Shown here in pieces: positions 1 through 64,000 of a stretch of DNA of 64,000 nt. Position 1 is the stretch's first letter; every line of letters starts with the position of its first letter. The notes below the pieces were generated by a model that had not been told where the DNA came from, ran no database searches, and worked only from the letters and a program-made list of their open reading frames with translations. Origin of the DNA: Salpingoeca rosetta. Its lineage: Eukaryota > Protista > Choanoflagellata. The DNA is taken from positions 1,688,178-1,752,177 of the forward strand of contig JAWQFM010000009.1 of NCBI GenBank assembly GCA_033442325.1, written 5' to 3'. Both the position numbers and the translations under genes were made by a program.

Positions 1-248
1 GAACGTACGTTGCGAAGTGCAGTGTCAGTGAGGCCTGGTAACTTCCAACGCAAAGCACAGATACAGACACACCCCTACCCACAGAGAGAGACACACACAG
101 ACACACACACGCATACACACACACACACACACGCACGCACACACACACACATACACACACACACGCACGCACACACACAAACACACATACACGCACACAC
201 GCACACACACACACATACACACACACGCACGCACACACACACACACAC

Positions 249-386
249 CTGGGGATCGCCACAGCCTGAGCGCCGCCAGTCGGAGATGAAGGCCGCCATG
301 ACGGCAACTTTGTTCTTGCTTCGCGCATGCACCCGTTCAAACAGCCCACACACCTCCCGAAACGTCACCGTGTCCTGCAGTGGCAT
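249..386 (-). CDS. First exon of a probable DNA ligase IV-like gene (continues off the left edge of the window)
   Basis: ATG at 386. The exon reads [46 protein letters not shown], followed by a GT donor at 248 and a (TG)n intron. This resembles the LIG4 N-terminal pattern 'VPF..LC..LERI...K.......F...WR' as I recall it. Only 46 aa are visible. Confidence 0.5.
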
Positions 387-571
387 GGCGCCTTGTGGAA
401 GGAAGGAAAGGGAAGGGAAGGAGGAGGGAGGAGAAGAAAAAATCTGCTGTGTCGTCCATCCATCCATCCATCCATTTTTTTTATTCCTTTCTTCGTCCTC
501 CATTCACATCAACACGCCACACAACAAGCAAAGCATTTCACAACAACAAGCCACACGATCGTCGATTCGCC

Positions 572-3500
572 ATGTCCGGCGGAGAGAAGAGAGCGAGGGA
601 GGAGGTGGAGGCCTTGCTGGCGCAGACGGAGTTGCTAGCGTTCTACGAGGGCGAGGAGCTCGAGGAGGGCATGGAGGTGGTGAGCGAGGATAGTGTGAAG
701 GACACGATCAGGGCCATCGCCAACAACACGTGTGGGGATTTTGAGAAGTGAGTACAACAAAACGGCACATTGCTGTGTTGGAAACAGCACGCACCCTGCA
801 TGCACTGCTCTCTGCTTACCTTGTTGCTGGGCTGTTCGTGTTGGGCAAGCCACAATCGCCATGGCCGTCGGTGACTTATTGCCTGCTTGTGTTGCTCTTG
901 GCACATGTTGAATGGCAGCTTGGATGAAATGGCCAACGGCGTCAGTGGGGCGCGTGCGGTGGCAGAGGCGCTCAAGGACAACACCTGCCTCAATACACTC
1001 TGGTTCGTCCTGTGGTGATTTGAGCTGCATCGTGTGGCATGTATGTAGTTCGGGTTGGGCTGCTTCATGCTGGTTGTTGGCCGACCTTTTCTCCTGTTTG
1101 TGTGCTCATGGCATGTGTTTTGACCGACCCCTTTCCGTGTTGACAGGCTGGGAGGCAATAATATCGGCGATGAGGGCGTTGCGGCGTTGGCAGAAATGCT
1201 GAAGCACAACACGACCATGACATCACTCAGGTGGGGGTGCACATATGCATGTGTGGATGGACATGGGCTGCGTCACGTTGCACTTTTATCCCGTGCTGTG
1301 TGCATGCAAGTGTGTGATTGGTGGTGTGGGTTCAACGACTGTGTTGCCACCCACAGTAATCATCACGCACTCACCCTCCCTCACCCATATGGCATCATCG
1401 CCCTGCGTGGCATCATCCCATCTTGACAGCCTGTGGCGCAATGACATCGGTCCTGAGGGCGCTGTTGCGTTGGCGGAGATGCTGAAGCACAACACGAACA
1501 TCGAAGAACTCAAGTGCGTGTAAACACATGCATATATGGATGTAAATGGGCTGCGCCACTGGCGTTGCACTTTTATCCCATGCTGTGAGTGCGAATGCAC
1601 ATGTGTGGTGGATGGATGAGTTCAATGGCTGTGTTGCCACCCACAGCAATCATCACGCACTCGCCCTTCCTCACTCTTGTGGCATCATTGCCCTGCGTGC
1701 CATCATCCCATCTGGACAGCCTGGCAGCCAACTCCATCGGCGGCGAAGGTGTTGTTGCGTTTGCGGAGATGCTGAAGCACAACACGGCTCTCAAAACATT
1801 GGAGTGAGTGGAAGAACCACTTTGGCAATGTGCCGTTGCATTGTTCCTGCATTCACCATGTACAAATCGAAGCACAGCCAACCAGCCAGCCATGCACGAC
1901 GTCTCTATCATGGGGGTTTGCGCAAAGAAATCATCCCCCCCCCTTAATTTCTTCTTTCACTGTGACATGCGTGCTGCCACACCTTGTGCCACTGGCATTG
2001 TCCCTTGTGCCTGTGCGACCATGACTGAAAGTCACATCATGTCACCCGAATGCAAGCTCACGTGTACGCAATCCATCCACGACCCACTTTCATCCATGCC
2101 ACTGACCCATTGTTCGCTCTCCCTTCACGGCTTCGTGTCCCATTCCCCTGTTCCATTCCCATTCCCACACACCTGCTTGCTACTGTCAGCCTGGGCGACA
2201 ACTCCATCACGCCAGTTGGCGGTACGGCGCTGGGAGCCGCCCTGGACCAGAACCGCACGCTGGAAGGGCTTGAGTGCGTCGATTGCGTTGCGCCTGCCTC
2301 ATGAACACCTGTGTCCTGTTGTGGGCAATGTGGTCCATCACCACTCTTTGTGTGCACGCCACAGCACACCATGTTCCTCCGCTTACCCTTGCATTTCTCC
2401 ACAACCACCCCCTCCCCCAAAACAACTCGTGCACACCATACTTGCTCCCTCCTCCTCAACCAACACACATCCACCACGTGTCCGCGTTCAGCATCAAGGG
2501 CAACTCCGCCGCCACCGCCCGCGCCTTTGGTGCCGCGCTGCCCGTCGACCGCGAGATCGGCACTATTTGGTCAGTCCACGTGTGTGCTTTCCCTTCCTGT
2601 CATGCGCTGTCTCTCTGCTCTTCTCCTCTCACGTGCTGCGTTCTACTTGCGTCCCATCTTATGTGTGGAACCACAGGTATGACGACAAAGAGGGCAAGGC
2701 CGCCTTCAACGAAGCGCGCAAGAAGAACAAGATCAGGGCCATCGCCAACAACACGTGTGGAGATGAAGTGCGGTGAGTGTAAGAACCCGATCCAACATGC
2801 TGAAACATACACGCTTGATGGGGAAAGAATAGCAGGACACGTGTGTTTGTGCATGTTTTTTTTTTTTTGCGTTTTTCTTTGCTTGTCCTTGTTTTTTTTT
2901 TTTTTTTGTGAGGAGCTTGGCTTTGTGTTTGGGTACGTGTGCGATCGCACAACTCGCACCACAAGAGTGTACCTGTGGTAGTTGTGGCTTACACCCTCGC
3001 GTTTGCACCCTCCTCATACGCTTGCTCATGACACAATTTGGAATTGCAGCCTGGTAGGAAATGACCTCGGCGACAGTGAGACGCGTGAGGTAGCCGAGGC
3101 GCTCAAGGACAACACGTGCCTCAAAGAGCTCATGTGCGTGGTGACGTGGATTGCACCGTGTGACATGCACAGTCGATTGGGTTGCTGTTGGTGCATGCTG
3201 CGCCCTGTTTCCCCTCCTTTCATTCATGCATTGCTTCTTGCGCGTGGTGTGTTTGCTCACCCTCGCTCCTGCTTTGCGTGTGCACAGCCTGGTACACAAT
3301 TCCATCAGCGACAAGGGTGCTGTGGCGTTGGCGAAGGTGCTGAAGCACAACAAGTCCCTCACGGAGCTCAAGTGAGTGTGAACACACGTGAATAAAGGCG
3401 CCCTCTGTGCTCGTGTGTGGCTTTGATGTGCAAGTTCAGTGGCTGCTTACCACCCATTGTGCTCGTCACCCACTCATGCCTGCTTTCCACTGCACATGCT

Positions 3501-6500
3501 GCCATCAACATCCCACTTCCTCCTCTCTTGTGTGTGCACAGCCTGCAGGGAAATTCTATCAGTGTTGAGGGCGCTGTGGCGTTGGCTGAGATGCTGAAGC
3601 ACAACACGACCATCACAGGCCTCAGGTGAGTGGGATCACACATACATTGAAAGCACCCTCTGTGCTCGTGTGTGGCTTTGATGTGCAAGTTCAGTGGCTG
3701 CTTACCACCCATTGTGCTCGTCATCCACTCATCATCCCTCCTCACCACCATGTGTGCTGTCATCAACCTTCCATTCCCCTCCTCTCTCTCTCTGTCTCTC
3801 TCGTGTGCACAGCCTGGAGAGCAACTCCATCAGCGACAAGGGTGCTGTGGCGTTGGCGAAGGTGCTGAAGCACAACACGACCCTCGAACGACTCAGGTGA
3901 GTGTGAACACCCCGTGAATTAAAGGCGCCCTCTGTGCTCGTGTGTGGCTTTGATGTGCAGGCCAATGGATGCTTACCACCCATTGTACTCGTCACCCACT
4001 CATGCCTGCTTTCCACTGCACATGCTGCCATCAACATCCCACTTCCTCCTCTCTTGTGTGTGCACAGCCTGCAGGGAAATTCTATCAGTGTTGAGGGCGC
4101 TGTGGCGTTGGCTGAGATGCTGAAGCACAACACGACAAGCACCAACACCGAACATCACCAGGACCTCTAGGTGGAGTGGGGATTGGGATCACACATACAT
4201 TGAAAGCACCCTCTGTGCTCGTGTGTGGCTTTGATGTGCAAGTTCAGTGGCTGTTTATCCATCATGTCCTCGTCACCCACACTGCATATGCTGTCATCAA
4301 CCTCCCACTTCCTCCTCTCTTGTGTGTGCACAGCCTGCAGGGCAATCCTATCAGTACTGAGGGCGCTGTGGCGTTGGCTGAGATGCTGAAGCACAACACG
4401 ACCCTAGAAGGACTTGGGTGAGTACACACACACATGCATTGCAGGCATCCTCTAAGCATGTGCTCGTGTGGTCTTGGTCGTGCATGTGCACTTATTCAGG
4501 CTCATTGGCTGTTTGGCGTCCCATGTACTCGTCATCCACTCATCGCTTCTCCTCTCCACCACATATGCTGCCATCACCCTCCTTCTCCCCTAATTACTCT
4601 TGTGTGCGCAGCCTGAACGACAACACCATCGGCGACAAGGGCGCCGTGGCCATGACAGAAATGCTGAAGCACAACAAGTCCCTCACGGCTCTCGTGTGAG
4701 TGCAGGCATGCACATGCATTGAAGGCACTCACTTTGAGCACGTATGCTTGTGTGATTTGCGAGTTTTGCAGTGTAGCAGGCTCACTGGCTGCTGGCCATC
4801 CACTCATCACCCCTCATCACCACCACCATGTGCGCTGTCATCAACCTCCACCCTGTCCCTCCTGTCTTGTGTGTGCACAGCCTGGAGAGCAACTCCATCG
4901 GCGACCAGGTCGCTGTGGCGTTGGCGGAGGTGCTGAAGCAGAACATGACTCTCCAATATCTTTTGTAAGAGGAAACCCTCCCCTCGTTGACAATTCGCGA
5001 TGTGCAAATCGAGGCACTGCCAGCCATGCACCATGTCTCTGCTCTGTGCTTGTTTTGCCACAAGTGCTTCCATCTTTCACTGTGACATGCGTGCTGCCAC
5101 ACCTTGTGCCACTGGCATTGTCCCTTGTGCCTGTGCGACCATGACTGAAAGTCACATCATGTCACCCGAATGCAAGCTCACGTGTACGCAATCCATCCAC
5201 GACCCACTTTCATCCATGCCACTGACCCATTGTTCGCTCTCCCTTCACGGCTTCGTGTCCCATTCCCCTGTTCCATTCCCATTCCCACACACCTGCTTGC
5301 TACTGTCAGCCTGGGCGACAACTCCATCACGCCAGTTGGCGGTACGGCGCTGGGAGCCGCCCTGGACCAGAACCGCACGCTGGAAGGGCTTGAGTGCGTC
5401 GATTGCGTTGCGCCTGCCTCATGAACACCTGTGTCCTGTTGTGGGCAATGTGGTCCATCACCACTCTTTGTGTGCACGCCACAGCACACCATGTTCCTCC
5501 GCTTACCCTTGCATTTCTCCACAACCACCCCCTCCCCCAAAACAACTCGTGCACACCATACTTGCTCCCTCCTCCTCAACCAACACACATCCACCACGTG
5601 TCCGCGTTCAGCATCAAGGGCAACTCCGCCGCCACCGCCCGCGCCTTTGGTGCCGCGCTGCCCGTCGACCGCGAGATCGGCACTATTTGGTCAGTCCACG
5701 TGTGTGCTTTCCCTTCCTGTCATGCGCTGTCTCTCTGCTCTGAACTCTTCTCCTCTCACGTGCTGCGTTCTACTTGCGTCCCATCTTATGTGTGGAATCA
5801 CAGGGAAGATGCCTCTGAGCGCAACGCCTTCAACAAAGCGTGCGAGGAGAGGAAGCAACACGAGACCACGCACACCGACCAAGAAGACCAGCAACAGGAC
5901 GCGCCTGCGACCAATGAGCAGCAACAGCACGAGCGCCTGCTCAGTGCCTGCAAGGCCGGCAATGTCGCAGCCGTCACCTCCCTCATCATCCGGCACAATA
6001 CAGACGTCAACCAACAAGATAAACAGGTGCGTGCATGTGTGTGCTTGTGCTTGTGAAGCGGATGGCTCACTCGTGCAGCGAGCTGTGTGTATGTTGCCAT
6101 GACTCTCACCACTTGCCCTCTTTCCCACTCCCACTGTCCATCATCCAACCACAGGGCGACACGCCGCTGCACGTTGCCTGCAGGCAGAACCAATCCGCCG
6201 TCGTGGAGCTGCTCCTGAAGAAGGGCGCAGACACCTCCATCAAAAACAAACAGGTGATTTCTCTGACACTTGCGCTTGTGCTTGTACTTATGGTCGTGCG
6301 TCCGCTGATCCACAGCTTCTCCCCTGTCTGTCTTCGTGTTCCCATCTCCCAAACTTGCTGCCCATTCACGCACATGACATGCAAATGCGCTTTCGTCGTC
6401 CTTTGTAGGGGGAGACACCTCACGATGTAGCCAAAGCCAGCGGCCACACCGCCATCACCACCGCCATCGAGGGCCTCAACCCAGGCAGCGAGAAGCAGCA

Positions 6501-7782
6501 GCAACAGGGAACCACTGCTGCTTCGGACGAAACAGACGCAGAGCAGGTACGTGCAGACGAAACACATTGTCCTTTGTCATGCCGCACCACTTCAGGCATT
6601 TGTTCCTGTGAACCTCTTGCAACACACGTCCGAATTAATGTCTTGCGCGCCGCCATCATACACCATCATCCATTCATTCCCCGCCAACGCCAACCACCAT
6701 CAACGCTCTTCCCTGTTGACATTTTTTCTGTGTGAACCCGTTTTGATGTACACAGGTGCACAGGGAGGCGGTGCAGGCGCGCATGATGGACATTGCAGAG
6801 CGTTCCGACACGCACATGGCGGGGAGAGCCAAGATGGGAGTATCTGGCCAGGGCCGCGCGGGCAAGACGACGCTTATGGACTCGCTTCAGGGCAAGCCGT
6901 TCAACAAGCAGCAGCACTCCACACTCGGCGCCACCACCAACGACATGAGAGTCACCGTCCACACCATGGAAGTGTGCGACTGGAAGGTTCGTTTAGTTGC
7001 CTGTGTGTGTGCGTGTGTGTGTGTGCGTGTGTGTTGTCTGTTGGTGTGTGTGTGCGTGTGTGTGTGTGTGTGTTGTCTGTCGGTGTGTGTGTGTGTGTAT
7101 GTGTGTGTGTGATATGTGCATCCACCTTGTACCAACACCTGCTTCCACCATCATTCGATCAATCACCACCTTATGTCTTTGTTCACCAACACTCACAAAC
7201 ACCCACCCTTCCACATCTCGTGCAGGAGAGCGACCAGAGCACGTCCGAGTTCATCCGCAGTCTCGTTGGCACGGCGATGGCACGCGAGGCCGGCGTGGAC
7301 GAGGAGCTGAAGCGCGCGTCAGCAAAGGCACGGGCGCAGCACGCCACCCGTGTTACCGAGCAACAGCACGAGGAGGCCAAGAAGCAGGCCAAGAAGCAGG
7401 CCAGGACGGATGCCAAGAAGCAGCGCAAGAAGAGCCATGGCACATCCACAACTTCCACCCCCTCATCCGACAAGGCGTCCACCGCAGCCGTGCCTGCACC
7501 TGCTGCAGGTCGTGATGCCTCCACAGCAACGCCTGCAGCAAAGGAGCAGCACCCAGCTTCCAGCCACGCCGACGTTGGTGACGACGATGCTGACGTCGTT
7601 GCCGTGACCACCCCATCCGTTTCGAAGGAGGAGGTGGAGAAGGCAATCAAGGACATGGACTTTGATGCGACAATTGGCGAAGGCAAGATGCAGGTCTCCT
7701 TCAAGATCTTCGACCTGGGCGGCCAGTCCACCTTCTACGTCTTTCACCCTTTCTTCCTCACCAAGCGAGTCACTGTGTTTGT

Positions 7783-7841
<59 letters not shown>

Positions 7842-10025
7842 TGTGTGTGCGTGTGTGTGTGTGTGCGCGCGCGCTGTGGGCTACGTGCTGTCAACACCCC
7901 CCCCCCCCCCACCACCACCCTTCTCACATCCCCACCCTTTACCTCCCAACCTCCCCACAACAGGTACGCAGTGTACCTGCTTGTGTTCTCCATGGAAGGA
8001 CCTGCTGCACCAAAATGAGAGCAAGCGGACCGAGGCGGGGGAGTTTTATGGAGCACTGGCTCCTCCTCCCTCCACCTCCATGGAAAAGGGGCGCCCGTCC
8101 TCATCGTCCGCACCTTCGCTGAGGTGTCAGTCCGCGGAAACAACATGGAGAAATCTTGCGTGAATTCCCAGGCGCCTGCGCCCCAAACACGGCCTTCGCT
8201 NNNNNNNNNNNNNNNNNNNNNNNNNNNNNNNNNNNNNNNNNNNNNNNNNNNNNNNNNNNNNNNNNNNNNNNNNNNNNNNNNNNNNNNNNNNNNNNNNNNN
8301 NNNNNNNNNNNNNNNNNNNNNNNNNNNNNNNNNNNNNNNNNNNNNNNNNNNNNNNNNNNNNNNNNNNNNNNNNNNNNNNNNNNNNNNNNNNNNNNNNNNN
8401 NNNNNNNNNNNNNNNNNNNNNNNNNNNNNNNNNNNNNNNNNNNNNNNNNNNNNNNNNNNNNNNNNNNNNNNNNNNNNNNNNNNNNNNNNNNNNNNNNNNN
8501 NNNNNNNNNNNNNNNNNNNNNNNNNNNNNNNNNNNNNNNNNNNNNNNNNNNNNNNNNNNNNNNNNNNNNNNNNNNNNNNNNNNNNNNNNNNNNNNNNNNN
8601 NNNNNNNNNNNNNNNNNNNNNNNNNNNNNNNNNNNNNNNNNNNNNNNNNNNNNNNNNNNNNNNNNNNNNNNNNNNNNNNNNNNNNNNNNNNNNNNNNNNN
8701 NNNNNNNNNNNNNNNNNNNNNNNNNNNNNNNNNNNNNNNNNNNNNNNNNNNNNNNNNNNNNNNNNNNNNNNNNNNNNNNNNNNNNNNNNNNNNNNNNNNN
8801 NNNNNNNNNNNNNNNNNNNNNNNNNNNNNNNNNNNNNNNNNNNNNNNNNNNNNNNNNNNNNNNNNNNNNNNNNNNNNNNNNNNNNNNNNNNNNNNNNNNN
8901 NNNNNNNNNNNNNNNNNNNNNNNNNNNNNNNNNNNNNNNNNNNNNNNNNNNNNNNNNNNNNNNNNNNNNNNNNNNNNNNNNNNNNNNNNNNNNNNNNNNN
9001 NNNNNNNNNNNNNNNNNNNNNNTGAGGAGAAGACGGCGTATGTCACCTTTCGCCTGAAGCAGTTCAAGACAGAGGCGAGCGTGCGTGTTGAAGACGCACA
9101 GCATGCGTCTTTCCTGCCAGAGGGCCTGTTTACGGTGGTGTTAGCGCATGTGATGACGCATGCACAGCACGGCGCATCGCAGCAGCCCAAGCTGAGTCGC
9201 ACCCACGCCATCTGCTTCATGGAGTCGACCAAGCTTGAGTTGCAGCTTGTGCCCGCCCGCGCCAACTCCGGCCACGGTGACAACGATGCGAGCCAGAGCA
9301 AAGGCAACAGTCCAGAGCACCAGCAGCACCAGCAGTACCTGGTTCCAGCCATCCTGCCGATGACGATCCGCCACAGCAGCAGCACGATGGAATCTGTCAC
9401 TCTGAGCACGACGGCAGCACAGCAGGTCAACCCATATCTTGGGTTTGAGGAGAAGACGGCGTATGTCACCTTTCGCCTGAAGCAGTTCAAGACAGAGGCG
9501 AGCGTGCGTGTTGAAGACGCACAGCATGCGTCTTTCCTGCCAGAGGGCCTGTTTACGGTGGTGTTAGCGCATGTGATGACGCATGCACAGCACGGCGCAT
9601 CACAGCAGCCCAAGCTGAGCCGCACCCACGCCGTCTGCTTCATGGAGTCGACCAAACTGGAGTTGCAGCTTGTGCCGGCTGTTGGCGGCATCAAGATGAA
9701 GATCAGGAGTGCACAGCCACGCGCCATGCTACACATGCTGCACACCATGATCAGCGAGGCTGCCAGAGAGCGCTATCCTGAGCTGAAGAGCAGCCTCCTG
9801 CTGCCGTATGACGACAAGACGCTGCTGTTCTTTGAGGATGTGCTGCACCACCACAAGAGCAAGCAGGACATGTGGGTAGACGAACAGCTGCTGCCGCCCG
9901 ATGACCTTGTCGCCAAGTATGGCCGTCTCTTGCCCGTTCTCGGCCTGCAGGACAAGTATGACGTCTTCATCAGCTACCGGTGAGACTTGTGTGTGTGTGT
10001 GTGTGCATGCGTGTGTGAGTATGTG

Positions 10026-10058
<33 letters not shown>

Positions 10059-11163
10059 ACGCGCGTATGTGCATGCGTGCGTGCGTGCGTGCGTGCGTGC
10101 GTGTATGTGTGTGTGTGCAAGTATGTGTCTGTCACTTCCACCAACTCGCCACAACTAATGCATGCAGTTTACCGTTATCTCATCACGACCTTTTCAACCC
10201 CCCCCCCTCCCGCAACCACAACAGGCAACGCGCCAGCAGTGGGCTGGTGATGGCGCTGCACCCGCGCTTGGAGCAGCGCAACCTGGTTGCGTTCCTGGAC
10301 GCCAACAACCTGGAGACGGGCCTCAACTTCAAGCTGTCGTTCATGACGGCGATTGGGCTGAGCCTGGTGGCCTGCCCCATTGTTTCTGCTGCCACCATCA
10401 TGCAGATGAGGCAGCTGCAGCACAGCGACTACTGCGACAACGTGCTGCTGGAGTGGATGACGATGCTGGCGCTGCACGAGCACCAGCGCAAGCACGGAGG
10501 GAGAGGTGAGGGGGAGGCCACAGACCTGATCCGCCTTCGCCGCGTTGTGCCCGTGATTGTTGGCAGCGCGTGGCACAATGTGAACGACAGCAGTATGAGC
10601 AGGGCCGAGATGAGCGAGTACGATTCGTTTGATGCCATGAAGCGGCTGGCCATGACGCTGCCAGATGCTGTGAGCAAGCAAACAGCAGCAGCCCTCGATC
10701 AGTATTTCACACAGGTGCTGCACCTGCCGCCACCCCGCCCACACAAGAGCGTGCGCGAAGCAGTGTGGTCGCTGTTTGACATTGACGCCGTGACTGCATT
10801 GGATGCCGGTGTGGACCGCACGTCACAGTTGCGCGACATTGCGGAGAAAGTGCGCCGGGTCGTCGTCTCTGCCAGGAGCGAGGAGCAAACTGGACGGGGG
10901 CCAGCAACTGCTCGTCGATCCACTCAGGTACATTGTGTGCAAGTGTGTGTGTGTGTGTTGGTGTGTGTGTAGGTCTGTGTGCATGTGTTGTGCTTGTGTG
11001 TGTGTGTGTGTGTGTACATTAAAATCATCTTGGTGCGCCTTGCCACATTGCGCCTCACACTGGATCTTCGTCAATTGTTCTTGCTTGCAGTTCTCCCAGC
11101 CGATCCAGCCGTCTGAACCAGCCGCACCACAGCCACCACAAGCGCCCCAGTCACCCTCACCTC

Positions 11164-11202
<39 letters not shown>

Positions 11203-11579
11203 GTGTGCCCATGTGATGGAGTGCCTTGTGCAACGTTATAGGCTTGTGCTTACACCCTTGCTCCTCTGTCCTCTTGCACGCAAACACACACGCGCACAAC
11301 AAGCAGGAAGCTGGCATCGTGTTTGATGCGGAGTTTGAGGAGTGGCTGTCGACCAACAAGCTGCTGCCACACGTGCAAGGCGCACTGCACCAAGTTGGGG
11401 CCGCAGACTTTGATATGCTGACCGTGCTTGTGGACACGGGCGTGGTTGGTGCCGACAAGCTACAGGAAATGGGTGTTCGTGCTGGCCCTGCACACCTGTT
11501 CATGCAGCGCTTTGACGAGCATCGTGCAGCAGCCGATGTCCAGAACAAGGAGGGCGGTGGCTGCTGTGCCCTCATGTGA
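572..11579 (+). CDS. Multi-exon LRR-ankyrin-Roc-COR-TIR-SAM protein with C-terminal CaaX box (ROCO/TIR family)
   Basis: Exon 1 is 572-747. 84-nt LRR exons start at 919, 1147, 1430, 1720, 2190, 3050, 3288, 3542, 3813, (4068 damaged), 4334, 4612, 4881 and 5310. Cap/linker exons are 2492-2569, 2677-2772 and 5612-5689. Ankyrin exons are 5804-6026, 6155-6253 (GDTPLHVAC..., exactly 33 codons) and 6409-6546. The Roc domain has P-loop GQGRAGKTT and switch I HSTLG (6756-6986), and G3 [18 protein letters not shown] (7226-7764). COR ([15 protein letters not shown]) lies after the gap, to 9979. TIR begins KYDVFISYR|QRASSG...[10 protein letters not shown] (10225-10927). A Pro-rich exon is 11091-11165. The last exon 11307-11579 is SAM-like and ends GGGCCALM*. 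Confidence 0.85.
919..5393 (+). repeat. Array of 13 intact plus 1 damaged 84-nt (28-aa) RI/NLRC3-type LRR exons with repeated flanking introns
   Basis: Each exon runs ag|(C)CTG.....AAY...GCG TTG GCN GAG ATG CTG AAG CAC AAC ACG...CTC NN|gt. All are phase 2-2, with consensus [28 protein letters not shown]. Confidence 0.95.
1953..2677 (+). repeat. Copy 1 of a near-identical ~725-bp segmental duplication (copy 2 at 5073-5804)
   Basis: Base-for-base match at offset 3120, including introns, except a 7-nt insertion (TGAACTC) at about 5741 and a substitution near the 3' end. Confidence 0.95.
5073..5804 (+). repeat. Copy 2 of the ~725-bp duplication (last LRR exon plus C-cap exon)
   Basis: Matches 1953-2677. 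The ORF track lists identical peptides at 2050 and 5170, and at 2058 and 5178. Confidence 0.95.
8201..9022. other. Assembly gap (822 N) inside the Roc-COR coding region
   Basis: Run of n. The ~200 nt before it contain apparent single-base insertions typical of a low-quality read end. Confidence 0.99.
9023..9680 (+). repeat. In-frame tandem duplication (423-nt/141-aa period) in the COR domain
   Basis: 9023-9257 matches 9446-9680. [14 protein letters not shown]...LELQLVPA occurs twice in one frame. Confidence 0.9.
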
Positions 11580-11957
11580 CTGCACCGTCGCTTCTGTTGA
11601 ACTCGTGAACTTTCCGTTACAACTTCACATTATGTTACTTTCCGCTGCCGTCCGTTTGCTTTTTCGTACTTTCTGCCTTTCATGTCTGCTTTCATCGTTT
11701 GTCTTTGGCGCCCCCACGTCTACAATGGCACGTTGACTTGCCCAACTGGTGTGCAGCGCCGCGTTTCTTTGCGTTCGTGAAGGTTGGATGCCCTCTCCTT
11801 GTGTTGTCTTTGCTGCCACATGTGAGAATGCCACATTCCTGTTGCTTCTTTCCAAACAGTGCATGTATGTTACGTTCCACACCCGAGCCTGTGTTTTGTT
11901 GCTTTTCGTCTGGCCGTTCACTCCGGTGCTGCTTGCTCTTCTGTGCATGGGTGTGTG

Positions 11958-12026
<69 letters not shown>

Positions 12027-12591
12027 CATGTGTCACTCGCTTACGCTGCTCCACCAGCAAGTGCGTGTCACGCCTTTCCCCCTCTCTTCGTTCACGTTGC
12101 GCTGGTTGGTGCGCCTCCACCTTTCTGCTTCTGCGCCTGCCTGGCGAGTGTTATTTCGTCGCTTTCGTCACTTTCGTCGCTTTCGTCGCTTTCGTCGCGT
12201 TCGTTTCCCCGTTACCGCCGTGGCACCGCAGCGTCGCAGTAGATATGTACTCCACAGGCAACAAGCAGTCAAGCATGAACGCGTGGGGCCTGTGTGGTGT
12301 GGCGTCAGCAAGCGAGCTCGAGATTGCGTGCCTGCATGCATGCAATGCATGCTTTATGAGACTTGAATGGTTTATGACTTCACAAACGAGCAAAACAACA
12401 GCACATGGCTACGCAGAGAACAGCTGTGCTGCAGTTGGGAACATGCCTGCATGCGACCAGTGTTGCTGCTCCTTCAGCGCGAGTGGCAGTGTGTGACAAT
12501 AGACACACACACACTCTCTCTCTCTCTCACACACACTCACACACACACACAATTGCCTGGATGGAGAGAGAAAAAAAAAAAAAAACAAGTG

Positions 12592-12703
12592 CGACAACGG
12601 CAGGACATTCGACAGATCCCCAGCTGCAATGTGCTGGGGTTGCGCTTACGCATTGGCAGATTCGAACCTGCGCGTGCAGAGCACAACGGATTAGCAGTCC
12701 GTC
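12592..12703 (-). pseudogene. 5'-truncated tandem copy of the intron-containing tRNA-Ser(GCT)
   Basis: Anticodon arm, variable arm, T arm, a 55-nt intron (12660-12606), the 3' exon and a T15 tract are retained. The 5' acceptor strand and D-arm (A box) are replaced by unrelated sequence. Offset is about 180 bp from the intact copy. Confidence 0.75.
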
Positions 12704-12758
12704 GCAGCTTAGACACGAGACAGTGAAGGAGTGTGTGGGGAGTAGCCTGGATGGAGAG

Positions 12759-12765
12759 AAAAAAA
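12759..12765 (-). terminator. RNA polymerase III oligo-T terminator of tRNA-Ser
   Basis: T7 on the minus strand 6 nt after the discriminator base. The equivalent T15 lies at 12571-12585 after the second copy. Confidence 0.75.
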
Positions 12766-12771
12766 CAAGTG

Positions 12772-12906
12772 CGACAACGGCAGGACATTCGACAGATCCC
12801 CAGCTGCAATGTGCTGGGGTTGTGCTTGAATTGGCAGATTCGAACCTGCGCGTGCAGAGCACAACGGATTAGCAGTCCGTCACCTTAACCACTCGGCCAC
12901 GTTGTC
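12772..12906 (-). tRNA. tRNA-Ser(GCT): tRNA-Ser(GCT) with a 53-nt intron at T-loop position 59/60 (exon 1 12906-12839, intron 12838-12786, exon 2 12785-12772)
   Basis: Minus strand: GACAACG TG GCCGAGTGGTTAAGGT G ACGGA CTGCTAA TCCGT TGTGCTCTGCACGC GCAGG TTCGAA [53 nt] T CCTGC CGTTGTC G. It has a perfect 7-bp acceptor stem, 5-bp anticodon and T stems, a long variable arm and discriminator G73. Spliced length is 82 nt, and an oligo-T tract follows. Confidence 0.9.
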
Positions 12907-13063
12907 ATATGGCACTTCTTGTTGTTTTGGGGCGAATTTTTTGTTGTTGAACCTAAATCTGTATTCTTGGCTGAATGTTGTTTGCTGCAACAGCCACATC
13001 GCATTCATCCATCCAACCAACCAACCAACCATCCATCCAACTCAAGCAAGCAAGCAAGCAAGC

Positions 13064-15139
<2,076 letters not shown>

Positions 15140-15618
15140 TTGATTTCGTGGGTGTCGTGTTGTGCTTGCGTGCGATCCCCCCCCCCCCCTGCTTCCTGTT
15201 GTTGCGCTCCTCCTTGCATACTCTCCACTCACACCTTAGGCCCGGTCTTGCCACTTGCTCTGTCTGTCGCCTTGCATCAGCACGCACACACACACCACTG
15301 CTGCACAGCTCACAGTTTTGCCCATGACGCAAGCTGTCAAGTAAAAAATAATGCAAAGTCATTCGTGAAATTTCGATACCATCTTGCCATTGCCTTTCCG
15401 TTCCCCCGCTTCCCTTTCTTGGCTGGCTTGCTTACGCTGATCGCTTGCTTCTTGCTTGCTTGCTTGCTGTCTTCATTTCCAACAGCAGCCGATCACAGTT
15501 GTCATCACACCAGCACAAGTCAAGTCAAGCACACACAAGAAGCCATCAGCCACGCTTTGCGTTGAACGCTCTTCCCCTCCCTTGCTTGTCACCCTTCATC
15601 CAACCCACAACACCAGCC

Positions 15619-16662
15619 ATGGGCAAAGCCATTGTTGTTGGCGCTGACATCAGCGACCAGTCCCACGAGGCCCTCAAGTGGACTCTGGCAAACATGTATC
15701 AGGATGGCGACATCATCCATCTTGTCCACTGCTTCCGTCCTCTCCAGCCCGCCGTCGGCCCTCACTACAGCTACGTCCCCACAGAAGGTGCGTTTGCCCC
15801 TCATGCACGGAAGTGACAGAGCGAGAGTGAGGGTGAGAGCGAGGGTGAGTGAGTGAGAGTGAACGAAAAAGAAAAATGTTCAGGTCATACGGGTTCAAGA
15901 TCAGCACTGAGATGTTTGTGTTTGTGTTTGCTTTTTGCCATGATCCCATGTTGTGAACACAACACATCAGTCCATTGTGGGGTCACAATCACCAACCACG
16001 CCAAGTGAGTGTGCTCTTCTCCTCCTCCTTGAAACACGCCGCTTACGTTGATGCTGTTGTGTGTGCGTGCGCGTGTGTTTGTGATGGCTCGTGTGTTGCG
16101 CAGAGGAGCAGGCCAACTGGCGCCGCCAGCAGGCAAAGGTTCTTGAGGAGAACATGGTTGAGGCCAAGAAGCTCAAGGCCGATGTCCACTACAAGAGCGT
16201 CCTCATCGCCGGCGACCCACGTGACGAGATCATCGCCTACGGCGAGAAGGAGGGTGCCGTCGCCATCGTTGTTGGCAACCGCGGACGCGGCGCATTGAAG
16301 CGTGCTTTCCTGGTGCGTGTGTGTATGGTGTGCGTGCGTGTGTATGGTGCGTGTGTGTATGTGTGTGTATGTGTGTGTATGTGTGTGTGTGTGAGTGCAT
16401 GCACGCGCGTTGGCCTTTCGTTTTACCTCTGTGACTTGCGTGTAGCTTGTTCGTACGTGGCGCGGTGTGTGCGCCCCTTTTGCACACCAACCCGCTCAAA
16501 ACCAACCCACATCCACTTACCAACTCACACCCGCTCACTCCAAACCAACCCACGCACCACCACCACCACCCACAGGGCTCCGTGTCCAGCTACCTTGTGC
16601 ATCACAGCCAGAACATCCCTGTTGTTGTTGTCCACTGCAAGCACGAGGAGGAGTCCAAGTGA
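15619..16662 (+). CDS. Universal stress protein (UspA family)
   Basis: Exons 15619-15787, 16104-16312 and 16576-16662. IVVGADISDQSHEALKW...IHLVH...GDPRDEI...IVVGNRGRGALKRAFLGSVSSYLVHHS contains the USP ATP-binding G-x2-G-x9-G-S motif. Confidence 0.92.
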
Positions 16663-17144
16663 GACGCCCACTGCTTCTCACCCCAGTGGCGTCCTTCCCA
16701 CTCACCTGTCTTGTTCAAGTAGATCCCAACCTCACCTCTCCCTTGTTGTATCCCTCTTGGTAACTCTTCCTCTTCTCCCACCTTGTTTTTTTCCCACTTC
16801 CACTTCTGCATTCGCTTCCCCGTCATTGTGCGGCGCGTGCGTGTGGGAACCGTTAGCCCCTTTCTTCTTGTCCTTCGTTGGTTTCTTGCCCCCAACAACA
16901 ATGATGCTTGGTGTTGCACATGTTGTTCTGTTGCTTTCCTCATTCGCTCCATATCAGTTCCACACTGTGGCAACTTTGCTGTGTAATGTTGCTTGTGTGT
17001 CACCTTTGGTGGTGTCTTGTCTTGTGCAACACTTGTCAAGTGCATGCATTTGGCGCTGCGCACTCGTGCGTCCGTCAGACAAGTACATCATCATCATCAT
17101 ACAAGCACCAGGTCTCCACTGTCAACTTATATGTGAATGTGCGC

Positions 17145-17223
<79 letters not shown>

Positions 17224-17248
17224 AACGTTGTAACAACATGGCGTCTGG

Positions 17249-26191
<8,943 letters not shown>

Positions 26192-26276
26192 GGTTGCCGA
26201 TAACAGAGGGAAAATATGGTGATTCTTCCCAACTTACCTTGAACCAGAACAACAGAGCCAACAAGAAGCAAGCAAG

Positions 26277-27704
26277 ATGCTGGTTGGTGGTAACTCTGCG
26301 CCCACGATGCACCACCGCTCCCGCGCGTGTTGTTATTGGTGTTGGCTGCTTGTTGTGTCCATCGTTCTGTGTGCGCATGCTGTGGTCATGGTGTGTGTGT
26401 GTGTCGCACGCATCACCCTTCCTGGAGCAGCTCTCACGCGCGGCTCACACCTCTTGTCTCGCGTGCTCGTGCCACGTACACAACACAACCAGATTGCGGT
26501 GGAAGGCTGCTGCCACGGCGAGCTGGACAACATCTATGCGTCGCTGCAGGATGCGGAGCGGCAGACGGGGCAGCGCGTCGACCTCCTGCTCTGCTGCGGC
26601 GATTTCCAGGTGGGTGTCGGTAGCTCAATGGGCATGGTGAAGCAAATGCGTGCATGTGGTTGCGTGTATGTCGTGTATGTGGTGTGTGTGGTGTGTGTGG
26701 TGTGTGTGTGTGTGCTTGTGTGCTTGTGTGCATGGCGCGTTTACATCACCACTACTCACACTCGTGCTGTGCATGATGTCTATGATCTGTGCTCCCTCTT
26801 TCGTTTATGTGTGCCTTTTCAAGGCGGTGCGCAACCAGGCCGATCTCTCAACAATGGCTTGCCCAGACAAGTACAAGAGTATGCGAACCTTCTACAAGTA
26901 CTACAAGGGCGAGAAGGTGCGTGTGCGCGTGTGCGCCGATGCACGTGTTCATCGTTCGGTCTAGTGTGCAGCTGAGAAGTGCATCTCACATTGTCCACCA
27001 TACTATGTTGCGTGCGCGCCACTTGCCTCCTTTATCACCCACACCGCCTTTGCTCCCCTTCTCCTGTTCACAGAAAGCGCCTGTGCTGACTATCTTCATT
27101 GGCGGCAACCACGAGGCGAGCAACCACATGTGGGAGCTCCCTTACGGCGGATGGTAAGTCGCTCACAGAGAGACTGGGCCTGAGCCATCGTGTGTACGCC
27201 TGTGGGGTGTTTCTTGGTGGCGGTATTCTTTGATCTGTGTTGCCCGTGTAGTTTGGGATGTCCGTGTTGTCTGTGTTGTCTGTATCACGTCTTTGGCTGT
27301 ACCATTGGCATCGTGATGGCCCAACATGCATTCAAGCCACTCACTCGACTTACCCTTGCCACTCTACATCATCCCCTGCGATCACATCACTCGTTCACCA
27401 GGGTGGCGCCCAACATCTACTATCTTGGGTTTGGCGGCGTGGTGACTGTGAACGGCGTGCGAATTGGCGGGCTGAGCGGCATCTTCAACCACCGCCATTA
27501 CCATCTCGGTCGGTTTGTTGGTTTGCTCCACTTGTGGAAAGAAGGGGGTGTTGGGTGTTGCCCTTCGTCGCTGTGCCTACTGTGCCTGCTGTGGTCACGC
27601 GTAGCGGGTGCTCTGTATTTGCATGCACACACCTTAAAGCGGGCAAGCAGGCCCTCACTGTGTGTGTGTGCGTGTGTGTGTGTGCGTATGTATGTACGTA
27701 TGTA

Positions 27705-27761
<57 letters not shown>

Positions 27762-28072
27762 AGGCCATTCCGAGATGCCGCCGTTCACATCGGGTTCGCA
27801 GCGGAGCATCTACCACGTCCGCGAATTCGACGTAATCACCGCAATCGCGTTGCCTGAACCAATGACCACTTGCTTGTCGGTTTGTGCATGTGTGTGTGTG
27901 CATATGTGTGTGTGATGGATGTGCGTTGACACTGGGAGCACCACAACCTCAACCACCGCCACTGTGATTGCAGGTGTTTCAGCTGAAGCAGCTGTCCCGG
28001 CCTGTGGATGTGTTTCTCTCGCACGATTGGCCATCGCGCATCGCCCATCACGGCGACACAAACGCCCTCATC

Positions 28073-28148
<76 letters not shown>

Positions 28149-28278
28149 TCATGATGCTCCCTTGACGATTGCTTGCTGGACTGTTCCCTTCCTCAGTCAT
28201 TCATTCGCTCGTTCTTGCACACATGTGTGAGCAGACGGAAGCCGTTCCTCAAGGACGAAATCTACAACGAAACGCTTG
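26277..28278 (+). CDS. DBR1: RNA lariat debranching enzyme DBR1 (3' exons absent from this assembly)
   Basis: ML|[23 protein letters not shown]|[20 protein letters not shown]|[41 protein letters not shown]...LG. No downstream exon with the final HxH motif was found. Confidence 0.93.
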
Positions 28279-28435
28279 GTATTGCCGTTGCTGCTGCGTC
28301 GTGCCATCACCACACACCGTGTGCACATGTGGCGGCCCATACTTGCGTCCACTTTTTCTCACCTTTTCACTCACGTACATGCTCACATCACACACATTCA
28401 CACACACACACACACACATCCATACACACACGCAT

Positions 28436-28549
<114 letters not shown>

Positions 28550-28600
28550 TCACAACACAGCAGCACACAAACAAGTGTGAGGACGCCGCAGAAGACTCAC

Positions 28601-29378
28601 GTGGTGGGAGAGGAGAACCAAATCTGTTTGTTGGGGGTCTGCTTGTTGATGACATAAGTGCCATGCTCGTCCAGCGCCAGCGTCAGCACACCATTCTGCA
28701 TGACAGCAACAGCAACACGGTGAGGCGGACGAGTATGCATACACAGACACAGACATAAGTACAGACAGACAAAGACACAGACACAGACATAGGTACGCAT
28801 ACATCAACATACATGGACACACACGCATACGAACACCAACGCGAACGTCCATATTCACGCACACCCACACACACACCGATAGCGAGACGTCGTAGTTCTC
28901 TGAGCCCGTGGCACCGTCAATCAAGTCCTCGAATGTGTCGTGCATGGCATCCAACCACGCGTCCGCCAGCTTGTGATACTCGGGTGTTGTCAGTCTGCGG
29001 CGGTCGCAGCACCAGGATGGCAGAAGAGAGCCACATGAAGCGAACGCAGTGATACACGGAGAACATTACGCACGAAGCAGATGCAGTCACACACTAAAAA
29101 CACACACACACACACACGCACACACACACACACACATACACACACACATACACAGAGCACGCTTACGTGGAAGAGAGGCGAATGGCACGCAAGACACTTG
29201 TGCAGGGTGTTGTTGTCCTGCGTTGGAGGAGGGAGGGGTGCGCTGCAGAAGCCGGCATTGCTGCCAGCAACCTTGTGCTCCTCAGCTGACGACCTACCAG
29301 CCGCGTCCGCGCCCCTGCCCTCGCCACCCGACTCAGCAACACTGCCGCTCGTGACGCCGCTCGTCCACCACTCATCAT
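28601..29378 (-). CDS. FXN: Frataxin (mitochondrial iron/Fe-S protein), last exon missing
   Basis: An Arg/Ala/Ser-rich presequence exon (29378-29167), then [20 protein letters not shown]...YDVSLS, then [30 protein letters not shown], the frataxin signature. A GTGAGT donor at 28600 has no convincing downstream exon. Confidence 0.92.
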
Positions 29379-29472
29379 CGTCTGTCTGCTGCTGTTGTTG
29401 ACTTGACGTGCAAGAAAGAAATTAATGACGACTTTCAAGGCAGGCGCTTGAGCGCTGCTTTTGTGACAGACA

Positions 29473-29561
<89 letters not shown>

Positions 29562-30004
29562 CTCCGTTCTCTTTTGCCAACTTCCACAGCCGTGTGCCAG
29601 TATGTCGTTTACATGCATAACAGAAAGGACTACCCACGAAATAAGATGCTTGTCACATGCACTCAGCCGCATGCACATGCATACACACGTGTACACGAGC
29701 ATACGTTACATGCACACACACACACAATGCATATGCATGTAAGTGCAGCCAAGCAAACGGGACGCTATGCAGCACGCAGCTGATGGCTGCCTGACTTAAT
29801 GTTAGGGATCACATAACAGATAACACAAACCAGTCTCTGAGAAAGTATACAAGGGGGCCTTTGACTACGTGTGTAGGAGCAAGAAAGCGGGGGAAAGGAA
29901 CACCTGAGGAAGGGATGATGCATGTGCGTTGGCTTCGATCACATGCGACACCAAAATCATGTGCAATCATGCATGTCTACAACAAACTTGTCCACAGTCT
30001 CGCG

Positions 30005-32946
<2,942 letters not shown>

Positions 32947-33246
32947 AGTCGTGGTGGTGTGGTTTGGCTGACTCCACGAACTACTTTAAATGCTGTTGAG
33001 TGCCCACATATTCGCTCAAAACAAGTCTGTACGTGTTTGAAGGAAGTCTCTGAAACGGCGCTCCTGCCTGCCGCCGCTCGCTCAAACGCGTCCAAACGAA
33101 CAAGGCAAGAAGCGAGGCAAGAAGCGAGGCAACAAGGCAAGCCACCTCGCCTCTTGCCTTTCCTTGTGCACGGTTCCTCCAGCGCGGTTGTGCACTGCAT
33201 TCCCCCCACCAACAGCGCAGCCGATGCAGACCAAAGGAGGACCATC

Positions 33247-41185
<7,939 letters not shown>

Positions 41186-41258
41186 GGAGGTGGAGAGGGT
41201 CTCGGTCTAGTTTTTGTCGTTTGTCCGATGTTCCTCCCAAGGCGTACCCGTGTTCATG

Positions 41259-41317
<59 letters not shown>

Positions 41318-41617
41318 GCACACACACACACACACACACGCACACACACACACGCACACACACACACACACATGACTGTACAAGCAATATTTCCTGTTTT
41401 GCTTCCAACTGCTGTCCATACGCGTTTGTTTGCGTTGCCAAACATACGGCTGTGCATACACACCCGCACACGTGTGCGTTGTGTTGTTCATTTGGTTCCC
41501 GCTGAACACAACTTGTTCTTTTCTTCCACCTGGTGTATATCAGTCGACGTTGTCCTACCAACAGCAAAGTGCACACATGAAACCAAACTAGGGGAACAGC
41601 ACGGCTGGCCATCATCC

Positions 41618-41704
<87 letters not shown>

Positions 41705-41711
41705 CGGTTGG

Positions 41712-41925
41712 TTATGCTGTGATTGTGACGCCTGCGTCTGTGAGCGCGGCGCGCACCAGTCGGCCCCACTGCTTCTTGTCTTGAGTTGGTCTGCAAACGC
41801 GTCAAGCAACAGCAGCCCGTGTGAATCAAGAGGCACGCAAGGATGGCGGGAAGGGCTGATCAGAGCAACAGAATGAAGAGACAGAGAGAGAGAGAGAGGC
41901 ACACACACAGAGAGACACACAGAGA

Positions 41926-41969
<44 letters not shown>

Positions 41970-42501
41970 GAGGAACAGCAGCCGAAGCCACACAGCTTTG
42001 CACGAACGATACACGCACCTGAACACGAAGAAGGGGAGGGTAATGACGGTGTATCCCATGTTTTTCAGCAGATTCATCTTAAGTCGCGTGCGCCCGTTGG
42101 TGATGAGTGCGCTGTTCCGCATTGTCGCTGTGAGCGGAGCGCCGTCCCACCCGCGCTGTCATGTACACGTGGCATGAAGCAGTGGAGCAAGGGAAGCGTG
42201 TTATGAGGGACAAGCGTGTGTCAGTGTGTGTGTGTGTGTGTGCAATCTTGTGGGAAACGTGCATGGCGCCGCCAAACCACCATCACCCAACCCCCAATCA
42301 AGAAGCCATCTTCTCCTTTCCCTCCTTCTCGCCCTCGTCCTCCACCTGCTTGCAACGTACGGGATCAAAGTCGGCAGCAGCGCCATCGCGGATGCACTGC
42401 AGCGGGTCGTCCTGCGTGCACTTCCACCGCCGCTCACTCGCATCCTCATGTGGCACTTCCACAAAGTGCGTCAACCCATCAACCTGAGCACGCGCGCGCG
42501 C

Positions 42502-42599
<98 letters not shown>

Positions 42600-45038
42600 G
42601 TGTGCAGAGCAGAGAGCAGTTGTGAGTGGAAGGGAAGGTGAAGATGGTGTGCTTGTGAATGATGAACAGCTGAGGCGACAGCAATGCGCAAGACTCTTGT
42701 ACGCACGCTCTTGTACGCACACGTGCCGACACCACTGTCACGGCCACCACCACCACTGCTGCTGCTGCTGCTGCTGCTGCACCTCGATGATGGTGTCGTG
42801 GTCTGGGATGAAAATGTCGACAACAAACCCGTTGATCTTCGCTTCCACATCCACGCGCTCAAACATGTTCATCCCTTTCAACTGCACGTGCGTGCGCCAG
42901 ACCATGTGGAATTGCGAGCACGCGCGTGTGTTCATGTGCGTGTTCATGAGGAAAGTGAGGAAACAGGTGCGTTTGGGTGTATCGGTGAACTTTCATGAGA
43001 AACGACAGCTACGACAAAGACCATTGTGACAAGCGCCATTTGTGAACGCACGCATGGTTCACTCTCAGCCCCCACGCCGGACAATACAAAAACCACCACC
43101 ACCACCAGCAGCACTTCCCTTCAATCACGAGAAAGGATGCTACACAACCCAGCACTCACCGCAGACACGATGTCTCGCTGCATCTGCGACTCCTGGACGC
43201 GCGAGGAGGAGCCTGAGTCATCCTGATGCAATCAATCAAGATGTCAAGGTGAGGGCAGATTGCGCCATTCGATAAATTGATTGAGTAGCAGATGGTGGGA
43301 TGAAGCAGCAGAGCGCGATGGGGTTGGATGAATCAAATGGTGGTGAGTGTGTGAGTGGAGATGGTCTTTGCATGAACAGATCTGGCACGAGTGGGGGGGG
43401 GGAGGGTCAGGTCATAACTGCTGACTGGAGTGTGCTCGATTGCGTTGCAATCACGTGTGTGTGTGTGTGTGTGCACCATAGCTTACAATCATTTCGTGGA
43501 GGCAGGCGCCAGCGGCCTGGGAGAGGTGGTGCGGAACATTGAAGTCGCTTTGCCAAAATACCCACGACAGAACCTGGCGCACACGTACATGTGTGCATGT
43601 GTGTAATGTTACAACGAGAGCACAGCAGAAACAACCATGCAACGACGCCGTTGTTGCCCTCCTGTACATCTAAACACGTCCTCCCTCCCCGCACTCCCTC
43701 ATTCATCCATCCATCCCCCCCCCAACTGTTCGACTGTTCGACTGACCGGAAAGGCGCGTCGTGTGCTTAAGCGGTCGCTGCGCTGGCGGTAACCGACAAT
43801 GACGCGTTCAACCAGCGGCCAGTGCTCCGGCGTGAACTTGCCTGCAAGCAAAAAAGAAAAACAACACAAGCAATGACAGCGGTGATGCGACGATGGACGC
43901 CAAGGTCACATAGTGGCAGCGATGGTGTGGGAAACAGCTATGAAAGCTTCAAACACGAGCACGCGCAGACACACATGCACAAGCACGAGCAGACACACGC
44001 AAGAACAAGCACACACACACGCCAAAGTACACACACACACACCAAAACACACACGCATCCAAGTACAAGTACGCACGAATGCACACATGTGCGCACCTGA
44101 GACGATGAGAGCAAAGACAAAGGCGGTGAGCGTTGGCCACGGGGTGTTGGGGCTGGCGTATGCCTCGTCAAGTGCGGAGATGAGCTTGTCGGGAATGTCC
44201 ACGCGCGCGTTGGCGAGGGCGGTGATAAAGGGGGCTGCGTGCCACGACTGCCTCTTGTTCTTTGCAAGTTGGATCAGGTGGGGATAGCACTCTGCATCAA
44301 GGAACGGGCAGGCAGGGCGGTGGTGTTGGGTTTTGGGATGAACGAGGAATTGACACATGCGTCAGTCTGAATGCAGCACCAAGAGATCAACATCAAATCA
44401 GCAACTGCCACGCGCACTGTTGCCTTGTCTGGACTCACGCTTGAGTGCCTCGCCTGGCGGCTGGATGCGATTGACGCTGCAGAAACGGATCAGCGTGATG
44501 CAGGACGCGCGGTCCGCCCTTCCTTTCAACCGATCGAGAACAATTCGCTTTGTCTGGCCGTCCAGGGGCACCTGAGTGATGATGTTTATGTGCGTGTGTG
44601 TTCATGTTCGTAAGGGCGAGAAAGAGAGAGAGAGAGAGAGAGCGTGTGTGTCTGTGTGTGTGTCTGTGTGTGTGTGTGGGTGTGTCTGTGTCTGTGTCTG
44701 TCTGTATGTGGGTGTGGACCTGCGTGTGTGTGGACGTGTGTGAATGCGCGCATGCAAGCAACCACATCACTCCGCTCGACACTGCCCACCTTGAGTTTGA
44801 ATGTGGCGTTGAGAGCTCGGTGTAGACATGCCATTGCATCGTCCTCCGCCTCACGCGCCAGAATTGTCCTGATGGCAACAAGTGCACGCAGCCATGGAAA
44901 GCAAGCAACAAGACGAAGAGGTGTGTGTGTGTGTGTGTGTGAGTTTGTGTGTGTGTGTGTGTGCGTGTGCGTGTGTGTGCGTGCGTGTGTGTGTGTGTGC
45001 GTGCGTGTGTGTGCGTGCGTGTGTGTGTGTGTGTGTGC

Positions 45039-45108
<70 letters not shown>

Positions 45109-46398
45109 AACAGCAAACGTCAGCAAGAGCAATGATGTGCCTACCGAATGATTCTTGAAAACTGGTCACGGTTGCGGTGGTGTGTAAGGACGTGAATATC
45201 AAGCGTCTCTGCTAGCTGCTCCAGCGATAAATCCTCCAGCCGAAGGTTGTCAAGCAATATCTGACATCAAGACACATGATAAGGCAATCCCCTAACGGTT
45301 GAGAACGCACACGCAGTGATGACAGTGCACCTCTTTTTCCAAGCTCAAGAGCACACACACACACACACGCACGCACACACATACGAAGTGCATACACACA
45401 TCCCCCCCCCCGCACACAGCTGCACGTACGGCAATGGATGGCCCAAGGTTGGCGGAGGCTGGATTGCTGGCTGCGCCCGTGTCGTCCACAAGGCGCGCAA
45501 GCCGCTGCGCCACGACCAATGCCTCCGCTGCGTAGTCAACTGCAAAGTTGGGTGTGATGATGGGAGACAGGAGCCGCACGTAGTTGGGATCGCCGTGGTC
45601 GGCAATCTCCGATGACAGCATGACCAGCTCCAGCGGGCTGGCCGAGACGCAGCGAGACTCCAGGATGGAACTCGCCTTGTCCGACACGCTCTTCATGCCC
45701 TCTTGCAAAAAGATGTCACTCCTCACGAGATCCTTCAGCAGCGCCTCCACATGAAAGAGGACGGGCAGGCGCTCTGTTGCCAGCACTGCTGTGAGTCGGC
45801 TGAACGTGTCGCTGGTGCTCTCGCCGGTGCTTTGCGCCCCCGTTTTCTCCGCCGTGGCGCTGCTGTTGGCCGAGCGTCCACTCGCCACCGCATCTGTACT
45901 GGAATCCACATGGTTCTGCTGCACCAGGCTGCGAATCGCATCAAACATACCAGCGTACATGTCACCCTCCGACATGGGCGATGCGGTACTATGCGCCTGC
46001 TGTGGTGGTTGAGGCTGTGATTCCGGTTGCTGTCTCAGTGACGCGATGGCATCCAACCTCGCCAGCACCTGCTGCCTGCTGGTACGCGTCGACAAGTCTT
46101 GTTGCTCACTCTTGTTGTTGGTGGTATCTTTTCTTGTGCTCTGGCTGCTTCGGCTGCTTCGCGTCACGCTCTTGCCCGATTGTGGCGCGTGCTTCTGGCC
46201 TGAAGATGCGCACCGCCTTTGTTCAAGACCGGGGCCAAGGCAGCTCCACTGGCAGTGCCCCTGCGAAACCCACGGCACCATGGCACGTGATAGTCGACCG
46301 TGCGGCCATTGCTGTGGCCGTGGCTGCTGTGCTTGTCGCTGCATGTGCCTGCAGCCCACGACAAGCAGCCGTCTCGCCACCACCATCTGCTGCTGCAT
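41712..46398 (-). CDS. RAP-domain (FASTK-like) protein, probably mitochondrial
   Basis: C-terminal [22 protein letters not shown]|VDGLTHF...[24 protein letters not shown] is a RAP/PD-(D/E)XK-like domain. The N-terminus is an Arg-rich presequence-like segment. The last exon is [26 protein letters not shown]. Confidence 0.75.
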
Positions 46399-46563
46399 TG
46401 CGCGTTGATCGTTCTGTTGTTCGTCGTCGTGCTTCTGAAGAATATTCGCTGACATGTTCACAAATCTTCACAACTTCAAACAGGACTTGTTGGTGGTTGG
46501 TGGTTGGTGGTTGTTGGTCTCGCGCACACCACTCACACACATCAAACGCACGGAAGGCCAACG

Positions 46564-46678
46564 ATGAGCGACGCGGAGGACGTGCGAGACGACACGTTTG
46601 TTGTCGCGGGTAAGCATATGCCTTCTTGCGTGGCGAGCGCGCAGTGTGCTGCTCCGTACACCTGTGCTGTACAATGCT

Positions 46679-46724
<46 letters not shown>

Positions 46725-46884
46725 ATAGGCATGGGAATGGATAGATGCGCTGACTGTGCCTTTTGGCGTGTGTGTGTATGTGTGCACAAACATCCGCAGT
46801 CCATGGCGCACCGGCTCTGCGCGATGACATTATCCCCGAGATTCAGAGAAGGCTTCCCCTCTCCAAGCTGAGGTCTGTCGTGTG

Positions 46885-46920
<36 letters not shown>

Positions 46921-48683
46921 TGTGTGTGTGGGTGTGTGGGTATGTATGTATGTGGCGTGCGTGTGGTTAAGATGAGGTGGAGATGACGTGTGCAAACGTG
47001 CGGGCGCTTTTGTGCCTTGACGTGCTCGCGTTCTACTCAACCTAGTTTACATTTACGCACACGCATACTCACATATTGACGTACACTCGTACTTACACAT
47101 ATTCATGCACACTCACACACGTACACCACGGCACACACTCAGGTGGAAGAGCACAACGCTCGGTCGCGATCTGTTTGTGCCAGTGCTGCCAGCCACGGTT
47201 CGGCCGTTCTCATCGGAAGACGTCATGCCACCATCCTCAACTCACACCTTCCACCGACAGCCCATCCTGCACATCTGTGCCGTCGCTTGCCAGGTCCGGC
47301 GTATGGCCGTGGTGTGCATGTGGCTACACGCGTGCACAATGCTCTTGGTGCTTGGCGTCTACTGAAATGGGCAAAGTAACCGGACCCTTCCTCGACTTTC
47401 ACACACTCACACACACACATATTCACACACACACGTATTCACACACACACACACACGTATTCACACACACACACACACAGGACTTGAACGAATATCGACA
47501 GAAGCGACGTGTGGAAGTGCTGCAGTGGCACGAACAGGTCCAGGCACGCAGCCACGCCGGGTGGCTCATCGTGCACGTGACACCAACACCAGCCCGCGCA
47601 AAGAGCATGCGGCTGTCCCTTCGCGAAGACGTCCTGGGCCGCCTGCGCAGCGATTTCGGGGGGAAGGGACAGGCAGATGCGTGCCTGCAACTGCCGCTGA
47701 CGGGAGCGTCGATTGCGCGCGACCTGCACGATAACGTGTGGGGCGCGTTTGTTGCTCGCATGAGAGGCGTCTTCATCCAGCACATCGAGTTCAGGTGCGC
47801 TGTCGTTGTTGGCAACGCTTGCCAGGGTCACACACCTCTGGGGAGAGGGAGTGCAGCGCAAGTGCACGCACAAACAAACACACACGCGTGCATGCATGCA
47901 TTGACGAAACTGTACATCGTGACAGCTGAGTGTACAACGTACATGCCCTCACGGACGTTGTTGCTCATGCTTCCTGCATCTTCACACTCACGTCCACACA
48001 TGCACACACATACACGTGTGCTGGCAGGCTGCGATGGTTGAGCGAGCGGGCGCAGGTGAGAATTCCGCCGCATTTCTCGTCAGCGCCGGCCATCGCCGTT
48101 GCCGCCACCGGCCGATACGACAAAAAGCAGAGCAGCAGCAGCAGGCATGACGAGGCGTTCATCACATCTGTCATCGAGCAGGTGTTGAAGTGGACACGAC
48201 GCCCGTATGTGTGTGTGTGTGTGTGTGTGTGTGCCTGTGCCTGTCTGCGCTGCTGTCTGTGTTGCTGTCTGTGTGTAAGTGTGGATAAATGTACTTTCAC
48301 ACTTGTATGTGTGTGTGTGTTTGAGAACACTCGCGTGCCAAGGAACTCCCCTCACGCATCGCCTCCGTATGCGTGTGCGCAGGATGATTTGGCGCTGTGC
48401 TTGCAAGCATCTGGACTGCGATCAGACGCATGTGCCGTGTATCGAAAACTCCTGCATGATATCCACACATTCGCTGAGAACCACGCGCGAACCTTGCCCC
48501 TCTCGTTTGCCCCCGTGCGAGGTAAGCGATAGCTGACCACACAAGCTGGTGAAGGCTCATTGCGGCGTGCATGCGTGTCTTCCTTCACACCGATTGTTCT
48601 CACAGCCGCCACCTGCAATGCTGTCAACACCTGTACACGTTGTGGCAGAGACCGTATTCGGAAGCGACACGCCTCAACAACAA

Positions 48684-48715
<32 letters not shown>

Positions 48716-49119
48716 ACAGCAGCAGCAGCAGCAGGCCGCCCTGTGTGTGTTTGGCGCTGCGCTGTGCTCGCCAACACAACCACCATCGTCATCGTCATTG
48801 CAGGCAGTCGCAACTGCATCACCCTCGTCGTCATCAGCAGCAGCAGCAGGAAAACTGGACAGTTTTTCCTTTTCGTCTGCGCGTCTTGCCCGCACGCGTG
48901 AGCGTATGATTTCGCACAGGGCGGCGCTTGTGGACGTGTACATGTACACATATGCACGATACGCGCGTGTGCTGAGAGCTCAACGTGACATCAACGCTGC
49001 AGTGGATGTTGTGCTCGAATGCATTGTCACCCTCTCCCACCTGCTCCATCAGTGGCCAGCGTGAGTTTGTGAACGACCGTGTATGTATGTATGTGTGTGT
49101 TTGTTTGTTTGTGTTTGTG

Positions 49120-49183
<64 letters not shown>

Positions 49184-50101
49184 CGTGTGTGTGTGGTGCT
49201 GGAATCGTGCGACCTACGTGTTCAGTTTCATTCCTGTCATCACCATCACCATCACCACTGTCACCACCGTCAATGTTGTCATCACAACAGGGTGTCGTGC
49301 AGTGCGCGTGCTCGGGAGTGGCGATGTGTCACCGCCCTCGACGCCATCCGCTTCATCCATTCCTGCAGCCGCGACCAACGTGAGCCGCACACGCCCAACA
49401 CCTTGTTGTATGCGCGTATGTATGTATGTATGTATGTATGTATGTATGTATGTATGTATGTATGTATGTATGTATGTATGTATGTATGTATGTATGTGTG
49501 TATGTGTGTATGTGTGTGTGTGTGTACGCCTACACTCACTCGGTTGTGAATTGTGCCTGCAAGCATTAAGCCGTCGCGTGCACACTCACACCCTACCCTC
49601 ATCGTTGTCCACGTGTTCCTCTCCCCAGACATGACCGCACCCCTTGGCGTCAACTTCGGCATCTTGCTCGACTTCACAGCGCGGTGCATGGTGGCGTTTG
49701 GCGCACACGTGCACCGCCATCTCCCGCACCACCGCCCCTTTGTCGCCGACGCAACGTCCGCTGTGCACGACATGTGCACGTGGCGTCCATCCATGCAAGG
49801 TGCCAAGATGAGGTGGTGAGGGCAGGGACAGTGGAGTGGGGTTGCACTGTGCTGTGTGGATGGTATTTGTGTCACTCGAACACAATCTCGGCACCAAACA
49901 AGCACACAGTAGGGCCACATGTTGGCACACACACACACGCTCACACGAGCTCATCGCTTGTCCAACCCCCATGACCTGTGCGTTGGCAGCCTTGTCATCG
50001 ACCCCGTCGAAGGCCATGGTCGCGGTGTCATCGTCGTCATCGTCTTCTTCGTTCCTGTCTCCGCTCAACAGCCTGACAGCAAGTCCCGCTCGCCACATCA
50101 C

Positions 50102-50149
<48 letters not shown>

Positions 50150-51141
50150 GCAACAACTTCAACAACAACAACTTAAACAACAACAACAAGCAGGTGGTGA
50201 CAATGGTGATGATGCGTGTGAGTTACAGCTGCAGCAGAGAGCGGAATCAATTCCACTTTCGCCTGAGCATCACCACATCCCCGCTTTTCCGCACACTGAG
50301 AGCAACGCCAGCCCGCGAACTGGCCACGTAGTTCGCAGACATGACGAAGAAGACAATGATGATGGCGGTGAAGGTGATGATGATGGTGATCACAGTGGTG
50401 GTGTTGCTGGTGACGAGAACAACAGCGGCACCGGTTGTGCTGACGGTCGTCAGAGTCACGACGATGAAGTGTTGCAGGAGCTGCTTGTTGTGCACGAAGC
50501 GTCTGTTGCGGATGCTGATGGCGATGATGACGGCGACAGCGTTGATGGCGTGTGTGGCGGCGGCGTGGAGGTTGTGCTTCATGGAGATGACGCGACACAC
50601 ACGCACGTACCCGCTGACACCGACCACAACCAGCAGCAACCATCCCGACAACAAGTACAACACCACCCGCATCCTGACCCGAGCATGAATGGCGCTATTG
50701 TTGTTGCTGCTGCTGCTGCGGGACGGCCCGGTGCCGACGATGACGGCCGCTCAGACAACACGATACAGATGCACAGGGCGCGGTCGCCCCGGCCACCACC
50801 GCTGGCACCACCGGAGCATGAGAGCCCGCTGGCGCTGTCGACATCAGCACAGTCGGCCGTGAGTGGGGATGAGGGCAGCAGCGTCGCGTCGTCGCGGCCG
50901 TCAACGTGCGAGCCAGACGCATTCACGCGTGCAGGGGCACACGCGCAGCAGCGGTGGCTGCAGCCCGGTGAGTTGTGGTGTGCACACAATTGTCGTGTGA
51001 TTTTTATCTTGTGTTTACATGTTCAAGATGGATGAAAGGAGGAGAATTTGTGGTTACATTATCTGTCTCGTTTTTGACTGCCACTCGCTGTTCTAACTCA
51101 CCTGATGCGTTCTCATCCTTTGTTCATGTGCATATGTGCGT

Positions 51142-51179
<38 letters not shown>

Positions 51180-53689
51180 TCAGACAACTCTGATGTCGTT
51201 TCGCCGCTCGATTCTCCAATTCGCCGGACTGCGCCATCACCGCTGCGCAGAACACAGCGAGGTGTGAACATGTGTGTGTGTGTGTGTCTGTATTTGTGGT
51301 TATGTGGGACCGTGCACGTTTGTGACGCAGCCACAGTGCACAGCACCTGCGCAACCGCAACCACATGTTTGCACCCGCACTCACGTCACTACCTGTGCAC
51401 TCGTGTGTCATGGACAGGCGAACCCCGACAACAATGCCTTCAGGCAACGCTTGAGAAACGATCATCGCGCAGCATGTACGCGCAAGGGTTGCATTTGCAT
51501 CGTGTGTGCTAAGTTGCACAATACACACTAATGCGCCGCACTTGCAACTTGCATCTGCACTCACTCGCCACCCAAATTGCTCTATGGCTTGCGTACACAC
51601 ACACACACTCTCTCTCTCCACTCACGCAAACACACACTCTCTCCCCACTCACGCAAACACACACACATGCGCACACACATGCGCACACACATGCGCGCAC
51701 ACACATGCACACTCACGTGCTCGTTTTGACAGCCTGCGCTCATGCCAAGACCTGTCGACGTTTTCGTCCGTGACCATCAACATTGCGGAGGCGAGCATGC
51801 ATCACTTTCAGATGGTATGAAACCCATGTTTTGCTGTCATGCTCATTGTAACACAAGAGGCCCAGCCTGCAGTGTTCTGCTCAACGTACTAGCATGCAAC
51901 TTGTCTCCTGCACGAACACAAACACACACGAACGCACACACGCGCGCACAATTTCTCGTACCAGCCATACTTACTCTCCCCCAACCCTCTCCAATCCACA
52001 CCAACACTTACCGCCACATCATCCCCTCCCTGGTCAGCTGCCAAAGCGGCGCCTGGCGCTGGTTGCAATGCTGCAACTCGCTGCTCTCCACCTCGCACTC
52101 GGCAATCCCGTCGAGGCACAAGCCCTCTTTGCACACGCTGCCAGGTGCATGGCCTGTCCAGCTGTTCATGTACATTCGTGTGCGTCTGTGTACGTCCGTG
52201 TGTGTGTGTGTGCGTCCGTGTGTGTCTGTGTGTGCACGCGCGCATGTGCAAATGAGAGCCTGTCGTGTGGTGCTCCTGACTAACCTCCTCCACACACACT
52301 TTCCCACACAAGACGTACACAACTCACACATTCTCATGCTTGTGCTGTTCGTGCACTCTCCACAGGCAAGCGCAGGCCGACCGCTGGCTGTCGTTGCAGC
52401 TGGAGGCGCTACAAGGGCTGTGCGCGTGCCACGCTGCGAACATGATGTGGTCGCGCCTTGCGTCATGCTGCTGCCGGGTTCTCGCTGCACTCGCACGCAT
52501 CGACTCCACCGTACTCTCCACTCGCCACAGCCCACCGACACAACTCGCGGTGTGTTTCGAAGCGATGCCTGCTGCGGTTGTGTGTGTGTGCGTGTGTGTG
52601 TGTGTTTGCTCTGATGGAATGGTGTTGCTCGATCTTGCACACATAATGTGCGCGCTGTGTGTCCTTCCCACGCCTGTATGCTGTTTCATATCAACTGCAC
52701 CCTCTATCGTGCTCCTCATTGACTTTGCTGGCGTACACCACATCGTCACCACGCCTGCTAGCGCGAGTATTTGGAGCTGTTGTCTGCGATCACGCAGCAC
52801 TCGCCATCCCTCCCACCGCTGTCACCAACACAGCTGCTGCAGGCCACCAAATGCACGCTTGTGCTGACGACGATTGCACACGGTGCTCGGGACGCGCGTG
52901 ACAGTGCAGACGCAGCACAACATGGTGTTGCATTCCATGCCGGCAGCACGATTGCAGTGGATTTGGTGCGTTCAGCAAGCAGGACAGATGTGGTTTCGTT
53001 GTATTGAGAGTTACGCATGCATCGTACACACATGTACTACACGCACTCGTGTGATCGAATTTCTCCTCATTACCGTTTTGAAACCCACTCACTTACTCAC
53101 ACACCCACTCACTCACTCACTCACTCACTCACTCACTCACTCACTCACTCACTCACTCACTCACTCACTCACTCACTCACTCACTCACTCACTCACTCAC
53201 TCACTCACTCACTCACTCACTCACTCACTCACTCACTCACTCACTCACTCACGCACTCACTCACTCACGCACTCACTCATCCACGCACTCACTCATCCAC
53301 GCCACACACGGGGATGCAGACCATCACAAGCCAGGCGCCGCTCTCGCTGACGTTTGACACCATTGAACTACCATGCTCTCCCCTGCACTATCATCCTCAT
53401 CTTCATCGTCAACATCAACAACAGCTCTCACTGCCGCCGCTTGACCAACACGACAGCGACAAATCCGACAATGACAGCGACCAGCAACAGCAAGACAGGC
53501 CAAGTCCCCACACTGCACACTCTGACAGAAGCAGCACCAGCAGCACCAGCAGCAGTGACGATGGTGATAACGATGATGCTGCGTCATCTCTTGTTCTTCG
53601 CGCAACGACGGCGCCAATTTTGCTTGAGCCAGAGGGCAGAGAAACGCACATCCACTTGCAGGCCATTGCCACAAGGTGCGCCACCGCAG

Positions 53690-53744
<55 letters not shown>

Positions 53745-54788
53745 GTGTGTGGGGGGGGTGTATGTGTGTGTTTGTGTGTGTGTGTTGAGTAGCGTTGTTG
53801 TGGCTGACTGAAACAAACTCGAGCATGAGACGCCACTTCACACACGCACACACACATTCTTTCACACGCACACTCACACACGCACTCACACACGCAACCA
53901 TACACTCACATACACACACCAGAGGGGAGTATCGGGCGTCGTCTGTCGAGTTGCGAATGCACAACGCCGTCTTCACACTGCCGTTGGAACAGCTGTCAAA
54001 TCCACTTCATTTCCGTGTGTCGCCAGCTGTGGATGACGTGCGGCTGTTTGCAGAGTGTGAAGCGAGCACACGACACACAAACATGCACAAGAACGGAGGA
54101 AAAAGTGGGGCGCCGTCGCTGCAGCACGACGTGACCACGTGTGGTGTGCTTGAACGGCAGCACCAACCATTGGTGCTCGTGTTTGGCTGCCAGCAACACC
54201 ATACACTGACCCTGTGCCCTGGTGCCCTTGGCACGAAAGCCCTGCGCGCTTATGTGCAGTCGCAGTCGCCGCCACTGTCCATCAGCCTTGATGCCATCGT
54301 CACCACTGCATCGACCAGCCACAATGACGCCCATAGCAACAGCGACGACGACACTGTGCAACCCGCACAACGCGATGACGCAGCCACGATGGCTGTCGAA
54401 GGTGGGGAGCTGACGGTGCGCGGTGCAAACCAACAGCACGTCCGCCTGCGCGTGTGCTCGACAACAGTAAAGCGCTCGCGCCGCCAACGCCTCGTGACAA
54501 CATGCAGCACGGCACACGCACCATCGCCAACACCAGCGCACCAGAATCATGAGCATCGCCAACATCGCCCTTCAATTGGAGACCAGGGCCAAGTCTTGCT
54601 GCTGGGCAGTGGTGAGCACGACGATAATGCAGATGATGTTGTTGCTGTTGATGATTACAATGCCGATGATGACGACGAGGATGAGGATGGACCGCTGGCT
54701 GTAGATGCGCACGTGACATACACCCAACTCACATCTCTTGAGCGCAAGTCACACACGCGCAGACTTCCTACGCGGTCAGTGTTGTCTG

Positions 54789-54823
<35 letters not shown>

Positions 54824-55493
54824 GCTGTGCGTTGATGGTCGCAAGTGCATATGTTTACACGCGCACACCCACAGTCACTTTCACCTCTGTAGCGTTTCCT
54901 TCACACACACTCAAACTCACACTTCCACTTCACTTTCGCTTCCGCCGTCAACTTGCACTAACTCATACTTACACAAACTCGTCGCCTCGCATGTATGGGT
55001 GGTTTGTTACACTGGTACAGTGTGTGTGATCTAGTGGCAGCGCGTTGTTGCTCTTGGGTTCAGGACTCACGCGTAATCCTGCGCATCGCACTCACTGTAA
55101 GCATATTGATTGTCCTGATGCAAACTGAAGCTTCTCTGTTCTATGTTTTGATGCAACCATATGCACCTGCCCGTATTCCTCCCATTTACGCTCTCTCAAT
55201 CGCGGAACACACACACACACGCATGCATGCACGCTGCAGGACTTTGCTGCTGCATGTCGTGTTGAGACGGCGACGCTGACCTTTGAAGACAGTGCGACTC
55301 AGCTGTCGTACACATGCACGCCGCTGTTCCCGACGGACGTGCCCTTCACTGTCTGCCATCCACGCCAAGAGATCACACTTGCGTGGATGCTGAGTTTGCA
55401 CAGCAGCAGCAGCGACAGCAGCAGCAACAGTGACACCGGCAATGACAGCAGCAACAACGCATTGCCGTCAACGCAGACGCCTGAGGTTGACGG

Positions 55494-55544
<51 letters not shown>

Positions 55545-56154
55545 CGGCATGCAGCAACTACTTCAATCCATGACCGCGACCGCTGGGCTGTCAGTTGCTG
55601 TGTCGCCACTTGGTGACGAGCGCAATCACGCTGACAACGACACGTGTGACCAATTGGTGTCGTTCAACAACGCCCACACCATCGAATGGGATGTGGAGCT
55701 GCACCATCCCCGCTTCCTCCTGGAAGCGCAATGGCGCATTCCTTCATCCCACTCAAACGACAACGCCAACACCAGCATGGATAACGACAACACCGACACC
55801 GACACCGAGGGCATGTGGCCGGCTGGTCAGTGGATTGAGGTCACGTGCGCCCTCCACCTTCGATCGCTCGCTATTGAGTCTGCACCCGGAGCAAACACGA
55901 CGCAGGATCGACGTGCATGTGTTGGCGTTCCGGTGCACATTACAGTTGGTGCTGGGTGGCTCGTATCGGGTGCTGCGTCACGTGTCGTGCCAATGGAGGT
56001 TGGTGGCACCACCAACATGAACGTCATTCTGCTGCCACTCGTCAGCAACGCACCACCCAAGCCAACACTGTCCGTACAAGTGAAGGCTGACGGTGACAGC
56101 ACCACCACTCACGCGACAACGCCCGTCATTGTCATCAACACCACGCACAATTGA
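46564..56154 (+). CDS. TRAPPC10: Trafficking protein particle complex subunit 10 (TRAPPII, Trs130-like)
   Basis: N-terminal RRLPLSKLR|WKS...QPILHICAVACQ|DLNEYR...WLIVHV...VLGRLRSDFG...C matches the TRAPPC10 N-terminus. The C-terminal exon has WLVSG...V.LLPL..., and the stop is at 56154. Confidence 0.75.
53106..53295. repeat. (ACTC)n microsatellite in a TRAPPC10 intron
   Basis: Direct observation. Confidence 0.9.
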
Positions 56155-56324
56155 GGGTGTGTGTCTCTGTCTGTGCATGTGTCTGTCTGTGTCTGTGTCT
56201 GTGTGGAAGTGTTGAACACACCTGTGTGCGTGTGTGCGTGTGTGTGGTTGTGTGCATTGCGAGCCATTCGGTTTCAATAGGACAACGAGTGAGCGGGGGA
56301 ATTGCAATCGAGCAGAACCAAGCA

Positions 56325-56370
<46 letters not shown>

Positions 56371-56519
56371 CGACGACGATGCAACCGCAAATAAACGAAA
56401 TTGAGCCAACAACAGCCCTCGCCAGAACCAGTGACAGCAGAAGCAGGGGGTGAACGAAGGAGAGGAGAAGTGAGCGGGCACGTGTTGTGTTCTGCACGCG
56501 TTGTGCGTGGCGAAAGAGC

Positions 56520-59500
56520 TCACAGCTCTCCAACACAGGCCTCTCCCTGATCATGTGTTGTGACAAACGAGGAGAGTATTACAGTGAGCGTGCATGCGGC
56601 CACCAATCAATGCAACAAATAAAGCAAACACGCGGTCACACAATCACAAGTGCATGTACGTGCACCGACACAAGTGCACAAAAAAATGCAAGCAATCAAA
56701 AACAAACGCACAGCACAAACAAGCAAACACACAAGAGCAAACACAAAAGCACACAAACACACAAACAAACACAAACACGGGGCAGCACCTCATAGCAGAG
56801 ATCGCCGGAGCGCATGGAGTTTCCGAGAACGCGCGTGAGGCGGTGGAGGTTTTGCCACCACGTGTGCCTGAACGAAGGCGGAGGGTGGGTGACGGTTGGT
56901 GTGTGGTGTCAGAAACAATGAATGGGCGTGAATATGGTCTGGGGACAGGGTGAAAGGTGTGGCATGTGAAGATTGAAAGGACACAAACGGAACTAATAGC
57001 GCATCGCTCACACGCGCATTCGTTGAAACACGTGCATGGACACGGTCTTCAAATCAGTCCCAAGTCAACCCATATTCAGCCACTGACTTGTTGGTGCGGA
57101 GAGCAACGTCCGTGATTGGCTCCAGTTGCTGTTGTGCCGCAGAACAAGCCAAGCAGGGAGGATAGGAAGGATAGGAAGGATAGGGAGGATAGGGAGGATA
57201 GGCCCATGAAAACGCATAAGGAGTTGTGAGATCAGGAACACAGCAACCTACTCTCCAAAGCCGACGTACAAACCAAGCAACCACGTGCAAGGCATCATGT
57301 GTGTGTGTGATGTGTGTGGGTCGAACCTCAAAAGCGGTGGCCGTGCGAGCGCTGTCGTGTGTCCCAATGACAGCGGCACTGGAGCAGGGGACGATTAGAG
57401 GATGTGAGACAGGCGACTGAGTACGCGATCACACGCAGATGCACATGCGCATGCACGCGCACATGTTCGCGTCCACCAACACGTACATGCACGCGCAGAT
57501 GCATATGCACACACGAACACTCACAAACGCAAACGCGCGTGCATGACAGGACGAACCTCTCTGGTGAGTTGGTGGAGACGACGCCGTTCTCGTCCACGTT
57601 CTCCGTCATGTGCTGCAGCAGGAACTGCACACAGCTCGCCCCGAGCCGGCAGCCGTACACGCGGTCGAGCGGGGAGGGGGTCCCACCCTGTTGCGCAAAC
57701 AGGAGGTGATGGTGAGCAGAGCGAATGAAGGCGGTTGAATGTGTTACCCGCGTGGATACATCGAGGTTAGCACACAAACATGCGCACACCCGCGCGCAAC
57801 AACAACAACAAAACAAACCCTCAAGCCGTACTGACAAACACATGTGATCACCAACACCCTGGACAACTGTGCTGCACCTGCTGCAAGTGCCCGAGAATGA
57901 CAGATCGCACGGAAAACGCCGTATCGTCCTTCGTCTCCGGCTTTCCTTCCTCATCAAGAACTGGCAACACAGCAGGCATGTCGTGTGAGTACATGTGTGT
58001 GTGTACAAGTGTGTGTGTGTGTGTATGTAGGGTGTCGACAAATTACTCTTGGTTTGGAATGAGGTGACCACATTACAGCATGCGTCGGTGTTGCTCAATG
58101 TCTCTTCCTCCTCCTGCTCTCGCCAGTCACCTTTGCTGAGGAATTGGGTGTCATAGTTTTGGCTGCTCCGCTCGCTGCGCACAATCACCGCACACGACAG
58201 CTCCTGTGTTGGTGCATGCGGCAGACAAAGAATTGTCAAGTGGCAGGAAGGGGAGTGGCAGACAGTGAGCGGCATGCAATTGACACACGAGCAGTATCAA
58301 GCCCAGCAGTACGCAGCAATACACGCACACACACAAACAAAGGTCCACACGCACTCACACGCGCACTCACACGCGCACTCACACACAGGTCCACACACTC
58401 ACACACGCGCGCGCTCACACAGGTCCACACACACGCCCACACGCCGCTTTCTACATCACGCTTGCCACAACTGTAACGACATTGATGATGGCTGCACCTT
58501 GAACTTGCGATGTAGGTTTGCAATGTCTGCAGAGATGTGGCGAAGGCGCACGCCCTCTTCACGGATGTACGCGACTGCATGGGCAAGCACATTGCGAAAG
58601 GGAGGTGAGCAAGGTGACCTTGATAGTGGTGATGAAGCACGTGTAGCGAGGCATCGCTGTGAGACATTGCAAAACCATGAGAGACTGCAAATCACAGACT
58701 GGACCAGGTTTACACACGCACACAGACACACGCACACGCACACGGACACACACGTCTGTGTGCATGCATGCAAGCAACACATGCCCGGGCGATGACTCAC
58801 TGTCGGCGCCGCCTGCGAGCGCGCCGATGGAGGCGAGGAAGCCGCAGTTGTGACCCTGCGTCTCAACAATAAACACGCGCCTAACACAGTGGCATCGTGA
58901 CATCATGGCATTGTGGCATTGTGACATTGTGGCAGCGGTACGGGGCGGTCACGGATGGTATGCACACGACCAACAACAACAACAATCAACACGAAAGGAC
59001 TGTTGTACAGCACCACTCACAAGGTTCATGGCGGGCACCATCATCATCATCATCAACAACAACATTCCGACCACCACCACCATCAACAACAACAACACGT
59101 CGACTACGACCACCACCACCATCACCACCATCACCACCATTCCTGATCTCTGCCGCACCTGCGGGAGGAGCGAGCGGACTGCTTGACGCAATCGATGGCG
59201 CCGACAATCGTGTTGAGCGCCGTGTCCGACCCAAGACTCGTCGTGGTGCCCGGCACGTTGTTGCTGATGGTCGCCGGGACAAGCGTCAGTGGAATGCGGA
59301 ACTCAGGGAACTCATCACGCGACTTGAACAGGTGCGTCATGGCGGCGTAGCCCTCAAACCCGCCAATGCACACCATGGCCTGCGCACATGGTGTGGTGTC
59401 ATCCGTGCGTGCGTGTGCGTGTGTGTGTGTGTGTATGTGTGTGTGTGTGTGCATGCGTGTGTCAGAGAGATGCGGAGATATTTCCATCACGGCCAGCATG

Positions 59501-59668
59501 TGTTCAACATCATGCAACAATGATCAGGACAGCAACACGACTCACGTGGATGTTGTACTTCTTGAGCGTGGCCGCCACCTTCGTCAGACCATCCGGAACA
59601 TCAGACGGGAGCAAGCGCTCAGCACCGAGGTTGCACCCGCCCTGCGAGGCCCACCTGATTCGTGATGT

Positions 59669-59713
<45 letters not shown>

Positions 59714-59731
59714 GTGTGCGTGTGTGTGTGC

Positions 59732-59787
<56 letters not shown>

Positions 59788-59788
59788 G

Positions 59789-59833
<45 letters not shown>

Positions 59834-60283
59834 TGACGATGAGCATGAGGATGATGAGGACGAACGAGATCACGGTGTATGTCAACTAAACCCCTTCCCT
59901 CCCTCCCTGTACACGCACACGAAAGCACTTCTCACCCCTTGACGGTCTGCCACTCCAGAGGGATGATGTCATCATCAAAGATGCTGTGTGAAAGAACAGT
60001 GCATTGGTGAAGTGACGTGAGGGAGCGCCGTCCGAGATGCACACACACACGCACACGCACACGCACACGCACACGCACACGCACACGCACACGCACACGC
60101 ACACGCAAATGTGCACACACAGGCAATGCAAAAAGGGATGCACGCACCCCATGAAGCCGCCCCGCGCGCCGTACACCTTATGACCGCCGTTGAGAAAGTC
60201 GCGGGTGATGGCTTTTGCACACGCGTTCATGCCCGCAGCGGGAGCACCCGTGTGGAACACGAGCACGTTGAACACATGCTGTT

Positions 60284-60323
<40 letters not shown>

Positions 60324-63300
60324 CAGCAGCACACGAGTTGGTGGTGGTGGTCGATGCAACATGACGTTCGCGTTGGTGAGCGGGTGCAACAATGCGCACA
60401 CATTTGTACGCGTGAACCAAACATGTTGCACAAACGACGAATACACACGCAAATCCACACACACGCAAACATACATACACACACACACATACATACGCAT
60501 ACACACATGCACACGCGCGCACTGCACACCTTTGGAGGCTCGTCCATGTGGTGCTGGCGAATGCGCAGGAAAATGTTGAGTTCCTGGCGGAAAACAGGTC
60601 CTCTCAGTTCGCGAACTTTCTCAAACGCGCGATTGTCCAGTTCCGTGCCAACCTGACGCAAGGCGAGCAGGGTTTGTGGAGGCGAGTGAAGGAATGAACA
60701 CAAGATACACATACAACCGCCCCGAGCACACGCCGAGACAAGCGTGGGGAGTGATTTGTCTCTGCCGTGCAACGTCAAGAAACACACGCACACACGTGCA
60801 CGACAAGGTAAACCGCAACACAACTCAACGACAACAACAACACCACCACCACCACCACGATGACTGTTCTCCCTGGTCTGCACCTGTCGCGTTTGCTCTA
60901 CGGCCTCCGTCAGGTCCAGCTGTCAACGATGGACAACACGAGACGACAAGGGGCGGCAGCAGTGACGCGAGGAGTGGGAAGAAGTGACACATGAATGACG
61001 GGGATACAAGACCACAGACAAAGTGAGAGGTTGTTTAAACGAGTCATTGGCACCTTGAAACTTCGCAAAAGGAAACACAGGGGAAAGGCACGTGCGTGCA
61101 CTCGAATGCGTGCAAGCACGTGCCGGGCGTGTCCGTACCTGCACAATCCTGTTACCCTGCGCCCCAATGATGCGAGCTGGTGTTTCGGGCGTTGCGTTGA
61201 GCACAGCAAGCGCCGCCTCCGCGCCGCACCGCGTGGCCTGCAGGTGTGTGTGTGTGTGTTTTGTGTGTGTGTGTTTTGTGTGTGTGTGTGTGCAACTATC
61301 GACACATACAGAAAAACGCATATTGTAACACCAACTCGTCAGCGCATCATGGGCCAAATCAACCCATCCCCATCAGGCACCCCTCCACCACGCCACCGGC
61401 CGCCACATACAAGAATGCGGTCGAATGCGGACGGCGCACCCCCGCGCTGGACGTGCCCGAGCGTCGTCACGCGCGTGTCGTGACCGAGGTTGTCGCAGCA
61501 CACCTGATTGCACACGCGCACATATACAGCAGCCACCCGCACCGCGTAAGGTGCACGTCCCTTGGAGACACGCGTGCGCATATACCACACCAACAACAGA
61601 AGCACAAACACACAGAAGATACACATACACGTACAGCTTCACACAAAGATGCACACCCGCGTGTGCGGGAGCAGTGCAGCACCTGCTTGACAATGTCGGC
61701 CGTGATGGGATTGCGGTGGATGTCGGTGGCGCCCTCAGCCAGGATGATCAGAGAGAAGTTTGTGTACCTGCAGCCCAACACCATGCGCGTGGTGAGCAAG
61801 GCGATGATGTCTGCGTGCGCGCGTGTCTGTGTGCGTGTGTGTGTGTGTGTCTGTGTGTCTGTGTGTGTCTGTGTGTGTCTGTGTGTGTGTGTGTGTGTGT
61901 CTCTGTCTGTGTGTGTGTCTGTGTCTGTGTGTGTGTGTGTGTTTCTCGTACGCAAAAGGAGCAAGTGTAATGTAAGTTCAAGCATGTGTGTGTTTGTGTG
62001 TGTGTTCAGACCTGCGTCGCCTGAGGAGGGAGTCGCACATGGCGGCCTTCCAATCCTCCACTGGTGGCGGGTGCTCCGGCACCAGCACAAAGTCGGCGCC
62101 GCACGCGAGCGCAGCCATGAGGGCGAGGAACCCGCAGTTGCGGCCCATCACCTCCACGATGAACGTCCGCTGGTGGCTCATCGCAGTCCTGGTGGTTGGA
62201 GGAGTGAGGAAGGTGGGGATAAGAGAAGATGGGGCTGGTGTTGAGGCAGGTGGCAATCATAATTGTACACACACACACACGCGCGCACACACACACACGC
62301 ACGCACGCACGCACGCGCGTTCACACTCTGGTGCTCACGTGGTGAGGGCGTCGACGGCTTCGCAGATGCGATGAAGTGCAGAGTCGCAGCCGATGGTCAT
62401 TGAAAACCCGCACATGTCGTTGTCAATAGAGCCAACCTGTGATACGCACACGCACGCACAACACATACACGCACAGACAGAGTAAGGACGAGACGTGGAT
62501 CTTAACATCAACCTTGAGCTTGTCACGCACGCACTCACATACATACATACATGCATGCATGCATGCATGCATGCGCAAGCAATTCAAGGGTGTGCACACC
62601 ATGCCCATGAGGGAGAGGAACTTGTGCTCCTCAAACTGCTGCTCCGTGATGGTGCCTTCCTCCTTCAGTTCGGCGAGGAAATCCGGCCACTCCTGCTTGA
62701 ACACATGCGCGCCCGTCAGCGTGCCATCGCCGCCAATCGCAATCTGCAGCCAATCAATGTAGCACGGCAGTGGTGCAGGGGGGGGTGTAGAGGTGTGGTG
62801 GTGGTGGTGGTCATGTGGTGGTCACGTCAAAGAAAGAAGCACAAACAAAACAAGCAAGCTATCATACCAGCTTGAGAAGCAACCATGCACACACGCACGC
62901 ACACGCACGCACACGCACACGCGCACGCACACGCACACGCACGCACACACGCACACGCACACGCATACAAGGTCACAGCATGAGCATGAATACACGGCTG
63001 TACCCACCAACCCAGATGATTGAAGGCAGTGGATGCACTTACGAGGCAGTTGATGTCGTACTTGACGAGATTCTGGGCAGCCTGCTTGCGGCCCTCCCGC
63101 GTGCGGAATTCCTTGCACCGCGCACTGCCAATCACCGTGCCGCCCTTGGCCACGACGAAGCGTCAACGGTAGTGACGGAAGTGTTGGGTGTTGATGGTGG
63201 TGGTGGTGGTGGCGATTATGGTGATGGTAATGGCGATGTTGATGGTAATGGCAAAAGTGGTGATGGCGGTGAATGTGAAAGTGGTGGTGATGGTGAGCGA

Positions 63301-63880
63301 GCGACAATCACGAGGGTGATGCTCGTTTGTGAATGATGTGAAGTGGGAATGGAACGGGACACAATTATCCAGCACGTCATTCACCACTACAGCTGCATGC
63401 ACGCATGCACGCACACTTTTTACCTTCTGCATGATGTCACCGATGCTAGCCCACGTCAGCTTCTCAATCATGTCGCCGCCTTCAACCATGCCTTGGTAAC
63501 CCTGATGACAACAGCAAAAAACAACAACAACAGCGACAAGATGTCATCCACAAGACATGAGCACGCACGAAAATGCAATCACCACACGATACAACAAGCT
63601 TCACGTTGAACGGCGGTTGCCATCCGTTGACCACAATCCCAAAGCAGACGCACGTGCATCAAGGTAGATGGTGCATGCCAAGCGCGTGCACGTACGTACG
63701 CAGTGGATGGCGTAGACGTTGACGCCGTATTGCAGGCAGACGCCAGCAGCAGCGCGCACAGCCGCGTTCATGCCCTGGGCATCGCCACCGCTTGTGAAGA
63801 TGGCCACATTCTTTGGGTTCTCGCTCGCAGGCGTACTTGGCCACGGGTTTGGCGACGTTTCGTGCGTCACCACAGGCTCC
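56520..63880 (-). CDS. PFK: ATP-dependent 6-phosphofructokinase, eukaryotic two-domain type (5' exon(s) probably outside the window)
   Basis: [60 protein letters not shown] in the catalytic half; [23 protein letters not shown]|[10 protein letters not shown] in the regulatory half; and C-terminal RTNK|[14 protein letters not shown]. The final exon is tentative. Confidence 0.95.
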
Positions 63881-64000
63881 TGCATCACGTGTGAAATGAG
63901 AGAGAGAGAGAGAGCGATTGTGTGCACGCGTGTGTACGAGTGTGTGTGTGTATGTGTATGAGTGTGTGTGTGTGTGTATGAGTGTGAGTGTGAGTGTGTA

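What the first reader, a model, noticed from the sequence alone, without database searches (positions are those of the whole stretch)
572..11579. LRR-ANK-Roc-COR-TIR-SAM-CaaX: candidate all-in-one immune sensor/effector
Seen: one spliced reading frame joins two LRR solenoids, 2-3 ankyrin repeats, a Roc GTPase, COR, a TIR, a SAM-like domain and a prenylation box. No kinase is present. Known: Roc-COR is a nucleotide-regulated dimerisation switch, TIR domains activate on oligomerisation, and SAM plus TIR drive SARM1 NADase activity. Inference: this is an NLR-like architecture (sensor, switch, effector) that uses Roc-COR in place of NACHT/NB-ARC, is tethered to a membrane, and sits in a probable unicellular relative of animals.
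Basis: partly seen in the sequence, partly recalled or inferred. Interest (0 to 1): 0.85.

Follow-up and report, generated by a model that had tools for sequence, protein, structure and literature searches.

The report
Choanoflagellate LRR-Roc-COR-TIR receptor-like gene
This is one copy of a roughly 35-member Salpingoeca rosetta gene family that joins a leucine-rich-repeat sensor, a Roc-COR GTPase switch and a TIR enzyme domain in one protein, but this copy is interrupted by an assembly gap and the family's architecture has already been published.

Summary
The domain calls hold. Splicing 22 exons (572-7764) gives a clean 916-aa frame: cap, two RI-type LRR solenoids joined by a hybrid exon, three ankyrin repeats and a Roc GTPase. 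Four exons (9255-11579) give a clean 591-aa frame: COR-B, TIR, SAM and CALM-stop.

The frame is not continuous in the assembly. The 237 nt before the gap carry five 1-nt indels relative to a paralogue. The first 231 nt after the gap are a 97% duplicate that reads do not support. COR-A is unseen. In the paralogue PTSG_10437 the whole Roc-end/COR-A/COR-B/TIR-start stretch is a single 1581-nt exon, so the gap most likely lies inside one exon of one gene.

The organism is the choanoflagellate Salpingoeca rosetta. About 35 annotated paralogues share the architecture. The TIR of one, F2UPN6, was shown in a 2026 preprint to make cADPR through a glutamate that this copy retains.

Roc-COR-TIR proteins are also reported in Aplysia, Chondrus and prokaryotes. 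This is a new member of a known kind, distinguished by a double LRR block and a CaaX tail. Copy-specific expression is unproven. The scan had already noted two paralogues on other pieces of this genome (s1-432458, s1-431373).

The parts
572..747 (+). Exon 1: start codon and N-terminal cap ending [13 protein letters not shown]
   Evidence: ATG at 572 and GTGAGT donor at 748. It is the first exon of the clean 916-aa splice model.
919..2569 (+). LRR solenoid 1: 84-nt cassettes at 919, 1147, 1430, 1720 and 2190, plus a 78-nt C-cap exon at 2492-2569
   Evidence: Splice sites and frame were checked. Single exons hit LRR_6.
2677..2772 (+). Hybrid exon. Its 5' half is homologous to the post-LRR linker exon (5804-5850) and its 3' half to the end of exon 1 (697-739).
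   Evidence: blastn gives 1953-2726 = 5073-5850 at 97% and 697-739 = 2722-2764 at 93%. The exon is in frame.
3050..5689 (+). LRR solenoid 2: 84-nt cassettes at 3050, 3288, 3542, 3813, 4334, 4612, 4881 and 5310, plus a 78-nt C-cap exon at 5612-5689
4068..4171 (+). Dead LRR cassette: the donor site is lost and there is an in-frame stop. It is presumably skipped.
   Evidence: Sequence. There is no GT at the 84-nt position and a TAG at 4168-4170.
5804..6546 (+). Acidic/Q-rich linker and three ankyrin repeats (exons 5804-6026, 6155-6253, 6409-6546)
   Evidence: Pfam Ank E 4.8e-8 on 6161-6262. The region aligns with paralogue ankyrin regions. RNA depth was 0 over 5840-6039 in both RNA runs.
6756..6986 (+). 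Roc exon a, with P-loop GQGRAGKT at 6846-6869
   Evidence: Pfam Roc E 2.5e-5. The 6986->7226 joint is seen in 73 RNA reads, which may be of paralogue origin.
7226..7764 (+). Roc exon b: a roughly 150-aa K/A/S/T-rich insert, then DLGGQ (7712-7726). A GC-AG intron follows.
7964..8200 (+). Left part of the large Roc-COR exon ([11 protein letters not shown]...). It carries three +1 and two -1 indels relative to the paralogue.
   Evidence: DNA alignment to L001. Reads lack the bases at 8044 and 8062. At 7996 only one contig lacks the base and 0 of 18 RNA reads do.
8201..9022 (.). Assembly gap. It should hold the end of Roc and COR-A, about 200 aa or roughly 600 nt.
   Evidence: Paralogue P0045 residues about 656-890 have no counterpart in the window. 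The paralogue exon is 1581 nt and continuous.
9023..9253 (+). Assembly artefact: a duplicate of 9446-9679
   Evidence: 97% direct repeat. 65 RNA reads plus DNA contigs carry a different sequence before 9254, which reads PKLVDSRRAL in frame, the end of COR-A in the paralogues.
9254..9979 (+). COR-B (YLVPAILP at 9336-9359) and the first TIR strand YDVFISY (9957-9977)
   Evidence: Pfam COR-B E 9e-4. 86% identity to PTSG_11903 over this stretch.
10225..10927 (+). TIR exon. The catalytic-type Glu lies at 10451-10453 within DNVLLEW.
   Evidence: AF2 pLDDT 87. VIA Z 13.6 to RPV1/RUN1 TIR and about 11 to SARM1. Glu is present in 52 of 54 family members and aligns with E1118 of F2UPN6.
11091..11165 (+). 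25-aa P/Q-rich linker exon
   Evidence: Splice sites. The same exon exists in PTSG_10437.
11307..11579 (+). SAM domain, then GGGCCALM and the stop codon (CaaX at 11565-11576)
   Evidence: AF2 pLDDT 88.6. SAM domains fill the top of the VIA-wide list at Z 5.5-7.2. SAM_2 is found in 18 of 26 homologous tails. The CaaX is shared with PTSG_10437 and PTSG_12865.

Best explanation
This is a single S. rosetta gene of about 1,800 codons. Its order is N-cap, LRR solenoid 1, hybrid cap, LRR solenoid 2, three ankyrin repeats, Roc GTPase, COR-A (hidden in the gap), COR-B, TIR, SAM and a CaaX box.

Shown here:
- The domain identities and their order.
- Collinearity with intact paralogues.
- Retention of the TIR glutamate.
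- A paralogue's TIR makes cADPR (published, not tested here).

Inferred mechanism:
1. The NLRC3-like LRRs and ankyrin repeats hold the protein inactive until a ligand or a modified partner binds.
2. Binding changes the nucleotide and dimer state of Roc-COR.
3. The SAM domain and the farnesylated tail concentrate the TIR domains on a membrane, so that they pair and convert NAD+ into cADPR.
4. cADPR acts as a diffusible signal, rather than the enzyme killing the cell by NAD+ depletion.

The breaks in the assembly around the gap are most likely low-quality contig ends, not a dead gene.
For: - Clean 916-aa and 591-aa splice models.
- Paralogue P0045 is collinear with both flanks of the gap.
- In PTSG_10437 the region from YAVYLL through COR-A and COR-B to YDVFISYR is one 1581-nt exon.
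- Reads extend 9254 upstream into PKLVDSRRAL, in frame, matching the end of COR-A.
- Pfam on paralogues gives LRR_6, Ank, Roc, COR-A, COR-B and TIR_2.
- TIR fold Z 13.6 and SAM fold with SAM_2 in 18 of 26 tails.
- The Glu of DNVLLEW is conserved in 52 of 54 members and equals E1118 of F2UPN6, whose TIR made cADPR in a Glu-dependent way.
- All five indels lie in the last 237 nt before the gap, while about 4.5 kb of other coding sequence has none.
- A CaaX box recurs in PTSG_10437, PTSG_12865, PTSG_11865 and an S. infusionum homologue.
Against: - Continuity across the gap is inferred from paralogues. It is not seen for this copy.
- At 7996 the RNA reads keep the frameshifting base (0 of 18 drop it).
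- At 30 of 40 listed variant sites the reads carry the PTSG_10437 base. At several sites unique to this copy no read carries the window's base, for example 0 of 246 at 7413. Expression of this copy is therefore unproven.
- RNA depth is 0 over the first ankyrin exon.
- The G4 region reads RTFAE here against GTFAD in the paralogues.
- No ligand, GTPase activity, prenylation or immune phenotype has been tested.
- Joints for four predicted introns were not reported. They abut masked (TG)n repeats.
Confidence: 0.6

Rival explanations
1. This copy is a pseudogene. The five indels before the gap are real, the Roc-COR exon is broken, and the RNA reads that map here come from near-identical expressed paralogues.
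For: - There are five frameshifts in 237 nt relative to PTSG_10437.
- RNA reads keep the extra base at 7996 (0 of 18 drop it).
- 30 of 40 variant sites in reads carry the paralogue base, and the window's own base is absent at 7413, 7424 and 7612 in X41.
- There is a dead LRR cassette at 4068.
- The G4 motif is altered.
Against: - The remaining roughly 4.5 kb of coding sequence has no stop or frameshift and has intact splice sites.
- The indels cluster at a contig end, at short homopolymers.
- Reads and contigs drop the bases at 8044 and 8062.
- Minor fractions of reads carry the window's base at 7711, 9261, 9431 and 9959.
Confidence: 0.15
2. The protein is intact but is not an immune receptor. 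It would be a signalling GTPase that couples an environmental or bacterial cue to cADPR/Ca2+-type second-messenger signalling, for example in the choanoflagellate's developmental responses.
For: - The paralogue TIR makes cADPR and is not listed among the NAD+ depleters.
- Roco proteins in Dictyostelium and animals act in cytoskeletal and trafficking signalling (PMC3128523, PMC6337361).
- No defence phenotype is known.
Against: - The family is expanded to about 35 copies and has swapped C-terminal enzyme domains, namely TIR, PARP and PNP_UDP_1.
- It shows cassette-wise LRR variation.
- Its LRRs are most similar to those of NACHT NLRs.
- This pattern is typical of conflict systems (PMC8195603).
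Confidence: 0.2
3. There are two separate genes: an LRR-Ank-Roc gene ending in the gap and a COR-TIR-SAM gene starting in it.
For: The gap hides the junction, and no read or contig was shown to bridge it.
Against: - Roc without COR, or COR-B without Roc and COR-A, occurs in none of the intact family models examined.
- The paralogue encodes this stretch in one exon.
- Reads run from 9254 upstream into COR-A in frame.
Confidence: 0.03
4. The first LRR solenoid (572-2772) is a relic of an upstream tandem copy or an assembly join. It would not be part of the mature protein, which would then have a single solenoid like its paralogues.
For: - All recovered paralogue models have at most one cap motif.
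- The hybrid exon marks a recombination junction.
- No reads were laid on 572-5639.
Against: - The hybrid exon keeps the phase and has consensus splice sites, and the frame stays open through it.
- The two copies are 97% identical with 10 gaps, not identical, which argues against a simple assembly duplication.
Confidence: 0.15

Closest known systems
S. rosetta paralogues, especially PTSG_10437 (F-series UniProt, 1345 aa), PTSG_13152 and PTSG_12359 (F2UPN6)
   Same: - Same exon structure at the 3' end and the same Ank-Roc-COR-TIR-SAM order.
- 85% identity over the last 591 aa to PTSG_10437, including GGGCCALM.
- The F2UPN6 TIR was shown to make cADPR through the glutamate retained here.
   Different: - The window copy has two capped LRR solenoids, about 14 cassettes, where paralogue models show one cap and 2-6 recognisable cassettes.
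- Most paralogues lack the CaaX box.
- This copy is interrupted by a gap.
Prokaryotic LRR-AP-GTPase(Roc)-COR-effector conflict systems (Kaur et al. 2021, PMC8195603)
   Same: N-terminal fast-evolving LRRs, a Roc-COR switch and a variable C-terminal effector position. They were explicitly compared with NLRs.
   Different: The gene here is eukaryotic and intron-rich, has ankyrin repeats, and has a SAM-CaaX tail after the effector.
Brown-alga LRR-ROCO genes (PMC3341825, PMC11378527)
   Same: One LRR per phase-2 exon cassette, with exon shuffling, proposed as a candidate immune receptor repertoire.
   Different: The brown-alga proteins are plain LRR-ROCO with no effector. No close sequence relationship was found.
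Animal and red-alga Roc-COR-TIR proteins (Aplysia 'ROCO TLRs/MyD88-like', PMC9334734; Chondrus TPR-ROCO-TIR, PMC11378527)
   Same: Roc-COR and TIR lie in one polypeptide.
   Different: Their accessory domains differ (MBT, EF-hand, Death, TPR). Orthology was not tested, and none appeared among the 32 COR-B hits.
SARM1
   Same: A SAM plus a catalytic TIR with the conserved glutamate. TIR model Z is about 11 and SAM model Z 5.5-6.4 to SARM1 chains.
   Different: The domain order is reversed and there is one SAM, not two. There is no ARM domain, and the regulator is a GTPase. The paralogue's product is cADPR, with no NAD+ depletion reported.
Human MFHAS1/MASL1 and LRRK1/2
   Same: LRR (and ankyrin) repeats followed by Roc-COR.
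   Different: There is no kinase domain, and a TIR-SAM tail takes its place. UniProt's automatic name 'non-specific serine/threonine protein kinase' for the family is not borne out by Pfam.

Membership tests
ROCO (Roc-COR) proteins | Roc GTPase domain with P-loop and DxxGQ | tested here: met
   Pfam Roc E 2.5e-5 on the first Roc exon alone; at 24.9 bits this partial piece is under the 27-bit cut-off. GQGRAGKT and DLGGQ were located. The region is more than 90% identical to paralogues whose whole Roc scores 1e-15 to 1e-18. The G4 region lies in the damaged stretch.
ROCO (Roc-COR) proteins | COR-A directly after Roc | not testable with these tools
   COR-A lies in the N gap at 8201-9022. It is present in every intact paralogue at E 1e-14 to 1e-18. 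A 30-nt read overhang before 9254 encodes the paralogue COR-A end PKLVDSRRAL.
ROCO (Roc-COR) proteins | COR-B | tested here: inconclusive
   Pfam COR-B E 9e-4, 19.5 bits against a 27-bit cut-off. The same weak score is seen in intact paralogues. The YLVPAILP motif is present.
TIR domain (catalytic class) | TIR fold | tested here: met
   AF2 pLDDT 87. The first 29 VIA rows are all TIR domains at Z 9.5-13.6, and the best non-TIR row is Z 7.7. A family profile hits Roq1, L6 and SARM1 TIR sequences. Pfam TIR_2 on the exon alone scores only E 0.096.
TIR domain (catalytic class) | Conserved catalytic glutamate | tested here: met
   The Glu at 10451-10453 aligns without gaps to E1118 of F2UPN6, the residue listed as catalytic in the preprint's table.
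TIR domain (catalytic class) | NAD+ cleavage or cADPR production | not testable with these tools
   Shown only for the paralogue F2UPN6, which is 62-65% identical over the TIR exon, in bioRxiv 10.64898/2026.04.20.719644.
SAM domain | Five-helix SAM fold or profile match | tested here: met
   AF2 pLDDT 88.6 with five helices. Nearly all of the top 35 VIA-wide rows are SAM domains, at a modest Z of 5.5-7.2. SAM_2 is found in 18 of 26 homologous tails, best E 2.7e-6, but not in the window's own tail. Foldseek was not significant.
CaaX-prenylated proteins | C-terminal Cys-aliphatic-aliphatic-X directly before the stop codon | tested here: met
   CALM plus TGA at 11565-11579. An adjacent Cys lies upstream. 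The motif recurs in four relatives. Actual prenylation was not tested.
NLR / STAND receptors | NACHT or NB-ARC ATPase | tested here: not met
   No NACHT or NB-ARC hit was found in the window pieces or in any paralogue. The gene resembles NLRs only in layout and in LRR type.
LRRK/DAPK-type Roco kinases | Protein kinase domain | tested here: not met
   No Pkinase hit was found in the window pieces or the paralogues.

The most novel reading that the evidence does not exclude
Choanoflagellates run a large, diversifying receptor repertoire that is built like NLRs but is switched by a Roc-COR GTPase. In this reading the LRR cassettes are recombined between copies, as in the double-solenoid fusion seen here. 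A subset of receptors is farnesyl-anchored, so that ligand-triggered TIR pairing on a membrane emits cADPR as an alarm signal. That would be an innate-immune logic in the closest relatives of animals that was later lost or replaced in most animals.
Probability: 0.3. Interest if true: 0.75.

Novelty: new member of a known kind. Interest (0 to 1): 0.45.

Why it matters
The family sits in the closest living relatives of animals. It combines three modules that are central to immunity elsewhere: NLRC3-type LRRs, a nucleotide switch and an enzymatic TIR. If it senses microbes, it would show that TIR signalling gated by a GTPase, rather than by a STAND ATPase, existed near the root of animals. S. rosetta would then be a genetically tractable system in which to study it.

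For this locus itself the practical value is smaller:
- It documents a mis-assembled stretch of the reference, with a gap, a spurious duplicate and five indels.
- It records a recombinant double-LRR variant.
- It identifies a CaaX-bearing subgroup of the family.

Tried and rejected
- **The window's own gene model.** I looked for it in the protein collection three ways. No row was marked as encoded by the window, so my exon model could not be compared with the depositor's.
- **Pfam on single window pieces.** This gave only weak COR-B and TIR_2 scores and no SAM hit. Paralogue scans and folds were needed.
- **Foldseek on the SAM model.** Not significant, E 1.3. The PDB sequence profile search on the tail found nothing.
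- **Read evidence.** I first took the three 'left out' bases and the 6986->7226 joint as proof for this copy. I withdrew that after finding that 30 of 40 read variants equal the PTSG_10437 base. The reads show expression of the family, not of this copy.
- **Loose-end sequences at 5671, 6756 and 9254.** None is found anywhere in the window. The first two are probably of paralogue origin.
- **Other family members in the window.** None found.
- **The 1953-2726 / 5073-5850 repeat as an assembly duplicate.** Rejected, because the copies differ by 3% and 10 gaps.
- **A real in-frame 141-aa COR-B duplication (423-nt period).** Rejected, because reads and contigs contradict the 9253/9254 junction.
Full report
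**What is in the sequence**

The region is GC-rich, intron-rich eukaryotic DNA, with (TG)n runs just inside many introns. On the + strand I could chain 22 exons from the ATG at 572 to 7764.
- Every acceptor is AG. Every donor is GT, except a GC donor at 7765.
- The spliced frame is 916 codons with no stop.
- It encodes a 58-aa cap ending [13 protein letters not shown] and five 84-nt LRR cassettes plus a 78-nt C-cap.
- A 96-nt hybrid exon (2677-2772) follows, then eight more 84-nt cassettes plus a second C-cap.
- Next come an acidic linker and three ankyrin repeats.
- The Roc domain follows, up to DLGGQ, with a roughly 150-aa low-complexity insert that the paralogues share.
- A further cassette at 4068 has lost its donor and carries an in-frame stop, so it is presumably skipped.
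- Single LRR exons hit Pfam LRR_6 in 7 of 10 cases. The ankyrin exon scores 4.8e-8 and the P-loop exon hits Roc at 2.5e-5.

**The gap, tested first**

The letters on the two sides are not continuous as assembled.
- Left flank (7964-8200). This stretch encodes [11 protein letters not shown]...APVLIV..., but only by hopping between frames. Against the DNA of paralogue PTSG_10437 it has three 1-nt insertions and two 1-nt deletions in 237 nt.
- Right flank. 9023-9253 is a 97% copy of 9446-9679. At 9254, 65 RNA reads and several DNA contigs carry a different upstream sequence. Joined to the window, that sequence reads PKLVDSRRAL|[11 protein letters not shown] in the frame of the downstream ORF. This is exactly the COR-A end of the paralogues. 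The duplicate is therefore an assembly artefact, and the open frame continues leftwards into COR-A.
- Collinearity. Paralogue P0045 is collinear with both flanks and has about 234 residues with no counterpart in the window.
- Exon structure. In PTSG_10437 the entire stretch from YAVYLL to YDVFISYR is one uninterrupted 1581-nt exon. The window shows 237 + 726 nt of that exon, so about 600 nt, covering the end of Roc and COR-A, are missing.
- Conclusion. A single gene is by far the likeliest reading, but I did not see a molecule of this copy bridging the gap.

**The 3' half**

Exons 9255-9979, 10225-10927, 11091-11165 and 11307-11579 give 591 codons with no stop. They are 85% identical end to end to PTSG_10437, which has the same exon structure.
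- TIR. The TIR exon folds with pLDDT 87. The first 29 structural matches are all TIR domains, with Z 13.6 to RPV1/RUN1 and about 11 to SARM1. The best non-TIR match is Z 7.7.
- SAM. The last 90 residues fold as five helices with pLDDT 88.6. SAM domains fill the top of an all-against-all PDB scan, at a modest Z of 5.5-7.2. 18 of 26 homologous tails hit Pfam SAM_2, although the window's own tail does not.
- CaaX. The protein ends GGGCCALM followed by the stop codon. A CaaX box also ends PTSG_10437 (CALM), PTSG_12865 (CLLM), PTSG_11865 (CVIA) and an S. infusionum homologue (CTIC). Most paralogues lack it.

**Whose gene it is**

The COR-B piece finds only 32 proteins at E<1e-3 among 1.8 billion representatives.
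- The best hits are Salpingoeca rosetta proteins. Others come from the choanoflagellates Barroeca monosierra, Hartaetosiga balthica, Salpingoeca infusionum and Mylnosiga fluctuans, and from environmental sequences.
- Across I count about 35 annotated S. rosetta proteins with Roc-COR of this type.
- Most have the order LRR_6-Ank-Roc-COR-A-COR-B-TIR_2-SAM.
- Variants carry PNP_UDP_1 (PTSG_02681) or PARP (PTSG_12997, PTSG_08728) in place of, or beside, the TIR.
- The LRRs are most similar to those of NACHT NLRs of the NLRC3 type.

**Expression**

The two raw RNA runs are stranded and put the RNA on the + strand. Most laid reads are only 95-99% identical to the window.
- At 30 of 40 listed variant sites the reads carry the base of PTSG_10437.
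- At several sites unique to this copy no read carries the window's base.
- The first ankyrin exon has zero depth.
- The reads, including the 6986->7226 joint, therefore show that the family is transcribed. They do not show that this copy is.
- The joints of four predicted introns were not reported. Their donors abut (TG)n runs that the tool masks, so this is inconclusive.

**What is known already**

- A 2026 preprint (bioRxiv 10.64898/2026.04.20.719644) tested the TIR of F2UPN6 (1352 aa, PTSG_12359, residues 1034-1255). It found Glu-dependent cADPR production in E. coli.
- Its figure legend lists LRR, Roc and COR among the architectures shown. S. rosetta is not among the NAD+-depleting exceptions it names.
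- The window's TIR aligns without gaps around DNVLLEW and keeps that glutamate.
- Roc-COR-TIR proteins are also described in Aplysia (PMC9334734) and Chondrus (PMC11378527).
- LRR-Roc-COR-effector proteins were framed as NLR analogues in prokaryotes (PMC8195603).
- One-LRR-per-exon ROCO repertoires were proposed as immune receptors in brown algae (PMC3341825).
- I found no paper that analyses the choanoflagellate family as such.

**Most likely mechanism (inference)**

1. The LRR and ankyrin region senses a ligand.
2. The Roc-COR nucleotide and dimer state changes.
3. The SAM domain and the farnesyl anchor concentrate the TIR domains on a membrane.
4. The paired TIR domains make cADPR as a signal.

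The SARM1 comparison is only partial. The domain order is reversed, there is one SAM rather than two, and NAD+ depletion was not reported for the paralogue.

**Special to this copy**

- The double LRR block. The hybrid exon's 5' half matches the post-LRR linker exon and its 3' half matches the end of exon 1. This is the footprint of recombination between two tandem units. No recovered paralogue model has two caps.
- The CaaX tail, shared with only a few relatives.

**Verdict**

The integrity and expression of this copy are open.

Noticed in passing
P0002 (PTSG_02681), P0064 (PTSG_12997), P0123 (PTSG_08728): Family members carry other NAD- or nucleoside-directed enzyme domains at the C-terminus: PNP_UDP_1 phosphorylase at 1270-1492 of P0002, and a PARP catalytic domain in P0064 and P0123. 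The effector position therefore appears to be swappable.
   Followed up: partly
P0001, P0003, P0040-P0059 (database names): UniProt's automatic name for many family members is 'non-specific serine/threonine protein kinase'. Pfam finds no kinase domain in any member scanned, so this is probably a rule-based misnaming from Roc-COR.
   Followed up: partly
window 7765-7963: This is a GC-AG intron with donor GCGAGT. It is the only placement that reproduces the paralogue sequence FFLTK|YAVYLL.
   Followed up: yes
window 6996-7119, 7768-7882, 9983-10126, 10930-11015, 11166-11205: Long (TG)n/(TGCG)n microsatellites sit immediately after the donor sites of several introns of this gene. They also hampered read-joint detection.
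   Followed up: no
window 6693-6744: A genomic contig of run X1 replaces 50 nt of this intron with 9 other letters (TGCCCCCGC). This is either an indel polymorphism or a reference error.
   Followed up: no
window 3437-3616 vs 3963-4142: Two LRR cassette-plus-intron units are 97% identical. This suggests recent conversion or duplication inside solenoid 2. The second unit is the dead cassette.
   Followed up: partly
ARAGORN with default settings reports no tRNA anywhere in the window.
   Followed up: no
P0087 (PTSG_13176), P0043 (PTSG_05418): Related LRR-Ank modules are joined to other partners: a TNFR-Cys domain in P0087, and an N-terminal G6PD_N segment in P0043. The latter may be a gene-model fusion.
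   Followed up: no

Follow-up and report, generated by a model that had tools for sequence, protein, structure and literature searches.

What kind of gene is a nuclear tRNA gene whose T-loop is interrupted by 53 nt: a dead copy, a tRNA with an enlarged arm, or a working gene with an intron at an unusual place? This question is raised by a tRNA-Ser(GCT) gene on the minus strand (12772-12906) of a 64,000-nt stretch of DNA from the choanoflagellate Salpingoeca rosetta, which was analysed as a whole and is called here the window. In textbooks, the tRNA splicing endonucleases of animals and fungi are said to cut at position 37/38 only, at a distance measured from the tRNA body, and motif-only recognition is regarded as an archaeal trait retained in a few algae. 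The evidence presented here favours, with a probability of about 0.8, a working nuclear gene for tRNA-Ser(GCU), interrupted in the T-loop by a protein-spliced intron at position 59/60.

Anatomy of the locus and its predicted splice points

The sequence reads as a class II tRNA gene in two parts. Its 5' exon (12839-12906, 68 nt, tRNA positions 1-59) contains the acceptor strand GACAACG, the D-arm, the anticodon arm with GCT, the long variable arm, GCAGG and the T-loop bases TTCGAA. The 3' exon (12772-12785, 14 nt) contributes T60, the T-stem strand CCTGC, the acceptor strand CGTTGTC and the discriminator G. Between them lies the 53-nt insert (12786-12838), the proposed hBH/BHL intron. The anticodon loop CTGCTAA is uninterrupted and the insert falls between positions 59 and 60, hence not at the canonical 37/38.

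When the full 135-nt precursor is folded for minimum free energy, the T-stem GCAGG/CCUGC is formed with a 3-nt bulge, UGU, on its 3' side, and a helix UUCG(A)/(U)CGAA joins the T-loop to the 3' end of the insert, which also folds into a hairpin, CCCCAGC/GCUGGGG. The central helix H, identified by this fold and by a pairing test, has TTCG (T-loop positions 54-57, 12841-12844) as its 5' strand and CGAA, within the insert (12788-12791), as its 3' strand. AA|T, directly after the 5' strand, is the predicted 5' splice-site loop, and the 3-nt bulge TG|T (12787-12785) follows CGAA and leads into the T-stem. Four Watson-Crick pairs at the required place were reached by only 0.5% of shuffled Ser inserts. 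The original prediction had described the 53-nt insert, the T-stem, the TGT bulge, the TTCG/CGAA helix and the hairpin, and all of them were recovered in the sequence and in the precursor fold.

Cuts at AA|T and TG|T leave an 82-nt sequence that ARAGORN recognises as tRNA-Ser(gct) with a perfect cloverleaf, as had been proposed. The position of the cut is ambiguous by one base, since a T stands on both sides, and splicing at 59/60 or 60/61 would give the identical product; the predicted junction in the RNA is GGUUCGAA|UCCUGCC, also written GGUUCGAA|UCCUGCCGUUGUCG. The uncut sequence received no ARAGORN call, in the window or at the paralogous loci, by default or with the intron option, which models anticodon-loop introns only. 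The Rfam tRNA model gave a partial match (12833-12900, 33.6 bits) by way of a false T-stem built from the first bases of the insert. In the fold of the Ser precursor no outer helix h' was found on the insert side, where the first bases of the insert have no complementary partner. By this predicted fold the motif belongs to the relaxed hBH/BHL class, outside the strict hBHBh' form, in line with the earlier description of a relaxed motif at 59/60. As the outer helix h' is absent from both the Ser and the Phe motifs (the latter described below), their 5' splice site is weakly defined.

Other intron types were also considered. The insert starts with TCTGCC, ends with CGAATG and is only 53 nt long, with no GT..AG ends, and we rejected a spliceosomal or a group I/II intron; no intron family was matched by Rfam in the window. 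The insert hairpin, CCCCAGC-ACATTGCA-GCTGGGG (12798-12819), was supported by the fold and by comparison of copies, its stem being identical in 5/5 copies with one variable loop base. The motifs CAGCAC and UGCAGC in this hairpin invite a reading as an Ire1/XBP1-type substrate. Ire1 targets a 7-nt CNGCNGN loop, whereas the loop found here has 8 nt, and such cuts would not rebuild the tRNA; this reading was accordingly rejected.

The signals expected of a Pol III gene surround the interrupted unit. A T7 run (12759-12765) lies 6 nt (CACTTG) past the discriminator base, so that the transcription unit takes in the insert and the 3' exon; the terminator is placed after the 3' exon rather than after the false T-arm, and the Ser insert is free of any TTTT run. 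Comparison with other tRNA genes located an upstream element, CAAAAAATTCG, at about -37 to -27 (12933-12943), and CAAAATTC-type elements stand at an equal distance from many ordinary tRNA genes in the S. rosetta genome. The B-box GGTTCGAATC(T/C) runs unbroken across the 5' junction. With A-box, B-box, upstream element, terminator and all stems intact, the gene at 12772-12906 appears active, as far as its sequence can tell.

Copies of the gene and the search for an uninterrupted one

BLAST searches of the S. rosetta assembly (55.4 Mb, 68 contigs) found five copies of the Ser(GCT) locus and no intron-less one, answering a check that the original prediction had called for. Only two of the five are full-length, on contigs 9 and 34, and both are interrupted, with identical exons. 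The contig 34 insert measures 56 nt; its 5' third is unlike that of the window gene (CCTTGATACGAACAAGCAC vs CTGCCAATTCAAGCAC), while the 3' two thirds are near-identical, and the same division into a variable 5' third and almost invariant 3' two thirds holds among the Ser(GCT) copies. The remaining three are 5'-truncated, starting at the anticodon stem: two stand in tandem on contig 18, and one lies in the window (12592-12705, minus strand), 178-180 nt downstream of the full-length gene, extending from the anticodon stem to the 3' end with a variant of the insert and a T-run. The truncated copies lack the 5' acceptor strand and the A-box and are therefore probably dead, judging by these losses, the one at 12592-12705 being probably a pseudogene. 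They are conserved as well as the full-length genes, and the exon identity of the Ser copies may come from gene conversion instead of selection.

A whole-genome pattern search, which required a CTGCTAA loop and a T-loop downstream of it at class II spacing, returned only the five copies, besides chance-level matches. As AGY serine codons need tRNA-Ser(GCU) and no uninterrupted gene was found in the genome, the interrupted ones must be functional. Ser AGC/GCT appears only twice in the published tRNAscan-SE table for S. rosetta, with calls of 74 and 77 nt (PMC6188563, Table S4b). These lengths fit a call that ends in the first bases of the insert, just past the T-loop. The table and the present assembly agree in the spacing of tRNA genes, with Lys(CTT) genes 758 and 744 nt apart in both and two Phe genes separated by ~15.8-15.9 kb in both; the organism is thus a choanoflagellate, as the original prediction had supposed. 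Together with the silence of ARAGORN and the labelling of 4/4 Phe genes as pseudogenes, the short Ser calls bear out the expectation that standard scanners fail on such genes. Our own genome-wide Rfam tRNA search scored 63/498 candidates and missed the Gly, Pro and His families, and it is accordingly no census. For Thr(AGT) and Arg(TCT), which are missing from the published list, genome pattern searches gave chance-like matches only. Ordinary 37/38 introns are present in S. rosetta, in Lys(TTT), Ile(TAT), Ser(TGA) and Arg(CCT).

An artefact of assembly or sequencing was considered as an objection to the 53 nt; nothing was found in its favour, and we regard it as excluded. Contigs from two independent public runs cross the insert and both junctions with no differences: record 6 of run X1 covers 12779-12883, and records 10 and 11 of run X12 also cross the insert, which settles in favour of the sequence the doubt about an assembly insertion raised with the original prediction. 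The same structure recurs at four other genomic places with variant inserts, and the 2018 tRNAscan-SE calls on the older assembly are cut off as the insert predicts (PMC6188563).

The same geometry in tRNA-Phe(GAA) and U6 genes

Three identical low-scoring Rfam matches proved to be genes for tRNA-Phe(GAA), in which the 5' part closes with ...CCCAG-TTCGAT and C-CTGGG-TGACGGC-A appears 41 nt further on, followed by a T-run. The 41-nt insert is again at 59/60, with a helix UUC/GAA and a bulge AC|C, and its excision gives a perfect 73-nt tRNA-Phe with the predicted junction AGUUCGAU|CCUGGGUGACGGCA. BLAST found four Phe(GAA) copies in the genome, three intact and one decayed, all with the insert, and no uninterrupted Phe(GAA) gene; a genome pattern search for a TGAAGA loop and a T-loop at class I spacing found only those four, besides chance matches. 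The same four are the sole Phe genes in the published table, where 4/4 are marked 'putative pseudogene' (PMC6188563, Table S4b).

A third case is the U6 snRNA gene on contig 9 (815095-815271, with the insert at about 815166-815231), the only U6 in the genome by Rfam search and BLAST. Rfam matches model positions 1-68 only, and the remainder, GGATGACACGC..., appears after 65 nt. In the fold, a helix UGCG/CGCA forms between the loop of the stem-loop and the 3' end of the insert, with bulges CA|A and UG|A, and the outer helix CAAA/UUUG is present. Cutting at the bulges restores the universal CCCCUGCGCAAGGAUGAC, with the predicted junction CCCCUGCGCA|AGGAUGAC. Introns in U6 are known from fungi, Schizosaccharomyces pombe and others, where they are spliceosomal with GT..AG ends; that of S. 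pombe is reported to lie near the catalytic stem-loop and to carry a B-box-like element. The S. rosetta U6 is likewise interrupted near the catalytic stem-loop, by an insert that holds a B-box-like GGTTCGATGCC, but unlike the fungal introns this insert has bulge-helix-bulge geometry and no GT..AG ends.

The three RNAs share one layout. In Ser, Phe and U6 the first four loop bases after a stem face four bases of the insert, which stand three bases before the return strand of the stem, and a cut after the second base past the helix on each side gives the canonical RNA. Watson-Crick pairs occupy 4/4 helix positions in Ser, 3/4 in Phe and 4/4 in U6, and the fraction of shuffled inserts reaching this is 0.005, 0.08 and 0.004, respectively. 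The common geometry is a relaxed bulge-helix-bulge layout. We conclude that the Ser, Phe and U6 inserts are functional BHB-like (hBH) introns; their splicing is inferred from the essentiality of these RNAs. The original prediction had suggested motif-guided, position-independent tRNA splicing in this organism, a suggestion that gains support from finding inserts of equal geometry in all Phe(GAA) genes and in the single U6, within the reach of a sequence comparison.

Could the interrupted Ser(GCT) genes instead be dead pseudogenes or a tRNA-derived repeat, the working gene being outside the assembly? The three truncated copies form tandem arrays, the flanks are common to all copies in a repeat-like manner, and the insert is surrounded by an imperfect direct repeat, TCGAAT(C)CTGCC ... 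TCGAATGTCCTGCC, which resembles a target-site duplication. Contig depth at 7-10x that of the flank in two runs is a hint of more copies than were assembled, and the verdict of tRNAscan-SE on the analogous Phe genes (PMC6188563) points in the same direction. Against this, neither the 68-contig assembly nor the older one of 3,086 contigs holds another Ser(GCT) or Phe(GAA) gene, and both tRNAs are indispensable. The full-length Ser genes keep the A- and B-boxes, the upstream element and the terminator after the 3' exon, and excision yields flawless cloverleaves. A pseudogene explanation would have to cover the single U6 gene too. We therefore regard dead genes as improbable.

Another view would be that the insert is retained and that the tRNA functions with a 53-nt expansion from its T-loop. 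Each of two ordinary RNA-seq runs yielded 8-9 reads, too few to judge splicing, all with the insert and with no joints, as this alternative would have it; the reads derive from both the contig 9 and the contig 34 genes, some lying in the flanks. That no spliced read was seen also counts against the preferred explanation. Libraries of this type rarely capture mature tRNA, and the insert-bearing reads may stem from precursor, from read-through or from DNA carry-over. In the T-loop structure, positions 59 and 60 face outwards, and T-loop motifs of other RNAs tolerate insertions there, which also speaks for retention. The tRNA elbow, in turn, is contacted by the ribosome, RNase P and the CCA enzyme, and an elbow hairpin of 41-65 nt would clash with these contacts. 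Retention would also need a U6 catalytic stem-loop with 65 extra bases, and it leaves the conserved geometry of the helix and the 3-nt bulge unexplained. We regard it as very improbable, and removal of the insert by splicing as the preferred explanation.

Regarding the origin of the inserts, the loops TTCGAA (Ser) and TGCGCA (U6) are palindromic. Duplication of a palindromic loop at insertion would create the helix automatically, and complementarity alone is therefore no proof of selection for splicing; the imperfect repeat on either side of the Ser insert fits such a duplication. In this sense, inserts may arise by insertion at these palindromic loops, and loop duplication suggests that a new insert could be spliceable from birth. 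Among the paralogues no covariation was observed, the helix and the bulge being invariant.

A candidate splicing route and its counterparts in other lineages

Under the preferred explanation, Pol III would read through the complete unit, beginning with the 5' exon and stopping at the T-run. The T-stem GCAGG/CCUGC would stack on a helix of 4-5 bp made of T-loop UUCG(A) and the 3' end of the insert, (U)CGAA, presenting the 3' splice site in the 3-nt bulge UG|U and the 5' site AA|U in the loop just past the helix. The splicing endonuclease would read this local shape and cut after the second bulge base on each side, not measuring from the tRNA body, and RtcB would then ligate the exons into the 82-nt tRNA. 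Structurally, 59/60 is to the T-arm exactly what 37/38 is to the anticodon arm, as both arms consist of a 5-bp stem and a 7-nt loop. The genome contains two tRNA_int_endo (TSEN catalytic-domain) genes and one RtcB gene, and TSEN together with RtcB probably removes the Ser, Phe and U6 inserts.

The ruler mechanism described for TSEN of humans and yeast takes its distance from the tRNA elbow (PMC10485636). Cuts in the T-loop or in U6 lie beyond such a ruler. Xenopus TSEN, for its part, cleaves in vitro an mRNA that carries an inserted bulge-helix-bulge (PMC10485636), which makes a motif-only mode plausible in a holozoan. A different endonuclease and ligase, or stepwise trimming and joining, might remove the insert in place of TSEN acting on a BHB-like motif. 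Such a route gains from the relaxed motif, with no h' helix and with only 3 pairs in the Phe helix, and from the description of opisthokont TSEN as using the tRNA body and a ruler (PMC10485636). On the other side, the inserts (41-65 nt) are too short for group I/II ribozymes and lack GT..AG ends, in three unrelated RNAs the splice points coincide exactly with those expected from the BHB rule, the TSEN catalytic genes and RtcB are encoded in the genome, and eukaryal TSEN is able to use a BHB alone (PMC10485636). We consider another enzymatic route improbable, and TSEN with RtcB remains our preferred candidate. Compared with a canonical 37/38 intron, the S. rosetta insert is similarly short, protein-spliced under the preferred explanation, and located on the 3' side of a 7-nt loop with the 3'-site bulge next to a loop-intron helix; it differs in being in the T-arm, at the very elbow that TSEN normally uses as its reference (PMC10485636).

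The closest eukaryotic parallel is the red alga Cyanidioschyzon merolae, in which ectopic hBH/BHL introns of nuclear tRNA genes are spliced, with four T-loop introns among them (Soma et al. 2013, PMC3728597). Both systems have nuclear introns outside 37/38, a 3-nt bulge, a 4-bp helix and a loop, and T-loop cases. S. rosetta, by contrast, is an opisthokont, and splicing was shown experimentally in C. merolae whereas it is predicted here. Moreover, 63% of the C. merolae tRNA genes are disrupted, many being multi-intron or permuted (PMC3728597), whereas in S. rosetta two tRNA families and U6 were found to be interrupted in this way. In the Guillardia nucleomorph, ectopic introns have been reported of which most are unable to form the BHB motif (PMC3728597).

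Among archaea, ectopic BHB-like introns are characteristic of Crenarchaeota and their relatives (PMC4033280). Archaeal 59/60 BHB introns (Marck and Grosjean 2003, cited in PMC4033280) have the same position and cutting rule, and likewise use T-loop UUCG as a strand of the central helix. Archaeal EndA is symmetric and motif-only, whereas in S. rosetta a eukaryotic TSEN, with two distinct genes for its catalytic domains, would do the cutting. The S. rosetta gene, unlike those with archaeal introns, would be Pol III-transcribed, and its insert avoids T-runs. A metagenome scan for interrupted Ser(GCT) genes gave 56 loci, nearly all canonical and animal-type, and no cross-species covariation was obtained from them. 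The sole interrupted locus (L095, identical to L125) has the anticodon GCT and a 31-nt 59/60 intron with a helix UUCG/CGAA and a 3-nt bulge AU|U. Its contig has 30% GC, compact ORFs, a TATA-like box at -30 and a TTTT inside the intron, and it is probably archaeal.

In the literature we found no description of such introns in choanoflagellates or other opisthokonts, nor of a tRNA-type intron in U6. Our results support counting the insert among the ectopic hBH/BHL tRNA introns, in a lineage from which no such intron had been known. If true, the range of ectopic tRNA-type introns would extend to opisthokonts, this would be the first such system there, and U6 would be the first spliceosomal snRNA with a tRNA-type intron. 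The pattern in Phe and U6 raises the finding well above a single odd gene: a model organism near the animal root apparently depends on motif-guided splicing for its only Phe, Ser(GCU) and, apparently, U6 genes. It would account for the published annotation of all S. rosetta tRNA-Phe genes as pseudogenes, and it is a warning that essential genes can escape eukaryotic tRNA catalogues made with standard scanners. It may also have a bearing on the gain of ectopic introns. As S. rosetta is transfectable and CRISPR-ready, it offers a test bed for the four-subunit TSEN on substrates beyond the ruler.

S. rosetta probably splices RNA by local shape, unlike the fixed-position rule assumed for animals and fungi. 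It is also reasonably probable that S. rosetta, and perhaps choanoflagellates generally, have a position-independent, bulge-helix-guided splicing system on which tRNA-Phe, tRNA-Ser(GCU) and U6 wholly depend, and whose inserts may arise at palindromic loops. For Monosiga brevicollis, the published calls comprise Phe genes of normal length (73 nt), two Ser(GCT) calls on scaffold 10 (212,400-213,300) whose length, 74 nt, is abnormal, and five Lys(CTT) 'pseudogenes' of 91-93 nt (PMC6188563). These lengths are hints that M. brevicollis may share the Ser intron and may have other ectopic introns.

Interrupted tRNA-Phe and U6 genes

All four tRNA-Phe(GAA) genes of S. rosetta (loci L015-L021; C7:861920-862058, C7:877874-878019, C9:847868-848011 and C9:842445-842570 of assembly G000) carry a 41-nt insert at T-loop position 59/60, which has its own hairpin, GCCTTC/GAAGGC. 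Three of these copies are intact and one is decayed, and the published annotation labels all four as pseudogenes (PMC6188563). We also found that the sole U6 snRNA gene of the genome (contig 9, 815095-815271, + strand; L068:196-372) is split after ...CCCCTGCGCA by a 65-nt insert. This insert lacks GT..AG ends and has the geometry of a bulge-helix-bulge, with a UGCG/CGCA helix, bulges CA|A and UG|A and an outer helix CAAA/UUUG, and a B-box-like GGTTCGATGCC is present inside it.

Truncated copies and upstream element of the Ser(GCT) gene

Three 5'-truncated Ser(GCT) copies, arranged in tandem units of 178-182 nt, were located at 12592-12705 of the window and at L003:1300-1650 (G000 C18:1347004-1347309). 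They share 97-100% identity with the full-length genes over the 3' three quarters, including the insert, their divergence being confined to the 5' part, where a conserved CACTGYCTCGTGTCTMAGCTGYG stands in place of the 5' quarter. Over the tRNA and spacer (window 12676-12883), contig depth in the public sequencing runs X1 and X12 is about 7-10x that of the unique upstream flank, which exceeds what the five assembled copies account for. A possible explanation may be the collapse of a tandem array in the assembly, or that these runs represent RNA. In the 55 nt preceding the tRNA genes at L009-L067, a GCAAAATTYC-like element recurs in front of many of these S. rosetta genes, some 25-37 nt before the mature 5' end (window 12933-12943 for Ser(GCT)), and it possibly acts as an upstream promoter element for Pol III.

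Other tRNA introns and possibly comparable genes elsewhere

Ordinary 37/38 introns occur in S. rosetta Arg(CCT), Lys(TTT), Ile(TAT) and Ser(TGA) (L010, L012, L013 and L014), and ARAGORN mislabels the intron-bearing Ile(TAT) as Tyr(ata) and Ser(TGA) as Ala(tgc). The published length of every Gly(GCC) gene, about 107 nt, indicates that these genes contain introns too. For Monosiga brevicollis, the published table gives Ser(GCT) calls of just 74 nt, together with five Lys(CTT) 'pseudogenes' of 91-93 nt (PMC6188563 Table S4a; scaffolds 10 and 26). These short and long calls may mark additional genes with ectopic introns, in this case from a second choanoflagellate. Additionally, metagenome contig Ga0224506_10001325, which is compact, has 30% GC and is probably archaeal, encodes a GCT-anticodon tRNA (L095:3057-3124, identical to L125) that is interrupted at 59/60 by a 31-nt intron. 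This intron shares the UUCG/CGAA helix with the S. rosetta Ser(GCT) insert, its 3-nt bulge being AU|U.
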